DNA from: Candidatus Saccharimonadota bacterium | Lineage (GTDB): Bacteria > Patescibacteriota > Saccharimonadia > Saccharimonadales > Saccharimonadaceae | Assembly: GCA_000503915.1 (NCBI GenBank) | Contig: CP006915.1 | Location: 813,465 to 845,464, forward strand | DNA length: 32,000 nt | Reading direction: 5' to 3' | Part shown: piece after piece, positions 1 through 32,000 of the stretch | Position numbering within the stretch: position 1 is the first letter of the stretch | Layout of the letters: every line of letters begins with the position of its first letter | Translations under genes and position numbers: made by a program | The notes under the pieces: model-generated | Told to the model about the DNA's origin: nothing | Database searches by the model: none | What the model saw: only the letters and a program-made list of their open reading frames with translations

Positions 1-732
1 CATAAAACTCATAATTTCACCTAAAAGTTCTTTTGTAATATCATTCCCAGAACCAGTATGTTTTTGAACTATGTAGAGTAATTTAGAAGCAAGATATTCA
101 TATGGTAGTTCGTGCACGTGATCATCAACTTCAAGTGTTTTCGCGATTTCTATTAATTCGGATCGTATATGCTCATCAAGGGTACTCCATGTATGGCCAT
201 TGTCATATGGCTGTTCATCGAACTTAACTCTCTTAAAGAATTTATGAATATCCCTTTGTGTGTTTAAAGCCTTTATGTCCAGCTTCGTTTTAAGTTCATC
301 TGCTGCCGCTCGAACAGGTGCGGTCATTGTGATACCTAATCTGAGCCTATTAGCTGGGCCAATATAGTTATTAATACCGACTCCCAATCCGTTACTAAAG
401 CTTATGAAACCGTCAAAATCTGGTGATTGCTTGGAGTACTCTAGAAATGCCAAAATTACATCCCTAACTTCAGAAGATTGGCCCTTCTTCTTACCTGAGC
501 TAGTTGAGTCATTTTTAAATGATTCGCCGGTTTTAACCTCGTACACTCTTTCTTTTATCGTATCTCCTGATCCCACTCTTATTAAGATGTCTAGCGAGAG
601 CTGATTCTCTTCGATAGGAAAGTCAGTATAAAGTTCACGGATTGTTCCTTCTCGTAATTCTTTCAAAAATAAAAGACAAGCCATCTTATCCTGATAGCAG
701 AATCCCAGTCGAGAAGCATATATGGAAGACAT
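1..732 (-). CDS. Partial CDS (N-terminal 244 codons; the C-terminus lies beyond the left edge). PD-(D/E)xK nuclease-like protein whose N-terminus resembles Cap4/DUF4297-type defence nucleases.
   Basis: Hand translation of the minus strand: ATG at 732-730, open in frame to base 1 (MSSIYASRLGFCYQDKMACLLFLKEL...LDILIRV...ERVYEVKTGE...). It has a GFxYQ motif followed by D...E-x-K spacing. It is absent from the ORF track because it runs off the edge. It is AT-rich compared with the flanking core genes. Confidence 0.5.
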   Translation of the reverse strand, partial: MSSIYASRLGFCYQDKMACLLFLKELREGTIRELYTDFPIEENQLSLDILIRVGSGDTIKERVYEVKTGESFKNDSTSSGKKKGQSSEVRDVILAFLEYSKQSPDFDGFISFSNGLGVGINNYIGPANRLRLGITMTAPVRAAADELKTKLDIKALNTQRDIHKFFKRVKFDEQPYDNGHTWSTLDEHIRSELIEIAKTLEVDDHVHELPYEYLASKLLYIVQKHTGSGNDITKELLGEIMSFM

Positions 733-760
733 CTAAACTAATTATACAATCTTATTAACA

Positions 761-789
761 GAAAACAGCGAGACTTACTCGCTGTTTTC
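761..789 (-). terminator. 12-bp perfect hairpin downstream of the minus-strand tRNA-Gln, probably an intrinsic terminator.
   Basis: GAAAACAGCGAG / CTCGCTGTTTTC arms with a 5-nt loop. On the minus strand it is followed by TGTTAAT. It sits between the tRNA-Gln 3' end (823) and the TATAAT box of the next minus-strand gene. Confidence 0.5.
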
Positions 790-822
790 TGAGCCCATTT
801 GGGTCACCTTTGATGTACTACT

Positions 823-896
823 TGGCTGGGGATGAGGGATTCGAACCCCCGATCACGGGACCAGAACCCGATGCCTTACCGCTTGGCTAATCCCCA
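823..896 (-). tRNA. tRNA-Gln (anticodon CTG), CCA encoded.
   Basis: The reverse complement is TGGGGATTAGCCAAGCGGTAAGGCATCGGGTTCTGGTCCCGTGATCGGGGGTTCGAATCCCTCATCCCCAGCCA. It folds as a cloverleaf with U1-A72, anticodon loop TTCTGGT and T-loop TTCGAAT, and closely resembles E. coli tRNA-Gln from memory. Confidence 0.9.
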
Positions 897-926
897 ATAC
901 TAAATTATTATACCGTAAATGTGCAG

Positions 927-1115
927 TGGGGTTCGAATGGATTCGACCGACGTTCCGCCGGCTCGAAACTTCGCGACTGAAAGCGCAGCTTTCATCGGAA
1001 GGTTTCCTTGCGAATTGCCACCGGCAATCCTCACCCCGATCACGGGACTCTGGACCTCGGTGCCTTACCCCCGCCTGTCTGTCCGACAGGACGGGCAGGA
1101 CTTGGCTAATCCCCA
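927..1115 (-). pseudogene. tRNA-Gln-derived element (degenerate tandem copy) with a 32-nt hairpin module in the D-loop and a roughly 92-nt structured insertion in the T-arm region. Function unknown.
   Basis: The minus-strand read starts TGGGGATTAGCCAAG, identical to the first 15 nt of the neighbouring tRNA-Gln. After a 33-nt insert it continues TAAGGCA..TCCCGTGATCGGGG (14/14 with tRNA-Gln), then about 92 nt, and ends TCGAATCCATTCGAACCCCAC. The anticodon stem does not pair and no CCA is encoded. Confidence 0.5.
1068..1099 (+). repeat. GC-rich hairpin module, copy 1 (CCCCCGCCTGTCTGTCCGACAGGACGGGCAGG).
   Basis: Near-identical to 26154-26184 (2 differences) and shares its ends with 24941-24967. 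The stem GCCTGTCTG/CAGGACGGGC contains G-U pairs only when read on the plus strand. Confidence 0.8.
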
Positions 1116-1154
1116 ATAGTTCACGCTAAATTGTACACGAAATAGCCGCTTATC

Positions 1155-1667
1155 TCAAGAGGCGGCGGCGCGACGACGTTCATGAATCACTACATACACA
1201 TAAGCGCTTGCAAGTACCAAGCTCCAGAGTACGGCAATAATTCCGCCAGGTAGCGCCAATGTGTCGCCAAACAGAGCACTATTTTCGGCGTGAGCGTTGG
1301 TGAGCGAAGTAAACAGCCAAAATAATACGACCGCCCCGCCCAAAGCTGCGCTGAGCACTCTCATCAGAGAGCTCAATTTCATACCCAGTAAGTACGGCAA
1401 AGCAAAAAGCTCAGCTGCGGTAACAAGCGCCGTACTTATCGCTACTAATTGCTGGTCATTATACGCCAGTACGAGCGCCAAGATGGAAGCAAAGTTCTCA
1501 AACGAGAACAGCTGAGCCAGAAGCATCAGCACCAACATCCCGGTCGCCAGCCAAGCGGCGTACTGCACCCGAACCGGTCGGAGCGGCGGATAGTGAGCAA
1601 TGACAGCTTTCATACTCCCAGTATATAGGCGATGCGCTCCGAAGAAAAGTGTTGTTATTTTCATCAA
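1155..1667 (-). CDS. Integral membrane protein (about 4 TM; tentatively DoxX/MauE-like).
   Basis: ORF-track 170-aa ORF with repeated hydrophobic segments. The likely true start is the ATG at 1613 (MKAVIAHY...), preceded by GGGAG. Confidence 0.6.
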   Translation of the reverse strand: MMKITTLFFGAHRLYTGSMKAVIAHYPPLRPVRVQYAAWLATGMLVLMLLAQLFSFENFASILALVLAYNDQQLVAISTALVTAAELFALPYLLGMKLSSLMRVLSAALGGAVVLFWLFTSLTNAHAENSALFGDTLALPGGIIAVLWSLVLASAYVYVVIHERRRAAAS

Positions 1668-1901
1668 TATGCTTGCGCTTTTTTTTAGCAGCAGGTAGAG
1701 TAATGCACAGCGATGTTACAAAAACAAACACTCCTATGAAAAGGTTGTGACAGCTCGCTCTACGACATCCACCACAACAAGACAAGAGGGGCCAGATGCC
1801 CCTCTTGCTCTTTTTTGAAATAAATTCAAAAAAGAGGCCACTCCTCCTAAAGCTCGGCTTACACCTCGTTCGCTTCGCTCATTTCATATTCTTGCCGAGT
1901 T

Positions 1902-2564
1902 CTACTCGGAGCGTTTTAGTTTACGGCTATTTTCCGTTCGCCACTTAGCGATTTCACCATGGTGACCATTCAAAAGTACGTCGGGTACCTTCATGCCCCG
2001 GAACTCAGCGGGGCGTGTGTATTGCGGAAATTCGAGAGTCTCCCCATCGCTGAAGCTTTCGATTTCAGCGCTTGATTCACCACCAAGTACGCCGGGGATC
2101 AAGCGGACAATACTATCGATAATCGTCATGGCTGGCAGTTCCCCACCCGTTAATACATAATCACCAACGCTAATTTCAGCGTCAACCAGCGCCAGAATAC
2201 GCTCATCATAACCTTCATAGCGGCCGCATATAAAGATATATCCCTGTCCGGAGTTTGCGTATTCTTGCGCGCTACTCTGCTGCCAGCGGTCACCGCGCGG
2301 TGTCATAAGCAGCACTTTTGCGTCCGGATCGTTCTGCTTTGCCTTTTCGATGGCCGCGAATAGCGGCTCGGGCTTGAGCAGCATACCATCACCGCCACCA
2401 TATGGCGTGTCGTCAACCTGCCGACGCGGCCCAAGCCCAAAATCACGTAGATTAATCGTTGATAGCTCGACGATACTGTCCTTCTGCGCTTTCCACATCA
2501 TGGAGTTTTCAAATACGCCCGTAAACATTTCGGGAAATAGCGTAATGACTTGGAATTTTCTCAT
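1902..2564 (-). CDS. trmD: tRNA (guanine37-N1)-methyltransferase.
   Basis: 220 aa, MRKFQVITLFPEMF...YGGGDGMLLKPEP...GRYEGYDERI...GGELPAM, typical TrmD motifs along the full length. Confidence 0.95.
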   Translation of the reverse strand: MRKFQVITLFPEMFTGVFENSMMWKAQKDSIVELSTINLRDFGLGPRRQVDDTPYGGGDGMLLKPEPLFAAIEKAKQNDPDAKVLLMTPRGDRWQQSSAQEYANSGQGYIFICGRYEGYDERILALVDAEISVGDYVLTGGELPAMTIIDSIVRLIPGVLGGESSAEIESFSDGETLEFPQYTRPAEFRGMKVPDVLLNGHHGEIAKWRTENSRKLKRSE

Positions 2565-2584
2565 CTGTTCTACTCTAGCAGCTA

Positions 2585-2613
2585 TTGACTTTTTTGTCTA
2601 TATTTGATATAAT
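2585..2613 (+). promoter_or_regulatory. Sigma-70-type promoter (TTGACT, 17-nt spacer, TATAAT).
   Basis: Near-consensus hexamers read directly: TTGACT at 2585-2590 and TATAAT at 2608-2613, about 68 nt upstream of the ATG at 2681. Confidence 0.55.
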
Positions 2614-2680
2614 ATATACACTTTTGCTCAAGCTATCTTCGGGCGAAAGGTCACCCTTACTTCGAGACTAGGAGACCTCG

Positions 2681-2881
2681 ATGGATCAACCAGCAGCTCC
2701 TCTGCCGTCCTGGACATTTGTCCTCGCCAGCATTACGCTCGGAGCATTTGGCGCCTACGCCTTGTTCCTGAACATCAGCATCCGTCCGATCTCCTGGATT
2801 GGCACGGCTGCCTCCGCGGTTCTGATTTGCAGCTCCGTTCCGGTTATTATCTGGACACGGCGTAGCCGGAAATCGCGATGA
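2681..2881 (+). CDS. Small two-TM membrane protein (66 aa), hypothetical.
   Basis: AGGAGA lies 5 nt upstream of the ATG. Two clear hydrophobic helices are followed by a basic tail (TRRSRKSR). It has its own strong promoter and a downstream terminator. Confidence 0.55.
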   Translation: MDQPAAPLPSWTFVLASITLGAFGAYALFLNISIRPISWIGTAASAVLICSSVPVIIWTRRSRKSR

Positions 2882-2973
2882 CTCCCGCCCGCCCACCGAA
2901 CGCCCGCAGTCGAGCCTCAAAGCTCCTGCGAGACCCGGTTGCGGGCGTTCTTTATGTCGAAAATTTATCAATC

Positions 2974-3003
2974 AAAAACCCGCCGAAAAGTAGGCGGGTT
3001 TTT
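2974..3003. terminator. Bidirectional intrinsic terminator.
   Basis: AAAAACCCGCC-gaaaagta-GGCGGGTTTTT lies between the convergent 2681..2881 (+) and 3104..3535 (-) genes. Confidence 0.7.
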
Positions 3004-3103
3004 AAACATATAAGGCTCTCAACCTTGCCCGGTAGAGAATTCTACTAGGTCTTAAGTTGCTCGCATAGAGCTCAGTTCTCGCAGGTGTTTGAACTAGTGC
3101 TTA

Positions 3104-3535
3104 TTATATATCAAGGTCGTCGAGTTCGGCAAGTTCTTTACGCGACTTTTTTGCGTAATCTGACTCGTCGTTATTTTGTGAGTTTTCCACAACTTCATCA
3201 TCATCGTCATCTGTTGCAGTAACGGGTCGGTCATCCACAGGCTGGCTTGATGGTTCATCTGATGACATCGTATAGCTCTCGCGCTGGTCGTCATTGTTGA
3301 CGATCTTGAGGTTGTAACGCGCGTCATTCTTTGTACCCAAGGCGCGCAGCAGTGTACGCAGGCTTTGGGCAGTCATACCGCGCTTTCCGATCACCCGGCC
3401 CAAGTCCTCAGGGTTGACGGTAAGCGTTAGCAGTACGCCTTTTTCATCGATGATCCGGTCGATCGTTACGTCTCCTGGATGCTCGACGAGTGATTTGACG
3501 ATGTACTCGACAAATTGTTGGTCTATGGTTGTCAT
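3104..3535 (-). CDS. KH-domain RNA-binding protein (YlqC/UPF0109-like) with a long acidic C-terminal tail.
   Basis: N-terminus VEYIVKSLVEHPGDVTI...VNPEDLGRVIGKRGMTAQSLRTLL (the GxxG KH motif). GGAGGAGGG ribosome-binding site upstream. It occupies the conserved position between rpsP and trmD. Confidence 0.85.
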   Translation of the reverse strand: MTTIDQQFVEYIVKSLVEHPGDVTIDRIIDEKGVLLTLTVNPEDLGRVIGKRGMTAQSLRTLLRALGTKNDARYNLKIVNNDDQRESYTMSSDEPSSQPVDDRPVTATDDDDDEVVENSQNNDESDYAKKSRKELAELDDLDI

Positions 3536-3645
3536 GATTGCCCTCCTCCGGTCGCTCTATAACTCTACTGTCGTACGAGGCTATTATAACACCAGCGAGC
3601 CGAATGAAGCGAAAGTTTACTTGCGCCTCTCTAGGTGACCTGGTG

Positions 3646-4149
3646 TTATTTTACATTCGAAAGCCAGCCAGAGGCCGCGGTATTTACCCACACATAGAGC
3701 GAGCTTGAGCCAAGGCCAAGACTGGCACAAATAGAGGTTGGGTTATTCGACGAAAGATTGGTTGGTGCCGTTTGCAGCTTGCCATCGTCCTTAATGTAAT
3801 AGGTATTGCCCGTTTTGCTTTGGCCGACAATCGCCATCGTTTGACCCGTCGAGTCCTGGACGCAGTAAAGCATGGCATTATTCGTCGTCACGTAGCTATC
3901 GGTATTCACCCGGGCATTCGTAATCGTCATAAACGAAGTCTGGTCAACCGGATACTTATAGCTATTCGCCACATAGTAGGCATTTAGAGAATCGGCAAGA
4001 CCCGATATATTACTCTGTACGCGCGTGTCATGGGCACGGCTCTGTACACCCGCGTAGGAAACAGTAGTAATTCCTGCCAATATTCCTATGACGACGATGA
4101 CGATGAGCAGTTCGACAATCGTAAAGCCAACAAAAAAGCGCTTATGCAT
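3646..4149 (-). CDS. Type IV pilin-like protein (prepilin-type N-terminal cleavage/methylation domain).
   Basis: MHKRFFVGFTIVELLIVIVVIGILAGI... is the classic G-F-T-x-x-E-L hydrophobic N-terminus. The start was moved to the ATG at 4149 inside the track ORF 3646..4200. Confidence 0.8.
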   Translation of the reverse strand: MHKRFFVGFTIVELLIVIVVIGILAGITTVSYAGVQSRAHDTRVQSNISGLADSLNAYYVANSYKYPVDQTSFMTITNARVNTDSYVTTNNAMLYCVQDSTGQTMAIVGQSKTGNTYYIKDDGKLQTAPTNLSSNNPTSICASLGLGSSSLYVWVNTAASGWLSNVK

Positions 4150-4183
4150 ACCGTTATTGTAGCACGTCTGCCTGCCCAGAATG

Positions 4184-5162
4184 CTACTGTGGACCAGCAC
4201 TGGCTAAGCTTTGAACCTCACTGCTGCCGAGCGGGCGATTATATATTCTCACATCGTCAATGGTGCTTGCCAGGAAGGCCGAAACAGTCCCGTTTCCGCC
4301 CCTGGCAGCAATACGTAATGCATTGGCATTTGAAGCAAAGTTTCCGGAACCGCTCAAAGTATACTGCCAAGAACCGTTCAAATACCCTTTGATAGTCGTC
4401 CCATCATAAGTAATGACAAAATGCGACCATTGAGCACTGCTCGCCACCATCCCTGTATTGCGCCATGCCCAGCCCGGAGAGGTGTTGGCAAATGCATAGT
4501 AAATGCTACCATCCGAAATAAGCGCTACTTCGTAACTATTTTCTTTATTCATAATTATACAGGGAGTAGTGACGGTACAGCCGCTTATACTTACTGGTTT
4601 TAGCCATGCAGCCAAGGTAACGCCAGGAGCACCAACTCGAAGGTTGGCGTTATCATTAATATGGATGTAGTCGGAGGTTCCATTAAATACATAGGCCATA
4701 CCGCTCGCACCATTTGCATTGGTAGTTGTAATGGCACCATCCACCGTACCATTATTACCACCCAAGGAGTTATCGGTACCATTGCCGTTCAATTTCCACC
4801 AACCCACAATACCACCACTTTCTGTACACGTGCCTGAGTCCAGTGAACTGCCGGTCGTATAATGACTCACGCTTCCTGACGTGGCGGAAAGACAGTAGGT
4901 CGCCCCATCCGTCCCGTATTGATACGTGACTACCGATGAAGCCACGTCAATATCAGACAAAGCCGAGGGATAAGTACTATTTTCCACCTTATTAAAGAGC
5001 GAGGTTTCGATTGACTTGAGTTAAAGCAGCGTCGACAGTTGTGGAACGAGCTCTATCCTGAGTACCGTTATACGCCAGAATCACAACCGTGGCCAAGATA
5101 GCAATGATCACGATAACAATAAGGAGCTCAACAATTGTAAAACCTCTTACGTTTTTTGCCAT
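4184..5162 (-). pseudogene. Type IV pilin-like protein with a C-terminal LamG (concanavalin-A-like) domain, interrupted by a 1-nt frameshift.
   Basis: A 56-codon ORF at 5162..4992 (MAKNVRGFTIVELLIVIVIIAILA...AAL TQVNRNLAL stop) carries the prepilin N-terminus. The 267-aa track ORF (GTG at 4987) lacks a signal sequence, and its frame is open upstream to 5020, reading LKSIETSLFNKVENSTYP. That is the expected continuation of a pilin helix. Confidence 0.7.
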
Positions 5163-5197
5163 AGCATAACTATATCACTAACAATTACCTAAAATAG

Positions 5198-5219
5198 AAT
5201 ACCCGGCAGGCCGGGTATT
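5198..5219 (-). terminator. Hairpin downstream of rpsP.
   Basis: AATACCCGGC-ag-GCCGGGTATT, followed on the minus strand by a T-rich tract (CTATTTTA). Confidence 0.5.
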
Positions 5220-5253
5220 TAAGAAACTTGCCTTATGTACACTATTCTGTTTT

Positions 5254-5664
5254 TTATTCCGCTGTATCAGGGGTTGTTTCTGGCTCGACAGTTGTTTCTG
5301 TTTCGGGCTCGGCTTCGGCCGGTGCTGCTTCGGCTACTGGCGCTTCTTTTGGCTGGTTTTTACGCAGTTTTTCGGCATTCTTGAGTGACCTTTTCTTGTC
5401 GGTCGCAGGCTCTCTCACCCAGGTTGGCAGTTTGACGCCAGCGTCTTTTAGCAGTTTGACGACACGCGGCGTTGGCTGAGCGCCATTGTCGAGGTATTTT
5501 TGAGCGGCTTCGACTTGAACCGAAGCTTCTTTGGTGTGGGGGTTGTAGCTACCAACATAGGCAACCACGCGGCCACTTGATGGATGACGCTGCGCTTCCT
5601 GAACAGCGAGGCGATAAACGGGATAGCCTTTGCGGCCGACACGTTGCAAACGAATTGCGAGCAT
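5254..5664 (-). CDS. rpsP: 30S ribosomal protein S16 with a low-complexity C-terminal extension.
   Basis: MLAIRLQRVGRKGYPVYRLAVQEA...GSYNPH is a canonical S16 N-terminus. The tail is A/E/P/T-rich. Confidence 0.95.
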   Translation of the reverse strand: MLAIRLQRVGRKGYPVYRLAVQEAQRHPSSGRVVAYVGSYNPHTKEASVQVEAAQKYLDNGAQPTPRVVKLLKDAGVKLPTWVREPATDKKRSLKNAEKLRKNQPKEAPVAEAAPAEAEPETETTVEPETTPDTAE

Positions 5665-5716
5665 AAAAACAAAACTTCCTTTTTACTCTTTAAGTCTTTT
5701 ATAGTACTTCTAGTGA

Positions 5717-5745
5717 ATTTTACTCTATTACAGAGGTAACGTCAA
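5717..5745 (-). promoter_or_regulatory. Promoter for rpsP (TTGACG, 17-nt spacer, TAAAAT on the minus strand).
   Basis: The reverse complements of 5740-5745 and 5717-5722 give TTGACG and TAAAAT with a 17-nt spacer. An AAGGAAG ribosome-binding site precedes the rpsP ATG. Confidence 0.5.
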
Positions 5746-5814
5746 CCCTGTAGTAGACTTTTCGAGAACTTCGTTATGTCGCTACACGACAATCTCGAAA
5801 AGCTCACTACAGGG
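5746..5814. repeat. Long imperfect inverted repeat between rnc and rpsP.
   Basis: CCCTGTAGT-AG-ACTTTTCGAGA ... TCTCGAAAAG-CTC-ACTACAGGG, with about 20-bp arms around a roughly 25-nt loop. Confidence 0.5.
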
Positions 5815-5822
5815 TCAATCTG

Positions 5823-6551
5823 TTAAGACGCAAAACTGTCGGGGTGTTCACTCTGGTAGCGTTCGAGCGCTGCTCGGGCGGCTTGTTGTTGGGCAATTTG
5901 TTTGCTGTGTCCTTTACCCTTACCCTTCATTTTGGCGTTCACAAAGACACCGAGCGTAAACAACTTGTCATGATCGGGACCGATCTCCTCGAGCACTTTA
6001 TACTGTGGTGTGGCGCCATCGATGCGCTGCGAGACTTCCTGCAGATGCGACTTTGGGTCGCGCCAGCTACCCTCTTCGAGGATGGGCTCCAGTTTGCTGG
6101 CGATGTGTTTCAAAATAAAGCTTTCGGCATCTTTGTAGCCGCGCTCCAGATAGATCGCACCAATGACGGCCTCAAACGAATTCGCCAAGATCTGTTGGCG
6201 CGCTCGTTCACTGCCGTGCTTCTCGCCTTTGCTCATACGTAGCAAGGACTCGTAACCCAGCTTATCGCCGGCTTCACCGATACTTTCCGTCCGCACCAGT
6301 GCAGCGCGCCAGCTGGTCAATGTACCCTCCGGTTCGCTGTAATTGTTGTAGAGAAAGTCGGTAACGGCCAGCTCCAACACTGCATCACCGAGGAACTCCA
6401 AACGCTCATTGTGCTCAGACACACTTTTTTTGTGTTCGTTGACGTAGCTTCGGTGCGTGAGAGCCGTGACGAGGAGATCAATATTCTTAAATTCAAAACC
6501 CAGCTTCTCGCGAGCAAATTCTTGGTAGGGAGCTACGGACATACCTGACAT
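5823..6551 (-). CDS. rnc: Ribonuclease III.
   Basis: The NERLEFLGDAVLE signature plus a C-terminal dsRBD. The start overlaps the upstream stop by 1 nt (TAATG). Confidence 0.95.
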   Translation of the reverse strand: MSGMSVAPYQEFAREKLGFEFKNIDLLVTALTHRSYVNEHKKSVSEHNERLEFLGDAVLELAVTDFLYNNYSEPEGTLTSWRAALVRTESIGEAGDKLGYESLLRMSKGEKHGSERARQQILANSFEAVIGAIYLERGYKDAESFILKHIASKLEPILEEGSWRDPKSHLQEVSQRIDGATPQYKVLEEIGPDHDKLFTLGVFVNAKMKGKGKGHSKQIAQQQAARAALERYQSEHPDSFAS

Positions 6552-7048
6552 TACAGATTCTCCTGGCGAATTCGTTTCATCCCGAGCAGCATCAGCTTGC
6601 CGATGTCTTCGTACTCAATAGCATCGAGCGCATCGCTAAATGAAAACCATTTGATACCGTTCATCCATTCTTCCTTCTTAATCGCGTTGGTATTACCCAT
6701 CGCTTTTACAAGGTAGATTTGTGTCGTCATGAGCACCAACTTGTCGATGCGGCGATAACGGAAATGGATTTTGCCGAGCCAACCGAGGACTTCCACCTCT
6801 GTTAGTCCAGCCTCTTCACCAATCTCACGCTTTGCAGTCTCCTGCGCGGTTTCACCTGGTTCAATATGTCCTTTCGGAATCGTCCAGCGGTCTTTGGCGT
6901 CTTGAATCAGCAGGATCTCTATCTCGCCCTGTTTGTTGCGACGATAAACCACCCCGCCAGCCGTCGGCTCGCGCACGATTTCCTGAATAGAGGGTTTTTT
7001 ACCGCGATTAAAATATTTCTTGAATTTACCGAGTTGAGGTGTTGGCAT
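6551..7048 (-). CDS. NUDIX hydrolase.
   Basis: Nudix box GHIEPGETAQETAKREIGEEAGL. Confidence 0.9.
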   Translation of the reverse strand: MPTPQLGKFKKYFNRGKKPSIQEIVREPTAGGVVYRRNKQGEIEILLIQDAKDRWTIPKGHIEPGETAQETAKREIGEEAGLTEVEVLGWLGKIHFRYRRIDKLVLMTTQIYLVKAMGNTNAIKKEEWMNGIKWFSFSDALDAIEYEDIGKLMLLGMKRIRQENL

Positions 7049-7487
7049 CGTTTTTTCCTTCTACAAGCGTTCGATAGGCTGTCCCGAGGACGCCGTTGAT
7101 GAACTTGCTTGAGTTTTCAGAACCAAATGCCTTTGCCAGTTCAACCGCTTCGTTGATCACTACCTTTGGCGGTACTGTATCAGCTTGATGAAGTAGCTCG
7201 TAGAGCCCCATTCGGAGGACGTTGCGGTCGATCCGGGCGATCTGATCGATCGGCCAGCCCGGTGCCATCTCTTGTAGCTTTTCATCCATCTCGGCCTGGT
7301 ACTCTAAGACGCCATTTACCAGCGTGCTGACAAATCCCTTGTCATCGATTGCTTCCTGGTAGCGCTCAATATTACGCGTCAGTATCTCGGTGAGGTCAAC
7401 GCTTTCATCAGCTGACGACGTACGAAACTCGTACTCGTAGAGCGTTTGCAAAGCGACGATTCGCCCAAGATGTCGATTTGAGGCCAT
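7026..7487 (-). CDS. nusB: Transcription antitermination factor NusB.
   Basis: 153 aa, RIVALQTLYEYEF...AIINEAVELAKAFG-type NusB pattern. Overlaps the downstream NUDIX gene by 23 nt. Confidence 0.9.
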   Translation of the reverse strand: MASNRHLGRIVALQTLYEYEFRTSSADESVDLTEILTRNIERYQEAIDDKGFVSTLVNGVLEYQAEMDEKLQEMAPGWPIDQIARIDRNVLRMGLYELLHQADTVPPKVVINEAVELAKAFGSENSSKFINGVLGTAYRTLVEGKNDANTSTR

Positions 7488-7529
7488 GGTATTGGTTCTT
7501 TCTGATTATGTTAAGAGCTGGCTAAAGTA

Positions 7530-7679
7530 TTAGCTGGCTTTCTTTTTGCCGGTCTCACGCTTGGTAGTGTGGACTTTGACTGGTGATTTGGCGTTTACCA
7601 TACGCGCCAGTTTGAGGCGTAGGTGGCTACGACGTAAACCCGTCTTGCGCGGGCTTGATTGTTTCTTTGGCTCTGCCAC
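7530..7679 (-). CDS. rpmF: 50S ribosomal protein L32 (Cys-less form).
   Basis: Hand translation gives a 49-aa ORF: GTG start preceded by GAAGGAGAA, then VAEPKKQSSPRKTGLRRSHLRLKLARMVNAKSPVKVHTTKRETGKKKAS. This matches the L32 pattern A-x-P-K-K-x-x-S-...-RRSH. It is below the ORF-track size cutoff. Confidence 0.7.
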   Translation of the reverse strand: MAEPKKQSSPRKTGLRRSHLRLKLARMVNAKSPVKVHTTKRETGKKKAS

Positions 7680-7756
7680 TTGAATGTTCTCCTTCTCAGG
7701 TTGATGTAAACTTACCCTGCATTATAGCGGTTCCCGGCTGTTTTCTCAAGCAGTTA

Positions 7757-7785
7757 TTGACAACAATTCATATAAATGTTATTAT
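7757..7785 (+). promoter_or_regulatory. Promoter (TTGACA, 17-nt spacer, TATTAT) ending 6 nt before the ATG, implying a leaderless or near-leaderless mRNA.
   Basis: TTGACA at 7757-7762, TATTAT at 7780-7785, ATG at 7792. Confidence 0.5.
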
Positions 7786-7791
7786 GGTAAT

Positions 7792-8151
7792 ATGAAAGAT
7801 GTGTTGGATAAAACCCCGAACAAGCTTCGGACTTCGACGGTAGCTATTGTAGCTGTCATGAGCGGTATCGCACTTAATAGCTGCACCGCCGCTGACAAAG
7901 GAACTGCACCAACTCCCGCCTGTGCTATCCACATTGAGCGGGGTGATACGCTCTATAGTATCGCCGCTGCGAGCGACATGGATATACGCGAAGGCATTGC
8001 CGAGATGAAACAGATTAATTCAGGTGTCGACGCCGGTCATCTAAGCATTGGAGACGATGTGGCGATCAGCTCACAGATGTGTCAGGATATTATTGGCAAC
8101 AAAAAAAATACCTTGGATCTGCGCCCACTACACGACGATCTCAATCAGTAA
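7792..8151 (+). CDS. LysM-domain lipoprotein.
   Basis: Signal peptide with a lipobox-like LNSC, then a LysM motif (IERGDTLYSIAAAS...INSGVDAGHLSIGDDVAI). The 3' end overlaps the leuS stop by 11 nt (convergent). Confidence 0.75.
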   Translation: MKDVLDKTPNKLRTSTVAIVAVMSGIALNSCTAADKGTAPTPACAIHIERGDTLYSIAAASDMDIREGIAEMKQINSGVDAGHLSIGDDVAISSQMCQDIIGNKKNTLDLRPLHDDLNQ

Positions 8152-11044
8152 TTACAATACTCACCAGCCGGCCGGGAACGTAAATCGTCTTGGCCGGTTT
8201 TTGTGTACCGACAAATTTCTGAACATTTTCATCAGCCAGAGCCGCCGCGATAGCATCTTCTTTACTGACATCTTTAGCGAGCTCGAGTTTGGCACGTACT
8301 TTCCCGTTTACCTGAACAACGATTGTCGCTGTTTCGCTAGTCGTGAGCGCCTCATCCCACGATGGCCATGGTGCAGTATCGAGCGACTCTTCGTGTCCGA
8401 GCTGCTGCCAAAGTTCAGCGCTGAGATGTGGCGCAAATGGAGCGAGTAGCTGGGTCATGGTCTCTAATACGTCACGCCATGGTTTATCACTAAATCCATC
8501 AGCTTTTAATTTGTATAGTTCATTCGTTGCTTCCATCATAGCTGCAATGGCGGTATTGAAACTCAATCGGTGCAAGTCTTCGGTGACTTTTTTCGTCGTC
8601 TTATGTTGCAAACGACGAACCGCATCGTCCTGCTGGGTGTCCGCTACTGTGTCAGCTGCTAGATATTCCTGTGTCAATGTCCAGACGCGCGTCAGGAAAC
8701 GATAGACACCGGCTAGGCCATTAGTGCTCCAGGCTGAATCTTCTTCGATTGGACCAACAAACAGCAGGAAGGTGCGTAATGCATCAGCGCCGTAGCCTTG
8801 GTCGATAATGTCGAGTGGGTCAATGACATTGCCAAGGCTTTTACTCATCTTGCGGCCGTCCTCGGCTTGGATCAGGCCGTGGTAGACTAGTTTCTTAACT
8901 GGCTCCTTGCTCGGTACCAGTCCCATGTCGTAAAAAACGTGATTCCAGAAGCGGACGTAGAGCAAATGCGCGACCGCATGGTCGCCACCAACATAGTAGT
9001 CAACCGGTGTCCAGTAGTCGGCCTTTTCTTGCGACCAGGCTTGCTGGTCGTTCTTCGGGTCGGTGTAGCGCAGCAAATACCAGCTACTACAGGCGTAGCC
9101 GTCCATGGTATCAGTTTCACGCTTTGCTGGGCCACCACACTCAGGACAGGTCGTATTAACCCAGTCGTCGACGCGCGCCAGCACTGATTTACCGTCACCT
9201 TTTGGGGCGTAATCTTCTACTTCTGGCAGCACCACTGGCAGCTGATCTTCTGGCACCGCCACGGCGCCATCTTTTTCACAATGAATGATCGGAATCGGCG
9301 CACCCCAATAACGCTGGCGAGAAATCAGCCAATCGCGCATTTTGTAGGTGGTCATCATCTTGCCTGTTCCCTGCTCTTCCAGCCAGGCAACAACCTCTTC
9401 ACGCGCCTCACTCGTCGGCATGCCGTCAAAAGCTCCAGAATTTACCAGTACACCCTCATTGGCATATACGGCTGTCTTTTGATCTAGATACGCCAGCCAT
9501 ACTTTTAGATGCGTCTGCCAGGTAAGCTTTTTAGCTACCTGATCTTTTGTAATCCACTCAATAGTGTGCTTGCCCTCATCAACTTCACTTCTGATTTGAG
9601 TTTTTGAGCCAAGCATAACTTCATATGCAGCACCTCTATAGCGATGATTCACCCCTTTGTCCGGACGATAGGCAATACCGGAAATGATTGGGAAAATTTT
9701 TCTGACACTTACAATATCTGTATAGCCCGTCTCCTCAGCTACTTCCCTACGTAGTCCGTCTTCCGTCGAAGAGTCTTCTTGTTCAATCCCTCCCCCAACG
9801 AAGTGCGTATCGGTCACCCCACCTTCTGTTGAAGTTTGTAGCAAGTAATTACCCTCGCCATCGCAGATGACTGCATCCGCCACGTTTCGATCGATAGTCT
9901 CAGCGTCTAACTCTGGCTCAAAGTGATCGCCACTAATATGATGCTCAGCAACCACTTGCACTACTGGCAATTTGTACTTCTCTGCAAATTCATAATCACG
10001 TTCGTCATGAGCCGGCACAGCCATGATAGCGCCCGTGCCGTAGCCACCAAGGACATAGTCGGCAATCCAGATAGGAATTTTTTCTCCCGTGGCTGGATTG
10101 ATGGCATAGGAGCCGGTAAATACACCTGTTTTTTCTTTGCCTTCACTTTGACGCTCAATCTCAGACTTTTTCAGCGCCGTTTTTACATAAGCGTCGACAT
10201 TTTCGTGCGTCTCATCAGTCGTCAGTGCCTCGACTAGCGAATGCTCCGGCGCAATAACCATGAAGGTAGCACCGAAAATCGTGTCGGGACGCGTCGTAAA
10301 TACGGTGAGCGTTTCATCATGCTCGGCGACCAAGAACTCAATCTCGGCACCCTGGCTTTTGCCGATCCAGTTGGTTTGGGCAGTTTTGATCTTTTCCGGC
10401 CAGTCGAGCGCCGGGATTTCTTCGAGCAGCGCATCGGCATAGTCAGTAATCTTGAAAAACCATTGGCGAATATTCTTTTTTTCAGCCAGTGGATCGTCGG
10501 GACCATCGTGGCGCCAGCACTTGCCATTGATAACCTGCTCGTTGGCAAGCACCGTTTGATCGATCGGACACCACCATTGCAACGAATCTTTCTGATAAGC
10601 CAGGCCACGCTCAAAAAACTTGGTAAAAACCCATTGGGTCCAGCGATAGTAGTCGGGGTCGGACGTATTGATCTCGCGCGACCAGTCGATACTGGCGCCG
10701 AGCCGTTTTAGCTGATGAGTAAAATTGGCGATATTGTCTTTGGTCACTTTGGCCGGTGCCATGCCGGTCTTGATCGCGTAATTTTCAGCGGGCAGTCCAA
10801 ATGCATCCCAACCCATCGGGTTCATGACATTGCGGCCGTGTGCACGTTGAAAACGGGCAATTGCATCGACAACCGAATGTTCCATAGCATGGCCAGAGTG
10901 CATACCGGCGGCACTTGGGTACGGGAACATAGGAGAAATATAGAATTTTTCCCTATCGCCGCCGTCGCTTGCCTGGTAGCGGCGCTCGTCCGCCCAAACT
11001 TTTTGCCAGCCAGGCTCGATCTCACTCGGATTGTATCGCTGCAT
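8141..11044 (-). CDS. leuS: Leucine--tRNA ligase with an inserted NUDIX-like domain.
   Basis: 967 aa. HIGH-region variant (PYPSAAGMHSGHAMEH), CP1 editing domain, AHDERDYEFAEKYKLP, KMSKS. There are about 165 extra residues at positions roughly 366-530. Confidence 0.97.
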   Translation of the reverse strand: MQRYNPSEIEPGWQKVWADERRYQASDGGDREKFYISPMFPYPSAAGMHSGHAMEHSVVDAIARFQRAHGRNVMNPMGWDAFGLPAENYAIKTGMAPAKVTKDNIANFTHQLKRLGASIDWSREINTSDPDYYRWTQWVFTKFFERGLAYQKDSLQWWCPIDQTVLANEQVINGKCWRHDGPDDPLAEKKNIRQWFFKITDYADALLEEIPALDWPEKIKTAQTNWIGKSQGAEIEFLVAEHDETLTVFTTRPDTIFGATFMVIAPEHSLVEALTTDETHENVDAYVKTALKKSEIERQSEGKEKTGVFTGSYAINPATGEKIPIWIADYVLGGYGTGAIMAVPAHDERDYEFAEKYKLPVVQVVAEHHISGDHFEPELDAETIDRNVADAVICDGEGNYLLQTSTEGGVTDTHFVGGGIEQEDSSTEDGLRREVAEETGYTDIVSVRKIFPIISGIAYRPDKGVNHRYRGAAYEVMLGSKTQIRSEVDEGKHTIEWITKDQVAKKLTWQTHLKVWLAYLDQKTAVYANEGVLVNSGAFDGMPTSEAREEVVAWLEEQGTGKMMTTYKMRDWLISRQRYWGAPIPIIHCEKDGAVAVPEDQLPVVLPEVEDYAPKGDGKSVLARVDDWVNTTCPECGGPAKRETDTMDGYACSSWYLLRYTDPKNDQQAWSQEKADYWTPVDYYVGGDHAVAHLLYVRFWNHVFYDMGLVPSKEPVKKLVYHGLIQAEDGRKMSKSLGNVIDPLDIIDQGYGADALRTFLLFVGPIEEDSAWSTNGLAGVYRFLTRVWTLTQEYLAADTVADTQQDDAVRRLQHKTTKKVTEDLHRLSFNTAIAAMMEATNELYKLKADGFSDKPWRDVLETMTQLLAPFAPHLSAELWQQLGHEESLDTAPWPSWDEALTTSETATIVVQVNGKVRAKLELAKDVSKEDAIAAALADENVQKFVGTQKPAKTIYVPGRLVSIVITD

Positions 11045-11100
11045 AACTATCTGTTAGTATACCATCGATTCACCACCGAGAAAACTGAGGCGTTGAGCCG

Positions 11101-12387
11101 CTACTCGGTGAGGTTGCCGAAAAACTTTTCTTTGGTCTGCTGCCACTGCGCTCCTTGGCGCACCAGCTGATGGTCGTCGCTCGTTTCGTGAAGCAAGATC
11201 TTTAAGGCTTCCTCCGCATAAACATTGTTTTGCGAGCCTTTAGCAAGGACAACCGCACCACTTTCGACAACACCGTTGACAAAACCGCCAGCCTGCAATG
11301 CGGAGCGGAATGATTTCACTTGGCAACCGCGTGCCCGAGCAGCCGGTGCCAGATATTTCTCCGACTCCGGCCCAATCGTCACCACCCAGGCGAGTAAGCT
11401 CGGGTCGCATAGCGTACCGAGTGTCTCGTGCTCAGTTTGGGACGAGCTGCCCAATTCATTCATGTCACCCAAGATGGCGATACGCTGCGGCGCCTGCAAA
11501 TTATAAAGCGTCTGGAGTGCCGCGCTGGCCGATGCCGGACTCGAATTGTACGTGTCATCGATCAAGATAGAATCCTGGACACCGCGGAGTACATTCATTC
11601 GCCCATTCACCGCTACGATATCTTCCACTGCCTCGGCTACGACACGAATATCCATGCCAAGTTTCAGAGCCACGGCGACGGCAGCCGCCACTGGTCGGAG
11701 CGAATGCTCGCCCAGTACACGCACATTTGCGACCACGCCTTCTTTCAAGTCGGGTGCGTAAAAATATGCCTCATAGCCATGATTGATATCGAAATCTTTT
11801 ACCTCGATCCGATACTCTGCCGACCCAGTCGTGCCGTAGGTGTTCACCTCAGGGTTGGTCAAATATTGCGAGAACCGGCCATCGATATCATCCCGGTTAA
11901 TGAGAGCGGCCTGGCTAAAATTCGCCAGCGTCAATTCCTCCTGGGCAACGGTCTCAATACTGCCAAGAAACTCCATATGCTCTGGCGTAACTGCCGTCAC
12001 CACACCCAAAAATGGTTTAAGGTACGTGCCGAAATGAGCGATCTCACCCGGGTGATCAGTACCCAGCTCCTGGACAATCACATCGACATCGCTCGGCTGA
12101 TGGATTCGCTTCTTAGCGGCGCGAAATACCTGCAGCCACGCTATCACACCATGAACATTCTCCGGATAGGTGATACCTAAAATACCGAGCGGAGCGCTGA
12201 GATGCGTATTGTGATTGCTGTCTTCCATTCGGACACGCAATGACTTTGCAAGTACTGTCGCGATCGCAGTCTTGGTACTGGTCTTGCCGACACTGCCACC
12301 GACGGCAATAAGCCTAACTTCGGGATGCGCCTTAAAGTAGGCGCGAACGTAACTTTCTAATTTTTTTTGGACAAATCGTTTAAACAT
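11101..12387 (-). CDS. murF: Mur ligase family protein, probably UDP-MurNAc-tripeptide--D-Ala-D-Ala ligase.
   Basis: GGSVGKTSTK P-loop and DDTYNSSPASASAAL, typical of MurF (DDxYNANPxS). Confidence 0.8.
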   Translation of the reverse strand: MFKRFVQKKLESYVRAYFKAHPEVRLIAVGGSVGKTSTKTAIATVLAKSLRVRMEDSNHNTHLSAPLGILGITYPENVHGVIAWLQVFRAAKKRIHQPSDVDVIVQELGTDHPGEIAHFGTYLKPFLGVVTAVTPEHMEFLGSIETVAQEELTLANFSQAALINRDDIDGRFSQYLTNPEVNTYGTTGSAEYRIEVKDFDINHGYEAYFYAPDLKEGVVANVRVLGEHSLRPVAAAVAVALKLGMDIRVVAEAVEDIVAVNGRMNVLRGVQDSILIDDTYNSSPASASAALQTLYNLQAPQRIAILGDMNELGSSSQTEHETLGTLCDPSLLAWVVTIGPESEKYLAPAARARGCQVKSFRSALQAGGFVNGVVESGAVVLAKGSQNNVYAEEALKILLHETSDDHQLVRQGAQWQQTKEKFFGNLTE

Positions 12388-12450
12388 AGACTGTATTAAT
12401 CATACGTGATTTGCCCAGGAATTACGAATCACGCGTTGTTATCGTCGGTT

Positions 12451-14544
12451 CTATTTTAGTCCGTTTGTTGTGTTAAGATCGACTCGTCTAAGAAGCTGAG
12501 CGTTCAGTGCGACGATGACCGTCGAAGCTGACATGAGTACTGCACCAACGGCAGGAGCGAGCACGATGCCTGCACCGTATAAGATACCGGCAGCAAGTGG
12601 TATGGCGAAGAGGTTATAGCCGGTTGCCCAGGCTAAGTTCTGCACCATCTTAGTGTACGTCTTCTTTGACAGGTTGATCACTTTGACAACATCACTCGGG
12701 TCACTTTTTACCAAAATGATGTCGGCTGATTTTATCGCCACGTCGGTACCGGCACCAATCGCAATGCCGATGTCGGCCTGCGTCAGGGCAGGCGCGTCGT
12801 TGATGCCATCGCCAACCATGGCCACCTTTTGTCCGTTTTTCTGCAAAGCTTTAACTTTGGCGGCCTTGTCTTCCGGCCTCACTTCGGCAAAATACTCATC
12901 CAAGCCGAGCTGCTCCGCGACACTGGCCGCAACTTCATTGCTATCGCCAGTGATCATAGCGGTTTTTATACCCAATGCTTTGAGTGCTTGAACAGTTTGC
13001 TTACTTTCAGCCCGTACCATATCGGCAAGCGCTAGCGCACCGACGACGGTCGAATTGGTCATGAGATATACCTCGGTCTTGCCCTCTTTGGCCGCCTGTT
13101 TGACTGCTTTAGCGATTTCGGTCGGTACGGTTAGTTGATGTTCCTCGATATAGCGGTAACTGGCCGCAATATACACGTCGCTGCCGTGCAAGGTACCTTG
13201 TACACCCACGCCGGGCAGAGCCGTAAAGTTCGTAACTTTATCGAGGTGTACGCCTAGCTCTTCGGCCTTGCGGACAATACCCTTCCCAACAATGTGCTCG
13301 CTATTTTGTTCCAGGCTGGCTGTCAGGTGTACGATGTCTTCTTTGCTATAGCCTTTTGCTGCCCAGATATCAGTGACACCATGCTCGCCCTTAGTGAGCG
13401 TGCCGGTTTTATCAAATAACACCCAGTCTAGTTTGCGAGCCGATTCAAGCGCCAGACGTTTGCGAATGAGTAGTCCATTGCGAGCCGACAAAGCACTCGA
13501 TATTGAGACAACAAGCGGTATGGCCAGTCCCAGCGCATGCGGACAGGCGATGATCAGCACTGTCACCGAGCGCTCAAGCGCAAAGCCAGCATCCTTCGCG
13601 ATAAGCCAATAAAGAAAGGTAACGACTGCAGTCACGATAGCGATAATCGTCAGATAAAATGCCGCTTTGTCGGCCAATATTTGCACGTTGGATTTTGACT
13701 TCCCCGCTTCAGCCACGAGGCGCATGATGCCGGCCAGTGCCGTATCCGCGCCGAGCTTCGCTACTTTGACCGTGAGCGAACCGTCTTGGTTGCTCGTACC
13801 GGCGACTACTTCGTCGCCACTCATTTTGCTGACGGGCTTGCTCTCACCGGTGATGGCCGCTTCGTCGACCGACGAACTCCCTTCCGTGATCACGCCGTCT
13901 ACCGGGATACTAGAGCCAGGGCGTATCAGTACCAGATCGCCGACTTTCAACGTGCTTACCAGCACTTGCTTCGGTTGGCCGTCAACTAGTTTTTCCGCCA
14001 TGTCAGGGAGGAGTTTCGCGATCGCATCAAGCGCACTTTCGGCCTTGGCGACCGACGCCATCTCCAGCCAGTGTCCGAGCAGCATGATCGTCACTAAGGT
14101 TGCTAGCTCCCAGAAAAAGCCGTCGCCCTTGATCACAAATAACGTCGCGACACTATAGCCATACGCGGTAATAATCGCTAGGCTGATCAATGTCATCATG
14201 CCCGGAAGCTTAGCTTTTAGTTCGCCCCACGCCCCTTTTATAAATACTAGGCCGCCGTAAAAGAAAATGATGGTACTAAGTATGAACGGCACGTACTGTG
14301 AACCCGGAAAGGCTGGCGGCGCGAAGTGAAACCACTGTTGGATCATTTCCGAATAGGCCAGTACCGGCAACGTCAGTGCTAGACTCAGCCAAAACCGATC
14401 CTTAAACATCGCTACAGAATGGCCAGCATGCTTGTCGTGCTCCTGGTGTTCATGGTGTTCGTGATGTTCGTGATGTTCGTGATGTTCGTGACCGCTAGGA
14501 TGATGTGCTTGGTGTTGATGTGTCTGGTGCGAGTGGTGCATCAC
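12451..14544 (-). CDS. copB: Copper-exporting P1B-type ATPase with a His-rich N-terminus (CopB-like, CPH motif).
   Basis: N-terminal HEHHEHHEHHEH repeat, CPH in a TM helix (IIACPHALGLAIP), DKTGTLT, GDGINDAP. GTG at 14544 or ATG at 14541 could be the start. Confidence 0.9.
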   Translation of the reverse strand: MMHHSHQTHQHQAHHPSGHEHHEHHEHHEHHEHQEHDKHAGHSVAMFKDRFWLSLALTLPVLAYSEMIQQWFHFAPPAFPGSQYVPFILSTIIFFYGGLVFIKGAWGELKAKLPGMMTLISLAIITAYGYSVATLFVIKGDGFFWELATLVTIMLLGHWLEMASVAKAESALDAIAKLLPDMAEKLVDGQPKQVLVSTLKVGDLVLIRPGSSIPVDGVITEGSSSVDEAAITGESKPVSKMSGDEVVAGTSNQDGSLTVKVAKLGADTALAGIMRLVAEAGKSKSNVQILADKAAFYLTIIAIVTAVVTFLYWLIAKDAGFALERSVTVLIIACPHALGLAIPLVVSISSALSARNGLLIRKRLALESARKLDWVLFDKTGTLTKGEHGVTDIWAAKGYSKEDIVHLTASLEQNSEHIVGKGIVRKAEELGVHLDKVTNFTALPGVGVQGTLHGSDVYIAASYRYIEEHQLTVPTEIAKAVKQAAKEGKTEVYLMTNSTVVGALALADMVRAESKQTVQALKALGIKTAMITGDSNEVAASVAEQLGLDEYFAEVRPEDKAAKVKALQKNGQKVAMVGDGINDAPALTQADIGIAIGAGTDVAIKSADIILVKSDPSDVVKVINLSKKTYTKMVQNLAWATGYNLFAIPLAAGILYGAGIVLAPAVGAVLMSASTVIVALNAQLLRRVDLNTTNGLK
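14443..14487. repeat. 9-bp tandem repeat (5 units) encoding the (H-E-H)n tract of CopB.
   Basis: ctggtgttc atggtgttc gtgatgttc gtgatgttc gtgatgttc, read directly. Confidence 0.85.
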
Positions 14545-14695
14545 TACCGCCTTTCTTGCCCTGCTGGGCTTCGATTGAATGTTTTGTTATATCAAGGCTA
14601 CAGCTTTTATGCTCATGACACCAAGCCTCGCATTGTTTTGCCATGTCCTCATCGCTGTAATGCAAGCCACATTCGGGACACTGATAGACCTGCAT
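14495..14695 (-). CDS. Small Cys-rich (zinc-ribbon-like) protein, hypothetical, within the copper operon.
   Basis: MQVYQCPECGLHYSDEDMAKQCEAWCHEHKSC has a CxxC...CxxxC pattern. It starts 1 nt after the csoR stop. Its low-complexity tail overlaps the copB start by about 47 nt. Confidence 0.5.
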   Translation of the reverse strand: MQVYQCPECGLHYSDEDMAKQCEAWCHEHKSCSLDITKHSIEAQQGKKGGSDAPLAPDTSTPSTSS

Positions 14696-14696
14696 C

Positions 14697-14981
14697 CTAC
14701 TTACTCCTCACGTTTGATAATTCATAAAGTGCCAGTAGCTCTGCGATTACTTTCTCCTGCTCTTTTTCCGAGCTGGCATGAATACTCTCCTTGACATGAG
14801 TTCGCACATGGTTCTCTAGAAGGAGCTTATTGAGTGACCCAATCGATTTTTGAATAGCTAGATTTTGCGTCAGGATATCCATGCAATAGTCTTCGTTTTC
14901 GATCATCTTTTGGACACCGCGCATTTGCCCCTCGAGTATCCGAGTGCGGTGCATGGCACGTCTCTTTATATCACTAATCAT
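14697..14981 (-). CDS. csoR: CsoR/RcnR-family metal-sensing transcriptional repressor.
   Basis: 94 aa, RILEGQMRGVQKMIENEDYCMDILTQNLAIQKSI...ENHVRTHV. This is DUF156-type architecture with conserved Cys/His positions. Confidence 0.85.
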   Translation of the reverse strand: MISDIKRRAMHRTRILEGQMRGVQKMIENEDYCMDILTQNLAIQKSIGSLNKLLLENHVRTHVKESIHASSEKEQEKVIAELLALYELSNVRSK

Positions 14982-14990
14982 ACATACAAG

Positions 14991-15015
14991 TATAATACCC
15001 GGGTGGGGTATTATA
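14991..15015. promoter_or_regulatory. CsoR-type operator overlapping the -10 region.
   Basis: TATAATACCC-GGGT-GGGGTATTATA is a GC-cored palindrome resembling known CsoR boxes (TACCC-N-GGGGTA). It lies 10 nt upstream of the csoR ATG. Confidence 0.6.
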
Positions 15016-15052
15016 CAAGTACGATTTTTTAGATTCTACTAATTTGTAGTGG

Positions 15053-15376
15053 CTAGACTATTCGTCGCTTTGCGGCGTAGGCGGAAAAGTGATTGACGGC
15101 GTTAAGTAGCGGGATTGCTTCCATCCCGAGATCGGTCAGACTGTAAGCGACATCAGCTCGAGAAGTTTCGGTACGTGTCACCAAGCCACTTTCTTGCATA
15201 TCTTTTAAGCGCTTCGAAAGCGTTGCGGTGTTAACACCCTCGAGCTGGCGCTCCAACTGATTGAAGCGGAGTGCACTGCCATCGGAGAGTTCGTCGATTA
15301 CCCGCAATGTCCAATAATCACTCAATATTTTGAGGCTTGGCAGGCAGATTGGCTGTTTTGTTTGAAGAGTTGTCAT
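15053..15376 (-). CDS. HxlR-family transcriptional regulator.
   Basis: WTLRVIDELSDGSALRFNQLERQLEGVNTATLSKRLKDMQESGLV matches the HxlR wHTH pattern. Confidence 0.85.
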   Translation of the reverse strand: MTTLQTKQPICLPSLKILSDYWTLRVIDELSDGSALRFNQLERQLEGVNTATLSKRLKDMQESGLVTRTETSRADVAYSLTDLGMEAIPLLNAVNHFSAYAAKRRIV

Positions 15377-15458
15377 AAAATACTTGCTTTAATAATTAAA
15401 GTACTCTATACTTAAAAGTACTACATAAATCATAGCACTAAAGAATAGGAGAGTCAAT

Positions 15459-16091
15459 ATGAATATAACGATTATTGGAAATGGCAACATGGCGAAAGGT
15501 ATCGCTACTCGCCTCGTCAGTGGCGGACACAAGGTTACGATTCACGCCCACGACGAGGCCAAAGGTAATGAACTAGTCGCCCACCTAAAGACGGTCAACC
15601 CGTCAGCCGACGTTAGCGTCGCCACAGTCGGCAGCAGCGTCGATGATATCGCCATCCTTGCTACCCCCTATACCGAGACCGAGACTATCGCCAAGCAGTA
15701 CGACGGATTTGCGGGCAAGACCGTCATTGATATTACTAATCCGGTTGATTTCAATACGTTCCAGCTCATCCCAGAGCCTGGCCAGTCCGGCGCCGAGGAG
15801 ATTGCTAAACTACTTCCCCAAGCTACGGTGGTCAAAGCTTTCAATACTACCCTGGCCGGAGCGCTTGAGGCTGGTAAAATTGATGGCAAAGAGCTCGATG
15901 TATTTATCGCTGGTGACGACGAAACTGCTAAAAAGCAAGTTAGCGAACTGATCAAAAACAGTGGCATGCGCCCTATTGACGTTGGCCCGCTGGCTAATGC
16001 TCGACACCTGGAAGGCTTCGGCTTAATCCAAATGGCAGTGCAGGATCAAATCGGCACCAACTGGATGAGCTCGCTTAAGTTTCTTGGGTAA
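15459..16091 (+). CDS. NADP oxidoreductase, coenzyme F420-dependent family (NpdG-like).
   Basis: MNITIIGNGNMAKGIATRL Rossmann N-terminus, about 210 aa, divergent from the HxlR regulator. AGGAG ribosome-binding site. Confidence 0.75.
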   Translation: MNITIIGNGNMAKGIATRLVSGGHKVTIHAHDEAKGNELVAHLKTVNPSADVSVATVGSSVDDIAILATPYTETETIAKQYDGFAGKTVIDITNPVDFNTFQLIPEPGQSGAEEIAKLLPQATVVKAFNTTLAGALEAGKIDGKELDVFIAGDDETAKKQVSELIKNSGMRPIDVGPLANARHLEGFGLIQMAVQDQIGTNWMSSLKFLG

Positions 16092-16113
16092 TAAGCCTGC
16101 TCAACAGATTGTG

Positions 16114-16141
16114 AAAAACCGGACTGCATGTCCGGTTTTTT
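16114..16141. terminator. Bidirectional intrinsic terminator.
   Basis: AAAAACCGGAC-tgcat-GTCCGGTTTTTT lies between convergent genes. Confidence 0.7.
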
Positions 16142-16185
16142 CGTAGTGCAGGCTAATCACCTGAACGATGCATTGCCCTGGTCGA

Positions 16186-18423
16186 CTAGTCAATAGGGAT
16201 ACGAGGAATGATCTTTCCTATCCAAGCCGGAAGCCACCAAGCCTTCTTGCCCATCAGGCGCATCACTGCCGGAACAATCGTCATCCTCACCAGGAACGCG
16301 TCAATAAAGACACCGACCGCCAGCGCGAAACCGAGTGCTTGGACGACGCTATTGTCGTTTGTAATAAAGCCAGCGAAGACTGCGACCATGATCAGCGCCG
16401 CTGCCGTCACGACTTTACTCCCATGGCTGAAGCCGTTTATGATGGCCTTTTGAGGATCGTCCGTATGCTCATGCGCTTCACGTATACTCGAGACGAGGAA
16501 AAATTGATAGTCCATCGCCAGACCAAAGAGGATGCCGAGTGCCATTAGTGGTAGGAAGCTAACGATCGGCGCCGGCGCTTCGGCAATGCCAAACCAACCC
16601 CACTGGAATACTGCCACCAGCGCGCCGAACATCGCCGCTACCGACAACAAGTAGCCGAGCGTTGCTTTGATTGGGATCAGTATAGAGCGAAAGGCGATAA
16701 CGAGTAGCAACAGCGATAGGCCGACAACAACGGCGAGATACACCGGTAGAGCGCTGGCCAGCTTGTCGTTGATATCAATGAGCATAGCGGTACTGCCAGT
16801 AACGGTAAACGTCGCACCTTTTAGCCATTTCTGCTGATTGTCTTGATCACGTAGGGCGTTTATAAGATCGGTCGTAGCCTTATCGGAAGGACCGGAGCTG
16901 GGAATAACCTGCAGTACACCGACGGTACCATCCTCGTTGATCATTGTCGGCAGTACCGTCTCGACATTGTTAAGCTTGGCAACCTCATTGCCGACTTTTG
17001 TCAGATGGAGGCGCTTGCCATACTCTTCAGCCTGAGCAGCTGAAATTTGCCCGGCTTTGGCTTGGTTCTGGGTTTTAGCGGCAACCAGCTCGGCGCTACT
17101 GACAGGCTCGAGCCCTTCAACCACCACCATGAGCGGCGCATTGTAACCTTCACCAAAGCTTTTGGTTACCGTATCGTAGGCTTTACGCTCGGTCGTATCC
17201 GCGGCAGCATATTGGTCGGTAGACATGCCTAGCTCCAGGGAGGGGGCAGGTAGCGCGATGGCGACAATGACGATCAGTGCCGCAAAAATGGCGACGAGCG
17301 GACGCTTCGTAACCAGCACACCCCATTTGTACCAAATATGTTTTCGCTCGTCGGTGGCATTATTTGCCTGAGCCGTGTCAGCTTTTCGCCTTTGCCGTTT
17401 GTGTATAATTTTCGAGCCGGCCAGCCGGAATAATGCCGGCAGGATAGTGATCGCCATTACCGCGGCAGCAGCTACAGCGGCAGCGGCAGTCAGCCCCATC
17501 GTTGTAATGAAAGGTATCCCGACGACGCTCAGTGCCGCCAGTGCGATTAGCACCGTGGCAGCAGCAAATATGACGGCATTGCCGGCAGTCATAGTCGCCC
17601 GTATAGCCGCCTTTTTGCGAGCCATACCATCACTCAGGTAGCTACGGTAACGACTGATAATAAATAACGAGTAGTCTATACCTACGGCGATACCGAGCAT
17701 CGCTCCGATCGCTGGCGTCGATGTGTTGACATCGATAACCTGACTCAACCCAAACAGCCCCGCCATTGTCGCGCCAACTGCCGTAAAGGCAATCAGCAGC
17801 GGCATACCGGCTGCCACCAATGACCCGAACGTCACTATGAGCACCAAGAACGCCACAAGTACACCGACCGCTTCACCAGCGCCTAGTGGTTGGTGCGAGA
17901 ACTTGTTAACCAAGTCACCGCCAGTCTCTATGGCTATACCCTCGCCTCTCGCGTCATCGACGATCGACTGAACTTGGTCGGTGGTAGATTTTTCGATTGC
18001 ACCGGATTCTTCAACTAGCTGCACCTGGATAAGTGCGGCTTTTTTATCCTGGCTGATAGCGCTCGGATTTTCAAAGGGGTTCACCGCCCGCTTTACACCC
18101 TCAACTTCTGAAACGTCTTTAGTTAACGTGGTGATTTGACTTTTATAGCTCATAACCGTGCTATCACCAGCAACCGAAACGACGATACTACCAGCACTTT
18201 TGCCGGATTCTGGGAAATACTTGCTCATTGTCTCGACTCCGGTTTGTGCCTCAGTGCCAGGTACGGTCATAGCGTTGCCCGGCGCCTTGTAAAAGGTAGC
18301 TGCCGCTATCGCCAATAGTGCGACCACGACGACCCAGGCGAGAATTGTTCGCCACGGATGTTCAAAACTAAATTTACCGATCTGTTTTAGTAATTTTTGC
18401 AATTGTTCCTCCTGTTTTTTCAA
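16186..18423 (-). CDS. MMPL/RND-superfamily membrane transporter.
   Basis: 745 aa with two 6-TM bundles and large loops, and a typical MMPL N-terminus (GKFSFEHPWRTILAWVV). Confidence 0.9.
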   Translation of the reverse strand: MKKQEEQLQKLLKQIGKFSFEHPWRTILAWVVVVALLAIAAATFYKAPGNAMTVPGTEAQTGVETMSKYFPESGKSAGSIVVSVAGDSTVMSYKSQITTLTKDVSEVEGVKRAVNPFENPSAISQDKKAALIQVQLVEESGAIEKSTTDQVQSIVDDARGEGIAIETGGDLVNKFSHQPLGAGEAVGVLVAFLVLIVTFGSLVAAGMPLLIAFTAVGATMAGLFGLSQVIDVNTSTPAIGAMLGIAVGIDYSLFIISRYRSYLSDGMARKKAAIRATMTAGNAVIFAAATVLIALAALSVVGIPFITTMGLTAAAAVAAAAVMAITILPALFRLAGSKIIHKRQRRKADTAQANNATDERKHIWYKWGVLVTKRPLVAIFAALIVIVAIALPAPSLELGMSTDQYAAADTTERKAYDTVTKSFGEGYNAPLMVVVEGLEPVSSAELVAAKTQNQAKAGQISAAQAEEYGKRLHLTKVGNEVAKLNNVETVLPTMINEDGTVGVLQVIPSSGPSDKATTDLINALRDQDNQQKWLKGATFTVTGSTAMLIDINDKLASALPVYLAVVVGLSLLLLVIAFRSILIPIKATLGYLLSVAAMFGALVAVFQWGWFGIAEAPAPIVSFLPLMALGILFGLAMDYQFFLVSSIREAHEHTDDPQKAIINGFSHGSKVVTAAALIMVAVFAGFITNDNSVVQALGFALAVGVFIDAFLVRMTIVPAVMRLMGKKAWWLPAWIGKIIPRIPID

Positions 18424-18724
18424 TATTTTCTAATAAACTTATAAATTCGCGGAGTGACTTTAGAGGTGTCGAGTACTGCGGTGTGTAGTAATAATTCACT
18501 CCTTTTCGATGTACGGTCAGCAGTCCGGCTTTTTTGAGAATTTTGATATGGTGCGAGACGGTCGGTCGCGCCAGGCCAGTCCGTTTGGTAAGCTGGGCAA
18601 CATTTTTTGAGACATCGTCGGACAACAGCAGCATAATTTGCTGACGCACCGGGCTTCCGAGCGCGTTGAAAATAGGCAGATTTCGCTGCAGCAATTCCAT
18701 AGCTCGTAGGTTTTTATTGTCCAT
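18374..18724 (-). CDS. ArsR/SmtB-family transcriptional regulator.
   Basis: LGSPVRQQIMLLL...VAQLTKRTGLARPTVSHHIKILKKAGLL. Overlaps the MMPL start by 50 nt. Confidence 0.85.
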   Translation of the reverse strand: MDNKNLRAMELLQRNLPIFNALGSPVRQQIMLLLSDDVSKNVAQLTKRTGLARPTVSHHIKILKKAGLLTVHRKGVNYYYTPQYSTPLKSLREFISLLENIEKTGGTIAKITKTDR

Positions 18725-18730
18725 TCATTA

Positions 18731-18759
18731 ATAGTACTACATCGGTCGAAATTTTTCAA
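18731..18759 (-). promoter_or_regulatory. Promoter (TTGAAA, 17-nt spacer, TACTAT) ending 6 nt before the arsR-like ATG (leaderless).
   Basis: The reverse complements of 18754-18759 and 18731-18736 give the two hexamers. ATG at 18724. Confidence 0.5.
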
Positions 18760-18791
18760 CGTATATAAAAATATCTCCTTTACCTCTTATC

Positions 18792-18910
18792 CAGGGTTTC
18801 ACCTTTAACAGATCAAATAAGGCCGGCTTCTATTTTTGAAGAAACCGGGAGTCATAAATCATACATGCCAATTAAAAAACCGAGGCTAGGCCTCGATGTT
18901 TTAATTGGTG
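18792..18910. repeat. Left copy of the ~120-bp direct repeat.
   Basis: Aligns base for base with 24663-24782 apart from a few substitutions and a 1-nt indel. It contains two minus-strand terminator-like hairpins (CGAGGCctaGCCTCG + T6; CCGGTTTCTTcaaaaataGAAGCCGG). Confidence 0.85.
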
Positions 18911-19013
18911 GAGTTTTACAACTAAGTTCGAGCCGAATTTGAGCGCTAGGGCTGAAGCGTAAGCTTGGCCCCGATGCCTGCGGGCGTGTAACGCCCGCTC
19001 GTCCCACCAAAAA
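18905..19013. other. Unassigned structured RNA-like segment (cloverleaf-like, not a canonical tRNA).
   Basis: The ends pair (GGTGG...CCACC). Three internal hairpins are present: AAGTTCG-agc-CGAATTT; GGGC..AAGC-GTAA-GCTT..GCCC, with a GNRA loop on the plus strand; and GCGGGCG-tgtaa-CGCCCGC. The plus strand ends TCGTCCCACCA and the minus strand ends AACTCCACCA. It sits where tRNA-Gly sits relative to the other repeat copy. Confidence 0.3.
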
Positions 19014-19112
19014 ACCCTTTGCCTTATTTTTTATTTCCCCCACCGAGATTTCTTTTTTAGTTGAAAAGGGTGCCTTCTGGTGGTGGCGTATTGCTTGGCA
19101 ACTTTGGCGATG

Positions 19113-20942
19113 TTACCTAACGAGATCTGTCGACCAGTTGTTAAGGATATCCTCTGTGTTCGCAACCCAGACATCGGAGCTTTCTGATGATTCTGCGTTT
19201 TCTGCAATGCTCTCGACGAGATTTCGGAGATTATCATGAGTAAAGCGTCTGCCAGACTTTCTAATTTGTTTGAGAGTTTTCAGAATTAAGACAAATTGGT
19301 TGATTGTGATTGGTGTAATCTTTTGCTTGCTGCCTTTGTAGCCATGGACATTAGCAATCCAAAATGTTTCGGCACTGTCGGTATGAATCGTCGGTGCGAT
19401 AAATATACAATAGGCATTTTGATTTGTTGCCTCGAAGTCTCGGAGGTGTCGCATAACAGGTTGACCTTCGTTGTACCACTGGTCGCGCCCACTGAGCATC
19501 GTAACTTCACAAATCATATTGAAGTCGTCGTAGTAACACTCTATATCCGCCATGCCGCCAGGAGCAGTAGACGTTGGTTCATTATCATCTCCAACGGGAT
19601 AGTTCGGCTTTATCTCCTTTGCGTCGTTGAGTGCGTGTAGTCCCATTGTTGAGAGATATTCTAGGCGTAGCGGTCGATTTTCAGCAGTAAAGATATTTTC
19701 TAGCTGCTCAATGTAGTCAGTGATTGATTCAACAGGTTGCGACTTTACGTGATTATCCTGCTCTTGCAGTTCTTTTCGCAAGGCTCGTAACTCACTAATG
19801 TAGTCGTTAAGCTCTGCTTCGCTCATTTCTGAGGTATTTTTTACGCTAAGAACTGACAAACCGAGATCTATTTGCAGACTACTAACATCATCGTAAACTT
19901 CAGACACTATTCCAGCTAACTTATCTTTAGTTTGCCACGGCAAACGTGGCTGACTATCGTCTGACATGTAACCCAAGTACTCATCTTTGTCGATGAACGT
20001 CTTTGGCTTGTAAAATGCTGTTTCAAATAGTGACTCAATCTCCGTATGACGGTTAGGCTCTAAGTCGATATAAAATCCATTACCACGAATACGAATGAAC
20101 TTTGTAAGGCGGAAGTATCGTATTGCATTATCACCGTAATCACGTAGATTCTTAAGATGTGTATCTATTTCTTTTTGCACGCTTGAGCCAAGAAAGCTGA
20201 CAGCAAAGCTACGTCGATAACTATCACGCATTGCCTTCCTGTCTGCCTTTGTTTTACCTTTTTGAGCCTCTCGGAGCTTCACGATCTCATTTGCATATCT
20301 GGATATATCACGGTAATTAATTAGCGTAGGGACAAATAAGCAGAACTCTCGTTTGCTAATGCCGACCGACTTATTGCCTCGATCCGACCATAGTTTATTT
20401 ACCTCACTAATGAGCTTGAGCATTGCCACAAACGGCACGACGTCGTATTTGCCATCATCACTGTAGTCATTGCTAGCTGGGTTGGGTATTTGCCACTTAA
20501 TAAACGACTTAAGGAATACATCGCCAGAATCTTTTTCACTTGCTATCAGTTTTTGACCAAGCTCTGTGATTTTCAAAATACCATTATCTATGAATGCAAA
20601 GCCAAACTTTGTGAGCGGGTTGATTGACTGGCGACCACGCATCGAGAAATCTTGATAGTTTTTTGCTTCAATAATGCGGTCGATTATAGTGCCGGTAATC
20701 TCAGCATCGACATCGTTAATAGTGGCTACAACATCAGGAGGCAAACCGTTATAAAACTGCTGACTTCCGTAACCATATAAGCGATTCTTGATGAGTAGTT
20801 TTTGATATTCTTTCTGGCTATCTCGATTCCACTCTTTGCCAACAAGGGGTTGCAAGGCAACTAAAAATGCTCTCAGCCGTTCAGGGCTGCGAACGGTGGT
20901 TGATATTGACCACATTTTTGACATAATATCATTATATCTCAC
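19113..20942 (-). CDS. Type IIS restriction (or nicking) endonuclease, AlwI/PleI/MlyI/N.BstNBI family.
   Basis: N-terminus WSISTTVRSPERL, central FLKSFIKWQIPNP, and a C-terminal catalytic block ADIECYYDDFNMICEVTMLSG...QPVMRH...CIFIAPTI...GRRFTHDNLRNLVESI. All resemble my recollection of N.BstNBI. The likely start is the ATG at 20924. Confidence 0.7.
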   Translation of the reverse strand: MRYNDIMSKMWSISTTVRSPERLRAFLVALQPLVGKEWNRDSQKEYQKLLIKNRLYGYGSQQFYNGLPPDVVATINDVDAEITGTIIDRIIEAKNYQDFSMRGRQSINPLTKFGFAFIDNGILKITELGQKLIASEKDSGDVFLKSFIKWQIPNPASNDYSDDGKYDVVPFVAMLKLISEVNKLWSDRGNKSVGISKREFCLFVPTLINYRDISRYANEIVKLREAQKGKTKADRKAMRDSYRRSFAVSFLGSSVQKEIDTHLKNLRDYGDNAIRYFRLTKFIRIRGNGFYIDLEPNRHTEIESLFETAFYKPKTFIDKDEYLGYMSDDSQPRLPWQTKDKLAGIVSEVYDDVSSLQIDLGLSVLSVKNTSEMSEAELNDYISELRALRKELQEQDNHVKSQPVESITDYIEQLENIFTAENRPLRLEYLSTMGLHALNDAKEIKPNYPVGDDNEPTSTAPGGMADIECYYDDFNMICEVTMLSGRDQWYNEGQPVMRHLRDFEATNQNAYCIFIAPTIHTDSAETFWIANVHGYKGSKQKITPITINQFVLILKTLKQIRKSGRRFTHDNLRNLVESIAENAESSESSDVWVANTEDILNNWSTDLVR

Positions 20943-20944
20943 TG

Positions 20945-23023
20945 TCAGTAGTTTGTAATTAGTACCTCGACCGTTTTATTATTCTTTGCCATTGAGTGAT
21001 AGTTAGAGTTTTTGTAGTGATAGTCAAGTTTGTTAATGTGGTAGCTGTTTTTTTCCACCCATTTCTTCATTATCTCGTTAACTTCACCTTTATGCTCCAA
21101 TACGTTTGAGAGGGCGAACCGTATATTTTTTTTATGTAGCTTAGTGAGCAGAGTGTACAAGTCTTTTTCATCCTTTTCTGTCCAGCCACCCAGCTCATTA
21201 TAGCTTGCTAAGCCTAGCAGATATGGAGGGTCGAGATACACAAAGTCATCTTTTTGCAATTTCATCATTTCTATATCTCGAAAGTCAGCATGTTTGAATG
21301 TAATGTTTTTTTCGTTCGCCGCTTGATTGAACGCCGCAACATTTCTTCTTGAGCTGCCGTTATAGTCACGTTTACCCACGGGTAGATTGAAGTCACCCTT
21401 TGAATTGAATCGTATCTGATTATTGAACGAGTAGAGAACTAGTATGAGTAATAGGTCAATACGTTTTTTAGATTTATTGAACTCATCACGCAACTCAAGA
21501 AATGCTTGTTTATTAACTTTTCCAAGCCCAGCCGAGCTTTCAGCTCCATAAAAATCATAGCCTTTTATGTAGCTCTGACTTAGACCGAACTTATCGATAA
21601 TATCGACAATTTGTTGATTCAGGTCATCAAAATTAGTACCTTGTATTAGCTGCAAAAGGTCAATGACATTCTTATTTTTCTCGACACAGATGATACTTTG
21701 GGCATCGGCATTTATGCCAACATTTGCACCCCCAGCAAACACATCGTAAAAAGTATTGATGTTTTCAGGGAATAGCTTTGTAATCTGCGGCAGCAGTTTA
21801 TGTTTTCCGCCAGTATAGTTGAGGGGTGACTTAACATAGCCACTTTGTATAGGGTTTCGCTTTGATGCGACTATGGATTTTTGTGTTGTAGTTGTGCTAT
21901 TAACTTTACATAAAAAGATTCGTTCTTTCAGATCATCTTTGTTTGATTTGCCAGTTGTAAACTGCTTAAAATCAGTCTCGTATATCTGAACCTCGCCTTT
22001 TCGCTTGAGGGCAGAGAGTATTTCATGGTCGCTGATTCGTGATTGAGAACGTGCGTTGCCAGAACCACCCATATCGTTATAAGAAACGAGAATGTATTTT
22101 GCATTGATTGCGTCGATGAGTTCGCCAAAAGCAACACCCGCTGATTTCATACTGTACTTACTCTTTATATGGTCTCGATTGATTTTCTTTGCAACGCCAA
22201 ACACCTCTTGCTTATGCCATGATGCGATGTTTTCCAGCAAGTGGTAAGCATCAGAATATTGCCGTGAATTATAGGGCGGGTCGATGTATACCACATCGGC
22301 TTTTATTTGCTTTACTAACTCATTTGCATCACTTTTATATATCGTTGCTTTGTATTTTGAGGATTTTACATTAAGCGGCAGGAGGAATAGCTCTTTCTTA
22401 GGAATATCTATTTTTCTATACGCATCGTAGTGTCCAACAGTATTTGCGATTCTATCAAGAGCATAGATAAGCGAGGTGAGTAAATATGACTTTTCTCTCG
22501 GAGTAATAATCTTTTCTTCAAATAATTTCTCTATATCATCTCGAATGATGCCAATTTTCTTTGAGTTTATTTTGTCAAAGTAGGTATTTGCAAAGTTCTT
22601 TGAAAAGTAATTGTCATCGTATTTTTCTATGTCTAGGGAATTATAAACTTTAAGTCGTTTTTTCAGTTTCTCCTCTCTAATTTCATCATTTCCAAAAAAA
22701 GCATTATAAGCATGGTGGTTTGAATCGAGGATATCGTTTACAATGATTTGGGAGCGGTCGTAAAAGTGATTTGCAACCGACCCAGTACCTGCAAAGATAT
22801 CTGCAAATGAGTTGAACTTTATATTTTCCTTCTGCAATATGCTGTCAATAAAGTTTAGTAGCTTTGTTTTTGAGCCAAGATAACGTCTTTGTGTTATACA
22901 GAATGATTTATTTCCAAAATATGCATCGTCCATACTCCCAATATAGCTTAATGTGGTTATGCTAACAATACCGAATTTTAAGATTTTTGGGTTTTGTGGA
23001 TAAGTGTACTGACTATGGTTCAA
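20945..23023 (-). CDS. Fused double N6-adenine DNA methyltransferase (two D12/Dam-class domains).
   Basis: Two copies of the motif pair: FADIFAGTGSV...VVYIDPPYNS and FYDVFAGGANV...FVYLDPPYLL. An RYLGSKTKLL N-terminal motif is present. This architecture is typical of type IIS systems that methylate both strands of an asymmetric site. The track start is TTG; an alternative ATG lies at 22933. Confidence 0.9.
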   Translation of the reverse strand: MNHSQYTYPQNPKILKFGIVSITTLSYIGSMDDAYFGNKSFCITQRRYLGSKTKLLNFIDSILQKENIKFNSFADIFAGTGSVANHFYDRSQIIVNDILDSNHHAYNAFFGNDEIREEKLKKRLKVYNSLDIEKYDDNYFSKNFANTYFDKINSKKIGIIRDDIEKLFEEKIITPREKSYLLTSLIYALDRIANTVGHYDAYRKIDIPKKELFLLPLNVKSSKYKATIYKSDANELVKQIKADVVYIDPPYNSRQYSDAYHLLENIASWHKQEVFGVAKKINRDHIKSKYSMKSAGVAFGELIDAINAKYILVSYNDMGGSGNARSQSRISDHEILSALKRKGEVQIYETDFKQFTTGKSNKDDLKERIFLCKVNSTTTTQKSIVASKRNPIQSGYVKSPLNYTGGKHKLLPQITKLFPENINTFYDVFAGGANVGINADAQSIICVEKNKNVIDLLQLIQGTNFDDLNQQIVDIIDKFGLSQSYIKGYDFYGAESSAGLGKVNKQAFLELRDEFNKSKKRIDLLLILVLYSFNNQIRFNSKGDFNLPVGKRDYNGSSRRNVAAFNQAANEKNITFKHADFRDIEMMKLQKDDFVYLDPPYLLGLASYNELGGWTEKDEKDLYTLLTKLHKKNIRFALSNVLEHKGEVNEIMKKWVEKNSYHINKLDYHYKNSNYHSMAKNNKTVEVLITNY

Positions 23024-23040
23024 GAGGACTGTTCTCTTAT
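23022..23040. repeat. 19-bp direct repeat, copy 1 (AAGAGGACTGTTCTCTTAT; internal palindrome AAGAG-N-CTCTT).
   Basis: Identical to 24642-24660. It overlaps the stop of the 120-aa ORF and the annotated TTG start of the methyltransferase. Confidence 0.8.
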
Positions 23041-23399
23041 GTAGGTGCTACGAACAAGAGCCATACCACAACCCCTGAAAGTCCATAGATAAGCAGAACA
23101 ATTACTCCAATTCCAAATGTCCCCCTTAAGCCCTCACGTACTAACTTTGCAACTGGATGGTTTTTTCGCAGCGAGGGTTCAAGTTCTCGCCAAAGTTCTG
23201 CTAATTGGTCAAGACAGAAAAGCATAATTAACAAACCTGCAATGCTAACTACAAGATCTGGAATAGTGATTGAGATTGCTAATGAGCTTACTCCAAAATG
23301 AGCTAAATACGAGTAAAGAAATACGTACGCAAGAGCATAGGCAAACGCTGAGGCTATTAGGACACGTGTTCCATCCGTAATCGTGAAGTTACGAAACAT
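23037..23399 (-). CDS. Small integral membrane protein (3-4 TM), hypothetical.
   Basis: 120 aa, strongly hydrophobic segments, 9 nt downstream of the PurM-like gene. Confidence 0.6.
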   Translation of the reverse strand: MFRNFTITDGTRVLIASAFAYALAYVFLYSYLAHFGVSSLAISITIPDLVVSIAGLLIMLFCLDQLAELWRELEPSLRKNHPVAKLVREGLRGTFGIGVIVLLIYGLSGVVVWLLFVAPT

Positions 23400-23408
23400 A
23401 TTAGTTAC

Positions 23409-24551
23409 CTAAAACTCCAGCCACTCACTATCTGAACCAGCACCAAGATTGCGAATTTTAATACCTGGCTTTTCTGTTACTACGCCAATCTCTTGTGCAA
23501 CAACACCGTGCTGCTCGGCAGCCTCAAGAACTTTCTCTGGTTCGTTAGTTGCAACTACCATACCTGGCCCCATGTGCCATTTTCCATAAGCCGTCCTGTC
23601 GTCAAAGCCACGAATCTCTTGCATCTTCAGCATAATGTCGGGCGGGGTATTAGGATTACTAATCTCCACACCAAGCCCACTTGGCTCTAACATTCTTCCA
23701 ATTTTACTGGGCTGACCACCACCAGTTATGTGAGCAACTCCAGTCACCCTAGCAAGTGATTCCTTTGCAATGTCATAACCCCCCGTTAATTCAGACATAA
23801 AGCCAGAGTAGATTATCGAAGGGGCTTGTACAAGTTTACCGAGAGCTACATCGCTCAGTGAACGGTCAATTTTGTTGTGCCAGTCTTCACCATATTCTTT
23901 CAGCATAGCTTTGCGAACGTCAGTAATTCCATTTGAACGGAAGCCGTGTTCGCTAAAACCAACGAGTGTGTTGCCTGCTTCAATTTGATGTCCTGTCAAT
24001 ATACGGTCTTTATGAGCGACCCACAAGATTGCAGCACCCCAGTTGTAATTAAACTCTCCAAACCCTCCAACACGGTCTCCAAGCTCTGCCACTTCACCAT
24101 TCACTACAGCAACCTTTGCAAGCCCTGCAGCCGCTACGTAACCGTATGCGAGTTGACGAAGTGCCTCTCGTGTATGTTCTGTATCGTCCAACTGCCGAAC
24201 ATCTAAAATTGTTCCGATTGCGAGTGGCTCAGCGCCCCGCACAACCGCATCATCACATACCATAGCAAACAAGTCATGAGCCACGGTCGAATGGTTATCC
24301 ATGCGCTCGGCTATCTCAATTTTTGTACCTACCCCATCAAAACCTAGATTGATTTCAAGATTTTCAAAATCTTTATCCTTAAACTGAGAAAGAGGGATTG
24401 AACGGAACCCAGAGAAGGATTCATGTGCTTCTCGCACTAATCCTGGTCGATTAGCGTGAGTATGCTTCGATGCTTCGTAAAGCATTTTTGAGGCATCGTC
24501 TCCTAGTTCAATGTTAACGTCTTGGATTGGTCTGCGAGATAGTTCTGTCAT
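23409..24551 (-). CDS. PurM-family (AIR synthase-like) ATP-dependent enzyme, an orphan copy.
   Basis: 380 aa. DGVGTKIEIAERM, AMVCDDAVVRGAEPL, NGEVAELGD and GFSEHGFRSNGITDVRK all parallel PurM motifs (DGVGTK, D-x-AMxVND, GGETAEMP, SSGxHSNG). Confidence 0.8.
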   Translation of the reverse strand: MTELSRRPIQDVNIELGDDASKMLYEASKHTHANRPGLVREAHESFSGFRSIPLSQFKDKDFENLEINLGFDGVGTKIEIAERMDNHSTVAHDLFAMVCDDAVVRGAEPLAIGTILDVRQLDDTEHTREALRQLAYGYVAAAGLAKVAVVNGEVAELGDRVGGFGEFNYNWGAAILWVAHKDRILTGHQIEAGNTLVGFSEHGFRSNGITDVRKAMLKEYGEDWHNKIDRSLSDVALGKLVQAPSIIYSGFMSELTGGYDIAKESLARVTGVAHITGGGQPSKIGRMLEPSGLGVEISNPNTPPDIMLKMQEIRGFDDRTAYGKWHMGPGMVVATNEPEKVLEAAEQHGVVAQEIGVVTEKPGIKIRNLGAGSDSEWLEF

Positions 24552-24641
24552 GTATCAACTATACAGGACGAAAATAAATGCAAAAAGCATAAGCAACTCT
24601 ATTACATTAAGCTGGAGTTAGAAACCATGTTTAAGAGGTTT

Positions 24642-24660
24642 AAGAGGACTGTTCTCTTAT
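24642..24660. repeat. 19-bp direct repeat, copy 2.
   Basis: Identical to 23022-23040. It lies about 90 nt upstream of the PurM-like start and 2 nt from the right ~120-bp repeat. Confidence 0.8.
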
Positions 24661-24662
24661 AA

Positions 24663-24782
24663 CAGGGTCTCACCCTTAACAGATCAAATAAGGCCGGCTT
24701 CTATTTTTGAAGAAACCAGGAGTCATAAATCATACATACTAATTAAAAAACCGAGGGGCAAGCCTCGATGTCTTAATTGGTG
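24663..24782. repeat. Right copy of the ~120-bp direct repeat. Its last 5 nt are the 3' end of tRNA-Gly(GCC).
   Basis: See 18792-18910. Confidence 0.85.
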
Positions 24783-24853
24783 CGGGTTAGGAGACTCTAA
24801 CTCCTGGCCTCTTCCATGGCAAGGAAGCGCTCTAACAACTGAGCTAAACCCGC
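24778..24853 (-). tRNA. tRNA-Gly (anticodon GCC), CCA encoded.
   Basis: The reverse complement is GCGGGTTTAGCTCAGTTGTTAGAGCGCTTCCTTGCCATGGAAGAGGCCAGGAGTTAGAGTCTCCTAACCCGCACCA. All four stems pair perfectly. The D-loop is AGTTGTTA and the T-loop is TTAGAGT. Confidence 0.9.
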
Positions 24854-24900
24854 ATATGTGATCAGTGATATATTAGTCACTGGATGAAATGTACAAACAT

Positions 24901-24977
24901 GAGCTTTCTTGGCCTGGCAACTCTTCACTCTAACAGCTGACCTGCCCGCCGGGCGTGACAGGCGGGGCTAAACCCGC
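24901..24977 (-). pseudogene. Degenerate tRNA-Gly(GCC)-like copy carrying the hairpin module in its D-loop.
   Basis: The minus-strand read is GCGGGTTTAG, then CCCCGCCTGTCACGCCCGGCGGGCAGG, then TCAGCTGTTAGAG TGAAGAGTTGCCA GGCCAAGAAAGCTC. It is collinear with tRNA-Gly(GCC), but the anticodon stem is unpaired and the T-arm and 3' end are missing. Confidence 0.5.
24941..24967 (-). repeat. GC-rich hairpin module, copy 2 (variant core).
   Basis: The minus-strand read CCCCGCCTGTC-ACGCCCGGC-GGGCAGG shares both termini with the copies at 1068 and 26154. Confidence 0.6.
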
Positions 24978-25037
24978 ATGTTGTTTTCAAGGAGTAATTA
25001 TAGATGAACAGAGCGTTAATTTCAACATTACTCATAG

Positions 25038-25068
25038 AAAAACACCGACGCTCTGGTTCGGTGTTTTT
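25038..25068 (-). terminator. Intrinsic terminator after tRNA-Phe.
   Basis: AAAAACACCGA-N9-TCGGTGTTTTT lies directly downstream of the tRNA 3' end on the minus strand. Confidence 0.6.
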
Positions 25069-25070
25069 CC

Positions 25071-25146
25071 TGGTGGCTCCTACTGGACTTGAACCAGTGA
25101 CACAAGGCTCTTCAGGCCTCTGCTCTACCAACTGAGCTAAAGAGCC
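25071..25146 (-). tRNA. tRNA-Phe (anticodon GAA), CCA encoded.
   Basis: The reverse complement is GGCTCTTTAGCTCAGTTGGTAGAGCAGAGGCCTGAAGAGCCTTGTGTCACTGGTTCAAGTCCAGTAGGAGCCACCA, a canonical cloverleaf. Confidence 0.9.
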
Positions 25147-25349
25147 TCGTCGGCGTTCACTATCAACCTCAACTTTTAAACTAGTTTAAAAGTTTCGATT
25201 TCCCGTTACGCCTCCTCTCAATTTTTCAAACAGTCGCTTTGCTCCTTGGTTTAAAAAATTGGGGTGCCGCAACACGGAACGAGAACACTCATCATTGTAG
25301 CTAAACTAGGGTAAAATCACAAGTCAAACCTTGCTACAATGAACTTAAC

Positions 25350-25394
25350 GCGGGTATCGTATAACGGCCACCCGGGTGACCTTCCCCCGCCTGT
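25350..25394 (+). other. 5' part of a split tRNA-like unit (acceptor strand GCGGGTA plus a D-arm-like segment), ending in the left half of the hairpin module.
   Basis: GCGGGTATCGTATAACGGCCACCCGGGTGACCTTCCCCCGCCTGT. The first 18 nt parallel the 5' end of tRNA-Gly(CCC). GCGGGTA is exactly complementary to TACCCGC at 26189-26195. A TACAAT box ends 9 nt upstream. Confidence 0.5.
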
Positions 25395-25396
25395 AC

Positions 25397-25470
25397 GCGA
25401 GATTAGTATAGTGGCAGTACGCTTGCTTCCCAAGCAAGAGGCGCCAGTTCGATTCTGGTATCTCGCACCA
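25397..25470 (+). tRNA. tRNA-Gly (anticodon CCC), CCA encoded.
   Basis: GCGAGATTAGTATAGTGGCAGTACGCTTGCTTCCCAAGCAAGAGGCGCCAGTTCGATTCTGGTATCTCGCACCA folds as a cloverleaf with anticodon loop TTCCCAA. Confidence 0.9.
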
Positions 25471-25521
25471 AGCATAAGCATTATGATCTCTGTTAATTCA
25501 GAGGTTTTTAAATTATTTGCA

Positions 25522-25550
25522 TTGACAAATATACTATTTTAAGTTAAAAT
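25522..25550 (+). promoter_or_regulatory. Promoter (TTGACA, 17-nt spacer, TAAAAT) for the winged-helix gene.
   Basis: Hexamers read directly. A strong AAAGGAGGTGA ribosome-binding site follows. Confidence 0.55.
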
Positions 25551-25591
25551 ATGATAACTTCACCTATCTCTATTTGAAAGGAGGTGAAGAG

Positions 25592-25996
25592 ATGGAGATG
25601 ACCCAGTCAATCAAGCTGGTCGGAAAGCCCGAAGACGTCATCCGAGATGCAACACTGCTGCAAGAGTTCTTGGAGGGTCTGGAGACTGCCGCGGGCGAGA
25701 TCCCCGATGTCGGCAATCACCAAGAGTGGCCGACATACGTCGATGGGCTTCTGGAGTTCCAGGGCGCTAGCGTGACTGTTTCCGAGAAGCTCGGACGTAC
25801 GCTGTCGATCCTCCTGTATGCTCATGGCTCACTGGTCACGCGCAAGACACTCCAAGACATCGTTGTCGAAGAAGGCAAGAAGCCCAACGAGGCACTAGTG
25901 CGGATATCACGTCTGCGCGCACTGCTGTCGAAGGACATGCCTAGACTCGAGATCGAGTCAGTGGGTACCGGCTACAGGCTCAAGATCGTCGACTGA
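25592..25996 (+). CDS. Stand-alone OmpR/PhoB-type winged-helix DNA-binding protein (no receiver domain).
   Basis: The C-terminus LVTRKTLQDIV...EALVRISRLRALLSKD...IESVGTGYRLKIVD matches the Trans_reg_C pattern. The start was moved to the ATG at 25592, because the track TTG at 25574 includes the ribosome-binding site. It is about 55% GC in a counted 60-nt sample, against about 18% in the upstream spacer. Confidence 0.7.
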   Translation: MEMTQSIKLVGKPEDVIRDATLLQEFLEGLETAAGEIPDVGNHQEWPTYVDGLLEFQGASVTVSEKLGRTLSILLYAHGSLVTRKTLQDIVVEEGKKPNEALVRISRLRALLSKDMPRLEIESVGTGYRLKIVD

Positions 25997-26141
25997 CAAT
26001 CAGTTCCTCCATCCCATCACCCTCATGAAAGGAATGCACCCTCTGGGAGCCCCTCAAATGAGGGTGCTTCCATATCTGACAAAGTTCTAAGTGTGTCGGT
26101 GAGGGGGCACCAAAATACGAGACGGGAGGCAAGGTTGAGAC

Positions 26142-26199
26142 AGGAGTTCGACTCCCCGCCTGTCTGTTCGACAGAACGGGCAGGTCCTTACCCGCACCA
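26142..26199 (+). other. 3' part of the split tRNA-like unit: T-arm-like AGGAGTTCGACTCC, hairpin module, then TCCTTACCCGC-A-CCA.
   Basis: The 3' end parallels tRNA-Gly(GCC) (..CTCCTAACCCGCACCA). It contains module copy 3 at 26154-26184 (CCCCGCCTGTCTGTTCGACAGAACGGGCAGG). Confidence 0.5.
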
Positions 26200-26248
26200 T
26201 TACCGATAAGAATCGGGTAATTCACACCCGCTACCGTGGAAACCAGAT

Positions 26249-26626
26249 CTATTTCCGCAAAGCTCCTAGTAAAGGGATGCTAAGAAACACCATTATTGCT
26301 ACGTCCACGAGGACGTTTATATAAACCCCGTAGATTATAGAAATAATCGCCTCAAACACGAGCCATGCACCAATACCAAGCAACAGTATCTTCGTAAGCT
26401 CATGATCCTTCTTCTGAATCGCACGACGGCCTACTAGAAGCAGCAAAATGCTAAACCCAATGAAACTGGCGCCATAAAGTCCCTGACTCCACTTTTTAAA
26501 GAATGCCTCTGGTACAATTTTTTGGTAAATGGGTAAGCCCTCCAGTCCAAATACTGCATAAAAAATCCCAAATACGATACCGATAAGTCCGGCGATAGTT
26601 ATCCATAGAAGATACTTCTGTTTCAC
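26249..26626 (-). CDS. Integral membrane protein (4 TM), hypothetical.
   Basis: 125 aa with four hydrophobic helices. Confidence 0.6.
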   Translation of the reverse strand: MKQKYLLWITIAGLIGIVFGIFYAVFGLEGLPIYQKIVPEAFFKKWSQGLYGASFIGFSILLLLVGRRAIQKKDHELTKILLLGIGAWLVFEAIISIIYGVYINVLVDVAIMVFLSIPLLGALRK

Positions 26627-26689
26627 TCATAGTATTATAGTGCAAAGCTAGATGAAAGCGATACTCTATACACAGGTTCTCTCCGTATA

Positions 26690-27712
26690 TCACTCGAGTG
26701 CAAGCTGAATAATTGTATCGATCAGCGATGCGTACGAGATGCCTTCAGCTTGCCACAATTTTGGATATTGGCTGATGTTGGTAAAGCCGGGCAGCGTATT
26801 AAATTCATTAAGATACACACCCGACTCATCCGCAAAGAAATCGACGCGCGCTAGGCCTCGGCAGCCAAGAAGCGCATATGACTTATGCGCGATCTGCTGA
26901 ATCTCTCGGCGCAGCTCGTCAGGAATATCGGCTTTCGTGACAACTTGCGCCTTACTATCGGTAGCATATTTGTCTTCGTAGCTATAAAATTCCTCACCAG
27001 GGATAATCTCGCCGACGCCACTTTCGCGGTGCGTTGGCGGATTGCCTAGCACCGCTACCTCCAGCTCGCGCCCTGTAATTGCCTGCTCGATCAATACCAC
27101 TGAGCTGTGCTTTGAAGCTTTCTCGATAGCGGGGATCAGCTCGTCTTTCCTGTGCACTTTACTGACGCCGATCGAGCTGCCGGCTACCGTTGGTTTTACA
27201 AACAGCTGCTCACCGAGCCGCGATGCTAACGCTTCGTACTCCGGCATTTCATCGCCCACATGATAGACGTGGTAAGGTACTACCGGGATGTCATTTTGCG
27301 CCAGCAGTTGCTTAGTATAGAGCTTGTCCCAACAAACCGCGCTAGCGCCGAGACCTGACCCAACCGCTGGGATATGCGTCAGATTAGCAAGACCTTGCAC
27401 GGCACCATCTTCGTGGCCATTCTCACCATGTAGTACCGGGAAAAGTACGTCGATATGAATTGGCCTATTACCGGGAACGGTCAGAAATGCACTGCTCCCC
27501 GGTACCGGCGCAAGCTGCACCCCACCGTGAAGCTGTAGATTCGTTGGCCAGCTCTCAAGGAACCACCATTTACCTGCTCGATCGATATAACAGAGGTGGA
27601 CATCGTATTTTCTGTCATCCATCGCCGCATAGACATTGCTAGCGCTCATCACAGAAACATCGTGTTCAGACGATTCACCGCCAAAAAGGAGTAAAATGCT
27701 TGGTCGGCTCAT
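26690..27712 (-). CDS. ddl: D-alanine--D-alanine ligase.
   Basis: MSRPSILLLFGGESSEHDVS...EFNTLPGFTNISQYPKLW. The start was moved to the ATG at 27712, which has a TGcTATAAT box 10 nt upstream. Confidence 0.9.
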   Translation of the reverse strand: MSRPSILLLFGGESSEHDVSVMSASNVYAAMDDRKYDVHLCYIDRAGKWWFLESWPTNLQLHGGVQLAPVPGSSAFLTVPGNRPIHIDVLFPVLHGENGHEDGAVQGLANLTHIPAVGSGLGASAVCWDKLYTKQLLAQNDIPVVPYHVYHVGDEMPEYEALASRLGEQLFVKPTVAGSSIGVSKVHRKDELIPAIEKASKHSSVVLIEQAITGRELEVAVLGNPPTHRESGVGEIIPGEEFYSYEDKYATDSKAQVVTKADIPDELRREIQQIAHKSYALLGCRGLARVDFFADESGVYLNEFNTLPGFTNISQYPKLWQAEGISYASLIDTIIQLALE

Positions 27713-27818
27713 AATGCTACCTATTATAGCACCAGGAAACAAGCAAAGAACGATCGAGATCGTTTTCCGAGTGGCGACGTATTACATTAGTACGAAAGTT
27801 CTAATATATACTATAGTC

Positions 27819-28988
27819 ATGGACTCATCGTCACGAATACCGCTCGCTGAACAAATGCGCCCCATAACGCTCGACGAAGTTGTCGGCCAGACGCATCTGC
27901 TTGGTGATGCCGAAATCTTGAAGCAGATCATTAAAAACAAACAGCCAGTCAACTTGATCTTGTGGGGTCCGCCTGGTACCGGTAAAACGACACTTGCCCG
28001 TATTATTGCACGCGAAGTTGAAGCCGAGTTCATTGAACTTTCAGCCGTGACTAGCGGCAAAAAAGATATTGAACGGATCATCGAGCATGCGCGGCAAAAC
28101 TGGAATTTACAGCTACGCACCATCCTATTCGTCGACGAGATCCACCGTTTCAACAAGGCGCAACAAGACGCATTCCTGCCTCACGTTGAGTCAGGACTTA
28201 TCACGTTGATCGGCGCGACAACTGAAAATCCGAGCTTTGAGATCATCAACCCGCTGCTCAGCCGTAGTCGTGTACTCGTACTGCAGCCGCTCACCAAGGA
28301 AGAAATTATCAATATTGTAAAGCATGCGCTGACAAAACTAAAAGCCCAGAAGCGCGTCAATAAAGCAGCCCTTGATTACCTAGCAGAGCTTTCCGGCGGT
28401 GACGCGCGCGTAGCACTTGGTAATCTGGAGCTGGCACTGAGCTTCGGCGAGAAAGTCACGCCCGATGTCGTCAAAGCCGCCGCACAGAAAAAAGTACCCG
28501 GCTACGATAAAAAAGGCGACATGCACTACGATGTGATCTCGGCATTTATCAAAAGCATACGCGGCAGCGATGTAGAAGCGACGTTATACTACTTGTCACG
28601 AATGATCGATGCCGGTGAGGATCCGAAATTCATCGCCCGACGCATGGTCATCTTTGCATCAGAAGATATTGGTCTAGCGGGAAATGGCGCGTTAGCTTTG
28701 GCAGTTGCCACCTTCCAGGCAGTTGAGCGTGTCGGTTTACCCGAAGCAAATTACAACCTCTACCACTGCGCGATTGCTTTGGCTCGCAGTGAGAAATCAC
28801 GCGAAGTTACTGATCTGATGCATGACGCCAAGGCACTGGCTAAACGATTCCCCGACTCACCCGTTCCGCTTCATATCCGCAACGCACCGACTAAACTCAT
28901 GAAAGACCTTGGCTATAATGAAGGCTATGAATGGAAGGCAGACTTCAAGCATACAAAAGGCTTTTTGCCCGAGGATATTTCTTCTTAA
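27819..28988 (+). CDS. rarA: Replication-associated recombination protein A (AAA+ ATPase).
   Basis: [51 protein letters not shown]. The start was moved to the ATG at 27819; the upstream part of the track ORF is antisense to ddl. Confidence 0.9.
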
Positions 28989-29518
28989 TCTTTTTCAAAT
29001 ATTCCAACAGTATAGTCGGCTTCTGTTGACCAATTTCTGCTCGGACATTGAAAGCCGGGTTCATGCTCATATGGTCGCCCGCTTGTTTCAAAATCAGTGA
29101 TCTGGAATACAGCAAACTTTCCTTTTGAAGCGTCACATCCCGCCGACCCGGCGGCATATACATAGTAACGATAGTGCATTGTACTGTTGTTTACGGGGTC
29201 AACTGGCATCTTGTCCATCAACCCGCTCGTCATTAGTGGCTTCATAAAGTCACCACTCGCTTCTAGGGCACTCGATTCCCAGCCGCCTTCACTTTGACCC
29301 GATTCATAGACGGGCTCAAAGAAAGAACCGTTCTGCTGCAAATAAATCTCCAACGCATCTTCGATAACTTTTGCATCATTGAGCCGCCGTGTATCACGAG
29401 ATCGTTCTTGTATCCCGTTATAAGAAACAGTGGTTATTGCAGCGAGGATCGCAATCACTACAATAACCAGTATCAGTTCAATGATCGTGAAGCCATAGCT
29501 TAGTTTTGTCTTATTCAT
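28985..29518 (-). CDS. Type IV pilin-like protein.
   Basis: MNKTKLSYGFTIIELILVIVVIAILAAI is a prepilin N-terminal methylation motif. Confidence 0.8.
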   Translation of the reverse strand: MNKTKLSYGFTIIELILVIVVIAILAAITTVSYNGIQERSRDTRRLNDAKVIEDALEIYLQQNGSFFEPVYESGQSEGGWESSALEASGDFMKPLMTSGLMDKMPVDPVNNSTMHYRYYVYAAGSAGCDASKGKFAVFQITDFETSGRPYEHEPGFQCPSRNWSTEADYTVGIFEKD

Positions 29519-29565
29519 GGTTTTTACCTATTAGGAAATAGCGCTTACGGTTAGTATAGCATAGG

Positions 29566-31155
29566 CTAGCGCTCGTTGAGCAAAGCCGCAAGTACCCCAT
29601 TCGTCCAACCGAAGCCATCCTGCAGCGGATACTCGCCGCCGCCGCCAAGTCCATGACCGCCTTCGACATTATATTTCTCAACCAGCTTATGACGAGTGGT
29701 ATAAACCTTCAAATTGACCGTGATCCAACGGTGCTTAATCTCGTTTGCCAGATCATGATAACCATAATTACGGAGTCCTTCAATCGCCACCCACTGCAAC
29801 GGCGCCCAGCCATTTGGGGCATCCCACTGCTGGCCACTTTCAACCAGCGTCGTCACGAGGCCACCGGTTTTAAGGAAATCTTTCCGAAGCCGAGCCGCCA
29901 CTTTATCGGCCTGATGTTTAGTAGCAATGCGCGCATAAAGTGGAAACACTCCGGCGAGACTTAACTGGCCAGTCGGCTGTTCGTGATGAAAATTGTAGTC
30001 GACAAAGAAGCCAGCCGTCTCATCCCAACAGTAGGTTTGGATTGCTCCCGCACGCTGGTCGGCTAGTTTCTGGAATTTGCGCGCCAGCAGTGGGTTTTTA
30101 ATCAGACGGTAGCTTTCGGCAATCGTTAGCTCGAGTTGATAGAGCAGACAATTCAGATCGATTGGTACGATATCCGCCGTATGGATGGAGGTGATGTCCT
30201 GTGGATCCGTAAACCAGCGTGAGCTAAAATCCCAGCCCGACTCGGCGGCCGCGCGCAAGTGGAGATACAGACGATCGGCTTCGCGACCGTGACTTCCCTT
30301 TACGGTTTCAATATCCTCTTTGAGCGACTCGGGTCGCGGACTCATCTTGTTGTCGTAGTAACGGTTCACATACATACCGCCAGGTAACTCGACGAGACGG
30401 GCGTAAGCCTTGTGCTCTTGCTTGATTAATTTTGTCCGGCCTTTCATCCAAAAGCGATACTCGGCTAACATGTAGGGTAGATACTCAGCATATGTACGCC
30501 GCCGGCCATTCTGCGAGGCGAGCAGCCGCACCATATGTGAAAAAAACGGTGGCTGCGAACGGCTCAAAAAATAGGTGCGGTTGGCGGTCGGGATAAAGCC
30601 GAACTTGCGGATCATAAAAGCAAAGTTTTTTACCATACCTTCTACCCTGTGCCAGCGGTCGTCCGCAGCGAGACCGAGCATAATAAAGTATGAGTCCCAG
30701 TAAAATTGTTCCGAGAAGCGTCCGCCCGGTACGATATAAGTATACGGTAAAGCGACTAGTGAGCCCCGGTTGAGACGGTTGCGCCGTTTCAGAGCATGCC
30801 AAAGCAGATTGATGTGCTCGGTAACTGTACGATTTGGATCAAACGAGAATGTATCGTCGTCCTTATGCGGTGCAAATTCATAAAAATGCCGCGAGACGAA
30901 TTCACGTAAATCAAAATTCGGGTCATCCTTGGATAATAGATACTCTTGCTGAATTGATTTCATGCGGGTACGCGGCACAAGATCAACAAAGGTCTTACCG
31001 TCGTCATAGACACGGTTTTCCTGCACCGCCGTAAATAGCTCGCCAAGCGCCTCATCGGGGCTTTTACGGGTACGTACCAAGTTACCCGTGGCGGTTACCA
31101 AGGCTGACTTGAGTTTTTCATCACGCGGCAATTTAAACGGAATTCGTCTGACCAT
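29566..31155 (-). CDS. treA: Alpha,alpha-trehalase (GH37).
   Basis: The GH37 signatures PGGRFSEQFYWDSYF and QQWDAPNGWAPLQW. Confidence 0.9.
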   Translation of the reverse strand: MVRRIPFKLPRDEKLKSALVTATGNLVRTRKSPDEALGELFTAVQENRVYDDGKTFVDLVPRTRMKSIQQEYLLSKDDPNFDLREFVSRHFYEFAPHKDDDTFSFDPNRTVTEHINLLWHALKRRNRLNRGSLVALPYTYIVPGGRFSEQFYWDSYFIMLGLAADDRWHRVEGMVKNFAFMIRKFGFIPTANRTYFLSRSQPPFFSHMVRLLASQNGRRRTYAEYLPYMLAEYRFWMKGRTKLIKQEHKAYARLVELPGGMYVNRYYDNKMSPRPESLKEDIETVKGSHGREADRLYLHLRAAAESGWDFSSRWFTDPQDITSIHTADIVPIDLNCLLYQLELTIAESYRLIKNPLLARKFQKLADQRAGAIQTYCWDETAGFFVDYNFHHEQPTGQLSLAGVFPLYARIATKHQADKVAARLRKDFLKTGGLVTTLVESGQQWDAPNGWAPLQWVAIEGLRNYGYHDLANEIKHRWITVNLKVYTTRHKLVEKYNVEGGHGLGGGGEYPLQDGFGWTNGVLAALLNER

Positions 31156-31201
31156 ACTACTCTAGTATAGTGGTTACGCTTGCCGGCGGCAATCGGTTCT
31201 C

Positions 31202-31966
31202 TTAACCTATCAAAGAATGGGTGACGTGCTCGGCATAATACACGAAAATGATACCAAATATGAGAATCGCTGTCTGACGCGCAGCCACCGTACGCTGGCG
31301 TTCGGCATGGATCGTCGGGATAACATCACTGGCGGCAATATAGATAAAGAAGCCGGCAGTGACGGCCAAGATGAGATTCTCCGGGATATGAATCGTCCCG
31401 CCAAAGCCGTAGATCGCTACTGCGCCGATAACGGTAGCGAAGGCACTGATGATATTGACCAGGAGTACTTTTCGTTTGGCCATACCTTTGGAGAGCATGA
31501 GGCTAAAGTCACCGATCTCCTGTGGAATTTCATGCGCCGCGATAGCAATTGTCGTAATGATACCGGCAGCCGGGTCTACCAAGAATGCCGCTCCGATCGC
31601 CAATCCATCGATAAAATTATGCACTGTATCTCCGATAATAATCAGGCTGGATGTACGCCGATGCACACCAGAAGCAACTGGCTCATCGTGATGGTGATGA
31701 AACCAACTGAGACTTCGCTCCAACACGAAAAACCCTACCAAGCCAATTAGGGTGGCAGTGAGCGTTGTCTCAGCACTGCCCTGCTCAACCGCCTCAGGTA
31801 GTAGGTCAAGAAAAGCCGCGGCGAGCAGTGCTCCGGCCGCAAACGGTACAGCCAAGCGCTGTAGTTTATCTGCTGTCTTGCCGCCATAGATTAAATAGAG
31901 GCCACCCGTCAACGAGACCAGACTGCCTGCCGTGGCGGCAATAAATAAGAGAAGCCATGTGTTCAT
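31202..31966 (-). CDS. ZIP-family divalent metal transporter (ZupT-like).
   Basis: HNFIDGLAIGAAF and HEIPQEIGDF motifs, 8 TM, His-rich loop (HHHHDE). Confidence 0.9.
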   Translation of the reverse strand: MNTWLLLFIAATAGSLVSLTGGLYLIYGGKTADKLQRLAVPFAAGALLAAAFLDLLPEAVEQGSAETTLTATLIGLVGFFVLERSLSWFHHHHDEPVASGVHRRTSSLIIIGDTVHNFIDGLAIGAAFLVDPAAGIITTIAIAAHEIPQEIGDFSLMLSKGMAKRKVLLVNIISAFATVIGAVAIYGFGGTIHIPENLILAVTAGFFIYIAASDVIPTIHAERQRTVAARQTAILIFGIIFVYYAEHVTHSLIG

Positions 31967-32000
31967 TGGTATAATTATATCATAAGGAAAGTACCTATAC

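Follow-up and report, generated by a model that had tools for sequence, protein, structure and literature searches.

A GC-rich hairpin in tRNA and protein genes of Saccharibacteria: a probable selfish insertion element associated with GIY-YIG nuclease cassettes

Introduction

Degenerate tRNA-like sequences that carry one and the same GC-rich hairpin lie beside genuine tRNA genes in a Saccharibacteria (CPR) chromosome, and it has to be asked what this hairpin is and how it came to be there. The 32,000-nt stretch that we analysed (hereafter the window) carries genes of the bacterial core set. A preliminary description, drawn from its letters alone, had reported the hairpin module within tRNA-like copies just upstream of tRNA genes, and had suggested either the footprint or att site of a mobile element that targets tRNA genes and delivers a replacement tRNA, or a functional leader structure. 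Insertions are known from other RNA genes of the CPR, whose rRNA genes carry inserts that encode GIY-YIG proteins without being introns (PMC11270868). Here, we examine the module in the window and in related loci (numbered with the prefix L) and weigh the explanations.

Results

Module copies in the window

The sequence CCCCGCCTGTC, allowing at most one mismatch, occurs four times in the window, at 1069-1079 (+), 24957-24967 (-), 25385-25395 (+, one mismatch) and 26154-26164 (+), against an expectation of 0.39 from shuffled sequences, and four or more occurrences were reached in 0 of 100 shuffles. Full modules lie at 1069-1099 (+), 24941-24967 (-) and 26154-26184 (+). A repeated GC-rich hairpin module therefore exists above chance in three full copies, as had been described, with the correction that the first begins at 1069 and not one base earlier. 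In the window, a covariance model built from 21 module variants returned no copies beyond these. Copy A (1070-1099, +; 55.4 bits) is the 30-nt unit CCCGCCTGTCTGTCCGACAGGACGGGCAGG, or 31 nt counting the preceding C at 1069, and its RNA fold reaches -19.8 kcal/mol (z = -3.9). Copy C (26155-26184, +; 55.2 bits) is a canonical 30-nt unit, and identical copies of its 31-mer are present in at least four other species. Copy B (24941-24966, -; 24.2 bits, E = 0.003) measures 26 nt and has a variant core, and the orthologous Gly(GCC) relics in L128 and L154 carry canonical modules at its site. The remaining piece, CCCCGCCTGTA (25385-25395, +; 7.4 bits), stands 1 nt before tRNA-Gly(CCC) and is probably the truncated left end of a module, an 11-nt half-module alone not being significant.

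tRNA-like hosts of the copies

Copy A interrupts the D-loop of a degenerate full-length tRNA-Gln copy with two inserts (927-1115, -), in polarity opposite to this host, and the intact tRNA-Gln(CUG) (823-896, -) follows 30 nt downstream, the spacing given in the preliminary description. Aligned after deletion of the 30-nt unit and compared with 1000 shuffles, the host matches tRNA-Gln over 52 nt (z = 26.8); it is degraded in the anticodon arm, the T-arm and the acceptor 3' strand. A sigma-70-like TTGAGA-17-TACAAT, read by eye at 1158-1130, precedes it, and the same arrangement recurs in L141 and L160/L161. Copy B also breaks a D-loop, between TAGC and TCAG, in a 5' fragment of a tRNA-Gly(GCC) copy (24928-24977, -) that comprises the acceptor 5' strand and the D-arm; without the module, 23 of 24 nt match (z = 13.9), and a weaker similarity runs on to about 24900. 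The intact tRNA-Gly(GCC) lies at 24778-24853 (-) and the intact tRNA-Gly(CCC) at 25397-25470 (+). Copy C splits a tRNA-Gly(GCC)-type 3' fragment (26141-26199, +; T-arm, acceptor 3' strand and CCA) at the junction of T-loop and T-stem, a position absent from the preliminary description, and deletion of the 30-mer leaves 26 of 29 nt aligned ungapped to the 3' end of tRNA-Gly(GCC) (z = 13.6). Copies B and C share the polarity of their hosts, so that polarity relative to the host indeed varies between the Gln-like and Gly-like copies.

The alignment scores of the three hosts were reached by 0 of 1000 shuffles and each was specific to the cognate tRNA; neither ARAGORN nor a covariance model called a tRNA in any of them, and only four real tRNAs were called in the window. 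The supposed tRNA-Gly-like 5' fragment before tRNA-Gly(CCC), at 25348-25395, had no significant similarity to any tRNA of the window (z about 0). The claim that the modules sit in tRNA-collinear sequence thus survives alignment statistics for copies A, B and C and fails for 25348-25395.

The Gln-like copy holds a second insert, not mentioned in the preliminary description, which we call E95 (949-1033, -). This sequence of about 87 nt with three hairpins occupies the T-loop; nhmmer (E = 4e-20) located no fewer than 15 additional copies of it in related loci, with compensatory changes in 20 of 34 predicted pairs (5 sequences) and no Rfam match. A hammerhead-like assignment was rejected, the CUGAUGA and GAAA cores varying among copies and RNAalifold giving three simple hairpins.

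Structure of the hairpin

The module forms an 11-bp hairpin with a minimum free energy of -17 to -20 kcal/mol. Across the family, 95% of stem cells are paired, shifted pairing registers collapse, and the observed covariation was reached in 0 of 500 shuffles, which bears out the stem; pair 15-23, for instance, appears as CG in 8, UA in 7 and AU in 4 sequences. An alternative 6-bp fold, CCTGTC/GACAGG, found no covariation support. Two G-U wobbles and an unpaired CCCCG are constant, and the wobbles are present in the plus sense only, as previously noted. The two positions at which copies A and C differ, earlier read as a change from U-G to U-A plus a second change, are actually the two sides of one pair, C-G in copy A and U-A in copy C, and are therefore compensatory. 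Conservation at the base of the stem is partly an ascertainment effect, since the search patterns held the module ends fixed; copies reached via GIY-YIG loci have mutated ends. The length is usually 30 nt, a multiple of three, with variants of about 26-31 nt, and the canonical module is free of stop codons in all frames. At both the gathering and the E <= 10 thresholds, Rfam recognized only tRNA and rRNA in the window and left the module unmatched there, as it did in 20 related loci.

Distribution, filled sites and empty sites

Related genomes and metagenomes supplied at least about 45 family copies, and the contigs sampled carry roughly one in every 15-90 kb. Among the matches listed, all genuine genome matches were to Saccharibacteria or Saccharimonadales MAGs, and six matches in viral contigs look like chance. 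An exact-protein look-up of an AIRS-like gene gave no record, and a look-up of a wHTH ORF gave only a 5.8-kb contig of the same organism.

Of 46 family copies, 17 (37%) have a tRNA gene no more than 300 nt away, compared with 2 of 113 (1.8%) non-family matches to the same pattern. Within tRNA sequence, the insertion points are the D-loop between positions 13 and 14, the D-loop at about 21 and 22, and the T-loop at about 60 and 61; the preferred sites of the module are loop/stem junctions of tRNA-gene sequence. Several copies stand 18-260 nt upstream of a tRNA with the same anticodon, and the Gln and Gly(GCC) arrangements are conserved across species. Others stand downstream of tRNAs (L130, L131, L139, L147 and copy C), and in L130 the D-loop of one tRNA-Val encloses another, intact tRNA-Val. 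Further copies are intergenic or lie in frame in RF1, LeuRS, RluD-like (pseudouridine synthase) and YjbR-like genes, the hosts having been verified as RF1, pseudouridine synthase and YjbR, and so adjacency to tRNA genes does not always hold. The module is dispersed yet strongly enriched near tRNA genes, and the description of a generic dispersed repeat fits it only by half.

The LeuRS of L145 carries GPARTVVQTG exactly at a 10-residue gap of the window LeuRS, which represents the empty site, and the RF1 of L107 is longer by an insert of 10 residues than Thermus RF1, a solved structure. The module's length and freedom from stop codons explain how it survives in frame inside essential protein genes, besides its presence in non-essential DNA. 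When the 30 nt are deleted, tRNA collinearity returns without gaps, and an identical 30-mer occupies the site between TAGC and TCAG of the tRNA-Arg(UCG) D-loop in opposite orientations in L163 and L178. Filled and empty orthologous sites, together with both orientations at one site, demonstrate that the module is a discrete insertion that leaves its flanks undisturbed. Neither a target consensus nor a target-site duplication was found for solitary copies.

Several known classes were considered and rejected. Targeting of the IS200/IS605 type would leave a conserved tetranucleotide, and none lies 5' of the copies; a DNA uptake sequence is contradicted by a density that is far too low and by behaviour as an insertion; and a CRISPR repeat does not fit solitary copies, the sole array (L007) having identical "spacers" that are tRNA fragments.

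GIY-YIG cassettes at related loci

The order of tRNA fragment with hairpin, GIY-YIG ORF and intact tRNA was found in L163, L082 and L153, where the fragment ahead of the ORF is a module-bearing tRNA 5' fragment. The GIY-YIG proteins are of 79-95 aa (~80) and comprise the catalytic domain only; PF01541 was found in the ORFs of L163 and L082. All loci retrieved by GIY-YIG homology alone had a tRNA immediately downstream, and in them the ORF and a module-family hairpin were no more than about 55 nt apart. With model R1, the hairpins of the GIY-YIG loci at Arg and Lys(UUU) reached 26-48 bits and those of the Lys(CUU) loci L174-L177 only 16.5 bits (E = 0.12), and in the other Lys(CUU)-type loci, L173 and L183-L185, a GC hairpin was recognized by eye. 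L167, with the ORF, and L153, without it, share flanks, fragment, module and tRNA-Arg(GCG) and are orthologous alleles. Physical linkage of the hairpin to GIY-YIG ORFs is thus shown, and one locus exists in alleles with and without the ORF.

A tblastn search (E <= 0.01) detected no GIY-YIG ORF or remnant in the window. Judged from the related loci, the window copies look like ORF-less relics of GIY-YIG cassettes. The general idea of the preliminary description, a footprint of a mobile element that aims at tRNA genes and supplies a new tRNA, fits the related loci, in which a regenerated tRNA follows the GIY-YIG ORF; the reading as an att site is not supported. The hairpin has no Rfam match, and full-text literature searches turned up a description neither of it nor of GIY-YIG/tRNA-duplication cassettes in CPR.

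Discussion

Considering the above results, the explanation we favor, and hold to be probable, is that Saccharibacteria harbor in this module a selfish insertion element of 30 bp, present in tRNA and protein genes, and that the pseudo-tRNAs are the debris of nuclease cassettes. The element, of the form CCCGCCTGTCTG-core-CGGGCAGG, GC-rich and hairpin-forming, would be a regular component of a cassette in which a gene for a GIY-YIG nuclease of ~80 aa enters the D-arm of a tRNA gene. Entry would duplicate the 5' part of the tRNA, so that the displaced 5' fragment, its D-loop occupied by the hairpin, would be followed by the nuclease ORF and finally by an intact, regenerated tRNA. The nuclease ORFs would subsequently decay and be deleted, which would leave a tRNA-like fragment with a hairpin, and with inserts such as E95, beside a real tRNA of the same identity. 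The hairpin may be mobilised by the GIY-YIG nuclease or by some other trans-acting enzyme, and within a cassette it may split the nuclease target, or the direct repeat of the displaced fragment, and so confer immunity or stability. Any homing or transposase activity of the GIY-YIG proteins is putative, since they consist of the catalytic domain alone.

Comparison with known systems places the module near several of them. Rickettsia palindromic elements (RPEs) are dispersed palindromic repeats of about 100-150 bp in a reduced-genome bacterium, with predicted stable hairpins, and are kept at orthologous sites across species. The module resembles them as a dispersed, multi-copy hairpin palindrome that lies in frame in conserved genes with filled and empty orthologues; it is set apart by size, and homology is unlikely because the lengths differ (30 vs 100-150 bp). 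No association of RPEs with a nuclease gene or with the duplication of tRNA genes is known to us. Mitochondrial GC clusters are GC-rich palindromes of about 30-50 bp in genomes of lower GC content; they occur between genes, within tRNA and rRNA genes and, with the frame preserved, in protein genes, often beside free-standing endonuclease ORFs. To our knowledge, a regenerated-tRNA architecture has never been described for them. The module shares with these clusters its short GC-rich palindromes in intergenic DNA, tRNA genes and in-frame protein genes, whereas the clusters are organellar and unrelated in sequence. Mobile clusters and hairpin elements of this kind in mitochondria of yeast, sponges, placozoans and Volvox are the subject of three papers (PMC2670323, PMC7813641, PMC5633667).

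For the nuclease, the nearest parallel is SegB of phage T4, a homing endonuclease of the GIY-YIG type whose gene lies in a tRNA cluster (PMC2330249), which cuts a tRNA gene and drives the inheritance, and even the amplification, of the tRNA region (PMC2330249, PMC13096335). SegB and the cassettes have in common a GIY-YIG ORF among or against tRNA genes and a presence/absence polymorphism. SegB, however, is a larger protein and belongs to a phage, whereas the cassette proteins are of about 80 aa, with the catalytic domain only, and chromosomal; in the cassettes, moreover, the ORF lies inside the D-arm of a tRNA whose 5' part is duplicated, a GC hairpin is present, and cleavage is only putative.

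REP sequences (20-40 nt) are likewise short imperfect palindromes and non-autonomous derivatives of a protein-coding element, and in both cases the hairpin is probably recognised by a trans-acting nuclease or transposase. Unlike the module, REPs are extragenic, number hundreds of copies, carry a 5' GTAG and depend on a Y1 HUH transposase (RAYT), while the module is of low copy number, has copies inside genes, lacks GTAG and is associated with a GIY-YIG protein. No RAYT (Y1, IS200/IS605-like) gene was seen among the window ORFs scanned. We put forward tentatively, as something rather unlikely, a partnership of the REP/RAYT type with a different enzyme, in which the ~80-aa GIY-YIG nuclease colonises tRNA D-arms and mobilises the 30-nt hairpin in trans. 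Duplication of the tRNA 5' part would then regenerate an intact tRNA and let the nuclease be expressed from the tRNA promoter, and the hairpin, by interrupting the nuclease's own target or a direct repeat, would give self-immunity or stability.

Constancy of the module could instead reflect a host-beneficial cis-element, such as a protein-binding site, an RNase III or processing site, or an uptake or segregation signal. In RF1 genes, 30-31 of 31 positions of the 31-mer are identical against flanks about 27% diverged, a constancy that requires selection on the sequence or repeated replacement and not neutral decay. The 31-mer identical in at least four species, the constant wobbles and CCCCG, and the compensatory changes that keep the stem also speak for selection. 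We consider this explanation improbable, given the empty orthologous sites, the two orientations at one site, a position and polarity inconsistent with respect to genes and tRNAs, and the many copies in decaying tRNA fragments; end constancy, furthermore, derives in part from the search pattern, and the GIY-YIG-locus copies have mutated ends.

A processing or regulatory leader, in which the tRNA-like piece and the hairpin would act on the downstream tRNA, draws on the same-anticodon tRNAs that follow several copies, probably in co-transcription, and on the conserved Gln and Gly(GCC) arrangements. It is nevertheless quite implausible: copies also lie downstream of tRNAs, within protein genes and in intergenic DNA away from any tRNA, either polarity occurs at the same site, and the host fragments are degenerate and arbitrary in length. 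This reading is the functional leader of the preliminary description.

We give hardly any credence to an intron-like intervening sequence, under which the transcripts of functional tRNA genes would lose the module and E95, although otherwise perfect hosts exist in the outer tRNA-Val of L130 and the Trp-like gene of L082 and insertion at loop/stem junctions recalls non-canonical archaeal introns. The hosts in the window are clearly degenerate or truncated, and an intact tRNA with the same anticodon nearly always adjoins. Removal of 31 nt would break the frame of protein genes, in which the module must therefore be translated. Archaeal-type BHB splicing was rejected on the degenerate hosts and on translation of the module in ORFs, and we know of no bacterial splicing machinery for such sites. 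Equally far from credible is the att-site remnant of an integrase-mediated island, for while tRNA genes are classic integration sites and tRNA-Gly(GCC) is adjoined by a low-GC restriction-modification island with 94-nt direct repeats, these repeats (18792, 24663) lack the module, a scan of 20 window ORFs revealed no integrase, most displaced pieces come from the 5' end and stand a few tens of nt from the intact gene instead of being 3' pieces at the island's far end, and the in-frame copies in protein genes are at odds with such an island.

If the tentative REP/RAYT-like partnership were true, it would constitute a previously undescribed bacterial homing/transposition system and would account for the nested tRNA fragments and tRNA-in-tRNA genes at CPR tRNA loci. 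On the favored reading of a selfish insertion element, the pseudo-tRNA clutter and the 10-residue inserts in RF1 and LeuRS would be traced to one source, which bears on CPR annotation and alignment. The hairpin and E95 are candidates for new Rfam families. Should the GIY-YIG link be causal, it would represent a compact nuclease/hairpin system with built-in repair of an essential target. On the favored reading, even the streamlined ~1-Mb genomes of Saccharibacteria would house active selfish mini-elements, with tRNA genes as their landing pads.

Results

Module Copies and tRNA Genes in the Window

The 30-nt GC-rich hairpin (31 nt with the preceding C), hereafter the module, is a real feature beyond chance. 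With at most one mismatch, the 11-mer CCCCGCCTGTC occurs four times in the window (1069, 24967 on the minus strand, 25385 and 26154), against a chance expectation of 0.39 from shuffles, 0/100 of which attained four. A covariance model of the module (R1), trained on 21 variants, recovered three copies only, namely copy A at 1069-1099 (+; 55.4 bits), copy C at 26154-26184 (+; 55.2 bits) and copy B, whose core is variant, at 24941-24967 (-; 24.2 bits), together with a very weak match at the truncated copy D (25385). ARAGORN and Rfam both recognized four tRNAs: tRNA-Gln(CUG) (823-896, -), tRNA-Gly(GCC) (24778-24853, -), tRNA-Phe (25071-25146, -) and tRNA-Gly(CCC) (25397-25470, +). When the 30-nt unit was cut out and the remainder was aligned against these tRNAs, the best match of the copy A host was tRNA-Gln (52 nt aligned, z = 26.8), that of the copy B host was tRNA-Gly(GCC) (23/24 nt, z = 13.9) and that of the copy C host was the 3' end of tRNA-Gly(GCC) (26/29 nt, ungapped, z = 13.6); each score was attained by 0/1000 shuffles, and the match was confined to the cognate tRNA.

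The core of the preliminary description, a repeated hairpin inside degenerate tRNA-like copies, holds with three corrections. The fragment 25348-25395, taken there as tRNA-Gly-like, had no similarity to the window tRNAs in the same alignment test (z about 0), and the 11-nt half-module at 25385 was by itself not significant. The two positions at which copies A and C differ had been misread; they face each other in a single base pair, which is C-G in A and U-A in C.

The window is bacterial chromosome; its gene set includes TrmD, LeuRS, RNase III, a Mur ligase, Ddl, MgsA, an MMPL protein, a pilin-like protein, trehalase and an AlwI-type restriction-modification system. Between tRNA-Gly(CCC) and copy C lies a 134-aa ORF (25592-25996, +; 57% GC) with a good Shine-Dalgarno sequence and a weak winged-helix Trans_reg_C match, whose exact protein occurred solely in one sediment-metagenome contig from the same organism; GCGGGTA of copy D pairs with TACCCGC of copy C, as though the segment with this ORF split one tRNA-Gly gene. 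A 94-nt direct repeat, 95% identical (18792-18885 and 24663-24756, plus 18874-18910 and 24746-24782), flanks a 5.9-kb low-GC island (about 38-42%) encoding an AlwI-type endonuclease, a D12 methyltransferase and an AIR-synthase-like gene. The island adjoins the 3' end of tRNA-Gly(GCC), and the repeat is the downstream flank of that tRNA, not the tRNA itself.

Hairpin Structure

The module folds into an 11-bp hairpin in which positions 6-16 pair with 21-31 around a 4-5-nt loop, leaving the 5' CCCCG unpaired, and 95% of cells were paired across the 21 distinct variants. Covariation, for which the preliminary description had proposed a test, was seen in all three pairs left free to vary by the search pattern, including pair 15-23 (CG 8, UA 7, AU 4) and pair 16-22 (CG 15, UG 3, UA 2); it was matched by 0/500 shuffles, and slid registers collapsed. 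A rival 6-bp fold was without covariation support. The plus-sense RNA reached -17.4 to -19.8 kcal/mol (z about -4), and the reverse-sense RNA, in which two G-U pairs become C-A, folded more weakly. The module matched no Rfam family, whether in the window or across 20 related loci.

The Module as a Discrete Insertion

The module inserts as a discrete 30-nt unit in either orientation, filled and empty sites both occur, and the structure is not specific to tRNAs. Related loci from other genomes and metagenome contigs are numbered L007, L163 and so on. In L145, a LeuRS 52% identical to the window LeuRS carries GPARTVVQTG, the translation of the module's reverse strand, exactly at a 10-residue gap of the window protein. 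The module is also present in frame in the RF1 genes of L107, L143 and L155, where comparison with Thermus RF1 reveals a clean 10-residue insertion directly upstream of ...YESGVHRVQR, and within one RluD-like and one YjbR-like gene. In tRNA-derived hosts, collinearity returned after cutting 30 nt (CCCGCC...GGGCAGG). Variants measure about 26-31 nt, the unit length is mostly a multiple of three, and all six frames of the canonical module are free of stop codons by inspection. At TAGC|TCAG of tRNA-Arg(UCG), L163 and L178 carry the same 30-mer in opposite orientations, which argues for independent or repeated insertion there. The window LeuRS (8141-11044, -) itself has a NUDIX domain inserted past the editing domain (residues about 387-511), and the alignment of the L145 orthologue spans this region.

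Distribution of the Module

The module pattern was scanned against one genome per species. Among the matches listed (at least 120), the module-like ones (L007 with two copies, L015, L022, L077, L082, L107 and L123) were all from Saccharibacteria or Saccharimonadales MAGs, and the other 113 were chance matches to GC-rich sequence or belonged to an unrelated repeat family. Metagenome contigs, scanned more strictly, yielded 40 loci, 35 of them family members. The copy C 31-mer was identical in at least four species. The preliminary description had set a generic dispersed repeat, with no tRNA enrichment, against its own reading; the module is indeed dispersed and not tRNA-exclusive, yet it is strongly enriched at tRNAs, since 17/46 family copies lay within 300 nt of an ARAGORN tRNA, compared with 2/113 non-family matches of the same pattern. 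Further copies (window copy C, L007, L082 and L150) lay in fragments resembling tRNAs, out of reach of any intact tRNA.

By our own grouping, about 13/21 orthologous-site groups were tRNA-linked, among them Gln, Gly(GCC), Arg(UCG), Arg(GCG), Met, Val, Ile (in rRNA operon spacers) and Ala; the non-tRNA groups were RF1, LeuRS, RluD, YjbR and four intergenic families. Insertion points within tRNA sequence were loop/stem junctions: 13|14, where module and host share polarity, about 21|22, where their polarities are opposite, and about 60|61, in copy C and L147. In L007 (3500-3662), a tRNA 5' fragment (GCCGCCTTAGC|TCAGTTGGTA) plus module forms a tandem array of 74-nt period reaching the contig end. 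An unrelated 34-nt hairpin repeat, CCCCGCCTGTCCCGATAYAATCGGGGCGGGCAGG, was found in Desulfobacterota and Stahlbacteria MAGs (L008, L013, L026, L048, L055, L088 and L103); it shares terminal motifs with the module, is invariably flanked by TGAA and a CGTGAACC-like sequence, and has no tRNA nearby.

GIY-YIG Cassettes and a Second Insert

The module shows physical linkage with GIY-YIG ORFs located within tRNA D-arms; the 5' part is duplicated, and alleles occur both with and without the ORF. Three module loci encode a small GIY-YIG-domain ORF (79-95 aa, PF01541), placed after a hairpin-bearing tRNA 5' fragment and before an intact tRNA: L163 (2083-2448) with tRNA-Arg(UCG), L082 (120-460) with a Trp-like tRNA and modules flanking the ORF in inverted orientation, and L153 (2342-2760) with tRNA-Ser and other GC hairpins in the D-loop. 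As a module-independent sample, homologues of the L163 protein were collected (84 matches) and contexts were fetched for eight. At every distinct homologue locus, a tRNA (Arg(GCG), Arg(UCU), Arg(UCG), Lys(UUU) or Lys(CUU)) starts between 38 nt inside the ORF 3' end and about 85 nt past it, and a module-family or similar GC hairpin stands beside a duplicated 5' piece of that tRNA. At Arg and Lys(UUU) loci R1 scored 26-48 bits, at most about 55 nt from the start codon, and it scored only 16.5 bits (E = 0.12) at the Lys(CUU) hairpins of L174-L177; it gave no match at the Lys(CUU)-type loci L173 and L183-L185, where GC hairpins were seen by eye.

L167 reads fragment plus module, 23 nt, a 243-nt ORF, 4 nt and tRNA-Arg(GCG), and L153 contains the same locus, sharing upstream flank, fragment, module and tRNA, with 18 nt in place of the ORF. 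This pair of alleles suggests that the window's fragment, hairpin and real tRNA are the remnant after ORF loss; a search of the window for a GIY-YIG remnant found none. In L130 (4925-5118), the D-loop of one tRNA-Val(GAC), module-bearing but otherwise perfect, encloses a second, intact tRNA-Val(GAC), and the promoter-like and terminator-like sequences belong to the outer gene. This nesting indicates that complete replacement tRNAs also occur. Across L163, L082, L153 and L167-L185, the ORFs of about 80 aa lie directly upstream of tRNA genes and downstream of the duplicated 5' piece and GC hairpin; several overlap the first 10-38 nt of the tRNA, so that cleavage by RNase P would yield an mRNA lacking a stop codon.

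A second structured insert, E95 (~87 nt), occupies the T-loop of the Gln-like relic (949-1033, minus strand). It forms three hairpins, with compensatory changes in 20/34 predicted pairs among only five sequences, and has no Rfam match. In sampled Saccharibacteria DNA, nhmmer found at least 15 further copies, mostly in tRNA-relic T-loops; E95 occurs in L139, L154, L131, L160, L153, L163, L150, L147 and L184/L185. Together with the module, it indicates that the tRNA relics of these genomes gather several structured-insert families. In the rRNA operons of L131, L139 and L144, the 16S-23S spacer holds tRNA-Ala, tRNA-Ile and an extra tRNA-Ile relic bearing both module and E95.

Discussion

In this study, we classed the module as a selfish mini-element of palindromic form that has ties to a free-standing nuclease gene. 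Among known systems it stands nearest to Rickettsia palindromic elements, to mitochondrial GC clusters and hairpin elements, to REP/RAYT, and to the free-standing GIY-YIG homing endonucleases of tRNA clusters, T4 SegB among them (PMC2330249). Such endonucleases are also the context in which amplification of tRNA regions has been reported (PMC13096335), and GIY-YIG-encoding inserts, which are not introns, are already known in CPR rRNA genes (PMC11270868). A search of full-text literature returned no description of this hairpin or of tRNA-duplicating GIY-YIG cassettes.

Among the explanations offered in the preliminary description, a mobile element restoring the tRNA is supported by the related loci, with their fragment and hairpin, GIY-YIG ORF and intact tRNA, and by the L167/L153 alleles. 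A host-level function of the module is a less probable alternative. RF1 copies of the module match at 30-31/31 positions while their flanks diverge by about 27%, a pattern that requires sequence selection or repeated replacement; turnover is favored by the flipped Arg-site copy and by the differing cores at orthologous Gln, Gly and Ile sites. The proposal of a functional leader structure is unsupported, as the opposite orientations at the tRNA-Arg(UCG) site argue against any RNA role in the host transcript that depends on polarity, and that of an att site is likewise unsupported.

For the mini-element, we propose that a GIY-YIG nuclease, or another enzyme, may mobilize the hairpin in trans, which would resemble the relation of REP elements to RAYT transposases. 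In the cassette, the hairpin may disrupt the nuclease target within the displaced fragment, and may also interrupt a direct repeat of roughly 24 nt through which the ORF would otherwise be deleted. We further propose that the tRNA promoter drives the ORF and that RNase P releases it. The finding is noteworthy for its unusual tRNA-regenerating architecture and its occurrence in CPR bacteria.

Follow-up and report, generated by a model that had tools for sequence, protein, structure and literature searches.

The closest described relatives of the enzyme analyzed here are bacterial leucyl-tRNA synthetases (LeuRS) of solved structure, including the Thermus thermophilus enzyme (1h3n/2bte) and the E. 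coli LeuRS-tRNA complex (4aq7), and none of the solved LeuRS structures matched in this work carries a Nudix-type insert like that of the Saccharibacterium LeuRS. Other Nudix hydrolases (PF00293), among them 2azw of E. faecalis, the Aquifex Ap4A hydrolase 3i7u, NudI, YmfB, and RppH, are free proteins; they share with the insert described below an alpha/beta/alpha fold, the Nudix helix REUxEExGU, and a conserved GG. Isoleucyl-tRNA synthetase bearing an N-acetyltransferase (NCBIfam NF040702, ileS_w_GNAT) sets a precedent for a class Ia synthetase with an extra enzymatic domain, although there the pairing is of GNAT with IleRS and here of Nudix with LeuRS. In a 2026 survey of domain insertions, the LeuRS editing domain was logged among the inserts only, never among the hosts (PMC13114784). 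Our literature search turned up no description of a Nudix domain inside LeuRS, and the first-pass annotation of this DNA thus appears to have been right in regarding the arrangement as undescribed. The window, i.e., the whole stretch of DNA analyzed, comprises 32,000 nucleotides of contig CP006915.1 from a Candidatus Saccharimonadota bacterium, and contains the following features of leuS and its insert:

8141..11044, minus strand: leuS, open reading frame for a bacterial-type LeuRS of 967 aa, host of the insert
10889..10900, minus strand: HxGH class I signature, here HSGH (aa 49-52); H49, G51, and H52 invariant in 106 homologues
10280..10297, minus strand: Thr-rich editing-site motif TTRPDT (aa 250-255); T251, R252, P253, D254, and T255 invariant in 106 homologues
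9950..10372, minus strand: N-terminal part of the CP1 editing domain (aa 225-365); the PF13603 stretch, aa 225-371, corresponds to profile positions 2-146 of 185
9995..10012, minus strand: AHDERD segment (aa 345-350) with the conserved editing-site Asp347, 18 residues N-terminal of the insert
9455..9949, minus strand: inserted segment (aa 366-530), a complete Nudix domain plus two short linkers, from sequence, Pfam, and alignments
9512..9886, minus strand: Nudix fold core (aa 387-511), the Pfam PF00293 match
9722..9796, minus strand: Nudix box region (aa 417-441), GGGIEQEDSSTEDGLRREVAEETGY, catalytic helix with R433, E434, E437, E438, and G440
9335..9454, minus strand: C-terminal part of CP1 (~aa 531-570, end approximate), beginning GVLVNSGAFDGM, the second PF13603 stretch
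8837..8851, minus strand: KMSKS loop (aa 732-736), invariant in 106 homologues

Compared with the bacterial LeuRS structures, every defining core motif and domain was found in the Saccharibacterium enzyme. The leuS product scored 1009.9 bits against the equivalog model TIGR00396 (leuS_bact; cutoff, 548.4), T. thermophilus LeuRS 1h3n was its top PDB match (827 bits), and an AF2 model of the full-length protein (pLDDT 89.8) superposed on 4aq7 with a target-normalised TM of 0.88. The length of 967 aa and the HIGH-like and KMSKS motifs were as the first-pass annotation had reported them, and HxGH, KMSKS, TTRPDT, and the editing Asp were all invariant across the 106 LeuRS homologues. The leucine-specific domain, which usually lies upstream of the KMSKS loop in LeuRS, is missing (T. 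thermophilus residues 580-636 have no counterpart), as it is from the LeuRS of Mycoplasma mobile. Since the reading frame is open and the synthetase is intact and under constraint, the earlier judgment that leuS encodes a functional fusion rather than a pseudogene holds.

The insert begins directly after AHDERDYEFAEKYKLPVVQVV (aa 345-365), in which H346, D347, R349, and D350 of the AHDERD segment are invariant in the 106 homologues, and is directly followed by GVLVNSGAFDGM (aa 531-542). Window positions 9455-9949 correspond exactly to aa 366-530, and all motifs quoted in the annotation were found where it had placed them. It had also set the insert after the end of CP1, and here only the bounding motifs were right: the PF13603 match (231 bits in total) is split by the insert at profile position ~146 of 185, and the GVLVNSG segment downstream is still CP1. 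In the sequence P0145 the PF13603 match is unbroken and extends to profile position 183 of 185. Alignment with T. thermophilus LeuRS resumes at residue 526 (526-727 with 376-579), and the interval that holds the 165-aa Nudix segment in the Saccharibacterium loop is 12 residues in T. thermophilus (366 to 526 vs 363 to 376) and 11-13 residues in Saccharibacteria relatives lacking the insert. A surface loop of CP1 hosts an in-frame Nudix, so that three domains are nested one inside another.

That the insert comprises a whole Nudix fold, as the annotation had proposed from its beta-strand-like flanks, was borne out by profile and structural comparisons. Pfam NUDIX PF00293 matched the insert alone with 44.8 bits (E 1.6e-11; profile positions 4-127 of 134) and the whole LeuRS with 41.1 bits, both above the gathering cutoff of 21.1. 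Modeled alone by AF2, the insert reached a pLDDT of 90.4 and a pTM of 0.84, and the helix formed by its residues 62-74 fell on the Nudix box; in the full-length model the Nudix domain scored 89-96, and the linkers 77 (aa 371-380) and 76 (aa 521-530). A Foldseek search with the insert model gave 440 PDB matches at E <= 0.001, the best 50 of which were all Nudix proteins, with target-normalised TM values up to 0.78 at 13-23% identity. On these models, aa 366-530 form an independently folding Nudix domain within an otherwise fully functional-looking LeuRS. The subfamily embedded in LeuRS has conserved residues of its own, i.e., R14, K91, N94, and W125 (numbering of the family profile A3, in which residue 1 is LeuRS aa 373).

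GC content falls to 0.45 across the insert, compared with 0.51-0.56 in its flanks, as could be expected of a chimeric assembly join or of a decaying pseudogene. However, window positions 8280-13344, both junctions included, are matched with 100% identity by an independent assembly (GCA_003537595.1) that differs elsewhere; the same architecture occurs in more than 100 independent homologous clusters from unrelated samples; and the frame is open with host and insert under purifying selection. The annotation's concern about a chimera can therefore be dismissed, and we regard an artefact of either kind as having a negligible chance. The stand-alone Nudix gene at 6551-7048 (68.7 bits) lies 1.1 kb from leuS within a nusB-nudix-rnc operon, and encodes a basic protein (pI 9.3) with weak MutT1/RppH-like matches. 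Its similarity to the insert is limited to the Nudix box (BLASTP E 0.012, 27 aa), in agreement with the earlier view that the two are clearly different.

The annotation's description of a near-consensus Nudix box was accurate for one half of it: REVAEETGY fits REUxEExGU exactly, while the Gx5E half is noncanonical in this LeuRS, with one residue extra and Ser at the canonical Glu position. The consensus of the wider family has a canonical 23-residue box (Gx5Ex7REUxEExGU), e.g., GGIEKGEDPLEAARREIVEEPGY. Conservation among the 106 homologues is 90% or higher for R433, E434, E437, E438, and G440. A set of 30 diverse copies embedded in LeuRS, which share no more than 19-45% identity with this insert, shows no variation at the GG, at K91, or at the three catalytic Glu of the box. 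Strict REx2EExG is kept in 197 of 225 Nudix copies; in some second copies the box Arg is replaced by K, Q, or M. In the one close pair measured, L008/L009 of a different lineage, the Nudix domain had a dN/dS of 0.047 at a dS of 0.8, and these sequences indicate purifying selection on it as strong as on the synthetase core. The insert is probably a catalytically active Nudix hydrolase.

A survey of related LeuRS, which the annotation had advised, revealed that the insertion is widespread. More than 100 Saccharibacteria LeuRS clusters carry it, and an embedded Nudix was found at 38 of 80 GTDB loci; the titles of these 38 species-representative genomes name Saccharibacteria and five other Patescibacteria groups, which makes six or more CPR groups by name. 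When 1.84 billion representatives were searched exhaustively with HMMER, only 94 relatives of the insert were recovered, the long ones being mostly LeuRS. One ValRS lineage carries the same subfamily at the CP1 entry, free-standing members exist, and among the relatives recovered the subfamily was not found in other essential proteins. By sequence relationship it stands apart as a Nudix subfamily of its own, most of whose detectable relatives lie inside Patescibacteria (CPR) LeuRS. Nudix copies occupy three LeuRS sites, with up to three copies per protein, and two of the sites flank editing motifs: one, at ~aa 237-247, shortly precedes TTRPDT, and the other, at aa 365, shortly follows Asp347. 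Other domains, namely Ham1, HAD_2, Ser_hydrolase/alpha-beta hydrolase, and ASCH, are inserted at the same or nearby sites of CPR LeuRS.

The insert also varies sharply among close relatives. The nearest, with 96% core identity, has a 13-residue loop in its place, and since LeuRS with such similar cores do without it, the insert is unnecessary for leucylation. Comparison of this leuS with the insert-less allele P0002 delimited a tract of low DNA identity around the insert:

9032..10111, minus strand: low-identity tract of ~1.1 kb (gene nt 934-2013, aa 312-672)

Against L001, identity per 90-nt window was 89-100% (mostly 94-100%) outside the tract and 64-82% inside it, and the flank residues Q363, V365, V534, and V605 agree with the Nudix-bearing majority. 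We infer that 9032..10111 is a putative recombination tract that carried the Nudix cassette. In other pairs of LeuRS, cores 92% identical bear inserts only 26% identical (r = 0.19 overall), and sequence change is more rapid in the insert than in the core (43% vs ~72% identity). These sequence comparisons indicate that the insert is transmitted as a cassette, with homologous recombination between leuS alleles adding, removing, or swapping divergent versions. Nudix in LeuRS is thus no singular oddity; it is CPR-wide, multi-site, multi-copy, and subject to cassette-like turnover. Inteins and other selfish in-frame insertions resemble it in lying within a conserved essential gene, in being patchy among close relatives, and in using several sites. 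We rejected an intein here: the junctions (...QVV/AEHH... and ...YANEG/VLVNSG) offer neither an N-terminal Cys/Ser/Thr nor a C-terminal His-Asn plus nucleophile, with Ala366 beginning the insert and YANEG ending it before Val532; there is no endonuclease domain; and the AF2 model and Foldseek gave a Nudix rather than a Hint fold. Unlike inteins, the LeuRS insert has an ordinary metabolic hydrolase fold and is under purifying selection.

The best overall explanation, to which we assign a probability of roughly 40%, is a LeuRS-coupled, active Nudix pyrophosphohydrolase that works on an adenine-nucleotide derivative. The insert would act as a Mg2+-dependent enzyme in cis with LeuRS, borne on the mobile CP1 domain, and its target would be a derivative that the synthetase produces or binds. 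Foremost among the candidates, and in keeping with the annotation's guess of Ap4A or an aminoacyl-adenylate, would be Ap4A or another ApnN, formed from enzyme-bound Leu-AMP and a second NTP, and a related NDP-X compound might serve instead. Aminoacyl-tRNA synthetases produce Ap4A from the aminoacyl-adenylate; LeuRS, however, is not known to be among the strongest producers, which counts against Ap4A. A LeuRS-linked small nucleotide is a tentative assignment, toward which we lean on account of the acidity of the insert (inserts of the Q-type, to which it belongs, have a pI of 4.7 and a net charge of -13, and the domain a pI of 4.8 and a charge of -11), the Ham1 NTP pyrophosphatase and HAD phosphatase co-inserted elsewhere, and the presence of Ap4A hydrolase 3i7u among the best structural matches. 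Those matches are divided evenly among MutT-like, NudI, ADPRase, RppH, and Ap4A hydrolase proteins, and in Foldseek the insert was no more similar to 3i7u and 4s2y than to other Nudix classes. No curated NCBIfam Nudix equivalog claims the insert (best matches 13-16 bits, cutoffs 80-475), and it had no match at E <= 0.1 to RppH models (PRK00714 and similar) or Ap4A models. Repeated independent capture of Nudix by LeuRS suggests an advantage of proximity. The noncanonical Gx5E half, the free-standing subfamily members, and the dispensability of the insert in close relatives run against this explanation.

The domain could instead be a piggy-backing enzyme, i.e., an active hydrolase of the house-cleaning or salvage type, mechanistically unconnected with leucylation, for which LeuRS is no more than a carrier that is permissive, essential, and constitutively expressed; its CP1 loops would accept insertions, and its conserved flanks would allow a cassette to spread between genomes by homologous recombination. 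The recombination tract around the insert, its presence or absence between 96%-identical cores, the swapping of cassettes, its faster evolution, and the free-standing homologues are all consistent with this, and because the unrelated alpha/beta-hydrolase and ASCH are inserted in LeuRS alongside Ham1 and HAD_2, a carrier role fits as well as coupling does. Yet mere carriage leaves unexplained the near-restriction to LeuRS and one ValRS lineage (both class Ia enzymes with CP1 editing domains), the independent capture at three sites with retention of up to three copies, and the position of two sites beside the editing-site motifs, and we consider it rather unlikely, if a serious contender. The placement of CP1 close to the acceptor end of tRNA, at which its 5' and 3' ends come together, raises the idea that the Nudix removes a 5' pyrophosphate or a nucleotide cap (NAD, Np4N) from bound tRNA or other RNA. 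The best solved relative of the family profile (A3) is AvrM14-A/B of flax rust (8dp8, 8dp9), matched at E 1.7e-11 over ~120 residues, or nearly the full length; it has in common the K-x-x-(N/Q)-R motif and a C-terminal W and is described as an mRNA-decapping Nudix (PMC12425495). Further family-profile matches to NUDT12, NudC, and RppH, weak Pfam Nudt16-like and NCBIfam YtkD matches, the RNA-associated ASCH fold co-inserted in some LeuRS, and the same subfamily at the CP1 entry of a ValRS point the same way. However, AvrM14 is a secreted, free-standing eukaryotic effector, unlike the internal LeuRS Nudix; the link is weak for the present subtype (E 8.8e-4 with the Q-type profile A4) and disappears when the insert's single sequence is compared. 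The strong acidity of the domain would be unfavourable for RNA binding, and the basic product of the nusB-nudix-rnc operon is the better RppH candidate. Mature bacterial tRNAs, moreover, bear 5' monophosphates, and action on RNA ends seems to us improbable.

A further possibility dispenses with catalysis, the fold serving purely as a structural, tRNA-contact, ligand-sensing, or protein-interaction domain, in the manner of the Nudix-like C-terminal domain of MutY. The noncanonical Gx5E half, the relatives that manage without the insert, and the replaced Arg of some second copies would suit such a module, but a purely structural role would not preserve exactly the metal-binding residues; the invariance of the three Glu, GG, and K91 among such divergent copies, the retention of REx2EExG in most of them, and the low dN/dS make it very unlikely. 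More speculatively, CP1 of CPR LeuRS could be a docking platform for exchangeable hydrolases (one to three Nudix, Ham1, HAD, alpha/beta-hydrolase, ASCH) that endows the acceptor-end and adenylate site with a new level of quality control or self-protection, the rapid swapping between near-identical leuS alleles then reflecting diversifying selection, as in an arms race. Misactivated adenylates, ApnN or Np4N caps, and adenylate-mimicking antibiotics of actinobacterial hosts are possible targets of such a platform, which we think has little likelihood as a whole.

Few enzymes are as conserved or as thoroughly studied as the aminoacyl-tRNA synthetases, and a second catalytic domain nested in the editing domain of LeuRS lies outside the textbook picture. 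It is found widely within a major bacterial radiation, recurs at more than one site and in more than one copy, keeps company with further nucleotide-handling hydrolases, and is turned over by recombination inside an essential gene. For protein engineering, it supplies a natural map of insertion-tolerant LeuRS sites. Should LeuRS products or bound tRNA prove to be its substrates, the Nudix would represent synthetase-linked sanitation or proofreading of a new kind; if it is uncoupled from LeuRS, it would still be a natural example, in genome-reduced symbionts, of an essential gene serving as carrier of a mobile enzyme cassette.

The leuS gene of the window encodes a leucyl-tRNA synthetase (LeuRS) in which the first-pass annotation had recognized an embedded Nudix domain. 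All of the motifs that it quoted were found where it had put them, and window positions 9455-9949 correspond exactly to aa 366-530, the insert.

8141..11044, minus strand: leuS ORF, encoding 967 aa
aa 49-52 of LeuRS, minus strand, read in translation: HSGH
aa 345-365 of LeuRS, minus strand, read in translation: AHDERDYEFAEKYKLPVVQVV
aa 417-441 of LeuRS, minus strand, read in translation: Nudix-box stretch
aa 531-542 of LeuRS, minus strand, read in translation: GVLVNSGAFDGM
aa 732-736 of LeuRS, minus strand, read in translation: KMSKS

Searched alone, the insert matched the Pfam Nudix profile PF00293 with an E-value of 1.6e-11 and 44.8 bits, well above the gathering score of 21.1, and covered 124 of the 134 profile positions, as the proposal of a Nudix domain had led us to expect. 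The whole protein also matched all LeuRS domains in Pfam and was recognized by NCBIfam as a bacterial LeuRS (1010 bits; cutoff 548). In an alignment with Thermus thermophilus LeuRS, query residues 366 and 526 paired with chain residues 363 and 376, so the interval comprises 12 residues in Thermus versus about 160 in the query, and the claim of extra length therefore holds for this comparison. The domain had been placed after the end of the CP1 editing domain, but it actually lies inside CP1, since the editing-domain model PF13603 is interrupted by the insert near profile position 146 of 185 and, in a relative that lacks an insert there, runs unbroken up to position 183. The insert begins 18 residues past the conserved editing residue Asp347. 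CP1 in turn interrupts the Rossmann fold as an insertion, so the arrangement is nested at three levels. The leucine-specific domain is absent from this LeuRS, T. thermophilus residues 580-636 having no counterpart, and window positions 8837-8866 (aa 727-736) read ...LIQAEDGRKMSKS. In this respect the protein resembles Mycoplasma mobile LeuRS, in which a GKDG tetrapeptide stands in place of the leucine-specific domain (PMC3643597).

A predicted structure of the insert alone, built with a 101-sequence alignment, had a pLDDT of 90.4, a pTM of 0.84 and the expected strand-helix-strand order, and Foldseek matched it to Nudix enzymes only in the PDB (target-normalized TM up to 0.78, identity 13-23%). 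The full-length model (pLDDT 89.8, pTM 0.78) scored 89-96 in the Nudix blocks and 77 and 76 in the linkers at aa 371-380 and 521-530, values that fit a discrete domain tethered via two adjacent points. The remainder of the model superimposed on the E. coli LeuRS-tRNA complex 4aq7 with a target-normalized TM of 0.88, and no LeuRS structure among the PDB matches carried a Nudix insert.

The catalytic residues of the domain are conserved. Across 30 diverse LeuRS-embedded copies, 19-45% identical to the window's insert, one Gly of the GG pair, the three Nudix-box Glu residues and K91 were invariant, and R14, G47, G68, N94 and W125 were conserved in at least 90% (numbered from LeuRS aa 373 as residue 1). 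The strict REx2EExG motif was kept in 197 of 225 extracted copies, with only the Arg changed in most of the others. The Nudix box of the window's LeuRS had been described as near-consensus, which is borne out for its REUxEExGU half, a perfect match, but not for its Gx5E half, which has one extra residue and Ser at the Glu position. The domain is under purifying selection in L008 and L009, two loci of a different CPR lineage and the sole closely related pair with DNA available for this measure, where dN/dS was 0.047 at a dS of 0.8 (0.004 to 0.068 for the synthetase core segments). The domain falls in no curated Nudix subfamily; MutT, NudI, RppH, ADPRase and YtkD were all rejected, their NCBIfam scores being far under cutoff. 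The best solved relative of the family profile was AvrM14 (E = 1.7e-11), described as an mRNA-decapping Nudix (PMC12425495); this similarity was weak with the profile of inserts of the window's type (E = 8.8e-4) and absent with the window's single insert sequence. Inserts of this type are strongly acidic (median pI 4.7, net charge -13), which argues against direct RNA binding.

Other origins for the insert were considered. An assembly artefact or a pseudogene is ruled out: contig DPRQ01000012.1 of an independent assembly (GCA_003537595.1) matches window 8280-13344 at 100% identity, both junctions included, and departs from the window outside these positions by 15 mismatches and indels, while HxGH, KMSKS, TTRPDT and the HD-RD editing segment showed no variation in 106 homologues. 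The worry of a chimeric assembly is thus dispelled, and the host synthetase is intact, as had been supposed. An intein or other selfish splicing element was rejected because of the fold and of the residues at the junctions. An origin by duplication from the adjacent Nudix gene (6551-7048) was likewise rejected, since the two have only the box in common, differ in pI (4.8 for the insert versus 9.3) and have different NCBIfam neighbours; the distinctness noted at first reading is therefore upheld.

That gene lies in a compact neighbourhood:

5823-6551: rnc, adjoining the stand-alone Nudix gene
6551-7048, minus strand: stand-alone Nudix, 165 aa; overlaps of 23 nt with nusB and 1 nt with rnc
7026-7487: nusB, adjoining the stand-alone Nudix gene
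7792-8151, plus strand: 119-aa ORF, converging on leuS and overlapping its 3' end by 11 nt

Because of the 23-nt and 1-nt overlaps, nusB, the stand-alone Nudix gene and rnc look like one operon, and their order recurs in the syntenic locus L003. The stand-alone protein is basic (pI 9.3) with MutT1, MutT and RppH as weak NCBIfam neighbours, and may be the cell's RppH-like RNA pyrophosphohydrolase. The 119-aa ORF holds a LysM-like GDTLYSIAA segment; L003 has a 127-aa gene in its place, likewise on the strand opposite to leuS. A scan of window 7400-12600 for promoters and terminators gave nothing above chance. A P-type ATPase ORF (12451-14544, minus strand) begins with a long His-rich run, MMHHSHQTHQHQAHHPSGHEHHEHHEHHEHHEHQEHDKHAGH (window 14425-14544), presumably a metal-binding N-terminal extension. 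Within this ORF the window has 82 nt more (13345-13426) than the independent assembly, which has no gene called over the ATPase region; the ATPase may be frameshifted in that strain, or one assembly may be wrong there. About 90 further nt are extra in the window at 18306-18395, near the start of ORF 16186-18423.

We also surveyed LeuRS proteins of related lineages, in which the insertion recurs. A word-indexed protein search with the insert alone returned no match. The index had given a false negative, since full-length and exhaustive searches gave many relatives; the same collection contains P0001, identical at 100%, and about 110 LeuRS clusters with a Nudix domain, and with a short, fast-evolving query such a null is no evidence of absence. 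When the full protein was searched, LeuRS of 950-1140 aa with PF00293 made up about 110 of the best 120 clusters, and the source names given for them were all Saccharibacteria, one being Candidatus Mycosynbacter amalyticus. Queried with just the insert, an exhaustive HMMER search over 1.84 billion representative proteins gave no more than 94 relatives (E <= 1e-3). By local comparison, matches longer than about 200 aa were mostly LeuRS or LeuRS fragments with the Nudix domain at the same site. Four matches without any LeuRS part (P0125, P0136, P0205 and P0206) were treated as spurious; Pfam gave SprB repeats for P0136, Ig-like domains for P0206 and no match for P0125. Members of the same subfamily also occur as free-standing, Met-initiated proteins of 150-190 aa. 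Further arrangements within LeuRS, numbered as in the window's protein, were as follows:

canonical site: tandem pair of two Nudix copies (P0122)
around aa 215-245: Nudix at CP1 entry (P0131, P0134, P0137, P0147, P0159, P0160, P0165, P0169)
aa 631-640: Nudix in place of the Zn-knuckle segment (P0141, P0145, P0157, P0178)

GTDB species genomes were scanned with the pattern RRE[VI]xEE[TV]G[YF], taken from the alignment of inserts of the window's type since the diverse alignment was too divergent for pattern design. At least 80 loci were found, at least 38 of them with a LeuRS-embedded Nudix, a lower bound and no census; the pattern also matches ordinary Nudix genes of Microbacterium and Streptomyces. 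Locus L026, in which LeuRS is only adjacent to a Nudix on the opposite strand, is not among the 38. Locus titles included Saccharibacteria, Patescibacteria group, Taylorbacteria, Moraniibacteriota, Magasanikbacteria, Parcubacteria and Paceibacterota. A few Nudix-LeuRS loci were titled Gammaproteobacteria, Bacillales or Bdellovibrionales; judging by its LeuRS, which is closer to that of Thermus than to that of E. coli, the taxonomic label of L008 is doubtful. One ValRS lineage (P0142 and P0218) has a Nudix domain from the insert's subfamily close to its CP1 entry, at about aa 230-420; only 2 of 120 related ValRS clusters carry it. The relatives of this lineage are named Nanoarchaeota or Woesearchaeota (DPANN archaea), and transfer between CPR bacteria and DPANN archaea could be involved.

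Other in-frame domains also occur in CPR LeuRS:

L008:1174-5337: Ham1-like (NTP pyrophosphatase), Nudix and Ser-hydrolase (Pfam)
L011:2251-6429 (Taylorbacteria): three Nudix, alpha/beta-hydrolase and HAD; five extra domains, the maximum seen
L014:1867-5358 (Magasanikbacteria): at the CP1 site, a tandem of Nudix and HAD
P0025: Ser-hydrolase and Nudix, in-frame
P0019: ASCH and Nudix, in-frame

The HAD domains are HAD_2 phosphatases. Non-Nudix inserts of Saccharibacteria lie at aa 237-247 of the window's LeuRS numbering, directly before TTRPDT. The alpha/beta-hydrolase segments of L008 and L009 share only 42% identity, against 93-100% in the flanks.

The insert diverges faster than its host, averaging 43% identity to other Saccharibacteria inserts versus 70-73% for the cores, and over all pairs core and insert identity were poorly correlated (r = 0.19). 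At least two Nudix subtypes occupy the CP1 site of Saccharibacteria LeuRS, one like the window's (VDAIITDG.G.YLLQ...HFVGGGID) and another (IVKHW..DKYL.L.WKK..W.TFITGGIE.GE), and they interchange between LeuRS with cores about 90% identical: identity between P0009 and P0107 is 92% for the cores and 26% for the inserts, and between P0004 and P0103 it is 89% and 29%. Judged from these comparisons, the insert is a cassette exchanged between leuS alleles. The proteins nearest to the window's LeuRS by core sequence, P0002 (96%), P0003 (87-88%) and P0038 (80-86%), all lack the insert and have a homologous loop of 11-13 residues where it sits; in P0002, SGKKNENGVIVTE (residues read from the alignment) replaces aa 366-530. 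The orthologous locus L003 also lacks the insert and has the same gene order as the window (murein ligase, leuS, small ORF, nusB, Nudix, rnc, rpsP). In 90-nt windows, leuS DNA of the window and of P0002 was 89-100% identical, mostly 94-100%, outside gene nt 934-2013 and 64-82% identical inside, the insert included. The most parsimonious reading is import by homologous recombination, from a Nudix-bearing donor, of about 1.1 kb of flanking sequence together with the 0.5 kb cassette. The cassette may instead have been lost in P0002, and DNA identities within the tract are uninformative as to direction. Gain in the window's strain is favoured by a core-only NJ tree, in which its LeuRS nests within the insert-less clade (two more insert-less proteins are scattered amid Nudix-bearing ones), and by flank residues Q363, V365, V534 and V605, which are those of the Nudix-bearing majority, the insert-less clade having its own residues there.

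As for novelty, open-access papers and bioRxiv yielded no account of a Nudix domain within LeuRS or any other aminoacyl-tRNA synthetase of CPR bacteria, in agreement with the first-pass annotation, which knew of none. In a 2026 domain-insertion survey (PMC13114784), the editing domain of LeuRS is classed as insertion-exclusive and given "zero instances of host function". Public databases already hold Nudix-LeuRS sequences, annotated plainly as leucine--tRNA ligase and with Pfam domains precomputed; as far as we searched, the sequences are known and the phenomenon is undescribed.

A literature search for Ap4A synthesis by LeuRS found no usable statement. The domain would be an active pyrophosphohydrolase acting on something that LeuRS produces or binds. 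On thin evidence, a small adenine nucleotide, Ap4A/ApnN or a related NDP-X, is the favoured substrate in view of the domain's acidity, the Ham1 and HAD domains that accompany it, the repeated capture of Nudix in LeuRS and the known formation of Ap4A from aminoacyl-adenylates; a piggy-back alternative, in which LeuRS is a mere carrier, is nearly as good. We class Nudix-LeuRS as a synthetase with an accessory catalytic domain.

Follow-up and report, generated by a model that had tools for sequence, protein, structure and literature searches.

The locus at positions 25350-26199 of the analyzed DNA (the window, the whole 32-kb stretch) is probably a nest of small recombinase-less insertions in a dead native tRNA-Gly(CCC) gene, with a replacement tRNA inside. 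Comparison with the syntenic site of relatives shows that 25350-26199 holds the lineage's native tRNA-Gly(CCC) gene, by its sequence now a pseudogene. The outer tRNA of this genome, RAAC3, carries three lesions: a 744-bp block, a 30-nt unit, and a collapsed D-arm. The elements of the locus, all on the + strand, are as follows:

25332-25340, TGCTACAAT, possible extended −10 of the outer tRNA gene, read from sequence
25350-25385, outer tRNA-Gly(CCC) nt 1-35: acceptor 5′ strand, degenerate D-arm, anticodon stem 5′ strand, and loop to C35
25386-25396, left junction of the 744-bp block: CCCGCCTGT, a truncated copy of the 30-nt unit (its 5′-terminal 9 nt), then AC
25397-25470, inner intact tRNA-Gly(CCC)
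25471-26112, wHTH gene cassette, the same cassette as in other loci
25485-25506, terminator-like hairpin, with the tRNA-trailer AGCATAAGCATTAT a part of the cassette
25522-25550, promoter-like site TTGACA-17-TAAAAT, 11/12 consensus match
25558-25565 and 25582-25589, 5′-UTR hairpin CTTCACCT/AGGTGAAG, covering the Shine-Dalgarno sequence
25592-25996, wHTH ORF of 134 aa, weak OmpR-type match
26089-26112, AAGTGTGTCGGTGAGGGGGCACCA, end of the conserved 3′ region and of the cassette
26113-26129, right junction (trailer) AAATACGAGACGGGAGG, terminating in ACGGG-AGG
26130-26154, outer tRNA-Gly(CCC) nt 36-60: C36 AA, anticodon stem 3′ strand, variable loop, T-stem 5′ strand, T-loop, and first T-stem 3′ base
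26155-26184, complete 30-nt unit CCCG-CCTGTCTGTTC-GACA-GAACGGGCAGG, in the T-stem of the outer tRNA
26185-26199, outer tRNA-Gly(CCC) 3′ end: TCCT (T-stem), TACCCGC (acceptor 3′ strand), A, and CCA

The outer tRNA-Gly(CCC) gene and its empty site

The outer unit has an uninterrupted, syntenic, cloverleaf orthologue. In particular, a search of relatives for an empty site, proposed in a preliminary description of this DNA, found intact tRNA-Gly(ccc) genes at the syntenic site in L031 (5616-5690) and L033 (1541-1615), between the Ddl side and tRNA-Phe, with Ddl 81-83% identical. The L031/L033 tRNA matches the combined segments 25350-25385, 26130-26154, and 26185-26199 at 69 of 75 nt, and all six differences are confined to the D-arm. 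Specifically, the D-arm 3′ side reads GGCCACCCGGGTG in the window versus GGCTATTATGTG in L031/L033, the remainder of nt 1-35 is identical, and 26130-26154 and 26185-26199 are identical to both relatives. For ARAGORN to report tRNA-Gly(ccc), the 744-bp block and the 30-nt unit both have to be deleted, and in its drawing of the reconstructed outer tRNA the D-stem is reduced to 1 bp, so that not all arms are intact. In the more distant relatives L032 and L038, tRNA-Gly(CCC) is missing at the corresponding site, and the gene may therefore be dispensable.

A consensus promoter scan did not call a promoter for the outer tRNA gene; TGCTACAAT is a putative one, and would be the only candidate promoter for the inner tRNA. 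CTACAAT is present upstream of the intact L031 orthologue, at a distance equal to that of TGCTACAAT.

The 744-bp block, its inner tRNA, and the wHTH cassette

The 744-bp block (25386-26129) lies between anticodon nt 35 and 36 of the outer tRNA. At the left junction, CCCGCCTGT matches the 5′ end of the 30-nt unit exactly (9/9), directly at the tRNA breakpoint. The inner tRNA-Gly(CCC), complete as the preliminary description had stated (25397-25470; ARAGORN; Rfam tRNA, 67.7 bits), belongs to another sequence type than the outer gene, with which it shares ~65% identity; its identity to the L020 inner tRNA, described below, is 86%. The right junction is similar both to the unit's 3′ end, ACGGGCAGG, and to the L020 trailer, TACGGAGTACGGG; its likeness to ACGGGCAGG is significant only if anchored at the junction and not in free alignment, and the block's right end is ambiguous, since it may represent the 3′ end of the unit or an ancestral trailer common to L020. 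The block may be bounded by a split unit, but we do not favor this reading: on the left the match is exact, whereas on the right it is, in free alignment, no better than 12% of random windows, and homology to the L020 trailer explains the right side equally well.

The wHTH gene is the only ORF in the block, which thus contains no integrase, and no recombinase is present among the 30 largest ORFs of the window, in agreement with the claim that the insert lacks one. An Rfam search of 24600-26700 up to E = 10 returned only tRNAs and chance hits, with no group I intron and no match to any intron or ribozyme model.

A promoter-like site and a terminator-like hairpin, claimed previously, are both present in the cassette, and the ORF is more G+C-rich than its flanks, as claimed (0.57 versus 0.43). 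The 134-aa ORF is 100% identical to RAAC3_TM7C00001G0955 of Candidatus Saccharibacteria RAAC3_TM7_1. Its earlier assignment as an OmpR-type wHTH gene holds for the ORF itself and, for the class, as a weak match: residues 60-130 match Trans_reg_C with an E-value of 3.6e-5 and 24.2 bits, under the Pfam cut-off of 26.2, and the HilA/EilA N-terminal region gives a weak match (E 4e-6). A PDB sequence search with the wHTH protein gave no significant match.

The same cassette is present in L001-L005, L029, L030, L076, and L077, with the protein 75-90% identical and the 3′ region ~95% identical. The cassette is located 3′ of tRNA-Gly(UCC) in five other assemblies (directly so in L029, L076, and L004) and after tRNA-Gly in seven other contigs, and its neighbourhoods differ between genomes; the suggestion of a tRNA-associated cassette is upheld to this extent, the cassette sitting in different contexts in other genomes. 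The cassette ends in a tRNA-3′-end-like GGCACCA, and GCACCAA, at both cassette ends, is the sole repeat around it. L004 contains an array of three different cassettes with one common 24-nt end motif, a motif common to these three cassettes and all wHTH cassettes. The differing neighbourhoods and the L004 array suggest that cassettes are exchanged between contexts.

A second tRNA nested in a tRNA is present in an unrelated MAG, L020. There, bond 35/36, the one interrupted in the window, is also broken in a tRNA-Gly(CCC) that has the same anticodon arm and is perfect in all other respects; the insert comprises a leader, an inner tRNA-Gly(CCC), and a complementary trailer. An orphan 5′ half in L020 is another break at bond 35/36, which brings the breaks at this bond to three (one in the window, two in L020), and the tRNA-Gly(CCC) genes concerned represent two sequence types. 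Also in L020, a 94-nt block containing an intact tRNA-Val(GAC) interrupts an old tRNA-Val(GAC). The predicted L020 fold places the inner cloverleaf on a helix of ~15 bp extending the outer anticodon stem, and the predicted fold of the window contains a weaker form of this leader-trailer helix. The outer tRNA of L020, intact except for the insert, fits both a recent event and a function at the RNA level. L020 is not syntenic with the window, and the two nests may reflect either shared ancestry or independent insertion.

The 30-nt palindromic unit and ghost tRNAs

Comparison of the empty site in L031 (GACTCTCCTT) with the occupied T-stem of the window (GACTC[30 nt]TCCTT) indicates that insertion of the unit was precise and without target duplication. 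The unit's arms are inverted repeats, as in a MITE, but GACTC/TCCTT versus GACTC[30]TCCTT shows no duplication.

A genome scan shows the unit, on sequence evidence, to be a dispersed, Saccharibacteria-specific repeat, with 23 loci, 22 of them in Saccharibacteria-type MAGs, and with the unit in >25 places. A match in L022 (Beijerinckiaceae) is probably due to chance. One MAG contains at least nine copies, and the window contains four, of which one is truncated and three are complete, one of these three being a 26-nt variant. Copies of the unit family are always 30 nt with an invariant CCCG head, and the 11-bp hairpin is 91.8% paired, with one covarying pair and two conserved U.G pairs, one of them invariant. 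Most copies lie in the loop of another hairpin or in a tRNA-like D-, anticodon-, or T-arm. All tRNA-context copies are in ghosts, in a sample of loci that was chosen by the unit itself and is not unbiased; in silico removal of the unit from every copy recovered an intact tRNA from none, indicating that the unit-bearing copies are ghosts. Each unit-bearing ghost with visible context has an intact tRNA of its own identity beside or within it. A phage origin of the unit or the wHTH gene was considered and rejected: IMG/VR contained neither the unit nor a relative of the wHTH protein, and there was no match in PHROG.

Two further ghosts in the window carry inserts:

927-1115, − strand, ghost tRNA-Gln directly upstream of intact tRNA-Gln(CTG) at 823-896; D-loop of the ghost occupied by the 30-nt unit (1070-1099), T-loop by 'ins2' (947-1032), a structured insert of 86 nt
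24908-24977, − strand, ghost 5′ copy of tRNA-Gly(GCC), ~55 nt upstream of the intact gene at 24778-24853, with the variant unit CCCGCCTGTCACGCCCGGCGGGCAGG (24941-24966) between nt 11 and 12 (TTAGC^TCAG)

A tmRNA at 929-1120 was considered, with GGGGTTCGAATGGATTCGAC resembling a tmRNA 5′ end, and was rejected because GGGGTTCGAATGGATTCGAC is the reverse complement of the degenerate T-arm and acceptor of tRNA-Gln and because ARAGORN and Rfam were negative. Of the four tRNA genes in the 32-kb window, three are accompanied or enclosed by a dead copy; across the loci examined, ghost fragments adjoin 20 of 47 tRNA genes, and ghost boundaries recur (nt 1-18 and 57-77) in different tRNAs and in different genomes.

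Origin of the nest and relation to known systems

Comparison with the empty site shows successive insertions into stem-loops of the native tRNA-Gly(CCC). A block with a foreign-type, promoterless tRNA-Gly(CCC) core entered the anticodon loop at nt 35/36; the wHTH cassette, with its own promoter-like site and potentially encoding a small OmpR-like winged-helix protein, lies at the inner tRNA's CCA end; and unit copies are present, complete in the T-stem and as the first 9 nt only at the block's left junction. The inner tRNA would be the working gene, with transcription presumably starting at the promoter of the outer gene; the 5′ part of the latter would serve as a 47-nt leader, cut off by RNase P, and the outer gene would have no decoding function. 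Comparison between genomes suggests that the block itself is mobile. Because all the elements lack a recombinase, we infer mobilisation in trans by a stem-loop-recognising enzyme. Nests of the same anticodon may survive because an insert is expressed only in sense within an active tRNA gene, and because the cell can lose the host gene without harm only when that insert provides the same tRNA; a site preference for TTCC^CAAG may contribute.

The preliminary description had read the locus as a single 759-bp miniature integrative element in the hairpin module of an 81-nt tRNA-like RNA, with CCCCGCCTGT as a 10-bp target duplication. The sequences quoted for that reading at 25350-25394 and 26154-26199 are present, CCCCGCCTGT does occur twice (25385-25394 and 26154-26163), the acceptor pairing is perfect, the hairpin recurs contiguously at 1070-1099 where zero matches are expected by chance, the insert lacks a recombinase, and a tRNA-type gene is indeed split by inserted DNA. 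The empty site nevertheless refutes a single insertion and makes the reading very improbable: the pre-insertion form is a plain 75-nt tRNA-Gly(CCC) without a hairpin, rather than an 81-nt unit, and the tRNA is restored only by two deletions, of 744 bp (25386-26129) and 30 bp (26155-26184). The target was thus the anticodon loop (nt 35/36), with the hairpin an independent T-stem insertion. The "10-bp direct repeat" neither bounds one insertion nor is a target-site duplication; it is the 5′ end common to two copies of a dispersed unit found in >25 places (9 nt) plus a coincidental first C from the tRNA, anticodon C35 on the left and a T-stem C on the right. The joined 81-mer, in which ARAGORN finds nothing even with a relaxed threshold, is a chimera of the start of one repeat copy fused to the rest of another, and 1055-1099, taken for its uninterrupted homologue, is another copy of the dispersed repeat, in the ghost tRNA-Gln. 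An assembly artefact, in which a metagenome-derived genome was mis-joined at short repeats, is the least probable account. The RAAC3 genome paper does state that a few short-repeat regions were not fully resolved (PMC3812714), but independent assemblies share the elements (the cassette in seven other contigs, the nest in L020, and the unit in >20 contigs), and the 30-nt unit is shorter than reads.

An RNA-level nest would be a single transcript in which the insert is an intron-like stalk (leader:trailer) presenting the inner tRNA to RNase P and RNase Z, with the outer halves ligated or paired and functional. The perfect cloverleaf of the L020 outer tRNA apart from its insert and the predicted helices, of ~15 bp in L020 and weaker in the window, are consistent with such a nest, but we consider it improbable here: the outer gene of the window, with its D-arm destroyed and a 30-nt hairpin interrupting its T-stem, could not be reassembled from intact halves, the insert lies inside the anticodon (35/36) so that leader and trailer would stay in the loop, and Rfam intron and ribozyme models have no match. 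In addition, a protein tRNA-splicing endonuclease is not known from bacteria. Another account, which we regard as unlikely yet deserving of weight, invokes no site-specific element: a dispensable tRNA-Gly(CCC) would have decayed, breaks at palindromes and loops would have captured stray DNA (e.g. through competence), units would have landed in neutral DNA, and selection would make the nests look regular. The absence of tRNA-Gly(CCC) here in L032 and L038, the three independent lesions in the outer gene, the ghost state of all unit-bearing tRNA copies, and the ghosts beside 20 of 47 tRNA genes, which indicate that duplication and decay are frequent, all fit this account. However, three breaks at the identical bond 35/36 in two sequence types, recurrent ghost boundaries (nt 1-18 and 57-77), and precise unit insertion without target duplication are regularities that repair of random breaks would hardly yield.

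The nest of insertions favored here shares features with several known systems. REPs and REPINs are short extragenic palindromes mobilised by RAYTs, IS200/IS605-like HUH transposases. The unit conforms to their definition (20-40 nt imperfect palindrome, many dispersed copies), being a non-coding 30-nt imperfect palindrome with a CCCG head, many dispersed copies per genome, and no target duplication, and, like REP/REPIN and palindrome-only repeats, it is often nested in other hairpins. Unlike classical GTAG-headed REPs, it is unrelated in sequence and occurs as single copies rather than inverted pairs; it also differs in its marked preference for tRNA-like arm loops (e.g. TAGC^TCAG) and in having no linked RAYT, no such Y1 HUH transposase being found among the window's ORFs scanned against Pfam. 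Classical tRNA-targeting elements restore their target via its 3′ segment only, leaving a direct repeat. In our locus, where the block is at nt 35/36 and the cassette at a CCA end, the outer gene is not restored by a repeated tRNA 3′ segment; instead, the broken gene contains an entire, different tRNA gene, and GCACCAA is all that the wHTH cassette repeats. Such tRNA-targeting elements have integrase-less derivatives, among them CIMEs and tycheposon-type cargo satellites (bioRxiv 10.1101/2020.12.28.424599). The locus resembles tRNA-targeting integrative elements, CIMEs, and tycheposon satellites in its insertion sites (anticodon loop or 3′ end of a tRNA gene), its stacking of cargo modules at tRNA genes, its partial tRNA copies left behind, and its small modules without integrase.

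The L004 array resembles integron cassettes in that unrelated genes each have a conserved ~24-nt end motif; in contrast to integrons, the motif looks like the 3′ end of a tRNA and not like an attC palindrome, a promoter lies within the wHTH cassette itself, and no IntI or attI was seen on the short contigs. Archaeal split tRNAs and bacterial group I introns in tRNA anticodon loops are also known, and the locus shares with split and intron-containing tRNA genes the anticodon-loop interruption and, in L020, a complementary leader and trailer. It differs in its degenerate outer gene, in its position 35/36, and in an insert that is a tRNA rather than a ribozyme, with no Rfam intron. Our literature search found no description of the repeat, of nested tRNAs, or of relevant CPR tRNA introns.

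The locus provides a clean occupied-versus-empty pair for the 30-nt palindrome and, together with L020, two cases of a tRNA nested in a tRNA of the same anticodon. More broadly, the data show tRNA-gene turnover in an ultra-small genome, with roughly 40% of tRNA genes at the examined loci lying next to ghost fragments; because dead copies are frequent near tRNA genes, tRNA counts and "pseudo-tRNA" calls in CPR genomes need care. A wider reading, which we offer tentatively and think unlikely, is that Saccharibacteria have an undescribed class of recombinase-less stem-loop mini-elements, of which a "replacement tRNA" form would home to the TTCC^CAAG anticodon loop of the resident tRNA-Gly(CCC), kill the gene, and supply its own copy from the victim's promoter, with the 30-nt unit, ins2, and CCA-ended cassettes as other cargo states of the same machinery. 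If the replacement-tRNA reading is true, it would represent a selfish, addiction-like turnover of tRNA genes; and if one stem-loop-recognising enzyme mobilises the elements, it would represent a new route of gene-cassette exchange in bacteria largely without the usual mobile-element machinery.

An interrupted tRNA-Gly(CCC) gene and the tRNA gene nested in it

The locus is a pseudogenised tRNA gene that nests a replacement tRNA gene, set among lineage-specific small insertions that seek stem-loops. With junction offsets scanned in ARAGORN, tRNA-Gly(CCC) is called on 25350–25385 joined to 26130 onward with the 30-nt palindromic unit deleted; this reconstructed outer tRNA has an anticodon loop TTCCCAA, an anticodon stem TGACC/GGTTG, and a collapsed D-arm. 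Without the unit, the 3′ part reads AGGAG-TTCGACT-CTCCT-TACCCGC-A-CCA, in which the T-arm is perfect and is followed by the acceptor strand and CCA. Retrieval of syntenic loci through the neighbouring Ddl protein (81–83% identical in the close relatives L031 and L033) reveals in both relatives an uninterrupted tRNA-Gly(CCC), placed between the Ddl side and tRNA-Phe, that equals the reconstruction at 69 of 75 positions, with all differences on the 3′ side of the D-arm. Because the uninterrupted syntenic tRNA equals the reconstruction, the locus is a native tRNA gene carrying three lesions:

25386–26129: 744-bp block, between anticodon nt 35 and 36
26155–26184: precise 30-nt unit in the T-stem, between GACTC and TCCTT, without target duplication
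25369–25378: rewritten D-arm, GGCTATTATGTG to GGCCACCCGGGTG, yielding a 10-nt palindrome, CACCCGGGTG

Relative to the orthologue, the 3′ side of the D-arm is a compact replacement of TATTAT by CACCCGG, a change that a further insertion or excision event might have left behind.

The block comprises, from left to right, CCCGCCTGT followed by AC, an intact inner tRNA-Gly(CCC), a winged-helix (wHTH) gene cassette (25471–26112), and a 17-nt trailer, AAATACGAGACGGGAGG. The inner tRNA is ~65% identical to the outer tRNA and lies only 11 nt from the outer gene; it would therefore lack a promoter of its own and have to be read from that of the outer gene. A candidate for the latter is TGCTACAAT (25332–25340), of which CTACAAT is kept in L031, and which a consensus promoter scan did not call. 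Group I introns and known ribozymes gave no match at the locus.

The preliminary description, which proposed a single 759-bp insertion with a 10-bp direct repeat splitting an 81-nt hairpin-bearing tRNA-like RNA, made a real observation but mis-parsed it. Its quoted sequences, complete tRNA-Gly(CCC), promoter-like site, and G+C-rich 134-aa ORF are all present in the window, and a second copy of its hairpin does lie at 1070–1099, with no match expected by chance. The joined 81-mer has the 7-bp acceptor-like helix, but ARAGORN refuses it as a tRNA. Each copy of the direct repeat consists of one tRNA C, present by coincidence, and the first 9 nt of the unit: on the left these 9 nt are a truncated unit at the block's left junction, and on the right they open the complete T-stem unit. 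The interpretation offered with it is right in part, in that DNA has been inserted, an empty site exists, and the tRNA-associated cassette has no recombinase, but it is wrong about the target, about where the insertion begins and ends, and about what the unit was before insertion.

The window otherwise has ordinary chromosomal content (LeuRS, Mur ligase, P-type ATPase, RNase III, TrmD, Ddl, trehalase, and pilins) and four tRNA genes:

823–896 (−): tRNA-Gln(CTG)
24778–24853 (−): tRNA-Gly(GCC)
25071–25146 (−): tRNA-Phe
25397–25470 (+): tRNA-Gly(CCC), inner

The leucyl-tRNA synthetase, 8141–11044 (−), has a NUDIX domain (residues 387–511) that directly follows its editing-domain match (225–371) and precedes its C-terminal catalytic-core match. 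Downstream of tRNA-Gly(GCC) lies a ~5.9-kb island of low G+C (0.33–0.47; 0.33–0.43 across the restriction-modification genes), encoding an AlwI-type restriction enzyme, a D12-class adenine methyltransferase, an AIR-synthase-related protein, and a 120-aa ORF, and in which a search for an integrase found none. The island is flanked by a ~120-nt direct repeat (18792–18910 and 24663–24782; 94-nt core 95% identical) that begins at the CACCA of tRNA-Gly(GCC) and takes in its terminator.

The palindromic unit, ghost tRNAs, and the T-loop insert

One scan of species-representative genomes with the unit returned 23 loci, 22 of them in Saccharibacteria-type MAGs, one of which has at least nine copies; the exception, L022 from Beijerinckiaceae, is probably a chance match. 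The unit, CCCG-CCTGTCTGNNC-GACA-GNNCGGGCAGG, is always exactly 30 nt, apart from a few variants in which the ends are kept and the middle is changed. Its 11-bp hairpin is 91.8% paired, with one covarying pair (U-A, C-G, A-U) and two conserved U·G pairs, one of them invariant; the conserved U·G pairs imply that its two strands are not equivalent. The majority of copies sit inside the loop of another, longer palindrome, such as GTCATTCTCAG-CTTGA^CTGAGAATGAC (insertion point marked ^), while the rest sit in tRNA-like sequence, recurrently at TAGC^TCAG in the D-arm, on both strands. At the far end of the low-G+C island, a G+C-rich hairpin, GAGCGGGCGTTACACGCCCGCAGGC (~18975–19005, −), loosely resembles the variant unit and may be a further member of its palindrome family.

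Besides tRNA-Gly(CCC), two window tRNA genes are adjoined by unit-bearing degenerate or partial tRNA copies (ghosts):

927–1115 (−): full-length ghost tRNA-Gln, directly upstream of intact tRNA-Gln (823–896)
24908–24977 (−): ghost 5′ copy of tRNA-Gly(GCC), ~55 nt upstream of the intact gene

The ghost tRNA-Gln has the unit in its D-loop (1070–1099), an 86-nt insert (ins2) in its T-loop, and an anticodon loop changed to 8 nt; the 30-nt spacer between it and the intact gene contains TATAAT. The ghost tRNA-Gly(GCC), which is absent in L031, has a 26-nt unit variant (24941–24966) between tRNA nt 11 and 12 (TTAGC^TCAG).

The T-loop insert ins2 occurs at the following sites, of which those in other MAGs supply ghost tRNA-Trp, -Ile, -His, and -Lys:

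947–1032 (−): window, ghost tRNA-Gln
1–75 (−): L011
~7100–7195 (−): L015
~2535–2620 (−): L021
~3310–3400 and 3505–3592: L026

It comprises ~85–88 nt forming three hairpins with a conserved GCAAGG linker, lies always between T54 and T55/C56 of the ghost tRNA (Gln, Trp, Ile, His, or Lys), and is often preceded by an inverted T-arm copy. Compensatory changes affect 19 of 33 predicted pairs (five sequences only), and Rfam has no match to it. Partial copies lie within 1 kb of 20 of 47 tRNA genes, a fraction that is not unbiased, the loci examined having been partly selected via the unit. Their boundaries recur, with nt 1–18 upstream and nt 57–77 downstream, and the neighbouring arm is often present as an inverted copy as well.

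The wHTH cassette

The cassette ORF, 25592–25996, matches RAAC3_TM7C00001G0955 of Candidatus Saccharibacteria bacterium RAAC3_TM7_1 at 100% identity and is preceded by a promoter-like site, TTGACA-17-TAAAAT (25522–25550). The winged-helix assignment is consistent but weak: Pfam Trans_reg_C scores 24.2 bits, under the cut-off of 26.2, and the HilA/EilA N-terminal region matches the 134-aa product with an E-value of 4e-6. Homologues 75–90% identical occur on seven other contigs in differing neighbourhoods; the conserved stretch begins at the tRNA trailer AGCATAAGCATTAT, or no later than the −10 region, and reaches to AAGTGTGTCGGTGAGGGGGCACCA. Judged from these comparisons, the cassette is evidently a mobile module. 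In L029, L076, and L004, contigs of other assemblies, it directly follows tRNA-Gly(UCC) or a ghost 3′ copy of tRNA-Gly(UCC). Specifically, L004 2560–5473 has three differing cassettes (wHTH, HD-domain gene, and 145-aa ORF), sharing one 24-nt end motif, AAGTGTGTCGGTGARGSGGCACCA, between tRNA-Gly(UCC) and tRNA-Arg(UCU); in the window cassette the sole repeat common to both ends is GCACCAA. The ghost 3′ tRNA-Gly copies there, and at L076 1340–1520, have a third kind of T-loop insert, ~60 nt and beginning AGCAAGGAGCA, and in L004 a ghost tRNA-Arg 3′ end follows the intact tRNA-Arg. In one relative, at L001 766–2870, IS1595-family transposase and Replic_Relax genes lie directly upstream of the cassette, removing its left end.

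In the wHTH mRNA leader (25558–25589), a potential 8-bp hairpin, CTTCACCT/AGGTGAAG, covers the Shine-Dalgarno sequence GGAGG; its conservation in all cassette copies suggests translational control of the wHTH gene.

Nested tRNA genes and a possible mechanism

Two further nests are found in L020, a contig of the most unit-rich MAG. An otherwise perfect tRNA-Gly(CCC) with an identical anticodon arm (GTGACCTTCC and CAAGGTTGAG on either side) is split at the same bond as in the window. The inserted DNA runs from a 24-nt leader through an inner tRNA-Gly(CCC), which shares 86% identity with its window counterpart, to a 20-nt trailer. The leader is complementary to the trailer, and in the predicted fold the inner cloverleaf stands on a helix that extends the outer anticodon stem. 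Just upstream of this nest, an inner-type tRNA is present as an orphan 5′ half; its break falls at that bond too, and leader-like sequence comes next. Because the trailers end alike (L020, TACGGAGTACGGG/CAAGG; window, TACGAGACGGGAGG/CAAGG), the right junction in the window may represent an ancestral trailer rather than a unit 3′ end; aligned freely, it shows no significant match to the unit. At L020 7077–7320 (+), a 94-nt block comprising ATACC, an intact tRNA-Val(GAC), and GTATATAAAGCA interrupts the D-loop of an old tRNA-Val(GAC), and a 30-nt unit follows at a distance of seven bases; ARAGORN restores the old tRNA once block and unit are deleted.

The insertions are precise, lie in stem-loops, and carry no recombinase, and same-identity nests recur. 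The unit works like REP-type palindromes, with no known RAYT for it, and is set apart from a MITE by the absence of target duplication. Block and cassette resemble integrase-less derivatives of tRNA-targeting islands but differ in that no partial copy restores the target and no tRNA-segment repeat is left; the cassette array is integron-like only in its repeated end motif. In the searchable literature, neither this repeat nor nested bacterial tRNA genes were found described, and the genome paper is silent on both. Our guess, as the most economical option, is that the mobilising enzyme recognises hairpins in single-stranded DNA.

The inner tRNA would be transcribed from the outer gene's promoter and then freed by RNase P. 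A promoterless tRNA block would be expressed only if it landed in sense within an active tRNA gene, and breakage of the host tRNA gene would be harmless only where the block brought the same anticodon. This selection filter alone would predict same-anticodon nests; three breaks at one bond suggest a site preference as well.
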